Positions 1-64,000 of a DNA stretch of 64,000 bases are shown here, piece after piece (the first letter of the stretch is position 1; every line of letters begins with the position of its first letter). The position numbers were made by a program, and so were the translations under genes. The stretch covers positions 7,852 to 71,851 of the forward strand of contig SVTR01000006.1 of the NCBI GenBank assembly GCA_015063685.1. Direction: 5' to 3'. The notes beneath the pieces are model-generated. The model saw only the letters and a program-made list of their open reading frames with translations. It made no database searches and had not been told where the DNA came from. The DNA comes from Oscillospiraceae bacterium. Lineage in GTDB: Bacteria > Bacillota > Clostridia > Oscillospirales > CAG-272.

Positions 1-358
1 CAACTTCCTCGATGACCGTGGCGATCTTTCCTTCCATGGCGCTGGCGTCTGTCTTTTCAATTTTGTGGTGTTTCTTCACAAACCGCTTGAGGACTGTCTT
101 GGCAAGCACCAAAAGGGTGATGGAAATGACCAGGCAGACAACGATCTGGATGACCGGATCCACACTCAGCACGGCCAGGATCATGCCCACCAGTGCTCCG
201 GGTGCAAAACAAATAGCACCCATATCGGCGGTCTGTGCCTCGACGATCAGTGACAGGATGAGCACCCCCAGCCAAGCCAGGGCAGGCCAGAGAATACCCA
301 TGTCAAAGCCTTCGTTTTCGGCGGCGTTAAGAAGAAGCATTACGTTGAAATTCATCAT
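1..358 (-). CDS. NfeD-family membrane protein (C-terminus runs off the window start)
   Basis: Reverse-strand ORF, absent from the track because it is open at the window edge. ATG at 358 follows a GAAAGGAGG RBS (rc of 367-375). Translation MMNFNVMLLLNAAENEGFDMGILWPALAWLGVLILSLIVE... shows hydrophobic helices, then ...KTDASAMEGKIATVIEEV, typical of the start of an NfeD OB-fold tail. Confidence 0.6.
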   Translation of the reverse strand, partial: MMNFNVMLLLNAAENEGFDMGILWPALAWLGVLILSLIVEAQTADMGAICFAPGALVGMILAVLSVDPVIQIVVCLVISITLLVLAKTVLKRFVKKHHKIEKTDASAMEGKIATVIEEV

Positions 359-661
359 TAAGAATCCTCCTTTCTTTCGTGCGATGCTCCTAAGACGTAA
401 AGCCAATGGCCTTTCACGTTCCTTTGATTAGATTATAGCACAAGTTCAAGTGATTGTCAATAGCAGATTCGAAATTATTTGAAAAAAAGATAAATTTTTT
501 CAGGTTATCGATGCCTTCGTGCATTGATGCTCAAAAATTGCCGTGAAAAAGAAAAAATGATAGATATAATTCATATGGAGTTCACGAATTTGGTCTATAA
601 TAACAACAAGTATATTTGTCCCTTGCGGACTGATAGCTATTTTTGAAAGGAGGATTTCAAC

Positions 662-904
662 ATGTTTTTCCAGAAGCCCAAGAAGAAGAACCATGCGCCC
701 ATGATCATTGCTATCGTGGTTGGCGTACTGGCTGCCGCCGCTACCGCTTTCATTCTTTTTGAGAAGGTTTTCAAGAAGAAGCTCTGCTGCAAGAAGGCTG
801 CTGAGGTTGAGGCCGCTACCGACGAGTGCGCTTGCGATTGTGAGTGCGACTGCGACGAGGCAGAAGAGGCTGTTTGCGAGTGCGAGGTTGTCGAAGAGGC
901 CTGA
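662..904 (+). CDS. small membrane-anchored Cys/Glu/Asp-rich protein (80 aa), function unknown
   Basis: ATG has an AAAGGAGG RBS 8 nt upstream. Basic N-terminus, one hydrophobic helix (MIIAIVVGVLAAAATAFILF), then KKKLCCKK and an acidic tail ECACDCECDCDEAEEAVCECEVVEEA. A hairpin terminator follows. Confidence 0.6.
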   Translation: MFFQKPKKKNHAPMIIAIVVGVLAAAATAFILFEKVFKKKLCCKKAAEVEAATDECACDCECDCDEAEEAVCECEVVEEA

Positions 905-929
905 TCGCTGAATCTTCTCTTTTGAAACG

Positions 930-972
930 AGAACACGGTTTGCCCGTAAGGACAGGCCGTGTTCTTGTTTTA
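930..972 (+). terminator. rho-independent terminator after the small Cys-rich ORF
   Basis: Stem AGAACACGG...CCGTGTTCT followed by TGTTTT. Confidence 0.6.
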
Positions 973-1043
973 CTATATTGACTTGAAGAAGGGTTTATGA
1001 TATAATGAAAACATATTCTGAGAAAATCAAAGGAGGCCATCCT

Positions 1044-1928
1044 ATGTTACTCTCCACACAGACTCATGTTATGGTTGCCCGCTTCGGCCTTTTTGAAGGT
1101 ATCCGTCTTCTCATGGACGCAGGATATCCTGCCTTGGATCTGACCATGTTTGCCAACAATGAGTATCTTTGGGATACGGATATGAAGCCAACCGCGCAAA
1201 AGCTTAGGGCCATGGCCGACGAGCGTGGCGTTGTGTTCAATCAGGCACATGCCCCCTTTGGCGGCGGCTATGATCATTATACCCAAAAGCTGCTCCCCCT
1301 CATGCCTCGTGTCTTTGAATTTGCATCCTATCTCGGGATAAAGCAGGTGGTGGTTCATCCTCTGCAAAAGGGACGGTATTACGGCCATGAAGCAGAGCTT
1401 TTTGAGATGAATCGCGAGTTCTACGCAAGCCTCGCTCCCCTCGCTGAAAATACCGGTGTGAGGGTCGCTATGGAGAATATGTGGCAAAATCACCCCGTCA
1501 CCCATCGCATTTGCGACGATGTGGCCGCGCCCCCCGAGGAGCTGGCCGCCTACTACGATGCCCAGAACCGCCCCGATCTGTTTACGGTTTGCCTTGATAT
1601 CGGCCACGTAGCCCTTTGTGGCCGTGAGCCTCAGGACGCCATCAGAACCATTGGTCATGACCGTCTGGGCGCACTCCACGTCCACGACGTCAGCTATATC
1701 AGCGATGATCACACCCTGCCCGGCATGGGGCGCATCAACTGGGAGGCCGTGCTGGAAGCTTTGGCCGACATCGACTATCAGGGCGAATTTACCTTTGAGG
1801 CGGATAGCTTTTTGACCCGCTTTGACAAGGACTTTTTACCCACCGCCGCCAAGTTTATGTGTGATTGCGGCAAGCATCTGGTGGGCCGCTTGGAGGCTAT
1901 TAATGCCCAAAAGAGAGGTCAGGCATGA
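1044..1928 (+). CDS. sugar phosphate isomerase/epimerase (xylose-isomerase-like TIM barrel)
   Basis: I chose the internal ATG at 1044 (AAAGGAGG 7 nt upstream) over the track start at 1005. The motif pattern HAPF...VVVHP...MENM...DIGH...HVHD is typical of the AP-endonuclease-2/TIM-barrel family. Confidence 0.7.
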   Translation: MLLSTQTHVMVARFGLFEGIRLLMDAGYPALDLTMFANNEYLWDTDMKPTAQKLRAMADERGVVFNQAHAPFGGGYDHYTQKLLPLMPRVFEFASYLGIKQVVVHPLQKGRYYGHEAELFEMNREFYASLAPLAENTGVRVAMENMWQNHPVTHRICDDVAAPPEELAAYYDAQNRPDLFTVCLDIGHVALCGREPQDAIRTIGHDRLGALHVHDVSYISDDHTLPGMGRINWEAVLEALADIDYQGEFTFEADSFLTRFDKDFLPTAAKFMCDCGKHLVGRLEAINAQKRGQA

Positions 1929-2437
1929 ACAAAAATCTGACCATTCGCAAGGCCACCTATGCCGATCTTCCTGTACTTATGGCGATTTATGACCACGCCC
2001 GCGCCTATATGCGGGAGAATGGCAACATGGAGCAATGGAACGGTGGCTATCCCGGTATGCCGGTCATCGAGGAGGATATTTCCCTCGGCCGCTGTCACAT
2101 CTGCCTGGATGGGGGCGAGATCGCGGGGGTGTTCTGCTTCTTCAAGGGCAACGACCCCACCTACGCCCAAATTTACGACGGCGCGTGGCTGAATGATCAG
2201 CCCTACGGGGTCATCCACCGCATCGCCGTGGCAAAACACGGGGCAGGGGTGGCTTCCTTCTGCTTCGACTATGCTTTTGCCACCTGCGGCAACGTCAAGA
2301 TCGACACCCACAGGGACAACATCCCCATGCAGAACGCCCTCCGAAAGAATGGCTTTATCCGTTGTGGAATCATTTATCTGCAAAACGGAGATCCCCGTAT
2401 CGCCTACCAAAAAAGCCTTGGCGCGGAAGGGAAGTGA
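1925..2437 (+). CDS. GNAT family N-acetyltransferase
   Basis: ATGA start/stop overlap with the upstream gene. The sequence (IRKATYADLPVLMAIYDHARAYM..., YGVIHRIAV...GAGVASF) fits the small GNAT fold. Confidence 0.75.
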   Translation: MNKNLTIRKATYADLPVLMAIYDHARAYMRENGNMEQWNGGYPGMPVIEEDISLGRCHICLDGGEIAGVFCFFKGNDPTYAQIYDGAWLNDQPYGVIHRIAVAKHGAGVASFCFDYAFATCGNVKIDTHRDNIPMQNALRKNGFIRCGIIYLQNGDPRIAYQKSLGAEGK

Positions 2438-2441
2438 AGCT

Positions 2442-3122
2442 ATGACAGCACCTATCCGCGAGCCGGTGATCCTATGCGAGGACAAGCACCTGCTCCTGGT
2501 CTCCAAGCCTCAGGGGATGCCCTCACAGCCCGACCCGTCGGGGCAGGCAAGTCTGCTGACATATTTGGCTGAAAGATACCCCCAAGCGGGCTTGGTTCAC
2601 CGTCTGGATACCCCTACGGGCGGGGTTATGGTCTTTGCCAGGACCCCAGCCATGACGGGAAAGCTGGCGGCCTTGTTTGGTGACCATGAGTGCTATGAGA
2701 AGATCTATCTGGCCGTCTTATCAGCCCCGCCTGCCGAGGCTCACGGGGTCTTGGAGGACTATCTCTACCACGACAAGCGGCAAAATAAAGCCTTCGTGGT
2801 GACCCCAGCCGCCGACGGTACCCTCCGCAAGGGAGCCAAGGCCGCCAAGCTGACCTACGAGGTGCTGGAGACCCTGCCCGACGGCCTGACCCTGGTGAGG
2901 ATCAAGCTTCACACGGGGCGCACCCACCAGATCCGTATCCAGTTTGCCTCCCGCGGCTGTCCCGTGGCAGGGGATGGCAAGTACGGTAGCCGTGTCAAAT
3001 GCTCCTTCATCGCCCTGTGGTCGCATCGTCTGACCTTTGTTCACCCCGTGACGGGGAAGACGGTCAGCGCGGAGTCCACGCCGCCTGCGGACGTTGAGCC
3101 GTGGGGGAGGTTTGGGGGATAA
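2442..3122 (+). CDS. RluA-family pseudouridine synthase
   Basis: In-frame ATG at 2442. Contains LLLVSKPQGMPSQP and the catalytic HRLDTPTGGVMVFA motif, plus HTGRTHQIRIQF. Confidence 0.85.
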   Translation: MTAPIREPVILCEDKHLLLVSKPQGMPSQPDPSGQASLLTYLAERYPQAGLVHRLDTPTGGVMVFARTPAMTGKLAALFGDHECYEKIYLAVLSAPPAEAHGVLEDYLYHDKRQNKAFVVTPAADGTLRKGAKAAKLTYEVLETLPDGLTLVRIKLHTGRTHQIRIQFASRGCPVAGDGKYGSRVKCSFIALWSHRLTFVHPVTGKTVSAESTPPADVEPWGRFGG

Positions 3123-3322
3123 ATTGTTGTTTATGGGCGTTTACTGACCAACGAGGTCATCCTGAGCAAGGCCGCTGGCCGCGCCGAAGGATCTCTTTAT
3201 ACCTGTAAAAAACCATTGTCATAAAAAGGTTTTGCTTCCTGTGGGATCCTTCGACTCGGGCATCGCCCTCGCTCAGGATGACTGTCTCAAGGCGGGGCAC
3301 AACAACGCTAAACAACAATTTA
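3120..3322. mobile_element. MITE/BIME-like intergenic element, copy A (TAAATTGTTGTTTA ... TAAACAACAATTTA termini)
   Basis: Left terminus is 3120-3134; its TAA is the stop codon of the upstream gene. Right terminus is GCTAAACAACAATTTA at 3307-3322. Inside is an inverted pair of the 40-bp GTCATCCTGAGC...GAAGGATC module (3156-3195 forward, 3244-3282 reverse). Confidence 0.6.
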
Positions 3323-3345
3323 ATTCCCCAAGAAAGGAGAGAACC

Positions 3346-3996
3346 ATGACACGATCTTTAGAACAATATATTTCCGATTACCTTGGGGACTCCAGCTTTA
3401 CTCCTGAAGAGGTCTATGAGCTGGAAATCGGCGGCGTCCGCGTCCACGTAGAATCCTTCGAATACGACGGCGAGCCTTGGTGCAAGGAAAAAGCCCTTGT
3501 CACCATGAAAAAAGACAGCCTGACTTATGAATATACCGCTGTTGATGACCATAACTGGGAGAAACCCTTCTATCCCGTGACCATAAGTGGCACCGACTAC
3601 CTCTGCTTCCGCAAGACCCTCTACGGCTTCACTCTCCTGAACACCGAAACCTTTGAAGACTTTGACTTTTTCCCCGAAAAGGTGCTGAGCGGCGAGGAAT
3701 CTTATATCATCTCGGATGCCGTATCCTTTAAAAATTTGATCGTTTTTGACGGCTGCTATTGGGGGGCGCCCTACGTTTTTTGTATCTACGACCACCAAAG
3801 CAAGCGCATCCTTGATCTATACGAGACCTTGGGGCTGTATTCCCATGGTGACCTACCGAATGCGTCGATTTTCGGAAACGCGCTTGTGCTGAAATGCGAG
3901 AACCAAGGCTTTGAGCCTGCGACATTGACCCTCACTTACGAAGAACTAACACATTTGTTAAACGAAAAAGGCAAGTCCATATATAGCGATTTTTAG
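3346..3996 (+). CDS. hypothetical protein (216 aa)
   Basis: ATG at 3346 has an AAAGGAGAG RBS. Coding-like composition; I recognise no motif. Confidence 0.55.
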   Translation: MTRSLEQYISDYLGDSSFTPEEVYELEIGGVRVHVESFEYDGEPWCKEKALVTMKKDSLTYEYTAVDDHNWEKPFYPVTISGTDYLCFRKTLYGFTLLNTETFEDFDFFPEKVLSGEESYIISDAVSFKNLIVFDGCYWGAPYVFCIYDHQSKRILDLYETLGLYSHGDLPNASIFGNALVLKCENQGFEPATLTLTYEELTHLLNEKGKSIYSDF

Positions 3997-4014
3997 CAAG
4001 AAAGGAGCATTTCC

Positions 4015-5343
4015 ATGCCATTTCCCAAGAACTTTATCTTCGGCACCGCCACCAGCGCGGGACAGATCGAAGGCGCCGCCCGCGAGGACGGCCGCACCCC
4101 CTCCATCTGGGATATTTTTGCAGAAACCCCGGGCAAGACCTTTGGCGGCGAGACCCCTGCCGTGGCCTGCGACAGCTACCACCGCTTTTTTGATCGAGAT
4201 CTACCCAGCCTTAAGGCTCTGGGCGTGGATTCCTATCGCCTGTCCATCTCTTGGTCCCGCGTCATGCCCGAGGGTGTCGGCCCTCTGAACCCCAAGGGCG
4301 TGGACTACTACCGCCGTGTCTTTGAGGCTTTGCTGGAAAATGACATCATCCCCAACGTGACCCTCTACCATTGGGATCTTCCCCAGGTTTTGGAGGAAAA
4401 GGGCGGCTGGCGCAACCGAGATTCCATCGAGTGGTTCGGTGAGTACGCCGATAAGATGTTTACCGCCTACGGTGACATCGTCCCCATGTGGTCTACCGTC
4501 AACGAGCCCATCGCCACCTATGTCGGCTACGCCCACGGCGGCTTTGCCCCGGGACACACCAACGAGGCGTGGGGAAACCAGGCGAGACATAACATCCTGG
4601 TGGCTCACGGCAAAGGCGTGGAGGCTTTTCGAGCCCATAATCTGAAGTCTCAGATCGGTGTGGTCATCGACATCTGGAAGCGTCACGCCCTGACGAACTT
4701 CCCCGAGGATATTGCCCTCATGATCGACCAGGACGAGCGCAACTGGAAGTTCTACTGCGACCCCATCCTGGCAGGGAGGTACAGCGACTACATCCTTGAG
4801 CATCTTGAAAAAGAAGGTACCCTCATGGAGATGCACCCCCACGACTTTGAGCTGACGAGCCAGCCGCTGGATTACTTCGGCCTCAACGTCTACAACCGCG
4901 TCCCCGTTACCGTCAACCAGCAAGCGCAGATGGACTTCTCCCAAGGTGGAAACTTCCTCAACAACCGCACCGAGTATTACCCCAAGGCGGTCTACGATGC
5001 CATCCACCTGCTCCACGATCTCTACGATATCAAGATCCCCATCTACGTTACCGAAAACGGCACCTATTTTGAGGGTACCGAGCCTGTGGCCGCCGACGGT
5101 ATGGTGCATGACGACGACCGCATCCGTTACGTCAGCGGTTTCCTCGAGTGGCTGGAAAAGGCCATCGACGAGGGCTTTGACGTCCGCGGCTACTATCTTT
5201 GGAGCCTCATGGACAACTTCGAGTGGTCCGCGGCCTCCAATTTCAAGTTTGGCATCGCCACCACAGATTTCGCCACGGGCGAGACCAAGTGGAAAAAGAG
5301 CGCGTATTTCTACCGCGACTTTATCAAAAAGATGAAAGCGTAA
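4015..5343 (+). CDS. GH1 beta-glucosidase / 6-phospho-beta-glucosidase
   Basis: FIFGTATSAGQIEGA near the N-terminus, TLYHWDLPQ, acid/base NEP (TVNEP) and nucleophile motif YVTENG. Confidence 0.9.
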   Translation: MPFPKNFIFGTATSAGQIEGAAREDGRTPSIWDIFAETPGKTFGGETPAVACDSYHRFFDRDLPSLKALGVDSYRLSISWSRVMPEGVGPLNPKGVDYYRRVFEALLENDIIPNVTLYHWDLPQVLEEKGGWRNRDSIEWFGEYADKMFTAYGDIVPMWSTVNEPIATYVGYAHGGFAPGHTNEAWGNQARHNILVAHGKGVEAFRAHNLKSQIGVVIDIWKRHALTNFPEDIALMIDQDERNWKFYCDPILAGRYSDYILEHLEKEGTLMEMHPHDFELTSQPLDYFGLNVYNRVPVTVNQQAQMDFSQGGNFLNNRTEYYPKAVYDAIHLLHDLYDIKIPIYVTENGTYFEGTEPVAADGMVHDDDRIRYVSGFLEWLEKAIDEGFDVRGYYLWSLMDNFEWSAASNFKFGIATTDFATGETKWKKSAYFYRDFIKKMKA

Positions 5344-5542
5344 ATTGTTGTTTAGTATAGTTTCGCCCCACCTTGAAATAGTCATCCTGAGCGAGGGCGA
5401 CGCCCGAGTCGAAGGATCTCGTGATAAACGAAAGTCCTTTTATGATCATGGTTTGGAGAGGCAGAAGGAGATCCTTCGGCGCGGCCAGCGGCCTTGCTCA
5501 GGATGACAGCGCGCGCCGGTCGCCACGCTAAACAACATTTTA
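5341..5542. mobile_element. MITE/BIME-like intergenic element, copy B (same element as copy A, opposite orientation)
   Basis: Termini at 5341-5355 (its TAA is the GH1 stop codon) and 5527-5542. The 40-bp modules are at 5381-5420 (forward) and 5468-5507 (reverse). The order of the two module variants and the central segment is the reverse complement of copy A. Confidence 0.6.
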
Positions 5543-5561
5543 CCACACAAAGGAGAACACC

Positions 5562-6263
5562 ATGCCCACCTTCACCCTTGCATCCTTCAATATCTGCTCG
5601 GCTCACTTCAAGGAAGGGAAGTATACAGACGAAAACCTCCGCCTGGTGGCCGAGAAGATCACCGAAAGCCGTGCCCACGTTATCGCCCTCCAGGAGGTAG
5701 ATAGGGGCGCGTCCCGCTCCAACGGCGTGGATATGCCCACCCGTCTGTCTGAGCTGACGGGTATCCCCTACCACTATTTCATCAAGATCCGCGACTTCCA
5801 GGGCGGACAGTACGGCACCGCCATTTTGTCGAAATACCCCATCACCGCCGCCGAGACCCTGAATTTCCCCGTGAAGATCGCCACCCAGGGCACCTCCTGC
5901 GGCTACTGCGTGCTGGATGTGGACGGCACCCTCGTCACGGTTTATAACACCCATCTGTCCATTGAAAGCGAGGAGGCCAACACCGAGTGCCTCTCCTGCC
6001 TTGGGGATATTCTGAAGGCTCACGCCGACACCCACGGCGCGTTCCTGTGTTGCGGCGACTTCAACACCTCCCCCGAGAAGGTCAAAACCTACATCCCCTG
6101 GGTCACCCTTGCCCATAACGGCCTCCATACCTACGCCGACCGCTCCATCGACCACATCCTGTCCATTGCGCCCATCAAGACCCAAAACACCCGCACCATG
6201 GATACCCAGTACGACGGAACTACGGATCATGATATGGTGGTGACAGAGGTGACGGTGTCTTAA
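5562..6263 (+). CDS. endonuclease/exonuclease/phosphatase (EEP) family protein
   Basis: LASFNI... near the N-terminus, ALQEVD, GDFN, and C-terminal DHDMV, which are typical EEP motifs. AAAGGAGAA RBS. Confidence 0.8.
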   Translation: MPTFTLASFNICSAHFKEGKYTDENLRLVAEKITESRAHVIALQEVDRGASRSNGVDMPTRLSELTGIPYHYFIKIRDFQGGQYGTAILSKYPITAAETLNFPVKIATQGTSCGYCVLDVDGTLVTVYNTHLSIESEEANTECLSCLGDILKAHADTHGAFLCCGDFNTSPEKVKTYIPWVTLAHNGLHTYADRSIDHILSIAPIKTQNTRTMDTQYDGTTDHDMVVTEVTVS

Positions 6264-6381
6264 ACTCCACGTTCCGTGGATGTTTTCTTTCGAATGAGTT
6301 GCTTTACTCCTTGACTTTTTTCTGGTATGATATGGTCACGGTACCGTAATACTTTAGACAATACAAAAAGGAGAAGCCTAT

Positions 6382-7297
6382 ATGAATAAACCAACCGTAG
6401 GTCAGAATATTCGTCGTTTTCGCAAGGAAAAGAATATGACCCAAAGCGAGCTTGCCGAGCTTCTCGGCGTGTCTATACAAGCCATTTCTAAATGGGAGAC
6501 GGATGCGGGAATGCCGGATATTTCCCAAATTGTTCCCTTGGCGCGTGTACTTGAGGTGTCAACAGACAACCTTTTGGGGATGGAGGATGCGGAACAGGAG
6601 GCTGCTTTTGAGGAATTGAAGAGTCTGATTGGTCGATCTGTTCCGCACATATTACGTTTTGTCACGCTTTTATAAAAGCTTGGGAGAGCCTGCAAAGGCC
6701 GAAGAATTTACGGGACAGATTCCTGAAATATTTGGTGATCGTACTTATTTTGAAGCCGAAGTCGCTATGGCTGACGGAGATTACGAAACTGCCCTTCAAA
6801 AATGCCGAGAGAGCTTTTCAACCAAAGCAAGGTTTATGGCAAGGCTCATTCGAATGGCGGCGCAGATTCATTGTGCATGGGATGGAGGCCGTAATGAGCG
6901 CACTGTGGTATATAACGAATATATGCTCAATATGCTTAACGCCTTCCTCTCCTGTAGTGATTTTATCCCCATGCGCCAGGTGTTCCAAAAGGATTCTCTG
7001 TTGTACGGCATGATCACAGAATATTTGACGCTCGACAGAGCGGATGATGCATTTACAGCCATGGAAGAATTGTTTGCTCTGCGTGAGGAATGTATCAAGT
7101 TTTTGGCTGTACCCCAGGAAACGTCCTGTCTTATGCTTATTGATATGCCCTGCGATGACGGTCGTGACGGCTATTGCATTCAGCATATTGAAAAGTATAT
7201 TCAAAGGTGCCTGGATGCGCTGACACAATCTCCCCTGACGGCTCATGACCCGCGCTTGCAGGAGATGAAAGAACGCTTTGCGAGCTTCAAAAGCTGA
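6382..7297 (+). pseudogene. XRE-family HTH regulator with helical-repeat C-terminal region, apparently frameshifted
   Basis: ORF 6382-6675 encodes the HTH (NIRRFRKEKNMTQSELAELLGVSIQAISKWE). The helical-repeat part continues in another frame (6629-7297, ...YYVLSRFYKSLGEPAKAEEF...). An intact paralog lies at 7673-8779. This could also be two genes or an assembly error. Confidence 0.5.
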
Positions 7298-7372
7298 CGG
7301 TGCTATAACATCTTTTTAAAGAATCTTTTTCGTTTCTCCGCCTGATTCTCCCCCTTGAATTCAGGCAAAAAC

Positions 7373-7414
7373 AAGCGGTACTGATAAAATTTCAGTACCG
7401 CTTAACTTTTTCTT
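7373..7414 (+). terminator. rho-independent terminator
   Basis: Stem AAGCGGTACTGA / TCAGTACCGCTT followed by AACTTTTTCTT. Confidence 0.7.
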
Positions 7415-7427
7415 GAGGAACATTCTC

Positions 7428-7455
7428 TTTACAAATCCCCGAGATGTGGTATAAT
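7428..7455 (+). promoter_or_regulatory. sigma-70-type promoter candidate upstream of element C and the XRE regulator
   Basis: TTTACA, 16-nt spacer, TATAAT preceded by TGG (extended -10). Confidence 0.45.
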
Positions 7456-7493
7456 GAAGGTACAAAAGCGCTTTTGATGAGAATAGAGAATAA

Positions 7494-7651
7494 AAAATTG
7501 TTCTTTGCGTGGGCTTACTATGAACCCGTAGGGGCGAACTGCGTTCGCCCGCCGTTCCCCAAAAAACTTTGCTTATCAATATACTTTTATTACGGGCGAA
7601 CACAGTTCGCCCCTACGACCACGTTGGTCAGAAATCCGCAAACAACAATTT
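7494..7651. mobile_element. intergenic element copy C (degenerate left terminus, GTAGGGGCGAAC-hairpin cargo)
   Basis: Left AAATTGTTCTTTG (7495-7507) and right GCAAACAACAATTT (7638-7651). The cargo is an inverted pair GTAGGGGCGAACTGCGTTCGCCC (7528-7550) / GGGCGAACACAGTTCGCCCCTAC (7594-7616). Confidence 0.5.
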
Positions 7652-7672
7652 CCCTCACGAAAGGAGATTCAC

Positions 7673-8779
7673 ATGGAAATCGGAACCATAATCAAAAAAC
7701 ATCGCCGTCAGCGGGACATGACCCAGGAGCAGTTGGCCGAGTACCTGCGGGTATCGGTGTCCGCCGTGTCCCAATGGGAAAGCGGTAAGACCGCCCCCGA
7801 TTTGTCCCTGATCCCCGCCATATGCAACCTGTTCAACATCTCGTCGGACGAGCTCTTGGGAATCAATTTGGAGCAGAAGGAGCAGAGGATCAGCGATATC
7901 GAGGATCAAGCCAATCAGCACAGCTCCCGCGGACAGCTATGGGAAGCCGCTGATATATTGGAAGCGGGTCTACGGGAGTATCCCGACAGTTTTGGTCTCA
8001 TACACGATCTGATGTATGTCCGTTTCAGTCAATACTGTGCCAACCATGATTGCCTGCATGAGTTGGACGAGGCCATTCGCCTTGCCAACCGCATTTTGGA
8101 CGGATGTACGATCGACGGATACCGTGAAGCCGCCAAGCAAGTGTTATGCTATTCTTACGACAACAAGGGCGAACTGGACAAGGCCTTGGAGATTGCACGA
8201 AGCCTGCCATCCATTTATATCACCAATCAAGGTATGTACGCCCGATTACAGACGGGAAGCGAAGGACACAGCGCTCACCAGAGCCTGTTGAGTCATCTTT
8301 TGGATTTATTGAATCAAGAACTCAGTGTCAATAAGATATTGGATGACGGCACCCCCGCCTACACAGCGGATGAAATGGCGATCCTCTACCACAAGCAACT
8401 CACTCTCCACGAATTGATGATCGAGGACGGCAATTACGGCTTTTTCCATACCCGTTTGCAAGACATTCACATGGCATTGGCTTACTATTACGCAGGTAAG
8501 CATGATTCGGAAAAAGCTCTGTACCATCTCTCCGCCGCCGCAGATCATGCCGTCGCCTTTGTGGCGTGCGAGGGTCGCGGCGCATATACCTGCCTTTTGC
8601 TTCGAGGGCGTGTCACGGATGGTTTTACAACCAATGCCTCCAATAACAATGCCACCCAGATGCAGGGACGATTATCCTCTCCCACCTTCGACTTCCTCCG
8701 TTCCACCCCCGAGTTCACCGCCATCCTTGACCGCCTCAAGCCCGTGGCAGGGAGCTGGGAAGTGAAAGGGGAGGCGTAA
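7673..8779 (+). CDS. XRE-family HTH transcriptional regulator with TPR-like helical repeats (368 aa)
   Basis: AAAGGAGA RBS. HTH IIKKHRRQRDMTQEQLAEYLRVSVSAVSQWESGK. The long alpha-helical C-terminus has repeat-like segments (GQLWEAADILEAGLREYPDS, GELDKALEIARSLP, GKHDSEKALYHLSAAADHA). Confidence 0.75.
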   Translation: MEIGTIIKKHRRQRDMTQEQLAEYLRVSVSAVSQWESGKTAPDLSLIPAICNLFNISSDELLGINLEQKEQRISDIEDQANQHSSRGQLWEAADILEAGLREYPDSFGLIHDLMYVRFSQYCANHDCLHELDEAIRLANRILDGCTIDGYREAAKQVLCYSYDNKGELDKALEIARSLPSIYITNQGMYARLQTGSEGHSAHQSLLSHLLDLLNQELSVNKILDDGTPAYTADEMAILYHKQLTLHELMIEDGNYGFFHTRLQDIHMALAYYYAGKHDSEKALYHLSAAADHAVAFVACEGRGAYTCLLLRGRVTDGFTTNASNNNATQMQGRLSSPTFDFLRSTPEFTAILDRLKPVAGSWEVKGEA

Positions 8780-8872
8780 GCCATACTTTGTTGTTTACCA
8801 CTTGTGGTGGGGCTTTGGCTCGGGGATGTTCAACCTATGCGAACCGTGTCCCACGATGGGGGGGTAGGCCTG

Positions 8873-9498
8873 TAAATTGTTGTTTAGAGTATTATCCGCT
8901 TTTCTGTCAACAGCGACAGAAAAGCTCCAAAAGAACGCCGCTTAGTGCAGAACCTACGGTTCTCCCTAAGAACCCAACTCCCTCGTGACGCACGCAGACC
9001 ACAGAGGTGGTCTGCTATTGCGTATTTCTTTTCAGCCACCAGCGAAAGCCCGCCCCCACGGCGGAGCGCCTCGGGGCTCATCGAAAAGCCAATTGACATG
9101 TTTCTGTTGGCCGAACAGGGGAGGTTCAGGGTCATGTAGCGAAGCTATAGTTCTGATGGCGAATGGACAAATAATATTGTTTTTTAATCAAAAAATCTCC
9201 TTTCGCCGTGAGAACTATGGATTCAATGCTATTTTTACTATTGAATTTTTTAAAACCAACTAAAGCTTTCTAAACAGTACGGTATGAGCCTCAAGGCGCT
9301 CCGCCGCAGGGGCGGGCTATCGGCGTTGGCTGACACAAAACACGCGATAGCCGCTCCACTCCCTTTCGGGGAGCGGCGTGCGTCACGAGGGAGTTGGGTT
9401 CTTAGGGAGAACCGTAGGTTCTGCACTAAGCGGCGCTCTTTTGGAACTTTTCTGCCGCCGTGGGCAGAAAAGTGGAAAGAATGCTAAACAACAATTTA
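8873..9498. mobile_element. 626-bp intergenic element copy D: two ~210-bp inverted arms around an AT-rich core
   Basis: Termini TAAATTGTTGTTTAG (8873-8887) and GCTAAACAACAATTTA (9483-9498). The arms 8873-9081 and 9284-9498 are imperfect reverse complements. The core 9082-9283 is AT-rich. Confidence 0.6.
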
Positions 9499-9517
9499 TC
9501 TGCCTAACCACCCCACC

Positions 9518-9571
9518 CCAAATAAAACAAAAGGGATTCGCCCGTACCCCACGGGTACTCGGAATCCCTTT
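9518..9571 (-). terminator. rho-independent terminator of rpmF
   Basis: On the minus strand, stem AAAGGGATTC...GAATCCCTTT is followed by TGTTTTATTTGG. Confidence 0.75.
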
Positions 9572-9630
9572 GTTTGTTGCAAAGCATCGACGGACCACCC
9601 GACGGCCGCAACGGAAACCAACGGTGTAAA

Positions 9631-9825
9631 TTAAGCGTCCTGCTTGATGTCCAGAACCTTCTTGCCGCCGTAGTAACCGCAAACGGGGCAAACCTGATGA
9701 TTCTTGATCATCTCGTTGCACTCGGGGTTAGTACACTTGGAAAGACCGACAACTTCCAGCTTGGTGTTGTTGGATCTTCTGGTATTTCTGCGAGCCTTGG
9801 AAACTTTACGCTTTGGTACTGCCAT
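9631..9825 (-). CDS. rpmF: 50S ribosomal protein L32
   Basis: MAVPKRKVSKARRNTRRSNN... with a CxxC...CxxC zinc ribbon. I chose the internal start at 9825. Confidence 0.95.
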   Translation of the reverse strand: MAVPKRKVSKARRNTRRSNNTKLEVVGLSKCTNPECNEMIKNHQVCPVCGYYGGKKVLDIKQDA

Positions 9826-9958
9826 TTTGCCACCTCCTCCTGGGCTTTCCGGAAAACGACACGGCAAAGAGCCGTACCGCTCCGTCTATCTGACCACCCT
9901 CTCGGGTATCATTCTGTTGTTGATTTTTGTTTTGCGGACATGAAAGACAAGCGCTATC

Positions 9959-10486
9959 TCAAGTGTTCTCCCCGTCCTCCTCATCGAAGCGAAGGGAAGC
10001 GAGCACGGCCCAACGGGGGTCGATCTCTTTTTCGGAACAACCGCAGGCACCCTCTCGCTTGGGCTTGCCGCATTTGGGACATAACCCGGGGCAATCCTCT
10101 GAGCAAAGCAGGCGCATAGGGAAGCTGAGAATGAGAGACTCACGAACCGCATCGTCAATGTCCAGGAATCCGCCTTGGATGATGACGAACTCATCGACGT
10201 TATCCTCTTCCTGCTCCTCGGTCAGCGTACCCTCGGTGACGACGGTGCGCTCAAAGGGAAGGGAAAAGACATCCTCCACAGGATCAAGACAACGGGCACA
10301 CTCACCTCTGTAAGGGATCTCGGCTACAGCTACCAACCGCATATAGCCTCCCCTGTTGGTGATTTCTCCGCTGACGTGAACCTCTCCTGTGAAAACAATG
10401 CCGTCCAGAGACTCCGGTTCAAGAAGAAAATCAATGACGATCCGGTTGATTTCCCCACGCAACATGGGGCGAAGATCCAGATTCAT
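9959..10486 (-). CDS. yceD: YceD/DUF177 family protein (23S rRNA accumulation protein)
   Basis: Lies immediately upstream of rpmF, as is usual. C-terminal CSEDCPGLCPKCG motif. Start at 10486 has a GGAGAGGAGAAA RBS. Confidence 0.85.
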   Translation of the reverse strand: MNLDLRPMLRGEINRIVIDFLLEPESLDGIVFTGEVHVSGEITNRGGYMRLVAVAEIPYRGECARCLDPVEDVFSLPFERTVVTEGTLTEEQEEDNVDEFVIIQGGFLDIDDAVRESLILSFPMRLLCSEDCPGLCPKCGKPKREGACGCSEKEIDPRWAVLASLRFDEEDGENT

Positions 10487-10534
10487 GGGTTTCTCCTCTC
10501 CTGTCTGAAATGTGTGCAAAACACGACAAGGATA

Positions 10535-10563
10535 ATTATAACCGATTTTAGATGAATTGTCAA
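10535..10563 (-). promoter_or_regulatory. consensus sigma-70 promoter for yceD-rpmF
   Basis: Minus strand reads TTGACA, 17 nt, TATAAT. Confidence 0.7.
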
Positions 10564-10729
10564 TAGTTTTTTTGAAAAATTCTTTTTGTTTGCCAACTTT
10601 TTTCAAGCATTATTAAGTTGAATAAATCAACCAAAAGAATCGAAATGACATTGAATGATAAATTGGCAAAAAATTTACGAAGAAATTTCTATTTTTTTCG
10701 ATTTTACTATAGATTTTTTTTATGTTTTA

Positions 10730-10738
10730 TGTTATAAT
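10730..10738 (+). promoter_or_regulatory. extended -10 (TGTTATAAT) candidate promoter of the hydrogenase operon
   Basis: A TGnTATAAT match in an AT-rich region 45 nt upstream of the first hyd gene. No good -35 is visible. Confidence 0.4.
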
Positions 10739-10782
10739 GAAGAGCGATCATTTGATACATTATATCGGGAGGTTACATTCAA

Positions 10783-11277
10783 ATGAAAAAGAAATTGACA
10801 ACAGTCGTATTCCACGGCACGCCCGAGCAGGAAGCAGAGCTCATCAAGGTCATTGACAAGTATCAGGACGTCAAGGGCAAGATGATGCCTATCCTGCAGG
10901 AAGCACAGGCCATCTACGGCTATCTGCCCCTTGAGGTGCAGAAAATCATCGCTGAGCGTACCGGTATTTCTCTGGAAGAGATCTACGGTGTCGTCTCCTT
11001 CTACGCCCAGTTCAAGCTGAACCCTGAGGGTGAGGTTGCTGTGGCAGTCTGTCTCGGTACCGCTTGCTACGTCAAGGGCTCCGGTGACATTATCGAGGAA
11101 TGCTCCAGAATCCTGGGTATCCCTGTAGGCAGCACTTCTTCTGACGGTAAGTACTCTCTTGAGGCTACCCGTTGCATCGGTGCCTGCGGTCTGGCTCCTG
11201 TCCTGACCATCAACGGCGAGGTTTACGGCCGTCTGGTTGCAAAGGATATGGAAGGCATTTTGGCAAAGTACATGTAA
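10783..11277 (+). CDS. hydC: NuoE-like [2Fe-2S] subunit of bifurcating [FeFe]-hydrogenase (HydC)
   Basis: Thioredoxin-like 2Fe-2S pattern CLGTACYVKG ... CIGACGLAPV, and the NuoE-like N-terminal helical domain (MPILQEAQAIYGYLP). Confidence 0.85.
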   Translation: MKKKLTTVVFHGTPEQEAELIKVIDKYQDVKGKMMPILQEAQAIYGYLPLEVQKIIAERTGISLEEIYGVVSFYAQFKLNPEGEVAVAVCLGTACYVKGSGDIIEECSRILGIPVGSTSSDGKYSLEATRCIGACGLAPVLTINGEVYGRLVAKDMEGILAKYM

Positions 11278-11307
11278 TTTTCATTCGGAAAAGCAGGAGC
11301 TTGCTGT

Positions 11308-11658
11308 ATGAAAATTTCTGTAATCAAGGAATTACTGCATGCCGACGTCGTATGCGGTGAGGAAAATCTCGATCACGAGGTTCACTCCGCCTGCGGCAGT
11401 GACATGATGAGCGACGTGCTCGCCTATGTCAAGGATCAGGCAGTGCTCCTCACGGGACTTGTGAACCCCCAGGTCATCCGCACCGCTGAGATGATGGACA
11501 TGCAATGTGTGGTTTTCGTGCGTTCCAAGACCCCCTCTGAGGAAATGATCCGTCTGGCAAAGGAATCCGATATGGTCATCCTTTGCACCAAAAAGAGAAT
11601 GTACGAGGCCTGCGGTAAGCTGTACCTCGGCGGACTCGGCGTAAATGCGGTGAAGTAA
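11308..11658 (+). CDS. DRTGG domain protein
   Basis: 116 aa. GSDMMSDVLAY...AVLLTGL...VVFVR resembles the DRTGG fold found in hydrogenase regulatory clusters. Confidence 0.6.
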   Translation: MKISVIKELLHADVVCGEENLDHEVHSACGSDMMSDVLAYVKDQAVLLTGLVNPQVIRTAEMMDMQCVVFVRSKTPSEEMIRLAKESDMVILCTKKRMYEACGKLYLGGLGVNAVK

Positions 11659-11659
11659 C

Positions 11660-12082
11660 ATGAATGAGGCAGTAAGATTTCATTTTGTGGTGGACGGAGA
11701 GGACTTTACCTCTGCGGGTCAAGCCTCGGTGCAGATGAAGAAGAATCTGCGCAGACTGGGCATCCCCCCCGAGACCATCCGCAAAATTTCCATCGCCATG
11801 TACGAGGGAGAGATCAATATGGTCATCCACGCCAATGGCGGTGAGGCGGAGGTGCTCGTGTATGAAGACCGCATCGAGATGATCCTTACCGACCACGGTC
11901 CCGGCATTGCCAATATTGAAGAAGCCATGAAGGAGGGCTTTTCAACCGCCCCCGACAACGTGCGCTCTCTTGGCTTTGGCGCCGGCATGGGACTTCCTAA
12001 CATGAAGCGCTACTCTGATGATATGAAGATCGAATCTGTGGTGGGGGAGGGAACCACCATTACCATGACGGTTCTCCTCTGA
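11660..12082 (+). CDS. anti-sigma-factor-type Ser/Thr kinase-like ATPase (HATPase_c)
   Basis: 140 aa. DHGPGI, FGAGMGLPNM and GTTITM are the N/G1/G2 boxes of a GHKL ATPase. Confidence 0.7.
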   Translation: MNEAVRFHFVVDGEDFTSAGQASVQMKKNLRRLGIPPETIRKISIAMYEGEINMVIHANGGEAEVLVYEDRIEMILTDHGPGIANIEEAMKEGFSTAPDNVRSLGFGAGMGLPNMKRYSDDMKIESVVGEGTTITMTVLL

Positions 12083-12142
12083 TGCCCCCCTTGTCTCATA
12101 TCACAAAAATTCGGCACAGCCGGGAAAGGAGACACGGGTGCA

Positions 12143-13444
12143 ATGAACTCGTATGAACATTCTGTATCTCTTGACCTAACTCGCTGTACGGGATGCACGG
12201 CTTGCCTCAAGCACTGTCCCACCGAGGCCATCCGCATCAAGGACGGCCACGCTCAGATCAACCCCGAACGCTGTATTGACTGTGGCATTTGTATCAAAAT
12301 CTGCCCCAGCAAGGCTAAAAAAGCTACCTACAGCCGTTTGGATAAGGTGCTGAAGCGCAAGTATAAGATCGCTCTGCCCGCGCCTACCTTGTACGGGCAA
12401 TTTGAGGATCTGGATGACGTGGACTACGTTCTGCAGGGGCTCAAGGACATCGGCTTTGACGACGTCTTTGAGGTCTCCAAGGCGGCAGAACTCGTCTCGG
12501 CCTATACCCGCCTGTATCTGAAAACAGAGGGTATTCCCAAGCCCGTCATCAATTCTGCCTGCCCCGTCGTGCTCCGTTTGATCTCCTTGCGATATCCTAC
12601 GCTGAAGGAACACATCATGCAGCTCCTACCTCCTATGGAGATTGCCGCGCGTATGGCGCGTGAGCGTGCCATGAAGGAGCATCCTGAGCTTGCGCGCGAG
12701 GATATTTGCGTATGCTTTATCTCCCCTTGCCCCGCCAAGGTCAGTTATGTCCGTAACGGCTTCGGGGATTATCAAAGCGAGGTGGACGAGGTTTTATCCA
12801 TCAGCGATGTGTATTTTAGCCTTATCAACGTCATGCGCCGTGCTAAAGAACCCGAATCCCTGTCTCAATCAGGGGTGATCGGTATCAGCTGGGCAACCAC
12901 CGGAGGCGAGGCTTCGGCTTTGTTCAACGATAAGTACCTGGCGGCGGATGGCATTGAAAACGTCAACCGTGTCCTGGAGCAGCTTGACAACGGTAACATC
13001 TCAGGGCTGGAATTTGTAGAGCTCAACGCCTGCCCCGGCGGGTGCGTGGGCGGAGCCATGGTGGTGGAAAACCCCTTCGTGGCCAAGGCAAGACTCCAAA
13101 CCCTCAGACGGTATCTGCCGGTGTCTCAGACCCAGCTCCAAGGAGACGAAAGGGATTATATTCCCGACAAATACTTTTTTGATGAGCTTCCTACGTACCT
13201 GCCCATCCAGCGGCTCAGCGCCAATTTCGGCGAGTCGCTCCGCATGATGGCCGTCATTCAAAAGCTGCATGAGGCACTTCCCGGCATCGACTGCGGTGCC
13301 TGCGGCGCGCCTAACTGCCGTGCTTTTGCGGAGGACGTGGTCTGTGGCAGAGTTCCTGAAGACGGTTGCGTTCTCTTGCAGAAGCAACAGCTTGAGGTGC
13401 TTCTGAAATCAAGGGAGGAGGAGTTGAACCGTGACAGTAAATGA
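12143..13444 (+). CDS. sensory-type [FeFe]-hydrogenase-like protein (2x[4Fe-4S] + H-domain + C-terminal Cys cluster)
   Basis: N-terminal CTGCTACLKHCP / CIDCGICIKICP. H-cluster motifs are degenerate in the way described for putative sensors: L1 NSACP (Ala at the proton-relay Cys position), L2 SPCPAK, L3 NACPGGCVGGAM. The C-terminus carries CGACGAPNCRAF...C...C. Confidence 0.75.
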   Translation: MNSYEHSVSLDLTRCTGCTACLKHCPTEAIRIKDGHAQINPERCIDCGICIKICPSKAKKATYSRLDKVLKRKYKIALPAPTLYGQFEDLDDVDYVLQGLKDIGFDDVFEVSKAAELVSAYTRLYLKTEGIPKPVINSACPVVLRLISLRYPTLKEHIMQLLPPMEIAARMARERAMKEHPELAREDICVCFISPCPAKVSYVRNGFGDYQSEVDEVLSISDVYFSLINVMRRAKEPESLSQSGVIGISWATTGGEASALFNDKYLAADGIENVNRVLEQLDNGNISGLEFVELNACPGGCVGGAMVVENPFVAKARLQTLRRYLPVSQTQLQGDERDYIPDKYFFDELPTYLPIQRLSANFGESLRMMAVIQKLHEALPGIDCGACGAPNCRAFAEDVVCGRVPEDGCVLLQKQQLEVLLKSREEELNRDSK

Positions 13445-13760
13445 ACTGATCCATGAGCTCCCTCTGACCCCCATCACAGTCCCGGACGGTGATCGCGAGG
13501 TGGAGGGGGTGTACATCGGAGACCTGCTCAGTTGGGTCATGGGACGAGCCCAAGGCGACAACGCCTGGATCACCATCATGTCCAACCTCAACATCGTAGC
13601 CGTGGCAACATTGGCCGACGTGTCCTGTATCATCCTCGCCGAGGACGTGACCCCGGATGAGCAGGTGATCGAGACCGCCGCCTCCAAGGGCGTCAACATC
13701 CTGTCCTCCGACAAGACCGCCTATGAGGTGGCCGCCGCTTTGGCAGGAATGGGACTATGA
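13431..13760 (+). CDS. DRTGG domain protein
   Basis: GTG start with a GGAGGAG RBS. LLSWVMG...ITIMSNLNIVAVA. Paralogous in style to 11308-11658. Confidence 0.6.
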   Translation: MTVNELIHELPLTPITVPDGDREVEGVYIGDLLSWVMGRAQGDNAWITIMSNLNIVAVATLADVSCIILAEDVTPDEQVIETAASKGVNILSSDKTAYEVAAALAGMGL

Positions 13761-14500
13761 ATCGCTACTACTACGATTTTCACATCCATTCCTGTCTGTC
13801 CCCCTGTGCCGACAACGACATGACCCCGGGTAACATTGCGGGTGTGTGCGCGTTGGCAGGACTCCAGATCGCCGCCCTGACCGACCACAATTCTACAAAG
13901 AATTGCCCCGCCTTTTGGGGAGCGGCAAAGAAACAGGGCATCATCCCCATCGCGGGGATGGAGCTGACCACCGCTGAGGACATCCATGTGGTCTGTCTCT
14001 TTGAGCGTTTGGAGGAGGCCATGGCCTTCGGAGACGCGGTGGATGAAAGACGCATCCGTATCAAAAACCGTGTGGATATCTTTGGTGACCAGATCATCAT
14101 GGATGAAGACGACGAGCCCATAGGCATTGAGGAGGATATGCTCCCCAACGCTACCATGCTCTCTTTGGACGACGTTCCGCCGCTGGTAGAACGCTTCAAT
14201 GGTGTGTGCTTTCCCGCTCACATTGATAGGGAAGCTAACGGCATCATCGCCATCCTGGGTACGATCCCCGAGTCCCCCGATTTTGGATGCGTAGAGCTGC
14301 GGGACTATGATAAAAAGGAAGATTATCAAAGTAAATACCCCATTTTAAAAGAAAAACTCATGCTTTGCGGTTCCGATGCCCATTACCTGTGGGATATCCG
14401 TGACGCGCATGCGTGCTTTGAATTGGAAGACGAACCGTATAGCGGCGACTTCGTGCGGCATCAACTGTTCTTGCGACTGAAAGGAGAAAATAAGAGATGA
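13757..14500 (+). CDS. PHP-domain phosphoesterase
   Basis: YYDFHIHSCLSPCAD...LTDHNS is the N-terminal PHP histidine motif, with GSDAH near the C-terminus. Confidence 0.8.
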   Translation: MNRYYYDFHIHSCLSPCADNDMTPGNIAGVCALAGLQIAALTDHNSTKNCPAFWGAAKKQGIIPIAGMELTTAEDIHVVCLFERLEEAMAFGDAVDERRIRIKNRVDIFGDQIIMDEDDEPIGIEEDMLPNATMLSLDDVPPLVERFNGVCFPAHIDREANGIIAILGTIPESPDFGCVELRDYDKKEDYQSKYPILKEKLMLCGSDAHYLWDIRDAHACFELEDEPYSGDFVRHQLFLRLKGENKR

Positions 14501-15051
14501 AGGAACTTTCACTCAACGTTCTTGACATCACCAAAAACTCCGTCAAGGCAGGAGCCTCGCTGATCGGTATATCCTTGATCGAGGAGGGAAACAAGCTGAC
14601 CCTCACCATCACGGATAACGGTTGCGGCATGAAGCCCGAGGTCGTGGAGACCGTGATGAATCCCTTCTATACCACCCGTACCACCCGTAAGGTGGGCATG
14701 GGCATCCCCTTGCTTATGCTGGCCGCGGAGCAAACGGGCGGGAGCGTGACCATCGAGTCCCGCCATGAGGAGGAGCATCCCGAAGACCACGGCACCGTGG
14801 TTACGGCTACGTTTTTCACCGACCACATTGACTTTACCCCCATTGGTGACATTGTTTCAAGCATTGAAACGCTCATCATGGGCTCCCCCGATATCGACTT
14901 CACCTTCTTGCATGATAGGAAAGGGCAGAGGGTGGAGATGGATACAAGACAGCTCCGTGAGGTGCTGGGAGACGTCCCCTTGGACACCTATGAGGTCATT
15001 CAGTGGATCGGACAATTTTTGCGGGAGCAGTACGATGCTTCGCAACCTTAA
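14497..15051 (+). CDS. GHKL-type ATP-binding protein (HATPase_c)
   Basis: LNVLDITKNSVKAG, DNGCGM and GMGIPLL boxes. Confidence 0.7.
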   Translation: MKELSLNVLDITKNSVKAGASLIGISLIEEGNKLTLTITDNGCGMKPEVVETVMNPFYTTRTTRKVGMGIPLLMLAAEQTGGSVTIESRHEEEHPEDHGTVVTATFFTDHIDFTPIGDIVSSIETLIMGSPDIDFTFLHDRKGQRVEMDTRQLREVLGDVPLDTYEVIQWIGQFLREQYDASQP

Positions 15052-15098
15052 TCGTGTTTCAAAAAATTTGTAATATCTACGAAAGGAATTTGAACATC

Positions 15099-15467
15099 AT
15101 GAAATCTTTGGCAGAACTCGCTGCGATCAGAGAGAAGATGAAGGACAAGGTCGTCCTTCGTGAGGGTACCAATGATACCCGTATCGTCGTCGGTATGGCG
15201 ACCTGCGGTATCGCGGCAGGCGCCCGTCCCGTGCTGAACGCTTTTGTGGAGGGCGTGAACCGCGAGGGCCTTGCAGGCTCCGTTACCGTCTCCCAAACCG
15301 GCTGTATCGGCATTTGCCAGTACGAGCCCGTCGTTGAGGTGTTCCAGCCCGGTAAGGAAAAGGTCACCTACGTCAAGATGACCGCCGAGAAGGCAGAGAA
15401 GGTCATCGCAGAGCATATCAAGGGCGGTAAGGTGGTCGAGGAATACACCTACGCCAAGAATGTATAA
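15099..15467 (+). CDS. thioredoxin-like [2Fe-2S] ferredoxin (HydD-type)
   Basis: I chose the internal ATG at 15099. CGIAAGA ... CIGICQYEPVV pattern. Confidence 0.75.
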   Translation: MKSLAELAAIREKMKDKVVLREGTNDTRIVVGMATCGIAAGARPVLNAFVEGVNREGLAGSVTVSQTGCIGICQYEPVVEVFQPGKEKVTYVKMTAEKAEKVIAEHIKGGKVVEEYTYAKNV

Positions 15468-15483
15468 CGGAGGTAACTGAACT

Positions 15484-17307
15484 ATGATTCGTGCACATGT
15501 ATTATGCTGCGGCGGTACAGGTTGTACCTCTTCCGGCAGCCAGAAGATCCAGGAAGCTTTTGTCCGCGAGATCGAAAAGCAGGGTCTCTCTGAGGAAGTT
15601 AAGGTCGTCCAGACCGGTTGCTTTGGTCTCTGCGCTTTGGGTCCTGTGGTCATCCTTTATCCCGATGGCACCTTCTACAGCCGTGTAGAAGAAAAGGACG
15701 TCGCCGAGATCGTGTCTGAGCATCTGCTCAAGGGTCGTCCCGTAGAACGTTTGGTTTACAACGACGTGGCCGAGGGTCACGAGGCTACCGAGTCTCACTC
15801 CTCTTTGAACGATACTACCTTCTACAAGTCCCAGTGCCGTCTGGCTCTCCGTAACTGCGGCGTTATCAACCCCGAGAACATCGAGGAGTACATCGCTATG
15901 GACGGTTATGCAGCCCTGGGTAAGGTGCTGACCGAGATGACCCCTGACGAGGTCATCCAGACCATCCTGGATTCCGGTCTCCGCGGTCGTGGCGGCGGCG
16001 GATTCCCCACCGGCCTGAAGTGGAAGTTCGCCAGCGGCAACAGAGGCAACGTCAAGAAGTACGTTGCTTGTAACGCCGACGAGGGTGACCCCGGTGCCTT
16101 CATGGACCGTTCCATTCTGGAGGGTGACCCCCACGCTCTCATCGAGGCTATGGCCATCGCCGCTTACGCTATCGGTGCTGACGAGGGTTACGTCTACGTT
16201 CGTGCAGAGTACCCCATCGCCGTCAACCGTCTCCAGATCGCCATCGACCAGGCCAAGGAATACGGCCTCTTGGGTAACGATATCTTCGGTACCGGCTTCA
16301 ACTTCGACCTGAGCATCCGTCTGGGCGCAGGCGCATTCGTTTGCGGTGAGGAGACCGCGCTCATGACCTCCATCGAGGGTAACCGCGGTGAGCCCCGTCC
16401 CCGTCCTCCTTTCCCCGCAGTCAAGGGTCTGTTCGGTCAGCCCACGGTTCTGAACAACGTGGAGACCTACGCCAACATTCCCCAGATCATCCTGAAGGGC
16501 GCCGACTGGTTCAACAAGATCGGTACCGAGAAGTCCAAGGGCACCAAGGTCTTCGCTCTGGGTGGTAAGATCCACAACACCGGTCTCGTTGAAGTGCCCA
16601 TGGGTACCACCCTGCGCCACATCATCGAGGAAATCGGCGGCGGCATCCCCAACGGCAAGAAGTTCAAGGCCGCTCAGACCGGTGGTCCTTCCGGCGGTTG
16701 TATCCCCGCTCATCTCATCGATACCCCCATCGACTATGACAACCTTATGGCTATCGGTTCTATGATGGGCTCCGGCGGTCTGATTGTTATGGACGAGGAT
16801 ACCTGTATGGTGGATATCGCCCGCTTCTTCCTGGACTTCACCGTGGACGAGTCCTGCGGTAAGTGCACTCCCTGCCGTGTCGGTACCAAGCGTCTGCTTG
16901 AGCTGCTGGATAAGATCATCGCCGGTAACGGTGAGATGGAAGACCTCGACCGCATGGAAGAGCTGTGTAATTACATCAAGTCCGCATCCCTCTGCGGCTT
17001 GGGTCAGACCGCTCCCAACCCCGTTCTCTCTACCCTGAAGTACTTCCGCGATGAGTATGTAGCTCACATCGTGGACAAGAAGTGTCCCGCAGGCGTGTGC
17101 AAGTCGCTCCTGCAGTTCAAGATCGACGCTGATAAGTGTATCGGTTGCGGCAAGTGCGCTAAGCAGTGTCCCGCCGATGCCATCACCCGTACCGATTACA
17201 TCGCTCCCGGTCATAAGCTGGCTTCCTTCACCATTGATACAAGCAAGTGCGTCAAGTGCGGTGCTTGTATGAGCGGTTGTAAGTTCGGCGCGATTTCCAA
17301 GTCTTGA
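15484..17307 (+). CDS. hydB: NuoF-like flavoprotein subunit of bifurcating [FeFe]-hydrogenase (HydB)
   Basis: N-terminal 2Fe-2S domain, GLRGRGGGGFPTG FMN/NAD motif, SCGKCTPCR N3 cluster motif, and two C-terminal CxxCxxCxxxCP ferredoxin motifs. Confidence 0.9.
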   Translation: MIRAHVLCCGGTGCTSSGSQKIQEAFVREIEKQGLSEEVKVVQTGCFGLCALGPVVILYPDGTFYSRVEEKDVAEIVSEHLLKGRPVERLVYNDVAEGHEATESHSSLNDTTFYKSQCRLALRNCGVINPENIEEYIAMDGYAALGKVLTEMTPDEVIQTILDSGLRGRGGGGFPTGLKWKFASGNRGNVKKYVACNADEGDPGAFMDRSILEGDPHALIEAMAIAAYAIGADEGYVYVRAEYPIAVNRLQIAIDQAKEYGLLGNDIFGTGFNFDLSIRLGAGAFVCGEETALMTSIEGNRGEPRPRPPFPAVKGLFGQPTVLNNVETYANIPQIILKGADWFNKIGTEKSKGTKVFALGGKIHNTGLVEVPMGTTLRHIIEEIGGGIPNGKKFKAAQTGGPSGGCIPAHLIDTPIDYDNLMAIGSMMGSGGLIVMDEDTCMVDIARFFLDFTVDESCGKCTPCRVGTKRLLELLDKIIAGNGEMEDLDRMEELCNYIKSASLCGLGQTAPNPVLSTLKYFRDEYVAHIVDKKCPAGVCKSLLQFKIDADKCIGCGKCAKQCPADAITRTDYIAPGHKLASFTIDTSKCVKCGACMSGCKFGAISKS

Positions 17308-17326
17308 GAAAGGAGAACTTTGAACC

Positions 17327-19072
17327 ATGGAAACTGTAAATATTAAAATCAATGGCAAGGACTACGAGGTTGCCAAGGGCTCTACCGTCCTTGAAGCCGC
17401 CCGTGCTGCCAAGATCGATATTCCCACTCTGTGCTACCTGAAGGACATCAACGAGATTGGCGCTTGCCGTCTCTGCCTCGTGGAGGTCTCCGAGGGTGGT
17501 AAGCCCTACCGTATGGTCACCGCCTGCGTCTACCCCGTATCCGAGGGTATGTCCGTTCTGACCAACACCCCCAAGATCATTGCTTCCCGTAAGATGAACC
17601 TGGAGCTGCTCCTGTCCAACCACGATATGAGATGCCTCCAGTGCGTCCGTTCCACCAACTGCGAGCTGCAGACCCTCTGCAACCAGTACGGCGTGAGCGT
17701 GTCCAAGTTCGGCGGCGCTCGCAATGAATATGAGATCGACGATAGCTCCTTCTCCATCATCCGCGACAACAATAAGTGCATTCTGTGCCGTCGTTGCGTG
17801 GCTATGTGTCAGAAGGTGCAGGGCGTCAGCGTCATCGGCGCCAACGACCGTGGCTTCGACACCCACATCGCCTCCCCCATGGAGTACCCTCTGGGCGGCA
17901 CCTCCTGCATTAACTGCGGTCAGTGTATCGTCGCTTGTCCCGTAGGCGCTCTGTACGAGAAGGACGATACCGATAAGGTATTCGCCGCGCTCGCAGATCC
18001 CTCCAAGCATGTCCTCATCTGCACCGCTCCCTCTGTCCGCGCTCAGATCGGTGAGTGCTTCGGCTATGAGCCCGGCACCGACTGTGAGGGTAAGATGGTC
18101 GCCGCCATCAAGCGTCTCGGCTTCGACGGCGTATACGACATGAACCTCACCGCAGACCTCACCATCGTTGAGGAAGCTCACGAGCTGATCAGTCGTATCC
18201 AGAACGGCGGCGCTCTGCCCATGATCACCTCCTGCTCTCCCGGTTGGATCAAGTACTGCGAGCACTATTTCCCCGAGATGACCGAGAATCTCTCCACCTG
18301 CAAGTCTCCTCAGCAGATGTTCGGCGCCGTGGTCAAGACCTACTACGCCGAGAAGATGGGCTGGGATCCCAAGGACATCTTCTTCGTATCCGCCATTCCT
18401 TGTACCGCAAAGAAGTTCGAGGTTGGTAGACCCGGTCAGTCCGCCGCAGGTGTGCCTGACGTAGACGTGGCCATCACCACCCGTGAGCTGGGCCGCATGA
18501 TCCAGAAGGCCGGCATCGACTTCAAGAACCTCGATGACGAAGCCTTCGATCAGCCCTTCGATATCGGTTCCTCCGCAGGCGCTATCTTCGGCGCTACCGG
18601 TGGCGTTATGGAAGCTGCTCTCCGTTATGCCGCAGAGCTCATCCTGGGCACCAAGCTGGAAGCTGTTGATTTCCCCGAGGTCCGTGGCGTCGAGGGCATC
18701 AAGGTTGCCTCCTACAAGCTGGGTGACATGACCGTCAACGTAGCCGTTGCCTCCGGCACCGGCAATGCTAAGACCCTGCTCAACAAGGTCAAGGCAGGCG
18801 AGCTTGACGTTCAGTTCATCGAGATCATGGCTTGCCCCGGCGGTTGCGTCAACGGCGGTGGTCAGCCCATCCAGCCTGCTTCCGTCCGCGCCGCTATTGA
18901 CCTGCGCGCCGTCCGTGCCGCCGTCCTCTACAACGACGACAAGGCTTGCGACCTCCGTAAGTCTCAGGACAACTCCGGTGTCAAGGTGCTGTACGACGAG
19001 TACTTTGGCGAGCCTAACAGCGAGAAGGCTCACCACATCCTGCATACCCACTATATCAAGAGAGGTCTGTAA
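17327..19072 (+). CDS. hydA: [FeFe]-hydrogenase catalytic subunit (HydA, multi-F-cluster type)
   Basis: N-terminal plant-type 2Fe-2S, two CxxCxxCxxxCP motifs, L2 IPCTAKKFE and L3 EIMACPGGCVNGGGQP. L1 reads TSCSPGW rather than TSCCPxW (see findings). Confidence 0.9.
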   Translation: METVNIKINGKDYEVAKGSTVLEAARAAKIDIPTLCYLKDINEIGACRLCLVEVSEGGKPYRMVTACVYPVSEGMSVLTNTPKIIASRKMNLELLLSNHDMRCLQCVRSTNCELQTLCNQYGVSVSKFGGARNEYEIDDSSFSIIRDNNKCILCRRCVAMCQKVQGVSVIGANDRGFDTHIASPMEYPLGGTSCINCGQCIVACPVGALYEKDDTDKVFAALADPSKHVLICTAPSVRAQIGECFGYEPGTDCEGKMVAAIKRLGFDGVYDMNLTADLTIVEEAHELISRIQNGGALPMITSCSPGWIKYCEHYFPEMTENLSTCKSPQQMFGAVVKTYYAEKMGWDPKDIFFVSAIPCTAKKFEVGRPGQSAAGVPDVDVAITTRELGRMIQKAGIDFKNLDDEAFDQPFDIGSSAGAIFGATGGVMEAALRYAAELILGTKLEAVDFPEVRGVEGIKVASYKLGDMTVNVAVASGTGNAKTLLNKVKAGELDVQFIEIMACPGGCVNGGGQPIQPASVRAAIDLRAVRAAVLYNDDKACDLRKSQDNSGVKVLYDEYFGEPNSEKAHHILHTHYIKRGL

Positions 19073-19078
19073 GATCAA

Positions 19079-19119
19079 TGGGTCGGATCACTTCGGTGAT
19101 CCGACCCGATTTTTTTGTT
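19079..19119 (+). terminator. rho-independent terminator of the hyd operon
   Basis: GGGTCGGATCAC-TTCG-GTGATCCGACCC followed by GATTTTTTTGTTT. Confidence 0.85.
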
Positions 19120-19206
19120 TGCAGGGGATATCCGTTTTTCTATTGACACCTCTATGTAAAAGTGCTATAATAAATCCAATGAACGACTGTGAAAAGGAGG
19201 TTGGAT

Positions 19207-19365
19207 ATGAAAAAATTCATGGTATTGCTGATGGCCTTGGTGCTGTCTCTCGGTATGCTCGTTTCCTGTGATGAGTCCGAATCGGCGACGGACGAGACGG
19301 TTTCGGAAACTGCCGCTCAACAACCCGCCGCAACTGCCGCCCCCGCCCAGACGGTGGCCGACTAA
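19207..19365 (+). CDS. small putative lipoprotein (52 aa)
   Basis: Below the track's size cutoff. AAAGGAGG RBS 6 nt upstream. MKKFMVLLMALVLSLGMLVSC has a signal peptide and lipobox, followed by an acidic/Ala-Pro tail. Confidence 0.5.
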   Translation: MKKFMVLLMALVLSLGMLVSCDESESATDETVSETAAQQPAATAAPAQTVAD

Positions 19366-19393
19366 AGAAATGTTTTATTTGAGGAGAGAAAAC

Positions 19394-21151
19394 ATGAAAA
19401 AATTATTGGTATTACTTCTTGCCCTTGCCATGGTGTTATCTGCCCTTGTATCCTGTGATCTGCTGGAGGGCAATTTGCGTTCCGACGAAGATGAGGAAGA
19501 AGAGGAGGAGAGAACCACTAAGCGTCCTTCCAAGGAAACCGCAACACCCGTTACCGAAGGCCTATCAGAAGCCTTGACGGAAATTCTTAGGGATACTGCC
19601 GAGGAAACGAAAACGTTTGATGATGCGGTAGCAGAAACTATTTTCTTTGAAACGCTGGCACCCGAAACCATGGCACCCGAAACTATAGCACCTGAAACGA
19701 TGCCACCTGAAACGATGCCACCTGAAACGATGCCACCTGAAACCGAGCCTGCAACCGAAGCGATCACAGAGAACCTTTGGGGCGATCCCGGCTTCTCAAA
19801 TGTGCGTTTTGACGGCTTTGAACTGGTATTTTTGACCCGCGATGAAGGCGAATGGAGTACCCGCGAGATCTTTGCGGAAGGTTATCAAGCGCATCAGGAT
19901 ACACTTTCCGAGGCGGTTTACACCAGAAACAGCCATATTTACGATGAGCACGGTGTGATCGTCAAGGAATATAGGGTAAGTACCGGCGAGATCTATACAA
20001 AGGTGCGGAACGAGGCTTATGCGCCTACAGGTGATTTCCACGCAGTCATATCTAATGTAACCGATGCTCTCAATTTTACTAATAATACACTCATTTGTAA
20101 TTTGTCCTCCGAGGAAGCTTCTGCTATTAACTTTACAAACAGCTGGTGGGATCAGGATTTCGTGGAGTCCATGACTATTGCCGATCGTGTGTTCTTTGCC
20201 AACGGCGATCTGCTTACCTGCGATGATGACGCTACATTTGCCCTCATGTTCAACAAGGATCTTGCTACTGAAAGAAAATTGCCTGATCTTTACAAGGTGG
20301 TTACTTCTTATCAATGGACCCATGCAAAATTCTATGAATACCAGCAGCAGGCCTTCTGTGATTTGAACAGTGACGGTGTGTTGAGCTACGATCAGGATAT
20401 TTTGAGTTACGTAGATAGCCTTGACGGACAATATAGTTTGTTTATTGGCGCCGGTCTTAGGTTGGTTTCCAAAAATCCCGAAAACGGAGAGCTTGAGTGG
20501 AGCTTTAATGTAGAGAGAGCAACAGACGTTACTGACAGTGCCCGTGCTATTTTAGGCCATAAATCTTTTGTCAGCATAAATGATCTGGCAACGGCTAACG
20601 AACTTTCTCTCACTGAGGTTGGTGAACGCTACTTCGGTGGCAATCATGCGGTTTTCTTTGGTGACGTACTGCATTCCGTCCGCAGAATGCGCGGCTTTGA
20701 TATTGATTTTGGTATTCTCCCTTATCCCATGTATGATCAGCAACAAGGCGGCTATAAATCCTTCATGCACAGCGCTGGAAGTGTTCTTTCCCTTCCTCAA
20801 AGCGCCAAGCGGAATATGGAAACGGTTTCTACCATGATCGAAATTATGGCTTGCTATTCCCAGAACACCGTAACCAAAGCCTATTATGATGAATTGTTGA
20901 CCACGAAAAATGGTAGAGACGAGGCATCCGAGCCTATGATCGATCTGATCTTGAACACCCGTGAATATGACCCTGCTTACTACTTTGGCTGGGGAAGTGC
21001 TTATCCAAGTTTGATAGGGGCATTTGATCCCTCCAGTAACACACATATGTCTTCAGCTAGTAAAAAGCTGAGCATGTCAGTTAGCAGGCATATGGATCGC
21101 ACAATCGAGAAGATCGATAGAATTTATTCTGAATTAGAATACGGTTATTAA
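19394..21151 (+). CDS. lipoprotein, probably an extracellular solute-binding protein
   Basis: Internal ATG at 19394 with a GAGGAGAG RBS. MKKLLVLLLALAMVLSALVSC lipobox, an acidic linker with PETM repeats, and a large C-terminal domain resembling ABC substrate-binding lipoproteins (assigned by eye only). Confidence 0.6.
   Translation: MKKLLVLLLALAMVLSALVSCDLLEGNLRSDEDEEEEEERTTKRPSKETATPVTEGLSEALTEILRDTAEETKTFDDAVAETIFFETLAPETMAPETIAPETMPPETMPPETMPPETEPATEAITENLWGDPGFSNVRFDGFELVFLTRDEGEWSTREIFAEGYQAHQDTLSEAVYTRNSHIYDEHGVIVKEYRVSTGEIYTKVRNEAYAPTGDFHAVISNVTDALNFTNNTLICNLSSEEASAINFTNSWWDQDFVESMTIADRVFFANGDLLTCDDDATFALMFNKDLATERKLPDLYKVVTSYQWTHAKFYEYQQQAFCDLNSDGVLSYDQDILSYVDSLDGQYSLFIGAGLRLVSKNPENGELEWSFNVERATDVTDSARAILGHKSFVSINDLATANELSLTEVGERYFGGNHAVFFGDVLHSVRRMRGFDIDFGILPYPMYDQQQGGYKSFMHSAGSVLSLPQSAKRNMETVSTMIEIMACYSQNTVTKAYYDELLTTKNGRDEASEPMIDLILNTREYDPAYYFGWGSAYPSLIGAFDPSSNTHMSSASKKLSMSVSRHMDRTIEKIDRIYSELEYGY
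19658..19747 (+). repeat. six tandem 15-bp repeats encoding (A/P)PET(M/I) pentapeptides
   Basis: GCACCCGAAACCATG / GCACCCGAAACTATA / GCACCTGAAACGATG / CCACCTGAAACGATG x2 / CCACCTGAAACCGAG. Confidence 0.9.
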
Positions 21152-21157
21152 TTAAAC

Positions 21158-21193
21158 GGGTCGGCTGACGAAAGTGAGCTGACCCATTTTTTG
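21158..21193 (+). terminator. rho-independent terminator
   Basis: GGGTCGGCT...AGCTGACCC followed by ATTTTTTG. Confidence 0.7.
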
Positions 21194-21328
21194 TCTGCCA
21201 AAAATATTTCCGAAAATTTTCTCCTGCTGCATAACTGTACCGCAATCGGTAAAAAATATGGTCGTACCTACGAGGCAGTCCTCCCATGGGGGCATACCTC
21301 GATGTAACGAAAGCAAAGGAGAAAAGAT

Positions 21329-22135
21329 ATGTCCAATTACAACGAAACCGAAGAGAGCTTCGGCGCAAAGCTCAAAAGAATCTGTTCCAACCGCGCCGTA
21401 GTAGTCACCTTCCTCACCATGCTGGTGGCTGTGGCCATCGTGATTGCCGTGACCGTTTCTGCAAACAGAAGCAAAAAGCCCAATCCCGATCCTGCTGATA
21501 CCTCCATTGGCGGCATTGGCACGAGTGCTGTCACGGGTGCTGTGACGGAGGCCGCCACTAAGCCTTCTACCCCCTCCAATGGCGTAGGAGAGGAAACGCT
21601 CCCCGTTTATCACGGCCAGGAGACCAAGCCTGTGATCAACGATGAGCCCGACGAGCCTTTGTTTGAGCTGCCTGTCAGCGGTAAGCTCTACAAGGACCAC
21701 GACGCCACTATCCAGGTCTATTCCGCTACCATGGGTGATTACCGCGTCCACCTGGGCGTTGATATTGCCACCGAAGCATCTGCCCCCGTATATGCCGCCG
21801 CAGACGGCACCGTGGCAAAGATCTGGGAGGATACCCTCATGGGCACTTGCGTGGCCATCTCTCACGCGGATGATGTTCTGACGGTTTATAAGAACCTGGC
21901 CACCGACCTGACCGCCGGTATCAAGGAGGGAACTGCGGTCACCCGCGGCACCCAGATCGGTGTGGTGGGCGATACAGCGATTCTTGAAATGGCAGATGAG
22001 CCCCACCTTCATTTCGAAATGACCGCCAAGGGTCTGTCCGTAGACCCCCTGGAGTATTTCGATAAAGCCGCAGTCGATGCCCTGGCAAAGGATACTGCCT
22101 TTGAACAGAGCGCGGTTACCGCGGCAGATAACTGA
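21329..22135 (+). CDS. M23/LytM-family peptidase with N-terminal membrane anchor (possibly SpoIIQ-like)
   Basis: One TM helix (VVVTFLTMLVAVAIVIAVTV). The LytM motifs HLGVD and HLHFE are intact. Lies directly upstream of spoIVA. Confidence 0.75.
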   Translation: MSNYNETEESFGAKLKRICSNRAVVVTFLTMLVAVAIVIAVTVSANRSKKPNPDPADTSIGGIGTSAVTGAVTEAATKPSTPSNGVGEETLPVYHGQETKPVINDEPDEPLFELPVSGKLYKDHDATIQVYSATMGDYRVHLGVDIATEASAPVYAAADGTVAKIWEDTLMGTCVAISHADDVLTVYKNLATDLTAGIKEGTAVTRGTQIGVVGDTAILEMADEPHLHFEMTAKGLSVDPLEYFDKAAVDALAKDTAFEQSAVTAADN

Positions 22136-22142
22136 TCATGAT

Positions 22143-22183
22143 AAAAGGCTGTTACCCAAAAGGTAGCAGCCTTTTGTTCTATT
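22143..22183 (+). terminator. rho-independent terminator
   Basis: AAAAGGCTGTTACC / GGTAGCAGCCTTTT followed by a T-rich tail. Confidence 0.7.
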
Positions 22184-22241
22184 CGGACATCGTAGGTCAT
22201 ATATTCTACCAAAAACATCAACCCAACACGGAGGTATGTAT

Positions 22242-23720
22242 ATGGCAGAACATTCCATTTATCAGGATATTGCGGAACGCACGGGTGGGGACATCTATAT
22301 CGGTGTCGTAGGGCCTGTCCGATCGGGTAAATCCACCTTTATCAAACGCTTCATGGAGTCTCTTGTGCTCCCCAATATGGACGACGGTTATGCCCGCGAG
22401 CGAGCCAGAGATGAGATGCCCCAATCAGCAGCAGGGAAGACGGTTATGACCACCGAGCCCAAGTTTATTCCCGATGAGGCCGTTACGGTGCACCTGGACG
22501 AGTCTGCCACCATGCGGGTAAAAATGATCGATTGCGTAGGCTATATCGTCCCCGAAGCTCTCGGAACCATCGAAAACGGCCAGGCTCGTATGGTCAGAAC
22601 CCCCTGGAGCGAGGATCCTATGCCCTTTACAGAGGCGGCTGAAATGGGAACGCATAAGGTTATCACCGAGCACGCGACCATCGGTATGCTCATCACAACC
22701 GACGGCTCCATTGGGGAGATCAGCAGAGAAAGCTACGTTGAGGCGGAGGAGCGTGTGGTGAGGGAGCTCAAGGCCATGGGGAAACCTTTTGCCGTGATCC
22801 TTAATTCGGCCCGACCCTCCTCTGATGCCGCCGTTGCTTTGGCCTATGAGTTGGAGGAAAAATACGGTGTTCCCGTGGCCTTGGTCTCTTGTATTGACCT
22901 GGATGCAGAGGATATACGTCATATTCTGGAGCTGGTTCTCCATGAATTTCCCGTAACAGAGGTTCGGATGCGCCTGCCCGAGTGGACAACGGCCCTCAGT
23001 CCCACCCACAAGATCCATACGTCATTGATCTCCGGTATTCGCCGCTGTGCCGACGGCGTAAAAAGGATCGGGGATATTCGAGGTGCCTTTGACAGTCTTT
23101 CGGATAATGAATACCTCAAAGCCGTCACGGTGGACGAGGTGGATCTTGGTCGCGGCGCCGCTACGGTGACTCTCCATATGATCGACGGTCTTTACCATCA
23201 GGTTCTCAGTGAATTGACGGGATTTGAAATTGACGGCGAGGAGTCTCTCATCCGCCTGCTATGTCATCTGGCGGAAATGAAATCCGTGTACGATAAGGTG
23301 GCAGATGCTTTGGAAGACTGCAACGAAAAGGGATATGGCATCGTTATGCCGGACGTTTCGGACATGAGTCTGGATGAGCCTGAGATTGTTCGTCAATCGG
23401 GAGGCTATGGCGTCAAGCTCCGCGCGTCAGCATCGTCTGTGCATATGATTCGTGCCAATATTGAAGCAGAGATCAACCCCATCGTGGGATCCGAGCAGCA
23501 ATCCGAGGATCTGGTAAAATATATGCTCCGCGAATTTGAGGAGGATCCTCACCGCATCTGGGATTCCAATATGTTTGGAAAGAGTCTTTACGAGCTGGTC
23601 AACGAAGGGATCCATTCCAAACTGGAGCATATGCCTGAGGCATCCAGAACCAAGCTTTCCGAAACACTTGAGAGGATCATCAACGAGGGAAGCGGTGGAC
23701 TGATTTGCATCTTGTTGTAA
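22242..23720 (+). CDS. spoIVA: stage IV sporulation protein A
   Basis: IYQDIAERTGGDIYIGVVGPVRSGKSTFIKRFME is the characteristic SpoIVA N-terminus with its Walker A. About 492 aa. I chose the second ATG (22242) for RBS spacing. Confidence 0.95.
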   Translation: MAEHSIYQDIAERTGGDIYIGVVGPVRSGKSTFIKRFMESLVLPNMDDGYARERARDEMPQSAAGKTVMTTEPKFIPDEAVTVHLDESATMRVKMIDCVGYIVPEALGTIENGQARMVRTPWSEDPMPFTEAAEMGTHKVITEHATIGMLITTDGSIGEISRESYVEAEERVVRELKAMGKPFAVILNSARPSSDAAVALAYELEEKYGVPVALVSCIDLDAEDIRHILELVLHEFPVTEVRMRLPEWTTALSPTHKIHTSLISGIRRCADGVKRIGDIRGAFDSLSDNEYLKAVTVDEVDLGRGAATVTLHMIDGLYHQVLSELTGFEIDGEESLIRLLCHLAEMKSVYDKVADALEDCNEKGYGIVMPDVSDMSLDEPEIVRQSGGYGVKLRASASSVHMIRANIEAEINPIVGSEQQSEDLVKYMLREFEEDPHRIWDSNMFGKSLYELVNEGIHSKLEHMPEASRTKLSETLERIINEGSGGLICILL

Positions 23721-23796
23721 TGCTTTGTTTCGAAATTTGTATCCCCGAAAAGTCGTCCAAGGAACGAAGATATCCGAAGAAAATTTTTGAAAACTC

Positions 23797-23825
23797 TTGC
23801 AAAAAGGGAAAAGATATGATATAAT
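23797..23825 (+). promoter_or_regulatory. sigma-70-type promoter
   Basis: TTGCAA, 17 nt, TATAAT. Confidence 0.55.
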
Positions 23826-23883
23826 ATAGCATAGTATCATGCGCCCATATTTGAATGCCGCGTGCATGGAAGGGAGTTTCTAT

Positions 23884-24567
23884 ATGAATTTTAATGTAAA
23901 GGTAAACAGCAAAAAAACGCTTTTGATTCTTTTGATCATGGCAGGCGTCGCTATCCTTGGCGGTATTTTGCTTTTCCCTCTTGTGGTAGCGCAGGCTGAG
24001 GCTGCGTTTGTGGCGACTGTATCCACCATTCTTGCCATTGAGCTGATCCTTTTGGGTGTTGCAGTTCTTGTATTTACCGTGCTTTCCCTTGACGGTGACG
24101 CGAATTTCTTCCTGTATGACCGTAAGACCCAGCGTAACGTGTCCGAAGAGGACCTGACCTTTGACCGCATCAATAGCCGCATGGGCTATTATATGACCAT
24201 GATCTCCTCCTCCCAGGAACAGCTTTGGACAAAAAACGTGCTGGCAGGAGAAAATGTTCGTTTCGGTCAGAATGCCGTATATAAGCCTCTGGTGGCATAC
24301 AAAATGCTGTACGATCTCATCGAGTTGGACCGTCCCGAAACTTGGGAGCTCTTCACGGGGGCCGATGCAGCTGTGATCTCCACCCTGTGCCGTGTCCTTT
24401 CTTCCTGTGGGGAGAAGGATATGTCCAACACCTTGATGGATGCGTATGAAGGCGCTGAGAGCATTGACGATATTGAGTGGGTCAGAGATTTCGTGATGGG
24501 GAATGCCAAATATATTCGCCGTCGCATGAGAGATTACGTACTGAAAAATATCGAGGAATTCTATTGA
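23884..24567 (+). CDS. hypothetical membrane protein (2 predicted TM helices)
   Basis: Internal ATG at 23884 after GAAGGGAG. Two N-terminal hydrophobic helices, then a soluble domain with no motif I recognise. Confidence 0.55.
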   Translation: MNFNVKVNSKKTLLILLIMAGVAILGGILLFPLVVAQAEAAFVATVSTILAIELILLGVAVLVFTVLSLDGDANFFLYDRKTQRNVSEEDLTFDRINSRMGYYMTMISSSQEQLWTKNVLAGENVRFGQNAVYKPLVAYKMLYDLIELDRPETWELFTGADAAVISTLCRVLSSCGEKDMSNTLMDAYEGAESIDDIEWVRDFVMGNAKYIRRRMRDYVLKNIEEFY

Positions 24568-24583
24568 TCCCTTAGATGAAGCA

Positions 24584-24630
24584 GAAAGCCCGCCATCCAG
24601 CTCTTTTGGAGCAACGGCGGGCTTTTCTCA
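24584..24630 (+). terminator. rho-independent terminator
   Basis: GAAAGCCCGCC ... GGCGGGCTTTT followed by CTC. Confidence 0.7.
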
Positions 24631-24686
24631 TGAAGGATGATCCCAAAAGGATGTTTCTGCTTATTTGGGCGAAAGGAGTCGGACAT

Positions 24687-25373
24687 ATGGATGTGTGGTT
24701 GTTGATTCTGAAATATGCATGCTGCGTGTTGGCCGGCTATTTTGTCGGTACCTTTAATCCTTCCTATTTGCTTGCCAGGATCAAGGGATATGATATAAGA
24801 AGTAAGGGCTCGGGTAACGCGGGCGCTTCCAATGCGCTCATCCTGTTTGGCAAATTAAGAGGTGCTATTTGCGCGTTGCTTGACATCAGCAAAGCGTTTT
24901 TGGTGGTTTTCATCATGCAACGGGTGTTCCCTGAATTGCCCCTCGTGTATGCATTTACAGCGGCCGCCTGTATCCTTGGACATATCTTTCCTTTTTATAT
25001 GGGCTTTAAGGGCGGCAAGGGACTTGCATGCCTGGCGGGAGTGATCCTTTGTTATGACTGGCGATATTTTTTGATTGCCCTGGTAATTGAAATTGCTATC
25101 GCGCTCTTGACAGACTATATTTGCTTTATTCCCTTAACCGCATCCATCGGCTTTACACTCAGTTATCTGATTATGAGGCAGGATGTGTGGGGAACCTTGA
25201 TCATCCTTGTGGCGGCTTCGGCCATCTTTTTCAGACACATGGAGAATCTGAAACGCATCAAAGCAGGTTCCGAACTTCGCCTGAGCTTCCTGTGGAATCG
25301 CAAAAAGGAAATTGAAAGGCTCAGAAAAAACACAGGTAAAAGCGAAAAGGACTATTTTATTGACGAAGAGTAA
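24687..25373 (+). CDS. plsY: glycerol-3-phosphate acyltransferase PlsY
   Basis: Internal ATG at 24687 with an AAAGGAG RBS. GSGNAGASN and HIFPFYMGFKGGKG motifs; polytopic membrane protein. Confidence 0.9.
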   Translation: MDVWLLILKYACCVLAGYFVGTFNPSYLLARIKGYDIRSKGSGNAGASNALILFGKLRGAICALLDISKAFLVVFIMQRVFPELPLVYAFTAAACILGHIFPFYMGFKGGKGLACLAGVILCYDWRYFLIALVIEIAIALLTDYICFIPLTASIGFTLSYLIMRQDVWGTLIILVAASAIFFRHMENLKRIKAGSELRLSFLWNRKKEIERLRKNTGKSEKDYFIDEE

Positions 25374-25379
25374 TTTCGA

Positions 25380-25435
25380 ATCAAAAGCAGGCTTTCTGTC
25401 ACGACGCTTGGCGTCGGCAGAGAGCCTGCTTTGAT
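25380..25435. terminator. bidirectional hairpin terminator between plsY and ppa
   Basis: Long imperfect palindrome ATCAAAAGCAGGCTTTCTG...CAGAGAGCCTGCTTTGAT with T/A runs on both sides. Confidence 0.65.
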
Positions 25436-25981
25436 TTATGCTTCATGAGGACGATTTCCAAAGGTTTCCTCATAGGATTTGATAGACTGCTGGATGATCT
25501 CCTCGGCCTCCTTGCGGCTGAACAGCTCCTTGACAGCGGTCTGTTTGTTTTCAAGCTGCTTGTAGACAGTGAAGAAATGCATGATTTCATCGAAAATATG
25601 GGCGGGCAGCTCGTCGATGGACTTCACGTCACGGTAAGTAGGATCAGAGAAGGGAATGGCGATGATCTTGTCGTCCTCCTTGCCGCCGTCGATCATACGC
25701 ATACAACCGATGGGGTACACCTGTACCAGGGTCATGGGATAAATGGCCTCGCCGCACAGCACCAAAACGTCCAGCGGGTCGCCGTCGTCAGCGTAGGTGC
25801 GGGGGATGAAGCCGTAGTTGGCGGGATAGTGGGTCGCCGTGTAAAGCACGCGGTCAAGGCGCATGATACCCGTCTTTTTGTCCAGCTCGTACTTACAGGA
25901 CGATCCCTTGGGGATCTCAATGACGGCGGTAAAGTTCGTGGGGGTGATCTCAGCGGGGTCAATGTCGTGCCAGATGTTCAT
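25436..25981 (-). CDS. ppa: inorganic pyrophosphatase (family I)
   Basis: Internal start at 25981 (AGGAGG RBS). IEIPKGSSCKYELDK, YPANYGFIP and DGDPLDVLV motifs. Confidence 0.95.
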   Translation of the reverse strand: MNIWHDIDPAEITPTNFTAVIEIPKGSSCKYELDKKTGIMRLDRVLYTATHYPANYGFIPRTYADDGDPLDVLVLCGEAIYPMTLVQVYPIGCMRMIDGGKEDDKIIAIPFSDPTYRDVKSIDELPAHIFDEIMHFFTVYKQLENKQTAVKELFSRKEAEEIIQQSIKSYEETFGNRPHEA

Positions 25982-26069
25982 AGAGTGCCTCCTTGTGTGT
26001 TTTGTTTGTTTGCTTATTGTTGGGGAGTCGTTTCGCCTCCCGTGAAGAGGTAAAGAGGATGTGAGGTGC

Positions 26070-26144
26070 GTAGGAGCGAGCTGTGTTCGCCCGAAATTTT
26101 TTGAACCAAGATGTGTTAGGCGGGCGAACACAGTTCGCCCCTAC
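26070..26144. repeat. inverted pair of GTAGGGGCGAAC-N4-GTTCGCCC hairpin repeats (no TAAATTGTTG termini)
   Basis: GTAGGAGCGAGCTGTGTTCGCCC at 26070-26092 and GGGCGAACACAGTTCGCCCCTAC at 26122-26144. Same motif as inside element C. Confidence 0.7.
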
Positions 26145-26148
26145 GGTA

Positions 26149-26688
26149 TCAGCGTTGCAGATATGCCGCGAGTGCCGCCACATCCCGTGCTTGCAGATAC
26201 TTGCGCTGATTTGTGTCGTGTTCACGGTCACGAATGAGGTGAACAACCTCGTCCAACGTATGCCATTGTGGGCGTGTGCCGTTTTGTTCTTCATTGGGAG
26301 TTAAATGCAACTGTCCGGCTTCTCCGTTGGTAGTAACAACAAAGTAATAATCAATCTGTGTGTAATCGGCATGAAACCGATTTTCCAGAACAACGCCCAA
26401 TGGCTTGATCGTGGCGCAGATACACCCCGTTTCTTCCCATATCTCACGAGCAATGGCCGTGTCGGGGGATTCGTCTCCCTCCATGCCGCCGCCGGGCAGG
26501 GAATACAGATTGAATTTCTTGGCGTACATGACCGCGAAAAGGCCGTCCTCCCGTTTTAAGATCGCGCGAGCGGTCAAACGGGGGGATGCAGAGGAAAGCC
26601 CGCCTGTCCCGAGCACATTTTCGTCGGTCAGTTCTGCCAAAATCGGCCATGCGGAGGATTCGGTAAAGGGAACAATTCGTTTTCCCAT
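26149..26688 (-). CDS. NUDIX hydrolase
   Basis: Nudix box GGGMEGDESPDTAIAREIWEETG. Confidence 0.85.
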   Translation of the reverse strand: MGKRIVPFTESSAWPILAELTDENVLGTGGLSSASPRLTARAILKREDGLFAVMYAKKFNLYSLPGGGMEGDESPDTAIAREIWEETGCICATIKPLGVVLENRFHADYTQIDYYFVVTTNGEAGQLHLTPNEEQNGTRPQWHTLDEVVHLIRDREHDTNQRKYLQARDVAALAAYLQR

Positions 26689-26690
26689 GA

Positions 26691-27992
26691 TTACTTCACA
26701 TAATCAAACTCAAACTCATAGATCGACACCGTATCGCCGTCCTTGCACCCACGCTCCTCCAGCATCTCAAATACGCCGCTATTCTGCAGCACGCGCTGGA
26801 AGTAGTTGAGGGACTCGTAATCGTCGAAATTGATGCGACCCATGAGGTTGTAGATCCAGTCGCCCTCCACGTAGAAGGTGCGGTTCTCCTGGCGGATGAC
26901 GGTGTCCTTGACACCCGCGCCGGGCAGGTCGGACAGATAGCCCTCGTTCTCGGCAACCTCGCTCTCGTATACCGTGATGGGAGGTAGAAGCTTGAGACGT
27001 TCACTGACACGGAAGATCATGTCCTTGATGCCCTCTCCCGTGGCGGCGGAGACGTACATCATCTCCCACTCGTTCTCGTCCACGAAGTCCTCAAAGGCCT
27101 TGATATCCACTACTTCCTCGTCCAAAGCGTCGCACTTGTTGGCGATGATGATCTGGGGACGGGTGGCCAGCTCGGGGCTGTATTTTTCTAACTCGGAGTT
27201 GATGTTCTTCACGTCCTCGATGGGATCTCTGCCCTCAAAGCAGGAGATGTCCACCACGTGAAGGAGCAGACGGCAACGGTCGATGTGGCGCAGGAAATCG
27301 TGACCCAGACCCGCGCCCTCGGCGGCACCGTCAATAAGACCTGGAATGTCAGCGGCCACAAAGCCCTCGCCCTCGTGACCCGTGGAAACCACGCCCAGGT
27401 TGGGGGACAGGGTGGTGAAGTGGTAGTCGGCGATCTTGGGACGCGCCGAGCTGATACGAGCCAGCAGGGAAGACTTACCCACGCTGGGATAACCGATCAG
27501 ACCCACGTCAGCGATCATCTTCAGCTCCAGCTCCACCTCGCGCTCCTCCCCGCGGGTGCCGTTCTTGGCAAACATGGGGGTCTGACGGGTGGCGGTGGCA
27601 AAATGACGGTTGCCCCAGCCGCCGCGACCGCCGCGACAGCAGATGAAGTCTGCGCCGTCGTTTTCTGACATATCGTGGATGACCTTGCCCGTGGCCGCAT
27701 CCTTGATGAGCGTTCCTTCGGGTACGGTCAGCACCAGATCGGGGGCGGTGGCACCGTGAAACTTCTTGGGCATACCGTTGCCGCCGTTCTCGGCGGTGAA
27801 ATGATGCTTGTAGCGGTAAGCGAGCAGGGTATTGGTACCCTTGTCCACGCGGAAGACGATGTTGCCGCCGTTACCGCCGTCACCGCCGTCGGGCCCGCCG
27901 TGGGAAATATACTTTTCGCGGTGAAAAGCGATGGCACCGTTGCCACCGTCACCGGCCTTGATTTTGATCTTTACATGGTCGAAGAATTGCAT
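26691..27992 (-). CDS. obg: GTPase Obg/CgtA
   Basis: Glycine-rich Obg fold (GGDGGNGGNI...), G domain GYPSVGKSSLL / DIPGLI / NKCD, and a C-terminal OCT-like domain. Confidence 0.95.
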   Translation of the reverse strand: MQFFDHVKIKIKAGDGGNGAIAFHREKYISHGGPDGGDGGNGGNIVFRVDKGTNTLLAYRYKHHFTAENGGNGMPKKFHGATAPDLVLTVPEGTLIKDAATGKVIHDMSENDGADFICCRGGRGGWGNRHFATATRQTPMFAKNGTRGEEREVELELKMIADVGLIGYPSVGKSSLLARISSARPKIADYHFTTLSPNLGVVSTGHEGEGFVAADIPGLIDGAAEGAGLGHDFLRHIDRCRLLLHVVDISCFEGRDPIEDVKNINSELEKYSPELATRPQIIIANKCDALDEEVVDIKAFEDFVDENEWEMMYVSAATGEGIKDMIFRVSERLKLLPPITVYESEVAENEGYLSDLPGAGVKDTVIRQENRTFYVEGDWIYNLMGRINFDDYESLNYFQRVLQNSGVFEMLEERGCKDGDTVSIYEFEFDYVK

Positions 27993-28052
27993 ATGAGATT
28001 CCTCCTTTACTGGGAGTTTGTTATTAAAAAATGTTTATCTGGGGATGTTTTA

Positions 28053-28334
28053 TAAATTGTTGTTTATCTTTCTAACGTCGATATGATAACTTTAGGCGAG
28101 GTTGCACATGGTAAGCCTTCCCTTGTAAGGGAAGGGGGACCGCGTTAGCGGTGGATGAGTAGTCACACAAAAGGTTTTTGATCTAAAAAAGCTTTTGTGT
28201 GTAAAGAAATTTGAGCATTTTCCTTCGGAAAATGTTCTTTTATCAGGCTACTCATCCGTCACTCCCTTCGGTCGTGCCACCTTCCCTCACAAGGGAAGGC
28301 TTTGGTTCTCGGTAACCCCCGTAAGCAACAATTT
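28053..28334. mobile_element. intergenic element copy E (CCTTCCC-hairpin / GGATGAG cargo)
   Basis: Termini TAAATTGTTGTTTAT (28053-28067) and GTAAGCAACAATTT (28321-28334). The cargo is an inverted pair GCCTTCCCTTGTAAGGGAAGG...GGATGAGTAG (28115-28162) and its complement (28248-28300), around two further hairpins. Confidence 0.55.
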
Positions 28335-28361
28335 GTCAGGGAACCAAACGAAACGGAAGAA

Positions 28362-29738
28362 TTATTCCTCCCCATCCTCACCCTTCTTTTTATCCCTCTT
28401 CACCTTAATATCCGGCTCGTCGCCCTTCTGCTTGATCACCATTTTGATGGGCGTACCCTTAAAGCCGTACACCTCCCGCAGGCAGTTCTCAATATACCGC
28501 TGATAGGAGAAGTGGAACAGCTCTGCCACGTTGCAGAACAGCACGAAGGTGGGAGGCGCCACCTGGGTCTGGGTCATATAATAGATCTTGAGACGCTTGC
28601 CCTTATCCGTGGGGGGCTGAACGCGCATCATGGCCTCGCCCAGCACATCGTTGAGCGCGCCCGTGCTGATACGCACGTGGGAGGACTCGTAGACCTCCTT
28701 GATGAGATCGTACAGCCCTTCGGTTCGCTGGCCGGTCTTGGCAGACACGAAAGCGATGGGCGCGTAGGGCATATAGGCAAGAGAAGTGCGGATCTTGTCG
28801 GTGAAGGCCTTGACGGTGGAGTTGTCCTTTTCAATGCTGTCCCACTTGTTGACCACGATGATGGACGCCTTGCCCGCCTCGTGAGCGATGCCCGCGATCT
28901 TCTCGTCCTGCTCGGTGATACCCACGGACGCGTCGATCATGATGAGACACACGTCAGCACGCTCCACCGCCATGTGGGCGCGAAGCACACTATACTTCTC
29001 GATCTGATCCCCGATCTTGGACTGACGGCGAATGCCCGCCGTGTCAATGAAGGTAAAGGTGCCGAGGTCGTTGACCACCTGGGTATCCACCGCGTCACGG
29101 GTGGTGCCCGCGATGGAGGATACGATCATGCGGTTTTCCCCAAGGAAACGATTGACGATGGATGATTTGCCCGCGTTGGGCTTGCCGATGACAGCCACGC
29201 GGATGCCCTCATGCTCGTCGCCGTCGTCCTCCCAATCGGCGAGGCACTCACAGCAAGCGTCCAAAAGGTCGCCCGTGCCGCTGCCGTGGATGGAGGAGAC
29301 CGCCACGGGATCAATGGTCAGCCCCAGCTCGTAGAACTCGTAAAACTCAAAGGGCAGGTCTCCCACACGGTCGCACTTGTTGATGCAGGGAATGATGGGC
29401 TTGCCGCTCTTTTTCAGCATGACGCAAATATCGCGGTCGGCGGCGGTCAGTCCCGTACGCACGTCGCACATAAAGATGATCACGTCGGCATCCTCAATGG
29501 CGATCTCGGCCTGTATTTTCATCTGGGACAGGATGATATCGTCGGTCTTGGGCTCGATACCGCCCGTGTCAATGAGGGACAGCACACGGCCGTTCCATTC
29601 GGTCTCGCCGTAGATACGGTCACGGGTGACACCGGGGGTGTCCTCCACAATGGAGCGACGCTCACCGATGAGCTTATTGAATAAAGTAGATTTTCCCACG
29701 TTGGGACGGCCAACGATGGCGATGATGGGTTTTGACAT
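28362..29738 (-). CDS. der: ribosome-associated GTPase Der (EngA)
   Basis: Internal start at 29738 (AAAGGAGA RBS). Two tandem G domains (GRPNVGKST and GKPNAGKSS) and a KH-like C-terminus. Confidence 0.95.
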   Translation of the reverse strand: MSKPIIAIVGRPNVGKSTLFNKLIGERRSIVEDTPGVTRDRIYGETEWNGRVLSLIDTGGIEPKTDDIILSQMKIQAEIAIEDADVIIFMCDVRTGLTAADRDICVMLKKSGKPIIPCINKCDRVGDLPFEFYEFYELGLTIDPVAVSSIHGSGTGDLLDACCECLADWEDDGDEHEGIRVAVIGKPNAGKSSIVNRFLGENRMIVSSIAGTTRDAVDTQVVNDLGTFTFIDTAGIRRQSKIGDQIEKYSVLRAHMAVERADVCLIMIDASVGITEQDEKIAGIAHEAGKASIIVVNKWDSIEKDNSTVKAFTDKIRTSLAYMPYAPIAFVSAKTGQRTEGLYDLIKEVYESSHVRISTGALNDVLGEAMMRVQPPTDKGKRLKIYYMTQTQVAPPTFVLFCNVAELFHFSYQRYIENCLREVYGFKGTPIKMVIKQKGDEPDIKVKRDKKKGEDGEE

Positions 29739-29818
29739 GGTGTATGGTCTCCTTTCGTTAAGGGGAATGAGTTGTATAAAAGTGGTTGATGTTTTGAACG
29801 AAAACATCAGCACCGGCG

Positions 29819-29918
29819 GTCATCCTGAGCGAGGGCGCCTACAATGCGGTCATCCTGAGCGAGGGCACCTACAATGCGGTCATCCTGAGCGAGGGCGCTG
29901 CCCGAGTCGAAGGATCTC
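29819..29918 (+). repeat. two 30-bp tandem half-modules plus one complete 40-bp GTCATCCTGAGC...GAAGGATCTC module
   Basis: GTCATCCTGAGCGAGGGCGCCTACAATGCG (29819-29848), GTCATCCTGAGCGAGGGCACCTACAATGCG (29849-29878), GTCATCCTGAGCGAGGGCGCTGCCCGAGTCGAAGGATCTC (29879-29918). Confidence 0.9.
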
Positions 29919-29942
29919 TTTTAATGAACCTTCGAGGATAAA

Positions 29943-30203
29943 TCATCCCAATTTGGATTCATTTTTGCTATTAGCATATTCTTTTTTTCTCTTCTCCAAC
30001 CCTTTAATTGCTTTTCTCGTGCGATTGCAGTCGAAGGATCGTGGAAGGCTTCGTAGTATATAAGTTTGTGAACGTGATATTTTTTTTGTAAATCCGTCTA
30101 TAAGATCGTGCTGGTGTTCATACAGGCGGCGGGAAAGATTGTTTGTAATACCGATATAAAGGACAGTATTGATTTTATTGGTTAATATATAGACATAAAA
30201 CAT
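29943..30203 (-). CDS. small GIY-YIG nuclease family protein (UPF0213-like), possibly degenerate
   Basis: MFYVYILTNKINTVLYIGITNNLSRRLYEH carries the GIY/YIG/Arg motifs. The C-terminal half is divergent. The gene is AT-rich compared with its surroundings. Confidence 0.75.
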   Translation of the reverse strand: MFYVYILTNKINTVLYIGITNNLSRRLYEHQHDLIDGFTKKISRSQTYILRSLPRSFDCNRTRKAIKGLEKRKKEYANSKNESKLG

Positions 30204-30212
30204 GATTTATTT

Positions 30213-30252
30213 GAGATCCTTCGACTCGGACAGAGTCCTCGCTCAGGATGAC
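30213..30252 (-). repeat. 40-bp GTCATCCTGAGC...GAAGGATCTC module (reverse orientation on + strand)
   Basis: The rc reads GTCATCCTGAGCGAGGACTCTGTCCGAGTCGAAGGATCTC. It starts 1 nt inside the stop codon of the DUF512 gene and ends 9 nt before the GIY-YIG ATG. Confidence 0.9.
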
Positions 30253-31565
30253 TACATTACCCCTAACATCTCACGCACGAACTCCGCGCCGTCGTTTTTG
30301 CCCGCCATCACGGGCACGCCCAGCTTCTTAGACAGCTCCTCGGGGGTCATATCGTCCAGGAAAATATCCTCCCCCGCGCGCAACGTATTCTCAGGGAAGA
30401 ACAGCACATCGCCCAGTTCCTTGCCCGCCAACTGCTCGAACATATCCTTGCCCGTCAGCAGACCCGCCACGGTGACGGACTCGCCGAAGAAGTGATTGAC
30501 GATCTCGTAAACATGGATGGTCAGCCCCTCCACCTGCGCCTCCAGACGCGCGGCCATGGCCTTGATGGTGGGATAGGCCGCCACACCCGTGCATATCGAC
30601 ACGGTGCGGGGTGCTTTGTACTCTGTTAAATCCTCCGCGAGGAAGTTCATCTCGTCCTCAAACTCGGTCATGAGGGAGGTGATCATGCCCACGCCGTTCT
30701 CGATCTGGGCGTAGCCCTCGTAGTAGTCCTCAGAGGGTAGGGGACGCCCCGCGCGGAGATACAGCTCGTCGGCACAGAAGAATTTCCGTGAGCCACAATC
30801 CTTCAAACACCGTGCCGCAAAATTCTCCACCATATCAATGATGGCAGCGGCCTCCTCAGCGGTGTAAGGGGTCAGAGGGTAGAGCTTGTCTCTGTGCTTG
30901 GTCAGCCCCGCAGGGACGATGGATACGCTTTCCAAGGCTTCTCCAAGGTTATAAAGATCACGCATGGAACGATACAGCTCCACACCGTCGTTGATGCCGC
31001 GGCATAAAACTAACTGTCCGCAGATGGTGATGCCAGCACGGGCCAGCCTCGGCAGATAGCCCAGAACCATTCCCGCCCGTTTATTGTTCATCATCTTGAC
31101 CCGAAGCTCAGGATTGGTGGTATGGACAGAGACGTTGACGGGGGAAATGTGCATCTCAATGATGCGGTCGATGTCCTTGTCATGCAGGTTGGTCATGGTG
31201 ATGAAGTTGCCGTGGAGGAAGGAGAGACGGCTGTCATCGTCCTTGAAGTACAGGGTCTCCCGCATCCCCTTGGGAAGCTGGTCGATGAAGCAGAAAATGC
31301 ACTTGTTCTGACAGGAGTGCTTCTTATCCATCAGCGGGGTCTCAAAATCCAGCCCGATATCGTCGTATTCCTGCTTGCGGATGACCACCTCGTAAGCCTC
31401 ACCGTTGCGGAGCAGGGAAAGGGTGACCTCCGTGTTGGTCAAAAAGAAACGGTAGTCCAGCACGTCGGAGATCTCACGCCCGTTGATGGACACAAGCACG
31501 TCCCCCGCCGCAACACCTTTTCTGGCCGCACGGCTGTTCTGTGCAACATCGGTAATTTTAACCAT
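30252..31565 (-). CDS. PDZ + radical-SAM-like DUF512 protein
   Basis: N-terminal PDZ (GVAAGDVLVSINGREI), a CQNKCIFCF cysteine motif and a long DUF512-type C-terminus. I recall this family sitting next to der in Firmicutes. Confidence 0.8.
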   Translation of the reverse strand: MVKITDVAQNSRAARKGVAAGDVLVSINGREISDVLDYRFFLTNTEVTLSLLRNGEAYEVVIRKQEYDDIGLDFETPLMDKKHSCQNKCIFCFIDQLPKGMRETLYFKDDDSRLSFLHGNFITMTNLHDKDIDRIIEMHISPVNVSVHTTNPELRVKMMNNKRAGMVLGYLPRLARAGITICGQLVLCRGINDGVELYRSMRDLYNLGEALESVSIVPAGLTKHRDKLYPLTPYTAEEAAAIIDMVENFAARCLKDCGSRKFFCADELYLRAGRPLPSEDYYEGYAQIENGVGMITSLMTEFEDEMNFLAEDLTEYKAPRTVSICTGVAAYPTIKAMAARLEAQVEGLTIHVYEIVNHFFGESVTVAGLLTGKDMFEQLAGKELGDVLFFPENTLRAGEDIFLDDMTPEELSKKLGVPVMAGKNDGAEFVREMLGVM

Positions 31566-31709
31566 ACTAAGCTCCCTTCAAAGCACAATGAATCATTTTA
31601 TTATACCACATCAAATCGAATCTGTCAAATGATTTCCCGTATTTTTTATGCAGAACCGCGTTTTATATACGATTTCATGAGAAATTACAAAGGAAATCTT
31701 TGAAAGCCC

Positions 31710-31738
31710 TTGCTTTTTGTGCCGGTTTATGCTATAAT
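31710..31738 (+). promoter_or_regulatory. sigma-70-type promoter of hisS
   Basis: TTGCTT, 17 nt, TATAAT preceded by TGC. It leaves only a ~35-nt leader, so there is no room for a T-box. Confidence 0.55.
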
Positions 31739-31780
31739 AACTTATTCAAACGCCATTCCAAGCAAAGGAAGTAATAACCT

Positions 31781-33055
31781 ATGTTTATCAAAGAAACCGT
31801 CAAGGGTATGCGCGATATCCTCCCCGCAGAAATGGAGATCCGCGAGTACCTTCTGTCCAAGCTCAAGTATATCTACACCTCCTTCGGCTTTACCCAGATC
31901 GAGACCCCCTGCATGGAACGCATCGAAAACCTCACCAGCAATCAGGGCGGCGAGAACGAAAAGCTCATCTTCAAGGTGCTGAAGCGCGGTGAAAAGCTGA
32001 ATGAATCCCTGAATCTCGATAACCCCGACGATCTCTGCGACTCGGGTATGCGCTACGACCTGACCGTGCCCCTGTCCCGCTACTTCGCCAACAACGCGGG
32101 TCAGCTCCCCATGCCCTTCAAGGCTCTCCAGGTAGGCTCCGTTTGGCGTGCTGACCGTCCCCAAAAGGGCAGATACCGCCAGTTCACCCAGTGCGATATC
32201 GACATCCTGGGCAACCCCGACAACACCGCCGAGAGCGAGCTGATCTACGTCACCTCTCTGTTCCTGGACAGCGTGGGCGTCAAGGGCAACACCGTCATGG
32301 TCAACGACCGCCGTATCCTCAAGGGCATGGCCAAGAAGGCAGGCTTTGCGGAGGAGGACTATAATAAGGTCTTCATCATCCTGGATAAGTACGACAAGAT
32401 CGGTGAGGACGGCGTCAAGAAGGAACTGCTGGAATCCGGCTGTGACGAGGCTGCCGTCAACACCTACATGGACATTTTCCACGGCTTCATGACCGCCGAG
32501 GATCGCTTCTCTTACGTGGAGGAAGCCTTCGGTGACGCCATGGAACCCGGCGTGGCCGATAACATCCGTCAGATCTTCGCCAACGTCGCCAACATGTCGG
32601 GCGGCAAGTTCAACCTCTCCTTCGATCCCACCCTGGTGCGTGGCATGGGTTACTATACCGGTACCATTTTTGAGATCAAGTCCGAGGACTTTAAGGGCTC
32701 CTCCATCGCCGGCGGCGGCCGCTATGATAACATGATCGGTAACTTCACGGGCACCCCCACCTGCGCCTGCGGCTTCTCCATCGGCTTTGAACGTCTGGTC
32801 GGCGCCTTGCTTGACAAGAAGTTCAAGGCAGACGGCACCCGCGAGAAGGTAGCCGTTCTCTACGGCAAGGCCTTCACCTCGGGCGACGTAGCCACCCTCC
32901 AGTGCAAGTGCAATACCCTGCGCGAAAACGGTAAGGTGGTGCTGGTTCAGAAGATGAACAAAAACGTGGGCTTCCAGAAGCAGAAGCTGGAAGCAGAAGG
33001 GTATAGCACCTTTATTGACGTGAGATATCCCGACGAGATCGAAACTAAACTGTAA
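31781..33055 (+). CDS. hisS: histidine--tRNA ligase
   Basis: VKGMRDILP near the N-terminus, class II motifs (RYDLTVPLSRY, WRADRPQKGRYRQF, GGGRYD) and an anticodon-binding C-terminus. Confidence 0.9.
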   Translation: MFIKETVKGMRDILPAEMEIREYLLSKLKYIYTSFGFTQIETPCMERIENLTSNQGGENEKLIFKVLKRGEKLNESLNLDNPDDLCDSGMRYDLTVPLSRYFANNAGQLPMPFKALQVGSVWRADRPQKGRYRQFTQCDIDILGNPDNTAESELIYVTSLFLDSVGVKGNTVMVNDRRILKGMAKKAGFAEEDYNKVFIILDKYDKIGEDGVKKELLESGCDEAAVNTYMDIFHGFMTAEDRFSYVEEAFGDAMEPGVADNIRQIFANVANMSGGKFNLSFDPTLVRGMGYYTGTIFEIKSEDFKGSSIAGGGRYDNMIGNFTGTPTCACGFSIGFERLVGALLDKKFKADGTREKVAVLYGKAFTSGDVATLQCKCNTLRENGKVVLVQKMNKNVGFQKQKLEAEGYSTFIDVRYPDEIETKL

Positions 33056-33062
33056 GAAAATT

Positions 33063-33108
33063 GCCTCCCCTCGCCTTGCGGCTTGGGGAGGCTTTGTGTT
33101 CTTTTTTA
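33063..33108. terminator. hairpin terminator between convergent hisS and the glycosidase gene
   Basis: GCCTCCCC ... GGGGAGGC followed by TTTGTGTTCTTTTTT. Confidence 0.75.
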
Positions 33109-33122
33109 TAATGTCATCGAGG

Positions 33123-34352
33123 TCATCTTGCCATGATCAGCACGCCCTCGTTGGACTTGACCGCCACGGCGTAGACACCGCCACCCAGATGAGTCACGGT
33201 CTTGTAGCCGTCCCCGCCCAGGGCGCGGACACAGCGGTCGGGGGCGCGGAAGGTGATATTGTACTCCTTGGGATCCTGCTCATGGGGATCGTCAGCGGCG
33301 CAGACCATGAGGGCTACCGAGCCGTCGGCGTTTCTGTTCACCATCTCACCAACGACCAGCGGCGCGCCGTTATCAGCCTTGACGTCAAAGAACACGCCCG
33401 TGGACAGGGAGGGAATGGCCTCCTGCTGAACGGCCGCCATGTGAGGATGCCCCTCGAAGCCTACGAAATGGGTGGACACGCGGCGGTACTTCATGTACTC
33501 GTCGGCCAGGGTACGGATCTCGGCGTTGATCTTCTTGAGCTTGTCGTACTGCTGGGTCTTGTTGCCCTCGCCGTCCAGCACCTGATTGTGCCACCAGCCC
33601 GCGGTGTAGCAGGCCCAGATGATGTTCTCGGCGCCGAAGGCCATGGAGGTGTAGGCCTGGAAGCGGAGGTTGTTCTCGCTCATCCACTCGGCAGGCTTGT
33701 TGGAGTTGACCTGCAAAACGATCCACATACTCCGCCCCGTGTTGCGGCAGGCGTCGGCCACCACGCGAAGATTCTCGTAGTGCTTGGTGACGTTGATGGA
33801 GTAGAGGTAGAAGTCATAGCAGATGTAGTCTACGGGGACGTTCTCGCAGTATTTTTGGATATGCTCGTCATAGGTGGCGGTACCCAGCTGGTTGACCGTC
33901 TCCTGGGCGTTGTTCTGGGAGACCGAGGCATAGTTGGGGTAGAGATTCAGGTAGGGGAACTGATTCGGGAAGGCGCGGTCAACGTAGTCCATGACCCGCC
34001 CGTAGTAGGGGAAGTCCAGGGCCGAGGGCTCGTCGCCCACGTCGATGCCCCAGATGGCGGGGTGGTCGGAAAAGGCCTTCGCGGCGGCCTCGTATGTCTC
34101 CATGGGGTTGGTTTCGGCCAGCTTGCCCGCGTTGTCTCCGAAACCGCCCCACCATTTGGGGGCGATACCCGAGACGATAGCCCCCACGCCGTACTTGTGG
34201 AAGAGATCTAGTGCGGGGCGGTCGTTGTCCATGCAGACCACGAAGTCAATGCCGCAGTCGGCCAGATCCTTGATGTGAGCCTCGGTGCGGGCGTAAGGCT
34301 TGAGGTGGTATACGCCGATATTCAGGCGGTTTCTGTCCATGCGTTTGTTCAT
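33123..34352 (-). CDS. putative glycoside hydrolase (TIM-barrel-like; family not assignable by eye)
   Basis: 409-aa ORF with an AAAGGAGAA RBS. The sequence pattern (DVGDEP, NLYPNYA, WIVLQ) resembles GH42/GH35-type catalytic domains; the family call is low confidence. Confidence 0.45.
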   Translation of the reverse strand: MNKRMDRNRLNIGVYHLKPYARTEAHIKDLADCGIDFVVCMDNDRPALDLFHKYGVGAIVSGIAPKWWGGFGDNAGKLAETNPMETYEAAAKAFSDHPAIWGIDVGDEPSALDFPYYGRVMDYVDRAFPNQFPYLNLYPNYASVSQNNAQETVNQLGTATYDEHIQKYCENVPVDYICYDFYLYSINVTKHYENLRVVADACRNTGRSMWIVLQVNSNKPAEWMSENNLRFQAYTSMAFGAENIIWACYTAGWWHNQVLDGEGNKTQQYDKLKKINAEIRTLADEYMKYRRVSTHFVGFEGHPHMAAVQQEAIPSLSTGVFFDVKADNGAPLVVGEMVNRNADGSVALMVCAADDPHEQDPKEYNITFRAPDRCVRALGGDGYKTVTHLGGGVYAVAVKSNEGVLIMAR

Positions 34353-34394
34353 GGTGATTCTCCTTTATTCAGTTTCGTTGATGGCGGAACGGGA

Positions 34395-35690
34395 TCATTC
34401 CTCGGAACTGGTGAGACGGTAGGCGACCTCTTGCTCCTCCCCGCACTTGATGGTAACGTGGAGGTATTTGTCCCCCACCGACAGGTTGCCGATGGAGACG
34501 GTCTCCCCATCCAGCTCGCGGGGCATACAGGGAGTGACGGTCACCGTATCGGTCACCGCCTCGTAGCGGATGCCGAACAGCACCTCCACGATGAGGTGGA
34601 TGTACTCCGACGCCGACCAGCCGTAGCGAAGCACGCCGTGGCCCTCTCCCGTGGAGGGGCTGACAAACTCGGCGTAGTTGCCGTTGAAGGTGCGGACGGT
34701 CTGGAGGGCGATGTGGGCGGCTTCCTCCCGCAGTCCCGCCTCCAGAAGTCCCGTGGCGATGATGCGGTTGCGGAAGGTCCAGATATTGCCGCTCCAGCTG
34801 GTGTAGCCTTGGTACACGCCTACGGTCTCCACGTAGCGGGAGCAGGTCTTGGCCATGGTGGTGATGCCCCACTTGCTGTCATAGCCGAAGAGGGAATCAT
34901 CCTTCAAAAGCTTCAGAAGCCCCTCGCGGCGGTCAAGGGGGATGATCCCCCGCTTGAACACGTCGAACATGGAGTTGTAGACCTGCTCGGTGAGCAGACG
35001 CTCCTCATCCACCAGCCAGGCGTAGTAGCCTCCGTCGGCGGGATTGTAGAGGTAACAGTTGACGGCATCCCGCACCTCGGCGAAGAGGGCGCGATAGCGG
35101 TCGGCGGCGGCGGTGTCGCCCAGACGGGTGGCCATTTCCGCCAGCACGTCGGCGCCCACGGCCACCTGCACGTTCAGATCCACCTGGGCTACCGTGAGCT
35201 GCTCGTGGATATCCGAGGGGTCGCTCTCCTCGAAGATCCCGCAGACAAGGCCCGTCTTGGGGTCTCTTTTCGAAGGGGAGAGCCACCAGTCCATGTATCG
35301 CGAGAGCATCCCGTAGATGCGGCGGACGTAGTCCTCGTCGGCGGTCTCACGGCAGACGTAGGCGGCTACCTCAAAAATCACGGGGATGGCGCTCAGCTCC
35401 TCGTCAAAGTCCAATACACGGTCGTAGCCGTAGAGGGGAATACGGCCGTTTTCCTTCTGCACGAAGGTGAAATTCTCCAGAGCCGTGCGGCAGTAGTTGC
35501 GGTCGAGCCAGCGATAGCCCAAGAGGGTCAGAGCGGTGTCCCGCTCCCACCAGCAGTTGCCGTACTGCCCGCCGGGACCCATGAAGGGGTAGGGGAAGCC
35601 CAGGGCGGGGGTGGATTTGCACTCCTCCAGGACGGCAAAGGCATCCGTGAATTGCTCTTGAGTGATGCCTGGGAAAGAAATTTTCAGCAT
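34395..35690 (-). CDS. six-hairpin (alpha/alpha)6 glycosidase-like protein (GH63/trehalase-type)
   Basis: Internal start at 35690 (AAGGAGA RBS). GNCWWERDTA and TSWSGNIWTFRN resemble GH63/MGH-type enzymes. Confidence 0.5.
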   Translation of the reverse strand: MLKISFPGITQEQFTDAFAVLEECKSTPALGFPYPFMGPGGQYGNCWWERDTALTLLGYRWLDRNYCRTALENFTFVQKENGRIPLYGYDRVLDFDEELSAIPVIFEVAAYVCRETADEDYVRRIYGMLSRYMDWWLSPSKRDPKTGLVCGIFEESDPSDIHEQLTVAQVDLNVQVAVGADVLAEMATRLGDTAAADRYRALFAEVRDAVNCYLYNPADGGYYAWLVDEERLLTEQVYNSMFDVFKRGIIPLDRREGLLKLLKDDSLFGYDSKWGITTMAKTCSRYVETVGVYQGYTSWSGNIWTFRNRIIATGLLEAGLREEAAHIALQTVRTFNGNYAEFVSPSTGEGHGVLRYGWSASEYIHLIVEVLFGIRYEAVTDTVTVTPCMPRELDGETVSIGNLSVGDKYLHVTIKCGEEQEVAYRLTSSEE

Positions 35691-35741
35691 GATTGGGTCT
35701 CCTTGTAGGTTGAAAAGGTGTAAATTTGGGGTTTGTCGAAG

Positions 35742-35857
35742 AGATACAAGATACGCACCGAGCAAGCTCGGCCGATACAAGATACAAGATACAGAACGCG
35801 ATCCGCCGTAAAGGTTTTTGCATATCTTGTATCTTTGTATCTTGTAACTTGTATCTC
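35742..35857. repeat. heptamer-repeat palindrome (AGATACA)n ... (TGTATCT)n
   Basis: Forward units at 35742-35755 and 35774-35794, with a small CCGAGC-AA-GCTCGG hairpin between them. Five reverse units lie at 35822-35857. Confidence 0.85.
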
Positions 35858-35870
35858 ACCGAAAAACTGC

Positions 35871-35910
35871 AATTTCAAAAACAGCGGCCTGCCTGATGAC
35901 AAGCCGCCAT
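35871..35910 (-). terminator. probable terminator after the ThuA-like gene
   Basis: Minus strand reads GGCGGCTT...AGGCCGCT followed by GTTTTTGAAATT. Confidence 0.45.
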
Positions 35911-35920
35911 AGGGAAAAAA

Positions 35921-36667
35921 TTACTGCTCAAACTTATCCGACAACTTGTACTGGATGCAGGGGCAGCCGTTCTCAATGGGATACACGATCTCGTTGGGTG
36001 CGGCCCATTTGACGGCATTTTGAATGATGCGCTGAACGTAAGGATTGTAGAAGGAACGGCAGAACTCGTGACCGGGCTGGAAGTAGAAGACCTTGCCCGC
36101 GCCGCGGTAGTAGCACAGACCCGCGCGGAAGATGAAGCCGTCCTCAAACCAGCCGCCGAAGACCAGCTCGTCGGGTTGGGGTACGTAGAAGGGCTCACAG
36201 TAAAGCTCCTCAAAAAGCTCAAAATGATCGGGAATGCCTGCGGCAATGGGGTGAGCGGGCATCAGATTCCACATGATCTCATTCTGATCGCGGCCCCAGG
36301 ACAGATTGCCGTTGGTACCCACCACTTGCTTGAATACCTTGGAGTGGTGACCCGAGTGGAGAACGATGAGGCCCATCTTGCCGGTGTAGACACGCTGACG
36401 GATGCGTTCCACCAAGCCGTCGTCCACCTCATGGTGAGCCATGTGTCCCCACCAAAGCAGGACGTCGGTGCTGTTCAGTACGTCATCGGGCAAACCCTGA
36501 TCGGGATCGTCCAGCGCGGCGAGACGCACGTTTAGGGTAGGATCGGGATCAAGGAAGGACTTGATCAGTCCATGAATGCCGTCAGGATAAATGGCCTTGC
36601 AGGCCTCTTCATATCTCTCGTGACGGAACTCGTTCCATACGGTTACGTTTAAGATTTTTGCAGCCAT
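35921..36667 (-). CDS. ThuA-domain (trehalose utilisation-like) protein
   Basis: Start at 36667 (AAAGGAGAAA RBS). The pattern VTVWNEFRHE...VLLWWGHMAHHEV...LHSGHHSK is typical of ThuA. Confidence 0.7.
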   Translation of the reverse strand: MAAKILNVTVWNEFRHERYEEACKAIYPDGIHGLIKSFLDPDPTLNVRLAALDDPDQGLPDDVLNSTDVLLWWGHMAHHEVDDGLVERIRQRVYTGKMGLIVLHSGHHSKVFKQVVGTNGNLSWGRDQNEIMWNLMPAHPIAAGIPDHFELFEELYCEPFYVPQPDELVFGGWFEDGFIFRAGLCYYRGAGKVFYFQPGHEFCRSFYNPYVQRIIQNAVKWAAPNEIVYPIENGCPCIQYKLSDKFEQ

Positions 36668-36693
36668 AGTGTGTTTCTCCTTTATGTACAAAT

Positions 36694-37482
36694 TTAAATT
36701 TCAATGGTTAGCCCATCGTAGGCGGGGGTAACGTCCAGGGGCGCCAATGTGTTCGCCAATGTTTCGTGATCTGTGTGCAGCGTCCGAGCCATGTGGGTGA
36801 CGTAATACTTTACGTCGGGAGCGAATCGATCATACTTGCGGAACATTTTCAGCATGAGCTTAAGCATTTCCAGGGTGTTGTGCTCAAAGATCCGCCAGTC
36901 GTCGGGGGCAGTCTCACCGCAGGTCAGCTCCAACACCGCGGTGTTGACAGGCCTTTCTCTGATGATATTCCAGGACTCGGTAGGAACCCACGAGCTGTCA
37001 CCCGTCCACCAAAGGGTACGATCACCCTCTTTGATCAGATACATTCGAGCCGTTTCCTCGGGATACTCGGTGACGTGATTGGCACGCATGACCGTAATTT
37101 CATAGCCGCCGATATCGTAGGTTGTCCTCAAGGCTGTTTCCACAAACTTGATCCGCGACACGGTCTCCTCACCCAAGGCCTTGAACAGACGAAGGCGACA
37201 TACGGAATCGCCCCACAGAGTACAATCTTTGTCAAGGCAGAGCCGCTTTACGGTTTCGGCGTTGAAATGATCTCCGTGAGAGTGGGTGACAATGATGTTT
37301 TTGACGTTGTCGAACATATCGGGTGTCCCGTTATGCTGAGCGAAATGGAAAATATGAGGGCCGGGATCAATGATCAGGTCATCGTTGATCAAGGTGCCCG
37401 AAAAACGGCGGAAGGGGGCGTCGGGGCTGTAGGCGTTGATGTCCCAGTCGGCGGCACCCGTGCCGAGAAAAGTTAGTTTCAT
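36694..37482 (-). CDS. MBL-fold metallo-hydrolase
   Basis: MKLTFLGTG... and the THSHGDH motif. Confidence 0.8.
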   Translation of the reverse strand: MKLTFLGTGAADWDINAYSPDAPFRRFSGTLINDDLIIDPGPHIFHFAQHNGTPDMFDNVKNIIVTHSHGDHFNAETVKRLCLDKDCTLWGDSVCRLRLFKALGEETVSRIKFVETALRTTYDIGGYEITVMRANHVTEYPEETARMYLIKEGDRTLWWTGDSSWVPTESWNIIRERPVNTAVLELTCGETAPDDWRIFEHNTLEMLKLMLKMFRKYDRFAPDVKYYVTHMARTLHTDHETLANTLAPLDVTPAYDGLTIEI

Positions 37483-37520
37483 GATGTGTTCTCCTTTGGA
37501 TGTTGATGTAGGGAAGAGGG

Positions 37521-38030
37521 TTAGCGTTGAATCAGTTCAGTTTCGCTCCAGGAGAAGATTTCAAAAACCCCCGTGAGCTTACCGCTCAGCTTGTCCATGA
37601 AGGAGGGCGGGGTCCGAAGCTTCTGCTTCATCTTCTCCAAGGCCTCGCTGTCATCGTCATCGTCGTCTGTGAGCTGATATAACCATTGATTTCCCGCAGG
37701 ACGGTGGTCGTCGTACGCATCCTTATTTTTGTATCGCAGGATCGCCACGACCTCGTCTCCTGTGATCGTTTCAATAGCGGAAATGGCCATATCCGGATCC
37801 AGTCGCCCGGAAAACTCAGCCTGTCCGAACCAAAGTGTGCAGGTTTCCACCCATTTTTGTGAGCCCTTGGCTTGCAGAGAAACCGAAAACCTGGGTTCGT
37901 TGGGATTGGGCACCAGAAACTCTACGGCGTTTTCTCCTTTTTCCGTGGTGTCATAAGTTACACGGGGACGATAAGAGGCAAAGGCGCGAGTCAGATGTGT
38001 TGCGAATTCTTCAAGGGTGTACTGGGGCAT
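37521..38030 (-). CDS. hypothetical protein (169 aa, poly-Asp tract)
   Basis: Internal start at 38030 with a GGAGG RBS. DDDDDD run. No motif I recognise. Confidence 0.5.
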   Translation of the reverse strand: MPQYTLEEFATHLTRAFASYRPRVTYDTTEKGENAVEFLVPNPNEPRFSVSLQAKGSQKWVETCTLWFGQAEFSGRLDPDMAISAIETITGDEVVAILRYKNKDAYDDHRPAGNQWLYQLTDDDDDDSEALEKMKQKLRTPPSFMDKLSGKLTGVFEIFSWSETELIQR

Positions 38031-38214
38031 GAGATCCTCCGTTTGAGAAAAATAGTAAAACGTGAAAAAAGCCACCGGAATCTATCGGACAGATCGTGAA
38101 TAATCTCGATCAGCCCTTGCAATTTTTTTCGAAATATGGTATACTGCTATTATACACGATTTCTGCGCGGATTGCAATGATTTCACAAAAAATATTTTGA
38201 AAAAGGATGAACAT

Positions 38215-38916
38215 ATGGAACAAATTTATACCATACCTGTCAATGAAGCCTTTGAAGCCTCCAGAGATGATCACACCTGCGGTTGCCCGATGTGCGCCAT
38301 TTACCGCAAGCTGGAGGAAAACGAGCTGGATCTCATCCTCGGCGCCTCCATGATGGAGCCCGACGTCCGTATCAAGACCAATGAGCAGGGCTTTTGCCGC
38401 CTCCATTACGATCTCATGTTCGTCCGCAAGAACCGTTTGGGTATGGCTTTGACTCTTGAGAGCCACCTGAAGGAGCTACAGGGCGATATCAAGGACGGCG
38501 GCCTGTTGGGCACCCCAGGCTCCAAACCCGTCAAACGTATCGCCGAGCTGGAGCAGTCCTGCTACGTCTGTAAGCGAATTAACTACCATTTCGAGCATAT
38601 GGCCGAGTGCGTGGTCTACCTTTGGGACGCAGACGAGGACTTTGGCCCCAAGCTCCGTGCCCAGCCCTACTTCTGCATCCCCCATTACAAAAAGCTTCTG
38701 GAATACGGTCAAAAAAGGCTGAACAAGAAGAAGCTGGCCCAGTTCTCCGCCGAGGTGGGCAAGGTGGTCAACGACTACATGACCACCCTCACGGAAGACG
38801 TCAGTTGGTTCTGCAAGAAGTTCGACTACCGCTACGACGCCGAGCCGTGGTACAATTCCAAGGATGCCGTAGAGCGGGCCATCAAGTTCATCCGATCCGA
38901 TATTCACAATAAGTAA
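38215..38916 (+). CDS. Cys-rich hypothetical protein (DUF6062-like)
   Basis: IYTIPVNEAFE...CGCPMCAIY...CYVCKRI... matches my memory of the clostridial DUF6062 family. I chose the ATG at 38215. Confidence 0.6.
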   Translation: MEQIYTIPVNEAFEASRDDHTCGCPMCAIYRKLEENELDLILGASMMEPDVRIKTNEQGFCRLHYDLMFVRKNRLGMALTLESHLKELQGDIKDGGLLGTPGSKPVKRIAELEQSCYVCKRINYHFEHMAECVVYLWDADEDFGPKLRAQPYFCIPHYKKLLEYGQKRLNKKKLAQFSAEVGKVVNDYMTTLTEDVSWFCKKFDYRYDAEPWYNSKDAVERAIKFIRSDIHNK

Positions 38917-39019
38917 GGAGCGGGGAAGTGCTCGTGTCATGATTTCCTTCTTCGACACGCGCCGTTTCTGAACCTGTCTTGTATCACTACATCAATTTTT
39001 CCTTGCAAGGAGTTTCTCT

Positions 39020-39574
39020 ATGATTGACTTACTCGACCTTCATAAGCATTTTATTCTCAAGCATCTCAAGGAAGGGGATGTGGCCGTTGACTTTACCATG
39101 GGCAACGGACACGATACGGAATTCCTTTCCAAAACCGTAGGCCCTCACGGATTTGTATATGCCTTTGATATTCAGGAGCAGGCGTTGTCCTCCACCCAGG
39201 AGCTTCTGGTGAAATCAGGCTGTCCCGATAACTATCAGCTCATCCTGGACTCCCATTCCAACGTAAAAAAATACGTGGATGTCCCCTTCAAGGCGGGTAT
39301 GTTTAATCTGGGCTGGCTCCCCGGAGGCAACAAGGCGATCACCACTCTCCGTGAGACGACATTGCCCGCTATCCGCGACGGTATCTCCCTCATGGACAAG
39401 GACGCCATCTTGAATATTGCGGTTTATCCCGGCCATAAGGAGGGAGACGCGGAAGGACAGATGATCCTTGACTATCTGTCGGGACTCAGTAAATATAAGG
39501 TGTGCGCCACCCTCGTGAAAATCATTAATTCGCCTACCTCCCCCTTCTTTATCATGGTGGAGACAAAGCCCTGA
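39020..39574 (+). CDS. mnmM: SAM-dependent methyltransferase of the YtqB/MnmM family
   Basis: DFTMGNGHDT, VYAFDIQ, FNLGWLPGGNKAITT and VYPGHKEG match B. subtilis YtqB motifs as I recall them. Confidence 0.7.
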   Translation: MIDLLDLHKHFILKHLKEGDVAVDFTMGNGHDTEFLSKTVGPHGFVYAFDIQEQALSSTQELLVKSGCPDNYQLILDSHSNVKKYVDVPFKAGMFNLGWLPGGNKAITTLRETTLPAIRDGISLMDKDAILNIAVYPGHKEGDAEGQMILDYLSGLSKYKVCATLVKIINSPTSPFFIMVETKP

Positions 39575-39688
39575 CCGTGATGTGATCAGATTTTCTTGAA
39601 TTTTCAAGCATTGATGCCATGGTTTTCAAATAATCTTCACATTCAGACATTATAATGTATGCATATCTTTGCACGGGAGGAACCTTAC

Positions 39689-41446
39689 ATGAATGAATTT
39701 GATGCTGAAAAGCAGCATATGACCAATGATGAGGGGAACGCGGGCAGTTCAAGCTACGACAAATCCACGTCGACGGAGGCGCATGTCAACGATGATACGA
39801 CATCCGATCATCATCGTCAGGAACAGGCCGATTCCCGATACGGCGGTTATTCCTTTATAGACAACGATGATCCCGCAGGTCAACAATATACTACGCCCGA
39901 AGGGGGCCACGGCTTTGTTTATTCGCCCAAATCAATGCCCGAGGGCAGAGGTATTGGACGCAAGCTGATCCTGGCTACCGCGATTGTGGGTATGGCCATG
40001 CTCTTGATGGGCGCTTGCTTTTTAGGCGCTTGGCTGGCGGCGAAATCAGGAAAAGATCCCTTGGACGGAGAAGGAAATCACGGTTCTGAAAAGGAGACAT
40101 ATGATGCTTCAGGCACATCGGAGGGCTTGATTATCGTAGACGGGACGGCGGCTGAGATGATTCCCCAGCCTGAAACCCAGGCGGTATCTGATCAGATTCA
40201 GAGCCCTGCGGATACGAGCGGACTTCTTGAGACCGAGGCAGGTGCCTCTTTGGATGAGCCGAATGACCCTCCGAGAGAAGAGGTCGAGTTTGAATCAAGT
40301 CTGACCATTGTTCCCATTGATACCCAAGCGCCGGAGCAGGGAGAGATCTTTTTTGACAAGACGGAGGATCTGCCAACCGCCAATATCCAGAAAAAAGAGC
40401 CTAAGAGGGAGGATGCTGACGGAGACGGCAAGGCCGATATTGCATACGATGAAAACGGCCGTGTTATCACGTCTGCGGGCGACAGTACAATGACAGCACC
40501 CACCGTGATTGCCAAGGTTTCTTCCTCCGTGGTTGAAATTTCTACGGAGATCCTGGTGCAATCCAATTGGATCGGACAGTATGTGACCAGCGGCGCCGGC
40601 AGCGGTGTGATCATTTCGGAAGAGGGCTATATTATCACCAATCATCACGTTATTGACGGTGCCCATAGCATCAGCGTCCGTCTCAATGACGGTACAGAGT
40701 TTGCCGCAACCCTGGTGGGTACGGATGAGCGTACCGACGTGGCCATTCTGTGGATCGATGCGGGCGAACACGATCTGACCGTGGCAACCCTCGGCTCCAG
40801 CTACGATCTGGTTGCGGGAGAGGATATTCTTGCCATCGGTAATCCGCTGGGCTCCTTGGGTGGCACGGTAACCGAAGGTATCATCAGCGCAACTGAGCGC
40901 CAGATCAGCGTGGACGGCAACGACATGACTCTCCTCCAGGTCAGTGCCCCCATTAACCCCGGTAATTCCGGCGGCGGCCTCTTCAATATGGCAGGAGAGC
41001 TGGTAGGTGTTGTCAACGCCAAAATGTCTTCTGAGGAGATCGAAGGCTTGGGCTTTGCGATTCCCGTAGATACGGCATATGATATCGCCTGTGAGCTCAT
41101 CCGTTACGGATATATCCGAGGACGGGTGGATATGGGACTGACCCTCATGGATGTTACGGATCTTTACACGGCACTTCGCTATTTCAATTCTCAGTATGCC
41201 GGTGTTTACGTGTATGATTCCGAGTCGGAGGATTTCCATTACGGAGATCTGATCATGAGCGTTGAAAACGTAGAGATTAGCACGAGTGAAGAACTTGCCA
41301 AACTGATCAACCGATATGAGGTAGGTGACGTTTTGGAATTTGTGGTTTTTAGAAAAAATAAAGAGGTTACCGTTGAATTGGAGCTTCGCGAATACGTTCC
41401 TGATTATTTGCGTGAGAAGGACTCCGCCATAAAGCCCGCCGCGTAA
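39689..41446 (+). CDS. HtrA/DegP-like S1C serine protease with PDZ domain
   Basis: ATG at 39689 after GGGAGG. Long acidic N-terminal region with one TM helix, trypsin-like domain (TNHHV, D, GNSGGGL) and a C-terminal PDZ. Sits next to a two-component system, as in CssRS-HtrA modules. Confidence 0.85.
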   Translation: MNEFDAEKQHMTNDEGNAGSSSYDKSTSTEAHVNDDTTSDHHRQEQADSRYGGYSFIDNDDPAGQQYTTPEGGHGFVYSPKSMPEGRGIGRKLILATAIVGMAMLLMGACFLGAWLAAKSGKDPLDGEGNHGSEKETYDASGTSEGLIIVDGTAAEMIPQPETQAVSDQIQSPADTSGLLETEAGASLDEPNDPPREEVEFESSLTIVPIDTQAPEQGEIFFDKTEDLPTANIQKKEPKREDADGDGKADIAYDENGRVITSAGDSTMTAPTVIAKVSSSVVEISTEILVQSNWIGQYVTSGAGSGVIISEEGYIITNHHVIDGAHSISVRLNDGTEFAATLVGTDERTDVAILWIDAGEHDLTVATLGSSYDLVAGEDILAIGNPLGSLGGTVTEGIISATERQISVDGNDMTLLQVSAPINPGNSGGGLFNMAGELVGVVNAKMSSEEIEGLGFAIPVDTAYDIACELIRYGYIRGRVDMGLTLMDVTDLYTALRYFNSQYAGVYVYDSESEDFHYGDLIMSVENVEISTSEELAKLINRYEVGDVLEFVVFRKNKEVTVELELREYVPDYLREKDSAIKPAA

Positions 41447-41541
41447 CCGATATACAGGGGGTATTTTGGAAACTCATCTGCCGCTCACCGCGGGCTGAGT
41501 TTTGAAAATGCCCGAGACTTCAACGGAAAGGAAGTTAGATT

Positions 41542-42234
41542 ATGTACCATATTCTTGTAGTGGATGACGAGAGCCGTATCCGCTCGATCATCAAAAAATA
41601 TGCCGAATTTGAAGGCCATGAGGTGACAGAGGCGGGAGACGGAATGGAGGCAGTACGCCTTTGCAGAAGTGAGACTTTTGATCTTATCATCATGGATATC
41701 ATGATGCCCGAGCTTGACGGCTTTTCCGCTTGCCGCGAGATCAGAAAAATGACGCAGACCCCTATCATTATGCTTTCGGCACGGGGAGAGGAATATGACC
41801 GTATCAATGGGTTTGAGCTGGGTATCGACGATTATGTTGTTAAGCCCTTTTCTCCTAAGGAGCTGATGCTCCGTGTGGATGCTGTCATGAAGCGAGTGAA
41901 TCGTTCCGTAACGATGACCGTCCAGCCGCCCAATCAGGTCATAGAGTTGGACAACGGAGGTCTGAAGGCAGACGTTACCGCACGAATCGTATATGTGAAC
42001 GGAGAACGAGTGGATATGTCCCCCAAGGAGTACGATTTGTTCTTTTACATGCTGGCCAACCGCAACATCGCTCTGTCCCGAGAAAAGCTGATCAGCGAGG
42101 TATGGGGCTATGATTTTTACGGAGATGCCAGAACGCTGGATACCCATATCAAGCTCCTTCGCAAAAGCCTCGGGCCCTATGCCGGCTACATTGTTACCCT
42201 TCGCGGCGTAGGCTACCGCTTTGAGGGTGCTTGA
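41542..42234 (+). CDS. OmpR-family response regulator
   Basis: ILVVDDE...DIMMPELDG receiver domain, with a winged-helix C-terminus ending ...RGVGYRFE. Confidence 0.9.
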   Translation: MYHILVVDDESRIRSIIKKYAEFEGHEVTEAGDGMEAVRLCRSETFDLIIMDIMMPELDGFSACREIRKMTQTPIIMLSARGEEYDRINGFELGIDDYVVKPFSPKELMLRVDAVMKRVNRSVTMTVQPPNQVIELDNGGLKADVTARIVYVNGERVDMSPKEYDLFFYMLANRNIALSREKLISEVWGYDFYGDARTLDTHIKLLRKSLGPYAGYIVTLRGVGYRFEGA

Positions 42235-42298
42235 TTGGCAGGCATCTCTGAAAACACATCGCGCGACAGTTGCATTTTTTTCGTAAGGAGGGTCGGAT

Positions 42299-43852
42299 AT
42301 GTCAAACAAAACGGTTTACGAACCCGTTGAGCCAAGGCGCCGAGGGGTCAGTATTTCTGCGAAATTGTTTGGATTTCTGGCCCTCTTTACGCTTTTTATT
42401 TTGATCGTTGTCTGGATCTTCCAGATCGGTCTGCTCAATTATTTCTATCGTGAGACCAAGTATCAGGAGCTGGAAATGGCGGATTACGCCATTACACACG
42501 CCATTGTTGACACCCCTGAAAGCCTGACAAGTATTGCAGAGGAATTTGGAGAAAACTACGGTATATGCTCCCGGATCTTTCTTGTGGATCGGGATCGAGT
42601 TTATCAGATTTCGGGCAGCGACGTTTTGGGGGACTGCCTCATTCATCATATGTCAGACAAGCTCCTTACTTATCTTTACAATAAAGCGATTGCCAATGGT
42701 GGTGTCTATACGCATCAGGTGAATCCCGGACAAGCCATTGTTGGGAGCGAAACGAAAGAAGAAAACGTCAAAGATCCCTTTGGGGATCGGACGATGAATC
42801 ATTCCGGCATAAATAGTGTCAATACCATTCACGTTCGACTGGTTACGGATGGGGATGGACGGGAGTATATCGTGCTGCTGAATTCTGAGCTGGTGCCCCT
42901 TTCCTCTATGGTAGACACTTTGGAAACACAGTTTTGGATGATTGCGGTGATCCTTCTGTTGGGCGCGTTGATCCTGGCCATCCTGATTTCCAGAAATATT
43001 TCCCACCCAATTCAAAAGATGAACCATGCCGCCAAGCGGTTGGCAGAGGGACAGTATGATGCGGATTTTGAGGTAACGGGCTATAGCGAGGTCATGGAGC
43101 TTTCCGAATCCTTGACCCACGCCTCAGAGGAGCTGTCTAAAAATGATAAGCTCCAAAAAGAGCTGATTGCCAACATTTCTCATGATTTGAGAACCCCCCT
43201 TACCATGATCATCGGTTATAGTGAAGTCATGCGTGACCTTCCCGGGGAAAATACCCCCGAAAACGTACAGGTCATCATTGACGAGACCCAACGCCTGTCC
43301 GAGCTGGTGAACGATCTGCTGGATCTGTCCAAGCTACAGGCGGGTACGAGGAGGCTGAACCTTGATGCCTTCAACCTGACCGATGTTGTCCAAAGCGTTA
43401 TGTCACGGTACGAAAAGCTCACCCAAAAGGACGGGTACACGGTGGAGTTTTCTTACGACACCAAGGTAACCGTCTTTGCGGATCAGACCATGATCCTGCA
43501 GGTGGTCTATAATTTGATCAATAACGCGATCAATTATACGGGAGACGACAAGCTGGTGCGCGTCACGCAAAAGGTCAGCGCCGAAACGGGACGTGTTCGC
43601 ATTTCTGTTACAGATAGCGGCGTGGGTATTCCCGCCGATCAGATCCCTCTCATCTGGGACAGATATTATAAAATCGACAAGGTGCACCGTCGCGCCATGG
43701 TGGGTACGGGCCTGGGCCTGTCCATCGTCAAGCAGATCCTGGAGCAGCATAACACCACCTATGGCGTGGAAAGCAAGCTGGGAACGGGATCCACCTTCTG
43801 GTTTGAGCTGAATATTTTGAACGCAAACGCTGAAAATGATCATATTTCTTAA
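42299..43852 (+). CDS. sensor histidine kinase
   Basis: Two TM helices, HAMP, H-box SHDLRTPLT, N-box NLINNAINY, and G-boxes DSGVGI / GTGLGLSIV. Confidence 0.9.
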   Translation: MSNKTVYEPVEPRRRGVSISAKLFGFLALFTLFILIVVWIFQIGLLNYFYRETKYQELEMADYAITHAIVDTPESLTSIAEEFGENYGICSRIFLVDRDRVYQISGSDVLGDCLIHHMSDKLLTYLYNKAIANGGVYTHQVNPGQAIVGSETKEENVKDPFGDRTMNHSGINSVNTIHVRLVTDGDGREYIVLLNSELVPLSSMVDTLETQFWMIAVILLLGALILAILISRNISHPIQKMNHAAKRLAEGQYDADFEVTGYSEVMELSESLTHASEELSKNDKLQKELIANISHDLRTPLTMIIGYSEVMRDLPGENTPENVQVIIDETQRLSELVNDLLDLSKLQAGTRRLNLDAFNLTDVVQSVMSRYEKLTQKDGYTVEFSYDTKVTVFADQTMILQVVYNLINNAINYTGDDKLVRVTQKVSAETGRVRISVTDSGVGIPADQIPLIWDRYYKIDKVHRRAMVGTGLGLSIVKQILEQHNTTYGVESKLGTGSTFWFELNILNANAENDHIS

Positions 43853-43860
43853 AAAACTTG

Positions 43861-43889
43861 ACGTTTGCTCTTGAAAAATCTCCGGACAT
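43861..43889 (+). promoter_or_regulatory. sigma-70-type promoter candidate
   Basis: TTGAAA, 17 nt, TATAAT. Confidence 0.45.
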
Positions 43890-43928
43890 GGTGTATAATA
43901 TATTATTATGCTGTGACAGGAGGTAACC

Positions 43929-44804
43929 ATGCCCGATCTGACCCTTGAATTGCATCCGCACATTCTATCGGACATGCTGATTTGTCCTGTTTGCGGATCA
44001 AATCTCCATATTTCCGAAAATCATCAAAGCCTCGTCTGCGGAGGCATAAAGCAACATTGCTTTGATGGCGGTGGCGGAGGATATCTTCCCCTGGCTCCTC
44101 GGCACAGTGGCGGTGGGGACAGCAAGGAGGCTGTCAGATACCGCACGGCTTTTCTGTCCGCGGGTTACTACCGACCGGCCGCAGAGGCCCTGTGCGTGCT
44201 TGTCAAAAAGTACGTGCCCGAAAGCGGAAAGATCATTGACGCCGGATGCGGGGAAGGGTACTACTCCAACCTGATTGCTGACAGCGGGTATTGCGTGGCA
44301 GGTTTCGATCTTTCCAAGTTCGCCGTGGATGCCGCCGCTAAAGCCGCTAAAAGGATAAGAAGTGAAAGACCTTCACAAACCGTCTACGCGGTGGGAAGCG
44401 TTTTCGAGCTTCCGTTGCGAAATGAATGCGCTGACGGTGTCATCAATATCTTCGCTCCCTGTGCCCCTGAAGAATATGCCCGCGTTTTGAAGGATGACGG
44501 TATTTTGATCGTGGCGGGTGCGGGAGAGGATCATTTGATGGGTCTGAAAAAGGTGATCTACGACGATCCCTACCTCAACGAAGGCCGTCGCGATCTTCCT
44601 GAGGAAGGCGTTTTCTTCCACCTGCTGGACAAGCTGACGGTCAGCTTTGATATCACCATCACAGATCCCGATCACATGGAGGCATTGTTTTCCATGACCC
44701 CTTATTACTGGCGCACGAGCCGCGGCGACCACGAAAAGCTGAGAAGTTGCCCCGAGCTGTCTACCCCTGTTACCTTCGATTTCTTTGTCTATCAAAAAAT
44801 ATAA
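43929..44804 (+). CDS. RlmA(RrmA)-like 23S rRNA methyltransferase
   Basis: GGAGGT RBS. N-terminal CPVC...C zinc motif, SAM motif IIDAGCGEGYY, and C-terminal YYWR. Confidence 0.7.
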   Translation: MPDLTLELHPHILSDMLICPVCGSNLHISENHQSLVCGGIKQHCFDGGGGGYLPLAPRHSGGGDSKEAVRYRTAFLSAGYYRPAAEALCVLVKKYVPESGKIIDAGCGEGYYSNLIADSGYCVAGFDLSKFAVDAAAKAAKRIRSERPSQTVYAVGSVFELPLRNECADGVINIFAPCAPEEYARVLKDDGILIVAGAGEDHLMGLKKVIYDDPYLNEGRRDLPEEGVFFHLLDKLTVSFDITITDPDHMEALFSMTPYYWRTSRGDHEKLRSCPELSTPVTFDFFVYQKI

Positions 44805-44827
44805 CTTCACCGAAAGGATGTTTTCCC

Positions 44828-45553
44828 ATGAAGATTTCTCTCTGTATCCCCATGTATAACGAAAACAGCATCATCGCTGACACCGCCAAGACCCTCCACG
44901 AGTATATGTCTGCCAATTTTGAGGATTACGAGATCCTTTTCTCCAATGACGGCTCCAAGGACGGTTGCGACAAGACTGTGGAAGAGATGAATCTTCCCAA
45001 TGTCCGCGTGGTAGGTTATCCCGTGAACCAGGGCAAGGGCTGTGCCGTCCGCACGGCTATGCTGGAAGCCACCGGAGACGTGGTCATGTTCACCGACGCC
45101 GATCTGGCCTACGGCACTGACGTGATCAAGCGGGTGTACGACGCTTTCGTAGAAACCCCTGAGGCAGAGCTTGTCATTGGCTCCCGCAACCTGTCGGGTG
45201 ACGGTTATGAGGGCTATACCTTCATTCGAAAGCTGGCCTCCAAGATCTATATCAAGGTGCTGTGCTTCGTGGGCGGCTTCAAGCTTTCCGATTCCCAATG
45301 CGGATGTAAGGCGTTCCGCAAGGATGCCGTGCAGAAGATCTTTACCCGTTGCGAGGTCAATGGCTTCGCTTTTGACTTTGAGGCTATCCTCTGGGCTTCC
45401 AAGTTCGGCATGAAGATCAAGGAGATCCCCGTGAAGGTCATCAACCACCGCGAGTCCAAGGTTCACGTGTTCAGCGACACCTTCAAGATGCTGAAGGATC
45501 TGCGTAAGATGAAAAAGCGTATCGGCAAGGTCAATATCGAGTCCAATCTGTAA
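44828..45553 (+). CDS. family 2 glycosyltransferase (polyprenyl-phosphate sugar synthase-like)
   Basis: ISLCIPMYNE, NDGSKD and FTDADL motifs. Confidence 0.8.
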   Translation: MKISLCIPMYNENSIIADTAKTLHEYMSANFEDYEILFSNDGSKDGCDKTVEEMNLPNVRVVGYPVNQGKGCAVRTAMLEATGDVVMFTDADLAYGTDVIKRVYDAFVETPEAELVIGSRNLSGDGYEGYTFIRKLASKIYIKVLCFVGGFKLSDSQCGCKAFRKDAVQKIFTRCEVNGFAFDFEAILWASKFGMKIKEIPVKVINHRESKVHVFSDTFKMLKDLRKMKKRIGKVNIESNL

Positions 45554-45599
45554 TTCCATCATCCGTAGAAACCACCATCACATAGAAGGAGACATCACC

Positions 45600-46187
45600 A
45601 TGCATATCACTATCACAGGCCGCTTGGGCAGCGGTAAGTCCACCGTGGCCAAGATTCTTGTCGAAAAGCACGGCTACACCTACTATTCCACGGGTAACAT
45701 CATGCGCGAGCTGGCCCAGGAAGCAGGCATCAGCATTCTGGAATATAATCAGCGTTGCGTCAGCGACCCCACCGAGGACAGAAAGATCGACGACCGCACC
45801 CGCGAGGTGGCCATCCGTATGCAGGAGCAAGGGGAGAATTTGATCTTCGACTCCCGCATGGCCTGGTTCTTCGCCCCTGATACCTTCAAGGTCTACGTCA
45901 CCGTGGATCCCTGCGTGGCCGCCCGCCGCGTGGGTATTGACCCCCGGCCCGGCGAGCCCTGCTCCGAGTGCGAGATCTATGAGGAGCTGGAGCAGAGAAG
46001 TAAGGTGGAGCAGCAACGCTTCATCCAGTTCTACGGCGCAGGCGCGGACTACTATGATTGGAACAACTTCAACCTTATCGTGGATTCCACCAACCGCACC
46101 CCCGACGAGATCGCCGAGATCATCTGGACGAGCTATGAGGCCTACAAGGCCGATCCCGCCGGAAACCAACATAAGGAATATCTGTGA
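45600..46187 (+). CDS. cytidylate-kinase-like P-loop kinase
   Basis: ITITGRLGSGKSTVAKIL Walker A; a small AAA/NMP-kinase fold. Confidence 0.65.
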   Translation: MHITITGRLGSGKSTVAKILVEKHGYTYYSTGNIMRELAQEAGISILEYNQRCVSDPTEDRKIDDRTREVAIRMQEQGENLIFDSRMAWFFAPDTFKVYVTVDPCVAARRVGIDPRPGEPCSECEIYEELEQRSKVEQQRFIQFYGAGADYYDWNNFNLIVDSTNRTPDEIAEIIWTSYEAYKADPAGNQHKEYL

Positions 46188-46191
46188 TAGA

Positions 46192-46226
46192 AAGGTCCGC
46201 TTCGTTTGAGGCGGATCTTTTTGTTT
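46192..46226 (+). terminator. rho-independent terminator
   Basis: AGGTCCGC...GCGGATCT followed by TTTTGTTT. Confidence 0.65.
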
Positions 46227-46410
46227 AATCTCAGCGGTCAATCACGTATGAAATAGGTTTTGCTTTGTTGACAAAGATAAAATAATATGTTATTATAATG
46301 GTAGCAGCAAGTTCTGTCCACTATGCTGTAGAAGCCATGAAATCCTGCGGCCGCCACTACGTCGGAGACTGCGAAATTATTTTGCGCCATGTATAGAGAG
46401 GAAGATAGCA

Positions 46411-47652
46411 ATGAAAAATCTGTGTTTATGTACTGTCTGCTTAATTTTACTTGCTTGCATGGTTTCTTGCGGAACAAAGGAAAATAAGGTTTTGGAAACC
46501 TCTTCGGAAAATACGATTCAAGAGGAAATGGAGCCTTTCGAGATTCCTCGGGTCAGCGGTGAATGGCCAAGGGCTTGTGAGATCCTATTGGGCGATCTGT
46601 CGGATTGGCCGTTTCAAGTAGGTGATGTTGTGGACCGATTGCAAATATTTTGCACTCACAATATGGATTTATATGATGGAATGCACAATTATGACGTTGA
46701 TGTCAGGGTTGAAGATGATACCATTATGAAGATTTTCTTTGATAAAGAGAAATTGATGGATGGGCTTGAAGATGATGGTATTACGGTTGTGTGCCTTAAA
46801 GCAGGAACCACGCGCATTAGAGTAAAAATGACTTACCGTCCCACGGGCGGCACCTATGCCACGTATGCCACTGTTACGGTGACGGATCCTGTTACTCGCG
46901 GCGATTGGCCGGATGCAGTAAATCTCGGATTTGGATCTCAGACGTACGAATGTCAAACCGGTAAATTGTTTGATGATTTTGAGATTGTTTCTCTCGGCAA
47001 TACCGATCACCCGTACGGCTTGGAGAATTATCATATAGAAGTTAAAACTCAAGACCCCGATATTTTAGAGGTGATCTCGCTTGATAAATACGGGATTTTT
47101 AAAAACAAAGACGAGGGCATACTGATCGTTCGCGGCTTGAAGCCCGGCACAACGACACTTACCGTCACCATGACCTATATTCCCACGGGTGGCTCTGAGG
47201 ATACCACGACCACCGTCAAGGTCGTCGAAGCGAATGATGAAGAAACTGCACCCGTAGTCGATGAGAGCGGAGACGTGTGGAAGGTACGCATCATACCGGC
47301 GGTGGCGCAGTATATTTATAAAGTTCAGACGGGCGAGACATTTGATCTCTTTGAAATTTCATTTGAATGCTCCGATTGCAAGAGCCAATATCATCCCACG
47401 TATTGCGACTATCACGGTATCGGATATGACTATGATGATTACCGTTTTGATGTTGTCTCGGAAAATCCTGAGATTTTAGAGATCGTGTCTTACAACAAAT
47501 ATACTATTATGAATGCCGAGCTCACAGGCGGTATCACCGTCAAAGGACTGAAGGCGGGCGCGACCGGTATCCAGCTTACCATGACCCACATACCCACGGG
47601 AAAGACCCTCACGGTTGATGCCGCAGTCGAAGTCACGGATTCCGGCGCTTGA
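46411..47652 (+). CDS. lipoprotein with three copies of a ~115-aa Ig-like (Big_2-like) repeat
   Basis: LILLACMVSC lipobox. Three repeats each end ...GLKxGTTxLxVxMTYxPTG...V.V.D. GC is lower than the flanking genes. Confidence 0.7.
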   Translation: MKNLCLCTVCLILLACMVSCGTKENKVLETSSENTIQEEMEPFEIPRVSGEWPRACEILLGDLSDWPFQVGDVVDRLQIFCTHNMDLYDGMHNYDVDVRVEDDTIMKIFFDKEKLMDGLEDDGITVVCLKAGTTRIRVKMTYRPTGGTYATYATVTVTDPVTRGDWPDAVNLGFGSQTYECQTGKLFDDFEIVSLGNTDHPYGLENYHIEVKTQDPDILEVISLDKYGIFKNKDEGILIVRGLKPGTTTLTVTMTYIPTGGSEDTTTTVKVVEANDEETAPVVDESGDVWKVRIIPAVAQYIYKVQTGETFDLFEISFECSDCKSQYHPTYCDYHGIGYDYDDYRFDVVSENPEILEIVSYNKYTIMNAELTGGITVKGLKAGATGIQLTMTHIPTGKTLTVDAAVEVTDSGA

Positions 47653-47788
47653 CTTATTCGTGCGAGGTAACAGCGGCAATGCAAAGTTCGATTGAGGATG
47701 CGATATTTACATCCATGACAAGTTGTTCTAGACATTACGCTGGTGATAGTGCTATCGTACTCAAGCACATATCATAAGGAGGCAGCAC

Positions 47789-48331
47789 ATGAAAAAAACA
47801 CTTCTTTTCGCATTCATGACTGTGTGCATGAGTATTTGTATAACCTCCTGTGCCGTTTTCACAAGCCGTGATACAGAAACTGAATCGATGATATTGACCG
47901 AACCACAAACATATCGCCCAATCGATGTTGGAGAGGCTTATCCCGGTGAATACGAAACATTATGCATCGGCGATGGTGGCCTCAATACGCCCATCGGGTT
48001 TCCGAACAACTTCATTCTCGGAAATCCTATTGTTCGTGTAGATGCCGGTTTTGAATCCGATGGTTTGATCACTCTTTATCTCGTATGTCATCCCGAATGT
48101 GATATGAGCGCGTACAAGGTGGAAGTAACGACTGATGATCCTGAAATTATGCGAATTGGAGCAGTAGATAAGGATGCGTTGCTTTCTTGTCAAACGGGAG
48201 GCATAGCTTTGAAAGCTCTCAAACCCGGAACGGCACATATCTACATCAAGCTTACCTATACCCCCACGGGTGAAAGTGCCACGATGCAACAGATTGTTAT
48301 CGTCCGTGATCCCGCCGAAGCCACAGACTAA
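47789..48331 (+). CDS. lipoprotein with one copy of the same repeat domain (paralog of 46411-47652)
   Basis: AAGGAGG RBS, CITSC lipobox, and ...ALKALKPGTAHIYIKLTYTPTGESATMQQIVIVRDP. Confidence 0.7.
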   Translation: MKKTLLFAFMTVCMSICITSCAVFTSRDTETESMILTEPQTYRPIDVGEAYPGEYETLCIGDGGLNTPIGFPNNFILGNPIVRVDAGFESDGLITLYLVCHPECDMSAYKVEVTTDDPEIMRIGAVDKDALLSCQTGGIALKALKPGTAHIYIKLTYTPTGESATMQQIVIVRDPAEATD

Positions 48332-48505
48332 CGCCTTCGTAGGGGAGGGGCTTGCTCCTCCCGCCTAAAACAAATTTCATATTCCTCCCTGAGAGACCGC
48401 ACGCACGGTCTCTCAAGTTTTTTGTCCCCAAAATTCAAATTCACTTCAAATTATTACCAAAATCCCCTGGCACAAGAAATTTTATGAATTTTTTTGCCGA
48501 ACCTC

Positions 48506-48534
48506 TTGCAAAAATACCAAATGTATGCTATAAT
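48506..48534 (+). promoter_or_regulatory. sigma-70-type promoter of the citrate synthase gene
   Basis: TTGCAA, 17 nt, TATAAT with a TGC extended -10. Confidence 0.6.
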
Positions 48535-48600
48535 ATAAAAAGCTATTCTCCCAACCTTTACATTCGGGAGACAACATTCCTTTACAAGGAGGATATATTC

Positions 48601-50001
48601 GTGCAATTTTCCAATCAAATCCCCCCCGAACCTCGGGAGCAAATAGAAAGAGAAGAGCGCGCAGAGCGAGAGTTTGACCATCTCCTGTCCACCGCCCGCT
48701 CCGCCTACGATATTCCTCGTTCCGCATTCGACGGCTACCGAGTCAAGCGAGGCCTCCGTGAGCCCGACGGCACGGGCGTCACCGCAGGTGTTACCAAGGT
48801 GGGTAACGCTCACGGCTACGTGGTCAGCGAGGGAGAAAAGTATCCCGTGGAGGGTGTGCTGGAATACCGCGGCTACGATATCCGTGACCTCATCGAGCAT
48901 TTCACCGCCGAGGGCCGCTTTGGCTTTGAGGAGTGTGCCTACCTTCTGTTCTTTGGCCATCTGCCCTCACGCGACGAGCTTTCTGAGTTCAACGACGTGC
49001 TGGCCACCCTTCGCCGCCTGCCCCCCAGATTCACCGAGGACATCATCATGAAGGCTCCCTCGTCGTCCATCATGAACAAGCTCCAAAGCTCCGTCCTCTC
49101 CCTCTACGCCTACGATCCCGACCCCGACGGACTCTCCCTGGAAAATATGCTCCGTCAATCTATGGAGTTGGTGGCTCGCCTCCCCGTCATCGCCGCCCAG
49201 TCCTACGCAGTCTACCGTAGCGCGTTCTTTAATAAGTCTTTGACCATCCATAACCCCCGCGACGAGCTGTCCACCGCTGAGAACTTTCTCCGCGTCCTTC
49301 GTTCCCACAAAAACTACACCGAGGAAGAAGCCCACCTTTTGGACGTTTGTCTCGTCATCCATGCCGAGCATGGCGGCGGTAACTGCTCCACCTTTGCTAC
49401 CCGCGTGCTGTCCTCCTCGGGTACCGATACCTATTCCGCCATCAGCGCGGGCATCGGTGCGTTGAAGGGTCCCCGTCACGGCGGTGCCAACCTGAAGGTG
49501 CAGCAGATGTTTGATTGTATCAAGGAAAACGTGGACGATATCCACAATGAGGACGAGCTGACATCCTTCCTCTACCGCATCCTCAAGGGCGAGGCAGGGG
49601 ATGGCAGCGGCCTCATCTACGGCATGGGCCACGCGGTCTACACCAAGTCTGACCCCCGCGCCGTCATGCTGAAAAAGTACGCCCGCAAGCTGGCCTACGA
49701 TAAGGGCTTCGGCGAGGATTTCGAGCTGCTGGAGTCCATTGAGCGTATCACCCCCGACCTCTTCCGTGCCTTCAAGGGTACCACGGGTGATATGTGCGCC
49801 AACGTGGATCTCTATTCCGGACTTGTTTACCGTATGCTGGATATCCCCGTGGAGATGTATACCCCCCTCTTCACCATCGCCCGCGTCACCGGCTGGTGTG
49901 CCCACCGCATGGAGGAGTATATGACCTCCAATAAGATCATCCGTCCCGGTTATAAGTGTATCGCAAAGGCGAGACCTTACGTGGACATCGAAAACCGATA
50001 A
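48601..50001 (+). CDS. citrate synthase
   Basis: GTG start 8 nt after AAGGAGG. GLREPDGTGVTAG..., HAEHGGGN, GPRHGGAN and GMGHAVY motifs. Confidence 0.85.
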   Translation: MQFSNQIPPEPREQIEREERAEREFDHLLSTARSAYDIPRSAFDGYRVKRGLREPDGTGVTAGVTKVGNAHGYVVSEGEKYPVEGVLEYRGYDIRDLIEHFTAEGRFGFEECAYLLFFGHLPSRDELSEFNDVLATLRRLPPRFTEDIIMKAPSSSIMNKLQSSVLSLYAYDPDPDGLSLENMLRQSMELVARLPVIAAQSYAVYRSAFFNKSLTIHNPRDELSTAENFLRVLRSHKNYTEEEAHLLDVCLVIHAEHGGGNCSTFATRVLSSSGTDTYSAISAGIGALKGPRHGGANLKVQQMFDCIKENVDDIHNEDELTSFLYRILKGEAGDGSGLIYGMGHAVYTKSDPRAVMLKKYARKLAYDKGFGEDFELLESIERITPDLFRAFKGTTGDMCANVDLYSGLVYRMLDIPVEMYTPLFTIARVTGWCAHRMEEYMTSNKIIRPGYKCIAKARPYVDIENR

Positions 50002-50010
50002 CCGAAAAAC

Positions 50011-50045
50011 AGCCCGACGGCACACCGTCGGGCTATTTTTTCTTT
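50011..50045 (+). terminator. rho-independent terminator
   Basis: AGCCCGACGG-CACA-CCGTCGGGCT followed by ATTTTTTCTTT. Confidence 0.85.
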
Positions 50046-50105
50046 CCTTATCACATGTGACCAAAACCTTGCCAAGAAAAAAATAATATTCTCTGTTTTG
50101 CCATA

Positions 50106-50134
50106 TTGCAATTCAAGTGAACGCATGATATAAT
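50106..50134 (+). promoter_or_regulatory. sigma-70-type promoter
   Basis: TTGCAA, 17 nt, TATAAT. Confidence 0.6.
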
Positions 50135-50171
50135 ATATATGTAAGAAATATAGCCATGAAAGGAGCCGACC

Positions 50172-51701
50172 TTGCGTAAGATTCTACTTCTCAAGATCCG
50201 GGAATCATTCACCTCGGTGTTTCCCGTAGCAGCCATCGTGCTGCTGCTCAACCTCACCCCCCTTGTCAACTTTACCTGGGCTGAAATGGGGGTTTTTGCT
50301 GTTTCCGCATTTTTTCTGATCCTTGGTATTGGCCTCTTTAATATGGGCGCCGACATGGCTATGACCCCTATGGGTGAGCACATGGGCTCAGGCTTGACCA
50401 AGACGGGTAAGCTGGGTCTGCTTTTGTCAGTATGCTTTGCCATGGGCTTGTTTATCACCATTGCTGAGCCTGATCTTACGGTGCTGGCTGAGCAGGTACA
50501 AGGCGTCATCCCTGAAAAAATGGTGCTGATCATCACCGTTGGCGTGGGCGTTGGCCTCTTTTTGCTCCTTTCCGTAATCAAAATGGTCACCCATAAATCT
50601 CTGCCGACCCTGCTCATGTTTTTCTATATGATCATGTTCATGGTAACTGCTTTGGTCATTGTCAATGGGAACGAAGGCTTTCTCGCCCTCTCCTACGATT
50701 CCGGCGGTGTGACAACCGGCCCCATTACCGTGCCCTTTATTATGGCACTGGGTGTAGGTATTGCGTCGACCCTGGGCGGAAAGAACGTGAGTGAAAACAG
50801 CTTTGGTCTTGTGGCTATGTGTTCGGTGGGTCCCATTCTGGCGGTATTGCTTTTGGGCATGACAAATTCCGGCGAAATTACATACACCGTCCCCGGAGAT
50901 TATACCCAGAGTGTCAACTGGAATCTTCTGCTGACAACAGTGCTTCACACCATGAAAGAGGTAGCGATTGCCGTCGGCCTCATCGTTGCTTTCTTTATCA
51001 TTCTGCAGATCACCTGCCTTAAGCTCCCCAAAAAGCGCCTGGTTCAGATCTCTGTAGGCATTCTCTATACTTTCGTGGGCCTTGTGGTGTTCCTGACCGC
51101 AGTAAAGGTGGGATTTGTGCCTACGGGCTACCGCTTGGGCCGTGAGTTGGCAGGGAATAACAAGATCCTTGTGGTAATCTTTGGCTTTGTTTTGGGTCTT
51201 GTGACGGTTCTGGCCGAGCCCGCCGTTCACGTGCTGAACAAGCAGGTAGAGGATGTAACCGACGGTACTGTCAGCAAGCGCTCCATGATGATCGCACTCT
51301 GTATCGGTGTGGGCGCTTCTATCGCCCTCTCCATGATTCGTATCATATTTGATTTCAGCATTCTCTATTATCTGATCCCCGGATATCTCATTTCCCTGGG
51401 TCTGTCTTTCTTTGTCCCCGGGTTGTATACCGCCATTGCCTTTGACTCGGGCGGCGTGGCAAGCGGACCCTTGACCTCCAGCTTTGTTTTGCCTCTGGCG
51501 GTGGGGGTATGTTGCGTTATCCAGGGGGAATCTCATGTAATGAGTGACGCTTTCGGCTTGGTTGCTATGGTTGCCATGGCTCCCCTGATCACCATCCAGC
51601 TTCTCGGCTTCCGCGCCGTTGTGGCCAAGAAGGTACAGGATCGTATCGCTATGCGCCGTATCCTTGCCGCTGATGATGAGCAGATCATCGATTTTAACTG
51701 A
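50172..51701 (+). CDS. DUF1538-family polytopic membrane protein (duplicated domain)
   Basis: TTG start 6 nt after AAAGGAG. About 12 hydrophobic helices. The two halves are similar (SYDSGGVTTGPITVPF vs AFDSGGVASGPLTSSF). Confidence 0.7.
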   Translation: MRKILLLKIRESFTSVFPVAAIVLLLNLTPLVNFTWAEMGVFAVSAFFLILGIGLFNMGADMAMTPMGEHMGSGLTKTGKLGLLLSVCFAMGLFITIAEPDLTVLAEQVQGVIPEKMVLIITVGVGVGLFLLLSVIKMVTHKSLPTLLMFFYMIMFMVTALVIVNGNEGFLALSYDSGGVTTGPITVPFIMALGVGIASTLGGKNVSENSFGLVAMCSVGPILAVLLLGMTNSGEITYTVPGDYTQSVNWNLLLTTVLHTMKEVAIAVGLIVAFFIILQITCLKLPKKRLVQISVGILYTFVGLVVFLTAVKVGFVPTGYRLGRELAGNNKILVVIFGFVLGLVTVLAEPAVHVLNKQVEDVTDGTVSKRSMMIALCIGVGASIALSMIRIIFDFSILYYLIPGYLISLGLSFFVPGLYTAIAFDSGGVASGPLTSSFVLPLAVGVCCVIQGESHVMSDAFGLVAMVAMAPLITIQLLGFRAVVAKKVQDRIAMRRILAADDEQIIDFN

Positions 51702-51715
51702 CAGGAGGTACCCAT

Positions 51716-52123
51716 ATGGCAAAATTTATCCGCAAACGGGAACCTTCCGTTCCCCAGAAAATGACTGTACAGTCGGAGCGCATGTCCGCGCCTCGTAAGT
51801 TGACCCTGCTTGTCACCGTGGTCAACCGTAATAAGGCCGAATTTTATGCAGACTTTCTCCAGTCCTTTGAGATCAATATGCAGCTTATTATGAACGCCGA
51901 GGGAACCGCTTCTCAGGAAACACTTCACTACCTTGGTCTCGTAGAGACGGATAAAGCCGTGATCTTCAGCGTTATCCGCGAGGATCGCGCCGTGGAAGCT
52001 CTTTCCGCCCTCGGACAGAAATTCAAGACCATCAAAAACGGCAAGGGTATTGCCTTTACCACCCCCATGACGGGAACTATCGGTGTCGCCATCTACCAGT
52101 TCCTGTCCAACACACAAGCATGA
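51716..52123 (+). CDS. P-II-like (GlnB-fold) protein with N-terminal extension
   Basis: GGAGGT RBS. KLTLLVTVVNRNKAEFYADFL...AVIFSVIRED fits a beta-alpha-beta P-II-like pattern. Confidence 0.55.
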   Translation: MAKFIRKREPSVPQKMTVQSERMSAPRKLTLLVTVVNRNKAEFYADFLQSFEINMQLIMNAEGTASQETLHYLGLVETDKAVIFSVIREDRAVEALSALGQKFKTIKNGKGIAFTTPMTGTIGVAIYQFLSNTQA

Positions 52124-52147
52124 TCGTGTCATAGGAGGTATTTGATT

Positions 52148-52480
52148 ATGAGTAATTATCAGCATGAAGTCATCTTCTGCATCGTCAACGCAGGTTATAG
52201 CGAGGCCGTGATGGATGCCGCCAAGGAATTCGGCGCTCGTGGTGGCACCGTTATCCACGCCAGAGGTACTGCCAATAAGGAGGCTGAAAAGCGCTTTGAG
52301 ATCACCGTCACTCCTGAAAAGGAGATGGTTATGATCTTGGTTCCTACTGAGATTCGTGACGATATCCTCCATGCCCTTTATCGCTCCGTGGGTCTTAAAA
52401 CCCCCGGCCAGGGTATTGCCTTCGCCTTGCCCGTGGACAGCGTGGTGGGACTGACTCCCGAAGAGGCGCCCAAAGCTTGA
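52148..52480 (+). CDS. P-II family protein
   Basis: ATG 8 nt after GGAGGT. VIFCIVNAGYSEAVMDAAKEFGARGGTVIHARG...MVMILV... is a P-II-like fold signature. Confidence 0.6.
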   Translation: MSNYQHEVIFCIVNAGYSEAVMDAAKEFGARGGTVIHARGTANKEAEKRFEITVTPEKEMVMILVPTEIRDDILHALYRSVGLKTPGQGIAFALPVDSVVGLTPEEAPKA

Positions 52481-52570
52481 TTTTGAAGTCTCGGAAACCG
52501 GAACTTGCAAAATAATGTCAAAGTCACGGAATTTTCTTAGAGAAAATGAAAGAAAATTGACAAATCCCCC

Positions 52571-52599
52571 TTGACAAAACACCATTTTTATGGTATAAT
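52571..52599 (+). promoter_or_regulatory. consensus sigma-70 promoter of the ilv-leu operon
   Basis: TTGACA (52571-52576), 17-nt spacer, TATAAT (52594-52599) preceded by TGG (TGnTATAAT). Confidence 0.8.
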
Positions 52600-52652
52600 C
52601 CATCGTGTTTATTTCAGTTGCGTTTGACGCGATTTTCGATAAGAGGTAACTC

Positions 52653-52778
52653 ATGATGTTCGTTCATGCTCTCAACAGCATATTGCTTGTCAGCATTATT
52701 CTACTGGGCCTTGTACTTGTAGCCGCAGAGGATAGTGCTAAAAGCTGTGCCATGAGATGCGTGAACCGTTCCGTATGA
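52653..52778 (+). CDS. candidate ilv-leu leader peptide (41 aa, Ile/Leu/Val-rich)
   Basis: AAGAGG RBS 6 nt upstream. MMFVHALNSILLVSIILLGLVLVAAEDSAKSCAMRCVNRSV; residues 10-23 are 12/14 I/L/V. Lies between the promoter and a strong terminator directly upstream of ilvB. Confidence 0.5.
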   Translation: MMFVHALNSILLVSIILLGLVLVAAEDSAKSCAMRCVNRSV

Positions 52779-52847
52779 TGTTTTAGGAAATCTTCAAAGT
52801 ATCACCTATACCGAAACATCAAATCTGGAACCGTACATGATATGCAA

Positions 52848-52889
52848 GCCCCACGGTCAGCTTTCGGATCGTGGGGCTATCGTTTTATT
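52848..52889 (+). terminator. attenuator-type rho-independent terminator in the ilvB leader
   Basis: 11-bp stem GCCCCACGGTC / GATCGTGGGGC (includes one G-U pair), 8-nt loop, then TATCGTTTTATT. It ends 22 nt before the ilvB start. Confidence 0.75.
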
Positions 52890-52911
52890 CAATTCAAAGG
52901 AGAATTCACTC

Positions 52912-54618
52912 ATGCAAATGAAAGGCGCCAAAATACTCATGGAGTGCTTGCTGGAGCAAGGCGTTGATACCGTCTTTGGCTATCCCGGAGGCACCATCCT
53001 CAACGTGTATGACGAGTTGTATGACTATAAGGACAAAATAAAGCACATCCTCACCGCCCATGAGCAGGGAGCTTCCCACGCCGCTGACGGCTATGCCCGC
53101 AGCACAGGCAAGGTGGGTGTCTGCTTCGCTACCTCCGGCCCGGGTGCCACCAATCTGACCACGGGTATCGCCACCGCATATATGGACTCATCTCCTGTGG
53201 TGTTTATTTCCTGTAACGTGGCCGACGGCCTCATCGGCAAGGACTCCTTCCAGGAAGTCGATTTGACGGGTATTACTATGCCCATCACCAAATGCAACTA
53301 CCTGGTCAAGGATGTGACCAAGCTGGCAGACATCATCCGTGAGGCCTTTGCCATTGCCAAGAGCGGCCGTCCGGGTCCTGTGCTCATCGATATTCTGAAG
53401 AACGTTACCGCCGAAACGGCAGAGTATGAGCCTCTGCCCCGTAAGCTTCATAAATCCAACGGCCGCTTGGCCGCTCTCATGGCACGTGCTTCTAATAACT
53501 TCAAAGCCCCCGAGCCCGATGCCGCCGATATCGACCGCCTGGTGGATATGATCAAGGCTTCCGAAAAGCCCCTGGTTATCTGCGGCGGCGGCGTGGTCAG
53601 AGGCCGCGCCAAAGCTGAAATGGACGAGTTCATCCGCCGTATCGACGCCCCTACCGCCATCACCATGATGGGCGCAGGCGGCATTGAAGGGCGCAACCCT
53701 CTGGCCACGGGCATGATCGGCATGCACGGCTCCCAGGCCTCCAACCTGGCCTGCGCCTCCTGCGACTTGCTCATCGCCGTTGGCTGCCGCTTCTCGGATC
53801 GCGTGGCCTTGAATCCCGACTCCTTCGCAAGACAGGCGCAAATCGTGCAGATCGATATCGACAGAGCCGAGATTAACAAAAACGTCAAGACAGACCACCA
53901 CATCGTGGGCGACTGTAAGCGCGTACTGACCATCCTCAACGAAAAGCTCCCCGAGCTGAAGCACAGCGAATGGACGGATCGCATCCTGTCCCTCCCCCGG
54001 GAAACCGTTTACGAGGAAGGCGGGGAAACCTTGAATCCCAAGCAGGTGCTATCCACCATCGCTGAGCTGATGCCTGAGGACACTATCGTGGCCACCGACG
54101 TGGGGCAGCACCAAATGTGGGCTATCCAGCACTTCCACTTTGACTATCCCGGTCAGCTCCTCACCTCCGGCGGCTTTGGCACTATGGGCTTCGGTCTTGG
54201 CGCGGCCATCGGCGGTAAGGTTGGTAACCCCGATAAGGCAGTCATCCACATCACGGGTGACGGTAGCTTCCGCATGAACTGTAACGAGCTGGCTACATTA
54301 CAAGCCTATGGCATCCCGGTCATCATCTTCGTTTTCAACAATAAGACGCTGGGAATGGTTCACCAGTGGCAAAATCTGATCTACAATAAACGCTATTCCG
54401 AAACTGACCTGAATCGCGCGCCGGATTTCGTCAAGCTGGCTGAGGCCTACGGGCTTTCGGGCAAGCGGGTCAACACGGTGGATCAGCTCCGCGAGGCCAT
54501 TGAGGAGGCTAAAGCCTGCGGTCACGGCTATGTCGTCGATTGCGCTATTGAGACCGACGAAATGGTACGTCCCATGGTGGGCGGCGGCAGCCACATCACC
54601 CAATTCATCATTTGTTGA
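52912..54618 (+). CDS. ilvB: acetolactate synthase large subunit
   Basis: ATG at 52912 after AAAGGAGAA. GAKILMECLLEQGVDTVFGYPGG, and the ThDP motif GDGSFRMN...N. Confidence 0.95.
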   Translation: MQMKGAKILMECLLEQGVDTVFGYPGGTILNVYDELYDYKDKIKHILTAHEQGASHAADGYARSTGKVGVCFATSGPGATNLTTGIATAYMDSSPVVFISCNVADGLIGKDSFQEVDLTGITMPITKCNYLVKDVTKLADIIREAFAIAKSGRPGPVLIDILKNVTAETAEYEPLPRKLHKSNGRLAALMARASNNFKAPEPDAADIDRLVDMIKASEKPLVICGGGVVRGRAKAEMDEFIRRIDAPTAITMMGAGGIEGRNPLATGMIGMHGSQASNLACASCDLLIAVGCRFSDRVALNPDSFARQAQIVQIDIDRAEINKNVKTDHHIVGDCKRVLTILNEKLPELKHSEWTDRILSLPRETVYEEGGETLNPKQVLSTIAELMPEDTIVATDVGQHQMWAIQHFHFDYPGQLLTSGGFGTMGFGLGAAIGGKVGNPDKAVIHITGDGSFRMNCNELATLQAYGIPVIIFVFNNKTLGMVHQWQNLIYNKRYSETDLNRAPDFVKLAEAYGLSGKRVNTVDQLREAIEEAKACGHGYVVDCAIETDEMVRPMVGGGSHITQFIIC

Positions 54619-54632
54619 CAGGAGGGAAGAAC

Positions 54633-56184
<1,552 letters not shown>

Positions 56185-56204
56185 GAACGGGAGTACGAGG
56201 AGTA

Positions 56205-56302
56205 CGCGAGGGGGAACTTTTGAGAAAAGTTCCCCCCTCGACCCCCTCAAAACTTTTAATAAAAAGGGAATTGGCCAAGAGATTTGACGCCCGAAAGGGA
56301 AG
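56205..56302. repeat. CGCGAGGGGGAACTTTTGA...CTCGACCCCCTCAAAACTTTTA...CCCGAAAGGGAAG repeat (copy 1)
   Basis: Near-identical blocks recur after leuB at 62837-62970. It begins 21 nt after the ilvC stop. Confidence 0.8.
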
Positions 56303-56324
56303 TAGTGGTCACTGGCCGCCTTCT

Positions 56325-56400
56325 GTAGGGGAGGGTTCTCCCCTCCCGATAAACATCGTGTACCCGTGTTGAAAAACGGGAGGCGCAACGCCTCCCCTAC
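56325..56400. repeat. inverted pair GTAGGGGAGGG...CCTCCCCTAC with internal hairpins
   Basis: GTAGGGGAGGGTTCTCCCCTCCC at 56325 and GGGAGGCGCAACGCCTCCCCTAC ending at 56400. A related GTAGGGGAGGGGCTTGCTCCTCCC lies at 48341-48364. Confidence 0.6.
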
Positions 56401-56532
56401 AACAAGACAATGCCATTGTAAGGGCAATCATCGGCCGTCCGCCAAATCACTTGATATTCAACCGCAAATACAAAAGCCCTTTTGTATTTCCCGTTGCATA
56501 TCAATTCATCAACATAGAAAGGAATATATACC

Positions 56533-58194
56533 ATGATTTCCGATAACGTCAAAAAAGGTGTGGAGCGCGCCCCCAATCGCTCTTTGATGTATGCCTTGGG
56601 TCTGACCAAGGAAGAAATGAGCCGCCCCCTTGTGGGCATTGTCAGCTCTTATAACGAGATCGTCCCCGGTCACATGAATCTCGATAAGATCGAGGAAGCC
56701 GTCAAGGCAGGCGTCCGCGCCGCAGGCGGTACCCCCATCATGTTTCCCGCCATCGCCGTGTGTGACGGCATCGCCATGGGTCATGTGGGCATGAAATACT
56801 CCCTCGTCACCCGCGACCTCATCGCCGATTCCACCGAGGCCATGGTCATGGCCCACCAGTTCGACGGTCTCGTGATGATCCCCAACTGTGATAAGAACGT
56901 GCCCGGCCTGCTCATGGCCGCCGCCCGTCTCAATATCCCCACCATCTTCTGCTCAGGCGGCCCCATGCTGGCAGGTCATCTGGATGATGGCCGCCGCACC
57001 TGCCTCTCCCATATGTTTGAGGCCGTGGGCGCGTACCACGCAGGCAAGATGGACGAGGAAGGCGTGGACAACTACGAGCGCAACGCCTGCCCCTCCTGCG
57101 GCTCCTGCTCGGGTATGTATACCGCCAACTCCATGAACTGCCTCACCGAGGCCATCGGTATGGCACTCCGCGGCAATGGTACCGTCCCTGCGCCCCTGTC
57201 TGCCCGCATCCGCCTTGCCAAGGAGACGGGTATGCAGATCATGAAGCTCATCGAGCAGGACATCCGGCCCCGTGACATCATGACCCATAAGGCCTTTGAG
57301 AACGCCGAGACCGTGGACATGGCTCTCGGATGCTCTACCAACACCATGCTCCACCTGCCCGCCATCGCGCACGAGGCAGGCGTGGAGATTAACCTTGACT
57401 ACTCCAACGCCATCAGCGCCCGTACCCCCAACCTCTGCCACCTGGCTCCCGCAGGCGACACCTTCATGGAGGACCTGGACAGAGCGGGCGGCGTGTGGGC
57501 CGTTATGAAGGAGCTGACCAAGAAGGATCTGCTCCACACCGACGTGATGACCGTTACGGGCAAGACCATGGCCGAAAATCTTGAGGGTGTGTTCAACCGT
57601 GACCCCGAGATCATTCGTCCCATTGAGAATCCCTACTCTCAAAGCGGCGGTATCGCCGTTCTGAAGGGCAACCTCGCCCCAAACGGATGCGTGGTCAAGC
57701 AGTCCGCCGTTGCTCCCGAGATGATGCAGCACGAAGGCCCTGCCCGTGTCTTTGACTCCGAAGAAGATGCCATCAAGTCTATCTATGCGGGTAAGATCAA
57801 GTCGGGCGACGTGGTGGTCATCCGCTATGAGGGTCCCAAGGGCGGTCCCGGCATGAGAGAGATGCTGAACCCCACCTCCGCCATCTGCGGCATGGGGTTG
57901 GGTGAATCCGTAGCTCTCATCACCGACGGACGCTTCTCGGGTGCGACCCGTGGTGCCGCCATCGGTCACGTCAGCCCCGAGGCCGCCGCAGGCGGTAACA
58001 TTGCCCTGGTACAAGAGGGCGATGTCATCGCTATTGACATCAAGAACTGCTCGGTTGTGCTGAAGGTCTCTGACGAAGAGCTGGCCGCCCGCCGTGCCGT
58101 GTGGGTCTGCCCAGAGCCCAAGGTAAAGACAGGCTATCTTGCCAGATACGCCAAGATGGTGTCTTCCGCCGATAAGGGCGCAATTTTGAATTAA
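56533..58194 (+). CDS. ilvD: dihydroxy-acid dehydratase
   Basis: [18 protein letters not shown] and [16 protein letters not shown] motifs. Confidence 0.95.
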
Positions 58195-58217
58195 AGTAAA
58201 ATTGAACGCTCCATAGT

Positions 58218-58316
<99 letters not shown>

Positions 58317-58333
58317 TCCCAAAGGAGTTTTTC

Positions 58334-59860
58334 ATGAATAAACAAGTAAAAATATTTGATACAACCCTCCGCGACGGCGAGCAGTCTCCCGGCTGTAGTA
58401 TGAACCTGAAAGAGAAGATAGAGGTTGCCAAGTGCCTGGAACGCCTCAAGGTAGACGTCATCGAGGCGGGCTTCGCCATCTCCTCGCCCGGTGACTTTGA
58501 GTCGGTCAAGACCATTGCCGAGACCGTCAAGGATTGCACGGTTGCATCCCTTGCCCGCGCCGCCGTCAAGGATCTGGATGCCGCCTGGGAGGCCGTTAAG
58601 GGTGCCGTGGATCCCCGAATCCACCTGTTTATCGCCACGTCCCCCTTACATATGCAGTATAAGCTCCGCATGACCGAGGAGCAGGTTTTGGAAAAGACTG
58701 CCGCCATGGTGGCCTACGCCTCCAAATACTGCTCTAACATTGAGTTCTCCTGCGAGGATGCCACCCGCTCCGACCCCGATTTCCTGGTCAAGGTCTGTAA
58801 TTTGGCCGTGGCAGGCGGTGCCAAGGTGCTGAACATCCCCGACACTGTGGGCTACACCACCCCTGCCGAGATGCAGGCACTCATTGAGTACCTGATGGCC
58901 CGCGTGGATCGCGCCGATGAGATCGAATTTTCGGTTCATTGCCACAACGACCTGGGCATGGCGGTGGCCAACTCCCTGGGCGGCGTGCTGGGCGGCGCGA
59001 GACAGATCGAGTGTACCATCAACGGCCTGGGTGAGCGCGCGGGCAATACCTCCCTGGAGGAAGTGGTCATGGCCATGCGCACCCGCCCCGACATCTATCA
59101 GGTGGAGACCCGCATCGACACCACCCAGATCTGGCGCGCCAGCAAAACCGTCTATAACATCATCGGTCAGTCCGCGCCCCTCAATAAGCCCATCGTGGGT
59201 AAGAACGCCTTCGCTCATGAGTCGGGCATCCACCAGCACGGCGTACTGGCCAACAAGCTGACCTACGAGATCCTCACCCCCGAGGCTGTGGGTATTCAGA
59301 CCAATAACATCGTCCTCGGCAAGCATTCGGGCAAGCACGCCTTTGAGTCCCACCTTGCCGAGATGGGCTACCACCTGGAGGCCGACGAATTGCTCAGATG
59401 CTTTGACGAATTCAAGGTGCTGTGTGACAAGAAAAAGACGGTCAGCGACGCCGACATCGAGGCCATCATCCTCCACAAGAAGACCCGCGACGACGACGTG
59501 GAGATCGAGGGCGGCTTCGAGCTTGATTGGTTCGCCGTACACACCAGTAACTTCACCACCGCTACCTGTACCGTGTCTCTCAAACGCGGGGAAGAGAAGT
59601 TTGAAAACGTTTCTCTGGGTGACGGCCCCATCGACGCCGCCTTCAAGGCCATCGACGGCATCGTTAATCCCCCCGCCTGTACCTTCGATATCTACAACAT
59701 CCACTCCATCTCCGAAGGTAAGGACACCCTGGGTGACGTCACCATCCGCATCGCCTCGGGCGGCAAGACCTACGTTGGCCGCGGCCTTTCCACCGACATC
59801 ATCGAGGCCTCCATCAAGGCGTATATCATCGCCATCAATAAGCTGATGGCAACACAGTAA
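58334..59860 (+). CDS. leuA: 2-isopropylmalate synthase
   Basis: [26 protein letters not shown], and a C-terminal LeuA regulatory domain. Confidence 0.95.
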
Positions 59861-59950
59861 AAGATACGAAGATACGGAGATACAAAGATACAAGATATTG
59901 TTCATCACACATCTCATATCTTGTATCTCGTATCTCGTATCTTGTATCTG
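59858..59950. repeat. heptamer-repeat palindrome downstream of leuA (probable terminator-like hairpin)
   Basis: Forward GATACGA/GATACGG/GATACAA/GATACAA units at 7-8-nt spacing (59863-59897), five reverse GTATCT(C/T/G) units (59916-59950), then CCATTTTTTCC. Confidence 0.9.
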
Positions 59951-59979
59951 CCATTTTTTCCCTGAAAGGAGAACTTCCC

Positions 59980-61242
59980 ATGGGCATGACCATGACACAA
60001 AAGATCCTCGCCGCCCACGCAGGCCTGGATTCCGTAAAAGCAGGTGACCTCATCGAGGCCAAGCTGGATATTGTCCTCGGCAACGACGTCACCACTCCCG
60101 TCGCCATCGACGTTTTTGAAAAGGCGGGATTTGACCGCGTGTTCGACAAAGACAAGATCGCCATCGTCCTCGACCACTACACCCCCTGTAAGGACATCAA
60201 ATCCGCCGAGCTGTGCGCTACCGCACGCAATTTCGCCAAAAAGCATAACATCACCCACTTCTACGATGTGGGTCAGGTGGGCATCGAGCACGCACTGCTC
60301 CCCGAAAAGGGCATCGTCGGCCCCGGTGATTGCATCATCGGCGCAGACTCCCATACCTGTACTTACGGCGCGTTGGGTGCCTTCTCCACGGGTGTGGGCT
60401 CCACCGACATGGCTGCCGGCATGATCGCAGGCGAGAACTGGTTCAAGGTGCCCGCCGCCATCAAGGTCAATCTCGTGGGTAAATTTAACAAGCACGTCAG
60501 CGGTAAGGACGTGATCCTCCACCTCATCGGTATGATCGGCGTGGACGGTGCGCTTTATAAGTCCATTGAGTTTGCGGGTGAGGGTGTCGCCGAGCTATCC
60601 ATGGACGACCGCTTCACCATCGCCAACATGGCCATCGAGGCAGGCGGCAAGAACGGCATTTTCCCTGTGGACGAAAAGACCTTGGACTACATCAAGGGTC
60701 GTTTCAACCGTCCTGTCAAGATCTACGAGGCCGACCCTGACGCCGAGTACGAAAGGGAAGTGACCATCGACCTGTCCACCCTCAAGCCCACCGTCTCTCT
60801 GCCTCACCTCCCCTCCAACACCAAGACCGTGGACGAGGTCAAGGGTATGCCCATCGACCAGGTGGTCATTGGCTCCTGCACCAACGGCCGTATCTCGGAT
60901 ATGCGCATCGCCGCCGAGATCTTGAAGGGTAGAAAAGTAGCCGACGGCATCCGCTGTATCGTCATCCCCGCCACCCAGGAGGTGTATATGCAGTGCATCA
61001 CCGAGGGCCTCACCGAGATCTTCATCACCGCCGGCTGTGCCGTCTCCACTCCCACCTGTGGCCCCTGCCTAGGCGGTCACATGGGCTGTATGGCGGCAGG
61101 CGAGCGCGCCGTTACCACCACCAACCGTAACTTCGTGGGTCGCATGGGTCACGTCAAGAGTGAAGTCATCCTCGCCAGCCCCGCCGTGGCCGCCGCTTCT
61201 GCCGTGGCAGGCTGCGTGGCAGACCCCAACGATCTGAACTGA
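59980..61242 (+). CDS. leuC: 3-isopropylmalate dehydratase large subunit
   Basis: Aconitase-family motifs DSHT, GSCTNGR and CGPCLGG. Confidence 0.95.
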
Positions 61243-61255
61243 GGAGGGAACTATT

Positions 61256-61753
61256 ATGGTACAAGGAAAAGTTTTCAAATACGGTGACAACGTAGACACC
61301 GACGTCATCATCCCCGCCCGTTACCTCAACGCCCCCTCCCCCGCAGAGCTGGCCAAGCACTGCATGGAGGACATTGACGCCGATTTCGTGAGCAACGTCA
61401 AGGCAGGCGACATCATGGTGGGCGGCGCCAACTTCGGCTGTGGCTCCTCTCGTGAGCACGCCCCCATCTCTATCCGCGCCGCCGGTATCTCCTGCGTCAT
61501 CGCCGCCAGCTTCGCACGTATCTTCTACCGCAACGCCATCAACATCGGCTTCCCCATTCTGGAATGTTCCGAGGCGGCAGAGAAGATCAATGCGGGTGAC
61601 GAGGTCACCGTGGATTTTGATACGGGAGTGATCACCGACCTCACTACGGGCGAGACCTTCAAGGCCACCGCTTTCCCTGCTTTCATCAATGGCATCATCG
61701 AAAACGGTGGGCTTCTGCCTTATCTTAAAGCCAAGCAGGCAAAGGAGAACTGA
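61256..61753 (+). CDS. leuD: 3-isopropylmalate dehydratase small subunit
   Basis: [14 protein letters not shown] motif. Confidence 0.95.
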
Positions 61754-61756
61754 ATC

Positions 61757-62830
61757 ATGAACTACAACATTGCTCTCATTAAGGGTGACGGTATCGGCCC
61801 CGAGATCGTGGACGGCGCGGTTGCCGTCCTCCAAAAGATCGGCGAAAAGTACGGTCATACCTTTAATTTTACCGAATATCTGGCAGGCGGTTGCGCCATT
61901 GACGCCATGGGCAAGCCTCTCCCCGAGGAGACCGTGGAGGGCTGTAAGAACAGCGACAGCGTTCTGCTCGGTGCTGTGGGCGGCCCCAAATGGGACACCC
62001 TCCCCGGTAGCATCCGCCCCGAAAAGGCGCTGCTGGGTCTGCGTGCCGCTCTGGGTGTGTATACCAACCTGCGCCCCGCCAAGATCTATCCCGCATTGAA
62101 ATCCGCCTGCACCCTCCGTCCCGACATCATCGACCGCGGCTTTGACATGGTCATCGTCCGCGAGCTGACGGGCGGCATCTACTTCGGTGAGCGCGGCAGA
62201 CGGGAAGGCAAGTACGGCCCCGAGGCCTACGATACCGAGGCTTACAGCGTCATGGAGATCGAGCGCATCGCCCGCATGGCCTTTGAGGCCGCCCGCAAGC
62301 GTCGCGGCTCGGTCATCAGCATTGACAAGGCCAACGTGCTGGAGACCTCCCGCCTGTGGAGAGAAACGGTTCACCGCATCGGTGAGCAGTACCCAGACGT
62401 GACCTGCGAGGATATGCTGGTGGACAACGCTGCCATGCAGCTCGTCCGTGATCCCTCTCGCTTCGATGTGGTGGTGACCTCCAATATGTTCGGTGACATC
62501 CTCTCCGACGAGGCCTCCCAGATCACGGGCTCCATCGGCCTGCTCGCTTCCGCCTCGTTGGGTGACTCCAAGTGCGGTCTGTACGAGCCCATCCACGGCT
62601 CTGCCCCCGACATTGCGGGACAGGACAAGGCCAACCCCATCGCCACCATCCTCTCCGCCGCCATGATGCTCCGCTACGCCTTCGATCTTAATGACGAAGC
62701 CGATTGCATCGAGGCCGCTATCGACAAGGTACTGGCCGACGGCATCCGCACCGCCGACATCGTGGGCGACAGCGGCGCTACCCCCATCGGCTGCAAGGCC
62801 ATGACCGAGGAGATCATCAAGAGACTTTAA
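61757..62830 (+). CDS. leuB: 3-isopropylmalate dehydrogenase
   Basis: IALIKGDGIGPEI, NMFGDILSDEAS and GSAPDIAGQ motifs. Confidence 0.95.
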   Translation: MNYNIALIKGDGIGPEIVDGAVAVLQKIGEKYGHTFNFTEYLAGGCAIDAMGKPLPEETVEGCKNSDSVLLGAVGGPKWDTLPGSIRPEKALLGLRAALGVYTNLRPAKIYPALKSACTLRPDIIDRGFDMVIVRELTGGIYFGERGRREGKYGPEAYDTEAYSVMEIERIARMAFEAARKRRGSVISIDKANVLETSRLWRETVHRIGEQYPDVTCEDMLVDNAAMQLVRDPSRFDVVVTSNMFGDILSDEASQITGSIGLLASASLGDSKCGLYEPIHGSAPDIAGQDKANPIATILSAAMMLRYAFDLNDEADCIEAAIDKVLADGIRTADIVGDSGATPIGCKAMTEEIIKRL

Positions 62831-62836
62831 GGAGAA

Positions 62837-62970
62837 CGCGAGGGGGACTTTTGATAAAAGTCGCCTCAAAAGTTCGGCCAAATATGCCTTCGGCATGATT
62901 TGCCCCTCGACCCCCTCAAAACTTTTATCAAAAAAGAATCGATCAAGAGATTGGACACCCGAAAGGGAAG
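62837..62970. repeat. CGCGAGGGGGACTTTTGA...CTCGACCCCCTCAAAACTTTTA...CCCGAAAGGGAAG repeat (copy 2, with a 41-bp insertion)
   Basis: Same blocks as 56205-56302, plus an extra GCCTCAAAAGTTCGGCCAAATATGCCTTCGGCATGATTTGC segment. It begins 6 nt after the leuB stop. Confidence 0.8.
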
Positions 62971-63097
62971 GGATGATTTCTTGATATGCTGAGGTGTGTT
63001 GGTGTGATACCCATAACCTCTCAAGCCACCCATGTGGGGCCCCTCCCCCACAGCTATATCTTAATAATCATTTCCCATAGGGAAATGTACCGATTGA

Positions 63098-63150
63098 GCC
63101 TTTCCCGTTGGGGAAGGTGCCGTCCAGCTTTGCGTCGGACGGCGGATGAG
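63098..63150 (+). repeat. solo CCTTTCCC-hairpin / hairpin / GGATGAG motif
   Basis: GCCTTTCCCGTTGGGGAAGG-TG-CCGTCCAGCTTTGCGTCGGACGG-CGGATGAG. Same architecture as the arms of element E (28115-28162). Confidence 0.65.
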
Positions 63151-63212
63151 GTGTTGATGACTGAAATTCATCTTGTTTTTCAAATCCTTTAATTTAAAAA
63201 GGTAGGTGCCAT

Positions 63213-64000
63213 ATGTATAAACTCACCTCTCGCCTCCTGCTCTATTCAGACCTTGGCGGCGATTCCATTTTGGAGGAAATCGCCCGCATCTTTGAGGCCG
63301 TTGACCGAGAAGCTATGGACAAGGACACCGCTACCCACAAGATCTATACCCAGATCAAGCGCCTCCTTGACCTCTCCACCGCCTACGGCTTCGACGGCAA
63401 CCTGTGGCAGAACTATCTCACCTTCCTGCTGGTTACCAATGAAAACTCCTTCACGTTGACCGCCGAGCGCGCTGACAACCGCGAGCGGGGAAGCGTCCAT
63501 GAGTTTGCCGAGCAGGACTTTGAGGTCTTCCGTCAGCTCTTCCACTATGATTTTTCAAAGATTGAGGAAAAGCTCGGCGTGGATTGCTTTACCCGCATCA
63601 CAAGCTACAAGGCCATCCCCAAGCGCGCCTGCCTCTATAACAAAAATGTCAGCGAAAAGGTGCGAGCCTTGTCCCAAAAGCTGGCGGAGGCCAAGGACGG
63701 GCGAGAAATGTCCGACCTGATCCTTGACCATTATCATAGCTTCGGCGTGGGGATGTTCGGCCTCAACCGTGCCTTCCGCATCCGCAACGAAGGGAACGGA
63801 TTGGAGTTTTTGCCCGTCAGCAACGCCGAGCCCATCAGGCTTTCCGACCTCGTGGGCTACGAGCATCAGAAGGCACAGCTGGTGGCCAACACCAAGGCCT
63901 TTGCCGAAGGGAAACGCGCCAACAACGTCCTGCTCTACGGCGACGCGGGCACAGGAAAATCCTCCTGTATCAAGGCTGTTTTGAATGAATACTACGACCG
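63213..64000 (+). CDS. DUF815-family AAA ATPase (3' end beyond window)
   Basis: ORF open to the window end, so it is absent from the track. ...LVGYEHQKAQLVANTKAFAEGKRANNVLLYGDAGTGKSSCIKAVLNEY has the Walker A and context typical of DUF815 proteins. Confidence 0.7.
   Translation, partial: MYKLTSRLLLYSDLGGDSILEEIARIFEAVDREAMDKDTATHKIYTQIKRLLDLSTAYGFDGNLWQNYLTFLLVTNENSFTLTAERADNRERGSVHEFAEQDFEVFRQLFHYDFSKIEEKLGVDCFTRITSYKAIPKRACLYNKNVSEKVRALSQKLAEAKDGREMSDLILDHYHSFGVGMFGLNRAFRIRNEGNGLEFLPVSNAEPIRLSDLVGYEHQKAQLVANTKAFAEGKRANNVLLYGDAGTGKSSCIKAVLNEYYD

Follow-up and report, generated by a model that had tools for sequence, protein, structure and literature searches.

Non-coding hairpin-forming mosaic repeats with constant ends and exchangeable cargo in an uncultured Oscillospiraceae-like gut lineage

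Enterobacterial BIMEs, known from the work of Gilson and Bachellier, are mosaics of palindromic units (PU) and extra-PU motifs, including external flanking motifs. Bacterial MITEs of the terminal inverted repeat (TIR) type, among them Correia/NEMIS of Neisseria, RUP of the pneumococcus and ERIC/IRU, are co-transcribed with neighbouring genes. In the BOX repeats of Streptococcus pneumoniae the end modules are constant and the middle consists of a variable number of boxB. REPs and REPINs are associated with RAYT transposases (Bertels and Rainey 2011, PMC3116915), and GTAG-tagged repeats have been reported (PMC3733652). Palindromes are also targets of insertion sequences, as is the case for IS1397 and ISKpn1 (REP loops), the IS110/IS1111 family (REP or attC) and ISPpu9, found in REPs (PMC8450116). 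For the repeat family presented here no match was found in the literature; it is previously undescribed, and related in kind to the known mosaic repeats.

Within the 64-kb stretch of DNA analysed (the window), the 14-mer TAAATTGTTGTTTA occurs without mismatch on the + strand at 3120, 5341, 8873 and 28053, as a preliminary description had observed, and its exact reverse complement at 3309-3322 and 9485-9498. Degenerate copies are located at 5529-5542 (1 mismatch), 7639-7652 and 28322-28335 (2 mismatches each) and 7494-7507 (3 mismatches); the positions listed earlier for the reverse complement thus mostly stand, with two right ends having been off by one. With up to 3 mismatches allowed, 12 matches were observed vs. 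2.9 expected, a number reached in 0 of 100 shuffles, and the paired pattern was reproduced by no shuffle. The 14-mer and its reverse complement TAAACAACAATTTA are the two halves of one AT-rich 28-bp palindrome, and as pairs they bound five hairpin elements (A-E) of 159-626 bp. We refer to these ends as the shell and to the enclosed sequence as cargo.

The termini of element A (3120-3322) are both exact (3120-3133 and 3309-3322) and enclose inverted modules, GTCATCCTGAGC...CGAAGGATC (3156-3195 and 3245-3282), separated by an AT-rich centre (3196-3244). Element B (5341-5542) has an exact left terminus (5341-5354), a right terminus with 1 mismatch (5529-5542) and modules at 5381-5420 and 5468-5507. 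Complementarity reaches 88 % between the right arm of A and the left arm of B (78 nt) and 89 % between the left module of A and the right module of B (56 nt). B is therefore A inverted, which agrees with their earlier assignment as one element in opposite orientations. In both elements the TAA of the terminus doubles as the stop codon of the upstream gene, as had been proposed: 3120-3122 closes a pseudouridine synthase gene (ORF 2193-3122) and 5341-5343 a GH1 gene (ORF 4015-5343). Element C (7494-7652) has a degenerate shell, with 3 and 2 mismatches at its ends and an A14-to-G change common to both, and carries a GTAG-tagged REP-like doublet (7527-7551 and 7593-7617); it lies in a 5′ leader, after a promoter-like site (7428-7455) and before the RBS of an HTH gene at 7673. 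The right termini of A, B and C end 23, 19 and 20 nt from the ATGs at 3346, 5562 and 7673, so the proximity to the next start codon described before holds.

Element D, the longest one (8873-9498, 626 bp), has exact termini (8873-8886 and 9485-9498) and arms of 138 nt (88 % complementary) and 68 nt, in which the arm hairpins preserve their own stems via compensatory changes. It is situated downstream of the last gene and upstream of a terminator. Immediately before it, an unpaired, degenerate left terminus with 2 mismatches (8784-8797) precedes a 75-nt hairpin unit (together 8784-8872, + strand). The same 14-mer-plus-unit arrangement was seen in a relative (L328), where the 14-mer is present three times as a direct tandem repeat (period 103 nt). 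These two cases contradict the claim that the 14-mers always form inward-facing pairs. Element E (28053-28335) lies in the gap that separates the minus-strand genes der and obg; its left end is exact (28053-28066), its right end (28322-28335) has 2 mismatches, and its modules AAGCCTTCCC...GGGAAGG (28113-28138 and 28277-28302) represent the type by which DUF559 genes are flanked in relatives. A TA is present at both ends of three of the five copies (A, B and D), not of four as was stated earlier. No credible ORF is present in any element in the ORF list of the window, and each of A-E folds as one long hairpin on both strands with the 14-mers paired at the base (Z-scores -4.8 to -36).

A metagenome scan for paired 14-mers returned at least 120 rows, so the pair is strongly enriched outside the window. 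Among the matches listed, at least about 70 further members reside on contigs of 50-60 % GC, and 65 of the 71 unique high-GC-contig members have T on both sides at the position left free. The 14-mer is near-invariant in the metagenome members and the interiors vary; in a sequence logo of 144 ends the 14-mer is invariant, with a weak outward consensus about 9 nt long which is itself palindromic (..GR|TA..TA|YC..). As these loci were chosen for perfect ends, ascertainment biases the end conservation seen at the orthologous pairs L238/L265 and L270/L290. More members were found in MAG loci L004, L005, L013, L069 and L326-L328, and also in L331. The same shell-plus-cargo composite recurs at different loci (A/B, at 83 %; L326/L331/L214/L004; L215/L277). 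In contigs L229, L250 and L305 the sequence doubles back on itself around an element. It is true that palindromic repeats cause assembly errors of this kind, yet the chance that the family is a fortuitous match or an assembly artefact is negligible: the shuffles, the dozens of members in unrelated samples and the identity of A-C, base for base, in two independent assemblies (ENA L001 and JGI L002) already refute it.

At least seven types of hairpin module were found inside shells, including GTAG-tagged, GTCAT..GAG and CCTTCC..GGAAGG modules; GTAGGG is present in 13 of 75 elements. The same modules exist without shells at 26069, 29816 and 56185 of the window, and also in numerous related species devoid of shells. 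At 26069-26145 a shell-less REP-like doublet, with halves at 26069-26093 and 26121-26145 in inverted orientation, is built from the GTAGG..GCGAAC...GTTCGCCC module that also forms the cargo of C, and the cargo is therefore independent of the 14-mers. A second shell-less element (29816-30258, minus strand) consists of a GIY-YIG gene between inverted copies of the A/B cargo module. This small nuclease gene (29921-30203) is decayed and frameshifted, with a T8 run at 30080-30087, and 2.5 tandem copies of a 30-nt half-module lie at 29816-29905. The third is a cluster after ilvC (56185-56420) in which GGAGTACG, a hairpin and CCCCTCAAAACTTTTAA are accompanied by a GTAG doublet; in L004, L326 and L331 the GGAGTACG-hairpin-CCCCTCAAAACTTTTAA cargo type sits inside shells. 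In relatives, cargo modules flank DUF559 nuclease genes. Pfam identified the genes between modules as GIY-YIG (E 1.4e-18) and DUF559 (E 6.9e-26). The cargo modules are thus independent REP-like repeats with a wider distribution than the shells.

Compared with REPs, a GC-rich imperfect palindrome with a GTAG tag is represented by CGTAGGGGCGAAC..GTTCGCCCG in C and at 26069, so that the likeness extends to part of the cargo only; the 14-mer shell is AT-rich and untagged. As in REPINs, cargo consists of inverted doublets of short GC-rich imperfect palindromes round a short spacer, some starting with GTAG, the two halves in C and at 26069 being inverted in this manner. Cargo is likewise dispersed in intergenic DNA as long hairpins, and its gene-bearing versions are flanked by inverted modules. 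REPINs, however, have no counterpart of the AT-rich 14-nt inverted repeat that encloses the doublets, and the genes between modules encode GIY-YIG and DUF559 proteins instead of RAYT (Y1 HUH); no Y1_Tnp match, and hence no RAYT gene, was found among the ORFs of the window. The elements share with BIMEs a mosaic of hairpin motif types in alternating orientation, conserved non-hairpin brackets and an extragenic location, often inside operons. They differ in that sequences and phylum are unrelated, in that the brackets form an exact inverted pair also found as an uninterrupted palindrome, and in the strain-level exchange of cargo at fixed brackets. With BOX they have in common a modular build of constant ends and variable middle, but here several unrelated hairpin families, nested palindromically, supply the middle.

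The reading that we favour, though with no more than even confidence, is that the elements are MITE/REPIN/BIME-like mosaic repeats with a layered build, selfish and non-coding, which fold into hairpins and belong to an uncultured, Oscillospiraceae-like gut lineage of the Clostridia. In the outer layer, the AT-rich palindrome halves TAAATTGTTGTTTA and TAAACAACAATTTA would serve as terminal inverted repeats, and the shell would reach new intergenic sites via a trans-acting enzyme encoded outside the window. Its centre would be a preferred nest for REP/REPIN-like hairpin doublets, and the inner layers would turn over fast, either because units insert into the centre and are excised from it or because copies convert one another, while the ends stay fixed. 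The proposed nesting step resembles the action of palindrome-targeting insertion sequences, as insertion into a palindrome centre leaves two inverted halves; those elements, by contrast, are protein-coding and 1-1.5 kb long, and the inserted units here are non-coding doublets of 100-600 bp. The core of the preliminary description, namely modular MITE/BIME/BOX-like repeats with constant ends and exchangeable hairpin cargo between operon genes, is supported.

Comparison of orthologous sites revealed polymorphism among relatives, both in presence or absence of the element and in its cargo. At site B the element is absent from relatives at 79-84 % identity, which have a tight stop-to-RBS junction; L324 and L325 show a shell-less junction of 12-15 nt, and L323 is also without a shell. 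In strains at 88-95 % identity the terminus is found in the same place around unrelated interiors; L326, L327 and L328 (94-88 % nucleotide identity) have the left terminus at the same stop codon, and their interiors are all different. L326 has other cargo at site A within the same right terminus and flank, and at site E the shell and flanks of L005 are shared with the window and the cargo is unrelated; shells are missing from site E in L003, L004, L006, L012 and L019. Altogether, cargo was replaced at unchanged ends in 5 of 5 close-strain comparisons. Since no exactly alignable empty site was obtained among the relatives compared, we infer insertion of the shell from diverged orthologues only. 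Neither a lack of enrichment nor identical presence at all orthologous loci, which had been named beforehand as arguments against a mobile repeat, was found.

Several of these observations would also be expected of an ordinary TIR-type MITE, mobile only in its entirety, with a TA-targeting IS630/Tc1-like transposase encoded elsewhere and the different interiors as subfamilies, an explanation that we regard as unlikely but one that has to be weighed. Like TIR-type MITEs, the elements are short (159-626 bp), non-coding and capable of hairpin folding, have exact 14-nt inverted ends bordered by TA, occur in either orientation and in size variants with internal insertions or deletions, and are dispersed (five in 64 kb) yet absent from orthologous sites B and E. 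TA at both ends of most copies, the palindromic flank consensus, which fits the target of a dimeric transposase, identical composites at different loci, the lack of the shell at relatives' sites and the two orientations of A and B are all consistent with such an origin. Cargo swaps would then reflect repeated hot-spot insertion or ectopic conversion between copies. Re-insertion, however, hardly explains replacement of cargo at unchanged ends in every close-strain comparison; the interiors are unrelated between copies instead of being variants of one sequence, and about one end in four overlaps a stop codon. Where the terminal TAA serves as a stop codon, the right-hand TA is usually followed by Y, whereas a TA duplication within a TAA or TAG stop predicts A or G. 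An intact 28-bp palindrome without cargo also exists, flanked by a stop codon and an RBS (L237 5828-5855). It is the only one seen in 1.8 Mb of related loci and speaks against movement of the whole element only, although a deletion could have produced it, in which case it would not be a nest still to be filled.

The window and ~1.8 Mb of related loci yielded neither an autonomous element nor a mobility enzyme, and the absence of a transposase from the window, as claimed before, holds for the ~55 ORFs scanned with Pfam. A cognate IS with matching TIRs, the partner that a plain MITE calls for, was found neither among these ORFs nor in 1.3 Mb of related loci, and the latter contain no inward-facing 14-mer pairs 700-3000 bp apart. 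Direct repeats (k = 2-8, offsets -4 to +13) did not exceed shuffled expectation at the element ends, leaving the TA, which is invariant and for that reason not distinguishable from part of the repeat itself. With this TA as the sole candidate target duplication, the elements are at most putative MITEs in the strict sense. At the gathering score Rfam returned 0 matches for the whole window, and at E <= 1 only miRNA-precursor hairpin models, 40-100 bits below threshold.

The placement of the elements is stereotyped. At 25 of 92 ends the terminal TAA lies in phase with an open frame of 80 codons or more, vs. 7 and 2 for the other two frames, and an RBS with ATG follows within 25 nt of about a quarter of the ends, most commonly at a distance of 7 nt. 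On both strands the 3′ arm is the A/C-rich TAAACAACAATTTA and no U-tract follows the hairpin, so the element should not terminate transcription on either strand; it does not have the form of an intrinsic (Rho-independent) terminator, a GC-rich hairpin with a U-tract behind it, and the scan listed no terminator-like sites inside A-D. Operon junctions appear to tolerate the element because it supplies TAA, lacks a U-tract and stops a few bases short of the RBS, which stays intact. Judging only from the gene layout, the elements would be co-transcribed with the flanking genes. Such features might suggest a host-selected intercistronic RNA element, in which the AT-rich basal stem is a signal at the stop/RBS junction and the interior is free to vary; it could act in RNase processing, transcript stabilisation or translational coupling, with the terminating ribosome melting the stem and freeing the A/C-rich 3′ arm by the RBS.

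For such a role speak the ends, far more conserved than the interiors even at orthologous sites, the predicted stem in all copies, the TAA used as a stop with an RBS about 7 nt past the 3′ end, and the hairpin without a following U-tract. Host selection could likewise be the reason why, despite 12 % nucleotide divergence, site B has kept its 14-mer in near-perfect form. We nevertheless consider a role of this type quite improbable. Some copies lie outside the expected read-through (one between the divergent promoters of L270/L290, and D after the last gene), the same element is used in both orientations, and it is missing at orthologous junctions of relatives with the same operon. Density also differs sharply at 95 % identity, with 10 termini in the 64-kb window vs. 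0 in 21 kb of L003, and contig ends fall inside elements, as they do at high-copy repeats. In the layered reading, the elements probably have no dedicated host function.

Another explanation, which we rate as very unlikely, is that the 14-mers might be half-sites of a recombinase acting on segment inversion (an inverton) or on cassette swaps, comparable to Xer-dependent dif modules or attC. Inverted sites do enclose short segments immediately in front of genes, and one and the same segment is present in A and B in opposite orientations. Cargo replacement and the gain or loss of a neighbouring gene have their breakpoints at the 14-mer edges, and the intact palindrome can be parsed as 11-6-11, like the core site of a tyrosine recombinase. 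Each boundary is, however, half a palindrome and not a full site, as fits insertion into a centre. The Pfam scan revealed no recombinase or invertase gene in the window, no conserved promoter-like site is present in the centres of A, B and D, and the flanking genes are housekeeping genes. The assemblies agree on orientation, both orientations never being seen at one locus (L001/L002 vs. the window; L213 vs. L317), and an inverton was rejected. In attC, the core sites RYYYAAC ... GTTRRRY stand inverted at the two ends. The ends found here, ..TTGTTGTTTA ... TAAACAACAA.., run GTT...AAC as opposed to AAC...GTT and contain no fitting heptamer; integron attC was thus dismissed, and by sequence the termini do not match dif arms either.

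A more specific version of the layered reading, which we put forward only tentatively and think doubtful, is that the 28-bp palindrome may be a dedicated docking site, whose exact centre several unrelated families of REPIN-like hairpin cassettes would enter and precisely leave, so that strains would come to differ in their cassettes at fixed intercistronic sites, possibly driven by the small structure-specific nucleases (GIY-YIG, DUF559) encoded between the same modules. Small 'orphan' GIY-YIG and DUF559 nuclease genes are very common, and their linkage to REP-like repeats suggests a role of these nucleases in repeat mobility. To our knowledge, a mobility system of this kind, layered as a 'repeat within repeat' and equipped with a receptor site of its own, has not been described for bacteria.

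The elements account for the contig breaks and fold-back chimeras that are frequent when these organisms are assembled from metagenomes. Should the layered reading be correct, selfish palindromic DNA would colonise the tightest parts of operons without breaking them, and short intergenic repeats would serve as landing sites for other repeats. Cargo would then change faster than the flanking genes gain a few percent of substitutions, and would therefore offer a natural strain-level marker in an abundant, uncultured gut lineage.

The 14-mer TAAATTGTTGTTTA occurs exactly at 3120, 5341, 8873 and 28053 of the window and its reverse complement at 3309-3322 and 9485-9498; the remaining pairs are closed by copies with one to three mismatches. 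These paired 14-mers, referred to as the shell, bound the elements A (3120-3322), B (5341-5542), C (7494-7652), D (8873-9498) and E (28053-28335), and a solo extra terminus at 8784-8797 stands without a partner. With up to three mismatches allowed, 12 matches were observed in the window vs. 2.9 expected, and none of the shuffles reached 12. Folding placed the paired 14-mers at the base of a long single hairpin in every element and on either strand (Z-scores -4.8 to -36). B proved to be A inverted, as had been claimed in the preliminary description, with arms 88-89% complementary between the two loci. Two independent metagenome assemblies reproduced A-C exactly, both contigs stopping inside D; a genome-wide copy number is an extrapolation from five elements in 64 kb.

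Judged by its der gene, the source belongs to an uncultured Clostridia/Oscillospiraceae lineage from the guts of ruminants and other animals, and the nearest metagenome-assembled genomes share 100% Der amino-acid identity and ~95% nucleotide identity. Housekeeping genes are found in the window, among them rluD-like, GH1, EEP nuclease/phosphatase, HTH regulator, hydrogenase, spoIVA, plsY, obg, der and ilv/leu genes. One 627-aa ORF (19268-21151, no Pfam match) holds the 15-nt unit GAAACGATGCCACCT seven times in tandem (19649-19753), which encodes a pentapeptide repeat. A second kind of intercistronic hairpin, unrelated to the shells, is present in the same genome: heptad repeats, (AGATACA)n facing (TGTATCT)n, at 58213-58316, 59862-59950 and 35835-35857, occupying the ilvD-leuA and leuA-leuC junctions.

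We compared A, B and E with the orthologous sites on contigs of relatives. At site B (GH1 to EEP) neither L324 nor L325 carries a shell, their stop-RBS junction measuring 12-15 nt (GH1 protein identity 85% and 83%; L325 79% at the nucleotide level), and L323 (84% nucleotide identity) has none either. In L326, L327 and L328 (94, 89 and 88% nucleotide identity) the left terminus lies on the same stop codon, and the interior is different in each. At site A, L326 has the right terminus and flank of the window with a different family of cargo, as we call the hairpin modules between the 14-mers; at site E, the terminus and both flanks are common to L005 and the window, and the cargo is unrelated. 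Site E has no shell in L003, L004, L006, L012 and L019, some of which carry other insertions. In the close comparisons the ends were retained and the interior was replaced in five of five; in more distant relatives the element is wholly absent. A plain MITE moving as a whole unit explains part of this pattern, notably the absences, and meets contrary evidence in the replaced interiors. TA borders had earlier been read as fitting a target duplication. The orthologous sites without an element that this check called for were found, being too diverged to set exact element boundaries, and no variable target-site duplication was detected at any offset tested.

As der and obg are ~95% identical and the inserts between them quite different, the der-obg spacer is an insertion hot spot: it holds a NUDIX gene and a DUF559 element in L003 (11374-12567), a ~400-aa ORF in L004 (11378-12687), and a shell in the window (27993-28361) and in L005. 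The 216-aa gene downstream of A (3346-3996, no Pfam match) is missing in L324 and L325, where rluD abuts GH1, and in L327 an additional 223-aa gene (54-725) begins directly at a shell terminus, which places a breakpoint of gene gain or loss at the outer 14-mer edge. In L328 (3231-3440) three 14-mers stand in direct tandem, not inverted, at intervals of 103 nt, and one hairpin-rich unit recurs after each of them; 8784-8872 of the window is one diverged copy of this 14-mer-plus-hairpin unit.

The two halves of the shell also exist uninterrupted. In L237 the palindrome of CAAATTGTTGTTTA and TAAACAACAATTTA (full form AAATTGTTGTTTATAAACAACAATTT) occupies 5828-5855, with a stop codon 6 nt before it and AGGAGG-ATG 2 nt after; no further cargo-free palindrome with up to five mismatches was found in 1.8 Mb. 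A site-specific recombination system explains part of the data, such a palindrome included, and meets contrary evidence: Pfam revealed no transposase or recombinase among the ~55 ORFs of the window. At the related loci, no shell pairs 700-3000 bp apart, able to house a transposase, were seen.

Cargo modules were found outside shells as well. The 40-nt modules of A and B, GTCATCCTGAGC...CGAAGGATC, recur without 14-mers at 29816-30258, as inverted repeats flanking a small GIY-YIG nuclease gene on the minus strand (29921-30203; 93 aa; Pfam E 1.4e-18 after frame correction) that is frameshifted in a homopolymer, the T8 run at 30080-30087. At 29816-29905 there are 2.5 tandem 30-nt half-modules, and the same array, with ~8 copies, precedes der in both L003 and L004 (9663-9923). 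C modules are GTAG-tagged REP-like hairpins, a bare doublet of which lies at 26069-26145 of the window. In the relatives L003 and L019 the der-obg spacer has E modules on both sides of a DUF559 nuclease gene (Pfam E 6.9e-26), and element E looks like a gene-less miniature of this arrangement; the DUF559 (Vsr-like) gene, of 122 aa, lies between inverted GGGAAGGTGGCAC..GACGGATGAGGG modules (L003 11890-12480, L019 11440-12010). The small GIY-YIG and DUF559 genes are the only nuclease genes linked to modules; the shell itself is tied to neither of them. Another cargo type, GGAGTACG + hairpin + CCCTTTCAAAAACTTTTAA, lies within shells in L004, L326 and L331 and also bare after stop codons, at 56185-56420 of the window and in several shell-less species. 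Since modules occur bare both in the window and in shell-less species, the cargo is older and more widely spread than the 14-mer shell. The cluster after ilvC (56185-56420) consists of GGAGTACG + hairpin + CCCCTCAAAACTTTTAA and then a GTAG doublet; a hairpin resembling a terminator and an AT stretch resembling a promoter may be joined in it. A 60-nt stretch of this cluster is repeated at 62911-62970 with 77% identity.

Scanning of metagenomes for the paired 14-mer pattern, one position at each end being left free, gave at least 120 matches. Among the matches listed, contigs of at least 45% GC contain at least 71 unique elements, with T/T at the free positions in 65 of 71; low-GC matches, their free positions near random, were not counted, being taken for chance matches or unrelated palindromes. 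In a logo of 144 ends the 14-mer is essentially invariant, a conservation biased by the choice of metagenome loci with perfect ends; outward a weaker consensus follows (T at -8, A-4, A-3, G-2, R-1), and the interior is variable, A being avoided at the first inner position. Within elements, positions outward of the 14-mers were found not to covary, so the stem does not reach beyond the 14-mers, the seeming extension in A and D being a consensus effect. There are at least seven module types, GTCAT..GAG modules being present in 39 of 75 elements, and the same shell-plus-cargo composite recurs at unrelated loci (A/B; L326/L331/L214/L004; L215/L277). Many metagenome contigs start or stop inside an element (including the ends of L005, L232, L242, L245, L254, L273 and L286), and L229, L250 and L305 each fold back around an element, with flanks identical as reverse complements over at least 45 nt. 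Both kinds of contig are assembly artefacts that the palindromic repeat causes, and both are signs of its high copy number. L331 is the one true member that the paired pattern yielded in viral contigs, two further matches being chance, and the short-gap palindrome scan gave none there; the bare 14-mer gave at least 120 matches, those listed being single and random, and is therefore too unspecific for large collections.

Our data are consistent with a selfish repeat built in layers. The shell would act as terminal inverted repeats do in a MITE, being dispersed, in either orientation and missing at orthologous sites of relatives, and its centre would be a nest where REP/REPIN-like doublets reside and swap quickly. 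Cargo could be exchanged in either of two ways: units may insert at the centre and leave it precisely, or copies with common ends may convert one another. The interior has the structure that defines REP/REPIN doublets, the RAYT lacking here; the modular architecture is like that of BIMEs and BOX; and Correia, RUP and ERIC elements are alike in size, terminal inverted repeats, TA ends and, as predicted here from the gene layout, co-transcription. None of these families is known to have an AT-rich palindrome that encloses unrelated hairpin families and can also be found uninterrupted. We therefore file the elements as intergenic palindromic mosaic repeats, membership in any named family being unproven.

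Several other identities were rejected: attC (wrong polarity), dif (arms do not match), inverton and intrinsic terminator by their definitions, and, by eye, a LexA box of the Gram-positive type for the C module (CGAAC-N3-GTTCG, not correctly spaced) and a Rex operator (different half-sites, wrong spacing). The family had not been recognised at the outset, and the Rfam check agreed: there was no match at the gathering score, and E ≤ 1 over 3000-9700 gave spurious miRNA hairpin models only. Full-text searches of the literature for the 14-mer strings returned primers and unrelated matches, and those on GIY-YIG, REP, REPIN, DUF559 and MITEs in Clostridia general REPIN/RAYT papers only, none of which describes this family.

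With respect to genes, an open frame of 80 codons or more shares its register with the terminal TAA at 25 of 92 ends, vs. 7 and 2 for the other two frames, and an RBS and ATG lie within 25 nt past about a quarter of the ends, most commonly at 7 nt. The left termini of A and B indeed supply, in their TAA, the stop codon for the gene before them, as first described; the right termini stop 19-23 nt short of the next ATG. Placement between operon genes, also proposed initially, holds for A and B, which are intercistronic, but not for C, D and L270/L290: C is part of a 5′ leader, downstream of a strong promoter-like site, D lies downstream of the last gene of its unit, and the element of the orthologous pair L270/L290 between divergent promoters. 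For C, a bidirectional terminator-like hairpin (7373-7403) is followed by a promoter-like TTTACA-16-TGnTATAAT (7428-7455), which places it in the leader of the HTH regulator gene. An intercistronic RNA stem selected by the host explains part of the data, such as the hairpin that every copy forms, and meets contrary evidence in D and in L270/L290. No terminator-like site was reported by the scan inside A-D, and no conserved promoter was found in the element centres, the near-promoter in the centre of A not being kept in B. Whichever strand is read, the 5′ arm is rich in U and the 3′ arm in A and C; the hairpin therefore never has a U-tract behind it. Read as layered selfish repeats, the elements would thus survive in operon junctions of 12-15 nt through the TAA at their 5′ edge, the missing U-tract and the untouched RBS.

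Follow-up and report, generated by a model that had tools for sequence, protein, structure and literature searches.

A probable Ssn/SRM locus with a frameshifted GIY-YIG nuclease gene between DUF512 and der in an Oscillospiraceae bacterium

A stretch of 64,000 nucleotides from an Oscillospiraceae bacterium (assembly GCA_015063685.1, contig SVTR01000006.1, positions 7,852 to 71,851; referred to here as the window) very probably carries, as judged from its sequence, an Ssn/SRM locus in which the nuclease gene is frameshifted. Ssn proteins, site-specific single-stranded-DNA endonucleases, and the association of their genes with NTS/SRM repeats are described in the available text of Chenal et al. 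(Nat Commun 2025, PMC11893778); since the system was described in 2025, the basic finding is not new. The identification is based on identity to an SsnA-type gene (47%) and on the GTCAT-tagged hairpins that adjoin the gene at most homolog loci. Comparison with related strains suggests in addition that the whole cassette, i.e., the gene together with its repeats, moved recently and precisely. This recent, end-precise spread is less certain than the identification, and opinion on its mechanism is split between an autonomous mobile element and a domesticated host gene.

The cassette and its surroundings are listed in Table 1. The nuclease gene is bracketed by inverted arms of 46 nt that are 89% complementary. 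The 16-nt core of the repeat, GTCATCCTGAGCGAGG, is matched eight times in the window with at most two mismatches (3156+, 3267-, 5381+, 5492-, 29819+, 29849+, 29879+, and 30237-) vs. 0.02 matches expected from shuffles, and the modules amount to six full and two half copies. The left module consists of a GTCAT tag, an ATCCT/AGGAT outer stem, tandem G.A pairs, and a GAC/GTC apical stem. One module lies 9 nt upstream of the ATG and the other 2 nt downstream of the corrected stop codon. A first, sequence-only reading had described 40-bp modules as inverted flanks of the gene, two added 30-bp half-modules, an 86-aa ORF on the minus strand, a one-nucleotide overlap of a module with the DUF512 stop codon, and an AT-rich cassette in a GC-rich setting. 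All of these observations hold: three tandem 30-nt units occupy 29816-29905, the ORF is present at 29943-30203, the TAG shares one base with the module, and the GC content is 34.6% in the nuclease gene vs. 56–57% in DUF512 and der. The number of half-modules differs between strains. With the full right module counted as one, the totals in 19 contigs were 2 (six contigs), 3 (nine contigs), and also 4, 5, 8, and 9. The spacer between the repeat array and der occurs in occupied alleles only, apart from its last ~30 nt, where the ribosome-binding region of der lies. An AT-rich hairpin of 9 bp (TGATGTTTT..AAAACATCA) is present in this spacer, and its nucleotide diversity is 0.89%. A scan for promoter and terminator consensus sequences gave no match.

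Table 1. Features of the cassette locus and of the related elements in the window.
Feature	Position	Strand	Description or basis
Element A	3120..3322	.	TA-flanked AATTGTTGTTTA termini; convergent SRM pair 3156-3195 (+), 3243-3282 (-)
Element B	5341..5542	.	SRM pair 5381-5420 (+), 5468-5507 (-)
der (engA) GTPase gene, downstream neighbour	28362..29738	-	ORF list; ortholog Pfam families
Spacer, repeat array to der start	29739..29815	-	Sequence; contig comparison
Two extra 30-nt half-modules	29816..29875	+	Each made up of 26 outer nt of the terminal repeat and 4 further nt
Right terminal inverted repeat	29873..29918	+	Full SRM module; GTCAT tag on the + strand from 29879
Probable ssn-type GIY-YIG nuclease gene	29921..30203	-	93 aa with one A removed; +1 frameshift in the window
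A8 homopolymer run with frameshift	30080..30087	-	Comparison with other contigs
Left terminal inverted repeat	30213..30258	-	Hairpin module of SRM type, 40 nt (30252-30213), and 6 outer nt (AATGTA)
DUF512/radical-SAM gene	30252..31565	-	437 aa; ORF list; Pfam families on orthologs

The frameshift is caused by a single nucleotide. The homopolymer run is A8 in the window; in the other 22 contigs, it is A7 in 19, A6G in 1, A5GA in 2, and never A8. The extra A results in a +1 shift, and everything after K41 is out of frame in the window. The shifted-frame text continues as ..YHVHKLIYYEAFHDPSTAIAREKQLKGWRREKKNMLIAKMNPNWDDLSSKVH*, with its stop at 29921-29923. In the corrected protein, the AIAREKQLKGW motif is intact, and the match to Pfam GIY-YIG improves from 39.4 bits (1-56 of the profile) as read to 67.5 bits (1-77 of 78). 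The GIY-YIG domain then covers residues 1–74, and no second domain was found in Pfam. Protein P0001, found in at least 16 public contigs that all have the order DUF512, gene, der, has the same sequence as the corrected protein (100% identity). Residues Y5, Y16, G18, R26, E63, and N75 were invariant in an alignment of 20 homologs in which the window protein was used in its frame-corrected form; in that form, it has all the catalytic positions of the Ssn family (GIY, YIG, Arg, Glu, and Asn). The ORF had earlier been considered decayed, with the catalytic Glu lost to Arg. Neither claim survives: the ORF had been read past the +1 frameshift, the Glu is intact once this is corrected, and the only lesion is one 1-nt homopolymer frameshift in a gene that is intact in other strains. 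The proposed comparison of the 86-aa ORF with the Pfam GIY-YIG profile also speaks against decay, given the two scores above and the preserved Glu motif. The window gene is knocked out by the one extra A, which may be a sequencing error. As the window copy is frameshifted, activity at this locus need not exist.

The corrected protein was compared with a Neisseria gonorrhoeae gene, to which it is 47.1% identical (tblastn search of the chromosome, E = 3e-17; pairwise BLASTP, E = 7e-27 over 85 residues); this gene is called an SsnA ortholog solely by its canonical NTS flanks (CGTCATTCCCGC..GCGGGAATCCGG). Both E values are well below the E < 1e-10 to Neisseria SsnA by which Ssn homology is recognized in the available part of PMC11893778. 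Other hallmarks of the family are a single GIY-YIG domain in a protein of ~94 aa and further repeat copies in the genome; here, the protein has 93 aa and one domain, and all the modules counted above lie within 64 kb. By a structural definition (GTCAT tag, 5-bp stem opening with AT, closing ATC), the flanks agree with SRM on both sides of the gene; by the published degenerate pattern, they do not. The assignment to UPF0213 suggested by the sequence-only reading is replaced by the SsnA-type match, since BH0048 (UPF0213), although the best PDB match, reached only E = 0.007 and 19.8 bits. No NCBIfam family was reached by the corrected protein, and no defence system was matched by PADLOC. Two further candidates were rejected. 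A homing endonuclease of the I-TevI type, in which a C-terminal DNA-binding domain follows the nuclease domain, does not fit a total length of 93 aa, and TIGR01453 scored 23.2 bits against a cut-off of 56, covering residues 4–34 only. Membership of the RAYT/REPIN group was rejected as well: the protein is of the GIY-YIG type, no HUH family was matched, and the likeness is one of layout only.

The repeat differs from the published form. Its long variant can be written as GTC-ATCCT-GA-GC-GA-[variable apical stem-loop]-GA-G(T)C-GA-AGGAT-C. The published degenerate SRM search pattern gave no match in the window, so pattern-based surveys would miss repeats of the long type. Among 105 unique long-variant modules from metagenomes, the outer parts are constant and there are 33 distinct complementary apical stems. 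The hairpin structure is derived from this covariation and from assumed G.A pairs. Covariation was relied on because DNA folding of single modules with ViennaRNA was no better than for shuffles (z from -0.7 to +0.5). A loose hairpin definition gave 30 matches vs. 15.6 in shuffles and was replaced by a stricter one. The modules form hairpins, are intergenic, and lie at gene ends, as would be expected if they acted as RNA, i.e., as a terminator, an attenuator, or a small RNA, with the association with the gene being incidental. This is extremely improbable. No Rfam family was found at the gathering threshold, a permissive scan returned noise only, and the modules lack a terminator-like T-run. 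Moreover, the two cassette modules are inverted, so an mRNA would carry them in opposite senses; the association with ssn genes spans more than 15 phyla; and SsnA does not bind RNA, according to the available text of PMC11893778.

The association of gene and repeat was examined at 80 homolog loci from more than 15 phyla. A GTCAT-tagged hairpin adjoins the gene at 58 of them, and this represents a 29-fold enrichment. Hairpins occur on both sides at 44 loci and on one side at 14; next to the gene there are 4.85 per kb vs. 0.17 per kb more than 500 nt away. The commonest arrangement, seen at 26 loci and likewise in the window, has the tags pointing outward on both sides. Three loci (L013, L028, and L053) have the long variant, as in the window, and two others (L044 and L083) have NTS repeats of the Neisseria type as flanks, which links the canonical and long forms. 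Half-module arrays adjoin ssn genes at 10/80 loci (~20-fold enriched), and the GC content of the gene is below that of its surroundings at 78/80. The published Ssn/SRM association (PMC11893778) is reproduced in this set. Of the 73 module copies that could be assessed in metagenome contigs, only 4 had the gene within 400 nt. These data bear out the view that the gene and its inverted modules are one unit and that the modules also occur without the gene.

Elements A and B are examples of such modules without a gene. Element B is an inverted copy of A with a mean column identity of 86%. They had been interpreted as gene-less miniatures of the cassette, and this is correct in part: the convergent module pair is common to both. 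The TAAATTGTTGTTTA termini are also found at the ends of elements at ~8873-9498 and 28053-28335 whose cargo is unrelated, so that the termini represent a separate repeat family. The supposed remnant of the ORF start in the centres of A and B is not significant, as 16–88% of shuffles score equally well or better.

The locus has occupied and empty alleles. The DUF512-der pair had been described as split by the cassette, and the empty-site check agrees with this: DUF512 adjoins der without the cassette in sister species and in L097, L098, and L099, which belong to the same population. The empty alleles contain different spacer DNA and are not simple vacancies, and no target-site duplication is visible at the cassette edges. 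Divergence from the empty alleles starts at 30258, the outer end of the left repeat. The last two codons and the stop of DUF512 (GTA ATG TAG) are contributed by the outer end of the cassette; the protein ends with ..LGVM* in occupied alleles vs. ..LGVQ* in empty ones (P0121 in L097; P0127 in L098/L099). Nucleotide diversity in 22–23 cassette contigs is 8.3–10.6% in DUF512, 0.15% in the left repeat, 0.37% in the gene, 0% in the right repeat, and 3.6–4.2% in der. The left terminal repeat has 1 variable column in 57 nt (23 contigs) and the right one has none in 45 nt (21 contigs), while the last variable DUF512 column is 30264, i.e., diversity drops 6 nt from the repeat edge. An almost invariant cassette of 385 nt is thus found between flanks that differ by 4–19%. 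Its presence and absence are incongruent with the flank phylogeny. The DUF512 of L001, which is occupied, is 98.4% identical to that of the empty L098/L099 and 85–87% identical to that of the window and other occupied strains, and L001 and L098 are near-isogenic up to both cassette edges. In other species, the P0076 contigs offer weak support, with zero diversity over ~400 nt vs. a background of ~1.2%, and the P0080 contigs are uninformative because their background diversity is low. Exact-protein look-ups yield a sample biased against non-synonymous variants; the bias is limited, since the 90%-identity cluster and P0002 contain alleles 1–3 residues apart, except for the chimeric 99-aa P0243. 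It should also be kept in mind that, where a segment is invariant, metagenome contigs may be chimeric across it.

The proposed working of the cassette is based mainly on analogy. The 93-aa single-domain nuclease, with its gene bracketed by two inverted cognate hairpin repeats, would, on the model of Neisseria SsnA, bind the hairpin in single-stranded DNA, e.g., during replication, conjugation, or DNA uptake. One strand would be cut a few nucleotides 5' of the GTCAT tag, and duplex DNA and RNA would be left alone. The predicted cleavage, strand choice, and specificity for single-stranded DNA are extrapolated from the Neisseria and Wolbachia enzymes. The dispersed modules (A, B, and solo copies) would be substrates or by-products of the same enzyme, and the cassette would have spread recently and end-precisely in the population, with breakpoints that coincide with the predicted Ssn cut sites or adjoin them. 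The cassette edge is 5 nt 5' of AGTCAT; the N. meningitidis SsnA cut is 3 nt 5' of CGTCAT in the available text of PMC11893778.

These population data can be read in several ways. An invariant cassette that is either present or absent at one site is a pattern that a classical free-standing GIY-YIG homing endonuclease gene could also produce, through a duplex cut in the empty DUF512-der spacer and copying by double-strand-break repair. Such a gene is very unlikely here. The 93-aa protein consists of a GIY-YIG domain and lacks one for DNA binding, the NCBIfam model for group I intron endonucleases gives 23 bits vs. a cut-off of 56, and no co-conversion tracts were seen in the flanks in the strain comparison. 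Flanking hairpins with genome-wide copies are foreign to homing endonuclease genes, and the characterised relatives do not cut duplex DNA (PMC11893778, available text). Of the earlier proposal of a mobile or homing unit, the mobile part gains ground from the indications of recent end-precise movement, and the part concerning classical homing is given up, the absence of target-site duplication adding to the points above.

An autonomous mobile element, a GIY-YIG counterpart of RAYT/REPIN or IS200/IS605 that moves end-precisely via single-stranded-DNA intermediates, is a tentative reading. Ssn would nick 5' of each outward hairpin and so set the ends, and the cassette, the A/B pairs, and the half-module arrays would be the products. 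In line with this, a near-invariant cassette is enclosed by flanks that have diverged strongly, the transition occurring no more than 6 nt from the repeat end; the incongruent presence and absence and the isogenic flanks of the L001/L098 pair fit as well. The edges are within 1–2 nt of the position homologous to the SsnA cut, half-module arrays accompany ssn genes and at this locus differ in copy number, and the gene is poorer in GC than its surroundings. An IS-like architecture was also raised as a hypothesis by the authors of PMC11893778 in its available text. The same reading meets several obstacles. There is no gene trace in the A/B centres, no target-site duplication, and the empty alleles differ in sequence. 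No second genomic locus was found for the identical alleles P0001, P0241, and P0076; P0080 has one locus in every contig long enough to show both neighbours; and the alleles of the gene studied here occupy a single locus in ~30 database contigs. To our knowledge, GIY-YIG enzymes hydrolyse DNA and none rejoins it, so a mobile element would need a ligation or repair step provided by the host. Active mobility of the cassette, with Ssn nick sites as its precise ends, is possible but doubtful; as there is one locus, no target-site duplication, and differing empty alleles, the mechanism of movement is unproven.

The single locus per species examined is in line with a domesticated, essentially immobile host gene, whose product would act on the dispersed hairpins, e.g., by limiting the integration of incoming single-stranded DNA as in Neisseria. 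We regard this, too, as a possibility rather than an expectation. The low diversity would then result from a sweep or an introgression in the recent past, in which recombination breakpoints clustered at the hairpins. N. meningitidis SsnA has a demonstrated transformation-limiting role, most module copies are far from any ssn gene, and diversity rises gently on the der side (0.9%, 3.6%, and 4.2%). Nevertheless, a sweep by homologous recombination should drag its flanks along, and DUF512 remains at 8% up to 6–12 nt from the cassette. L001 and L098 also have the same flanks and different cassette content. In addition, the nuclease gene is dispensable, given the empty alleles and the frameshift in the window copy, and this counts against domestication.

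The significance of the locus lies first in its population structure. It is a clean natural experiment, with occupied and empty alleles in one population and edges matching the repeat ends. In the available text of PMC11893778, the mobility of the repeat-gene-repeat unit is a hypothesis only, and a search for later literature on Ssn mobility found none; relative to that text, the population evidence for recent movement is new. Second, the long hairpin variant, with its conserved G.A steps and free apical stem, escapes the published search pattern. Ssn enzymes are of interest as sequence-specific cutters of single-stranded DNA, and the protein and its 40-nt site form a new candidate enzyme-substrate pair. 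If the cassette were an active mobile element, Ssn would be the first GIY-YIG nuclease driving the spread of REP-like repeats, and the reaction would have left the half-repeat arrays as its footprints. Ssn would then also be the enzyme, long missing, that mobilises the CGTC-tagged repeat superfamily, which was said in 2013 to be without a dedicated enzyme (PMC3733652).

The locus resembles several known systems. With RAYT/REP/REPIN and IS200/IS605, it shares a small single-copy nuclease gene between inverted hairpin repeats, the occurrence of the repeat as dispersed singlets and inverted doublets, and (as predicted here) the recognition of hairpins in single-stranded DNA. The fold and chemistry of the enzymes are unrelated: Y1 HUH transposases form a covalent intermediate and can rejoin DNA, whereas a GIY-YIG enzyme only hydrolyses it. 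The tag is GTAG in these systems vs. GTC here. The UPF0213 proteins (YhbQ and BH0048) are similar as small stand-alone GIY-YIG domains of similar length, but the sequence similarity is only marginal. The CGTC-tagged palindromic repeats, including Neisseria dRS3 (Di Nocera et al. 2013, PMC3733652), are closer with respect to the repeat. They are defined by an unpaired CGTC/TGTC tag, an 8–9 bp stem opening with AT, a 4–5 nt loop, and a 3-nt tail, and they were listed for five phyla, Firmicutes not among them. Both have an unpaired 5' (N)GTC tag, a stem whose first pairs are A-T and T-A, and a short 3' tail; in both, inverted dimers are frequent and no transposase is associated. The tag is (A/G/T)GTC and the tail CTC here, and the stem and loop sizes differ, the module being a longer, interrupted hairpin of 40 nt. 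The closest counterpart is the Ssn/NTS/SRM system, as far as the available text of PMC11893778 describes it. Most described members are from Gram-negative bacteria, whereas the host here is one of the gut Clostridia; the present 40-nt hairpin has an interruption in its stem and varies in its apical stem, a variable half-repeat array adjoins the gene, and the window copy is frameshifted. Common to both are a protein of ~94 aa made up of one GIY-YIG domain (here with 47% identity to the gonorrhoeae gene), oriented hairpins on both sides of the gene that start with GTCAT and end with ATC, repeats dispersed elsewhere in the genome, and an IS-like repeat-gene-repeat layout.

By its protein and its repeats, the GIY-YIG cassette between DUF512 and der can be assigned to the Ssn/SRM type, here in a gut Clostridia lineage. 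Chenal et al. (2025, PMC11893778) describe Ssn proteins as consisting of one GIY-YIG domain, about 94 aa long (CDD cd10448), and binding a hairpin repeat that is called NTS in Neisseria (CGTCATTCCCGCGMAVGCGGGAATCYRG) and SRM in the general case. Their substrate is single-stranded DNA only, and one strand is cut just 5' of the repeat, which is found near 71% of Ssn homologs and on both sides in 42%. The UPF0213 label used in the sequence-only reading was wrong; the best solved structure, the UPF0213 protein BH0048, was matched at only E = 0.007. A tblastn search of a plasmid collection returned two Neisseria gonorrhoeae chromosomes filed as plasmids (47% identity, E = 3e-17), and canonical NTS copies lie all around the matching locus. 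The pairwise E-value between the window protein and the gonococcal gene is 7e-27. In the gonococcal record L096 (NZ_CP119142.1, 1881119-1882573; a 2.17-Mb chromosome filed as a plasmid), the SsnA-type gene lacks an ATG in the frame of the conserved region, the nearby one at 594 being off by one base, so this copy may use another start or may also be frameshifted.

At least 598 relatives were found in species-representative genomes, and the best 80, at 50–66% identity, represent more than 15 phyla. Most of these 80 have TGTCAT..GAGCG..CGAAGGATC-type hairpins immediately before and after the gene. When GTCAT, a perfect stem of 5 bp and a closing C are all strictly required, hairpins flank both sides in 44 of the best 80 loci, one side in 14 and neither in 22, and their density is 4.85 per kb beside the gene versus 0.17 per kb more than 500 nt away. 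The commonest layout (26 of the best 80) has the tags outward on both sides, the same as in the window. Neisseria-type NTS repeats are present at L044 and L083, and the long variant of the window at L013, L028 and L053.

The cassette geometry described earlier was right. On the minus strand, the DUF512 stop is followed by a module, 9 nt, an ATG at 30203, the AT-rich ORF, an inverted module, half-units and the der upstream region. The 16-nt core of the module occurs eight times in the window (0.02 expected), and the GC content of the gene is 34.6% versus 56–57% in the neighbouring genes. Across the homologous loci L011–L090, ssn gene GC is below that of the surroundings in 78 of 80, by a median of 11 points, in hosts of 32% to 67% GC.

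Cassette features, nucleotide diversity of its segments and further repeat elements in the window
Feature	Position	Size or diversity	Remark
DUF512 stop codon TAG	minus strand		its G is the module's first base
Left module	minus strand	40 nt	GTCATCCTGAGCGAGGACTCTGTCCGAGTCGAAGGATCTC
Corrected stop codon of the gene	29921-29923		just 2 nt short of the right module
Inverted (right) module	29879-29918		after the AT-rich ORF
Two further half-units		30 nt	beyond the right module, before the der upstream region
Inverted-repeat arms	29873-29918 and 30213-30258	46 nt each	89% complementary
Three tandem units	29816-29905	30 nt
DUF512		8.3-10.6%	30% of columns variable
57 nt with left repeat		0.15%
Cassette gene		0.37%	6 variable columns
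Stop codon and right repeat		0%
Spacer after half-unit array		0.89%
der		3.6-4.2%
Element A	3120-3322		convergent module pair
Element B	5341-5542		convergent module pair
Further TA + AATTGTTGTTTA-bounded elements	7496-7650, about 8873-9498, 28053-28335		inverted termini as in A and B

The ORF had been regarded as decayed, with an Arg at the catalytic Glu position. Six-frame translation places instead a single reading-frame change at an A8 run (30080-30087); the protein runs in one frame up to GFTKK and then in the next as YHVHKLIYYEAFHDPSTAIAREKQLKGWRREKKNMLIAKMNPNWDDLSSKVH*, and the Arg is an artefact of reading past the run in the wrong frame. The frame-corrected protein (93 aa) matches Pfam GIY-YIG end to end with 67.5 bits, and the uncorrected ORF reaches 39.4 bits over profile positions 1–56 only. 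A protein 100% identical to the corrected one is present on at least 16 public contigs, where copies are annotated "GIY-YIG nuclease family protein [Clostridia bacterium]", and the gene order DUF512, gene, der was found in 10 of 10 places inspected. None of 22 other contigs has A8 here: 19 have A7, one has A6G and two have A5GA. The run in the window therefore reflects a 1-nt homopolymer insertion or else an assembly error. The adjoining DUF512 and der genes are both full length.

The published SRM pattern has no match in the window, and single modules, treated as DNA with DNA parameters, fold no better than shuffles. A metagenome scan for GTCATCCTGAGCRAG..CGAAGGATC returned at least 120 contigs. 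The matches listed hold 124 modules (105 unique, 33–50 nt long), all with constant outer parts and a central stem-loop that is free in sequence and length, including 33 different complementary apical stems of 3–7 bp. The module can be read as an outermost ATCCT/AGGAT stem, followed inward by a G.A/A.G step, G-C and C-G pairs and a bulged T, and innermost by a second G.A/A.G step and the apical stem; we infer the G.A steps rather than compute them. Among the same matches, an ssn homolog lies within 400 nt of only 4 of the 73 assessable modules, so most copies are solo, as expected of a dispersed repeat.

The earlier suggestion that the cassette splits the DUF512-der pair is borne out by empty sites both in sister species and in the window's own population. 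In sister species (DUF512 79–83% identical), der follows DUF512 directly after 31–213 nt; these spacers contain no GIY-YIG gene and no module, and the der ribosome-binding region is conserved. Within the population, the spacer of the empty allele L097 is 72 nt long; that of L098 and L099 is 130 nt and contains two GTAG-type palindromes. Alleles with and without the cassette agree through ..GGGGT and diverge from 30258 onward, precisely where the inverted-repeat arm ends; DUF512 takes its last two codons and its stop from the cassette (..LGVM* occupied versus ..LGVQ* empty). On the der side, the two kinds of allele come together again about 30 nt upstream of that gene's ATG, and no target-site duplication is visible between them. 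The cassette is an insertion, polymorphic within the population. The L097 spacer looks like a deletion derivative. The L098 spacer (2369-2498) holds its GC-rich palindromes, GTAGGGGCGGATTCTATATCCGCCC and GTAGGGGCGCATTCCATATGCGCCC, in inverted orientation, and the cassette half-units also contain GTAGGCGCC. The sister-species spacers L091 (3815-4027) and L095 (3815-3991) carry a small inverted-repeat element with AATTCGTAATTCGTAAT.. arms and GC-rich hairpins, respectively; the site seems to collect small repeats.

Nucleotide diversity (see the table) was determined over 22–23 cassette-bearing contigs, window included, a sample that exact-protein look-ups bias against non-synonymous change and whose metagenome contigs may be chimeric across the invariant stretch. 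Variation in DUF512 among the first 11 sequences stops at column 30264, 6 nt short of the repeat end. In the whole protein collection, alleles differ by at most 3 residues, except for the chimeric P0243, and the next relative is 73% identical. P0243 (99 aa, 563-nt ENA contig, same 90% cluster) is a recombinant allele or else an assembly chimera: its N-terminal third is of the kind typical of ssn genes in other species, its C-terminal part is that of this species, and a frameshift follows.

Cassette presence is incongruent with the flanks. The DUF512 of cassette-bearing L001 is 98.4% identical to that of empty L098 and L099 and only 85–87% identical to those of the window and other cassette strains, and empty L097 clusters with L003 and the window. 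Right up to the two cassette edges, L001 and L098 are near-isogenic, with 0 differences from DUF512 nt 1219 to 1308 and only 4 across the initial 800 nt of der; no donor tract therefore entered with the cassette. These observations are consistent with a young cassette whose entry or exchange took place at one and the same site, in backgrounds that had already diverged, with breakpoints at its ends. The same diversity comparison was weakly informative or uninformative in two other species.

N. meningitidis SsnA is reported to cut 3 nt 5' of CGTCAT (PMC11893778). The left edge of the cassette lies 5 nt 5' of AGTCAT, and similarity of the outermost half-unit is lost 3 nt 5' of GTCAT; by analogy, the cassette ends may be Ssn cut sites. 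The proposed gene-plus-repeat unit matches the published system and is supported by the strain data.

The DUF512 gene itself (30252-31565, compared with L001–L006, L097–L099 and L232–L241) is unusually diverse in the population, with pairwise differences up to 19% and a nucleotide diversity of 8–10% versus about 4% in neighbouring der. The der-obg interval (28000-28362, compared with L001–L005) also varies: some strains have NUDIX and DUF559 genes there, L002 has a 401-aa gene, the window has a 280-bp terminal-repeat element, and L003 has nothing.

A half-unit consists of the 26 outermost nt of the terminal repeat and 4 additional nt. With the full right module counted as one, contigs carry 2 (6 contigs), 3 (9), 4, 5, 8 or 9. 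Same-strand half-repeat arrays lie less than 350 nt from the gene in 10 of 80 homolog loci, with 16 arrays in 55 kb near the gene versus 5 in 355 kb elsewhere; a further array adjoins the gene of the homolog P0080. Tandem same-strand half-hairpins (GTCAT plus about 20 nt) were seen at L032, L041, L052, L055, L064, L069, L071, L088 and L242 (1330-1500). They recur beside ssn genes in unrelated phyla and are about 20-fold denser there than in the rest of these loci.

Elements A and B had been viewed as gene-less miniatures of the cassette. Each is an inverted copy of the other (mean column identity 86%) and holds a convergent module pair; their centres show no significant similarity to the cassette gene. 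Their termini also bound other elements of the window whose cargo is unrelated foldback sequence, long-palindromic and lacking an SRM module, and therefore belong to a separate repeat family that encloses the module pair in A and B. In its layout, this family resembles foldback or MITE-like elements with TA target duplication. A and B both start exactly at an upstream gene's TAA stop codon.

The Ssn/SRM kind of locus is already known, and the window holds a further case of it. The available sections of the Ssn paper (PMC11893778) describe neither the low diversity with sharp edges nor the tandem half-hairpin arrays; its discussion reports that N. meningitidis genes adjoining dRS3/NTS repeats are also more diverse. 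Its authors remark on the IS-like look of the repeat-gene-repeat layout and compare RAYT/REP systems. Such repeats were earlier classed as "CGTC-tagged" and stated to be without a dedicated transposase (PMC3733652). The palindrome pair at the empty L098 site resembles a REPIN-like doublet of the other REP superfamily.
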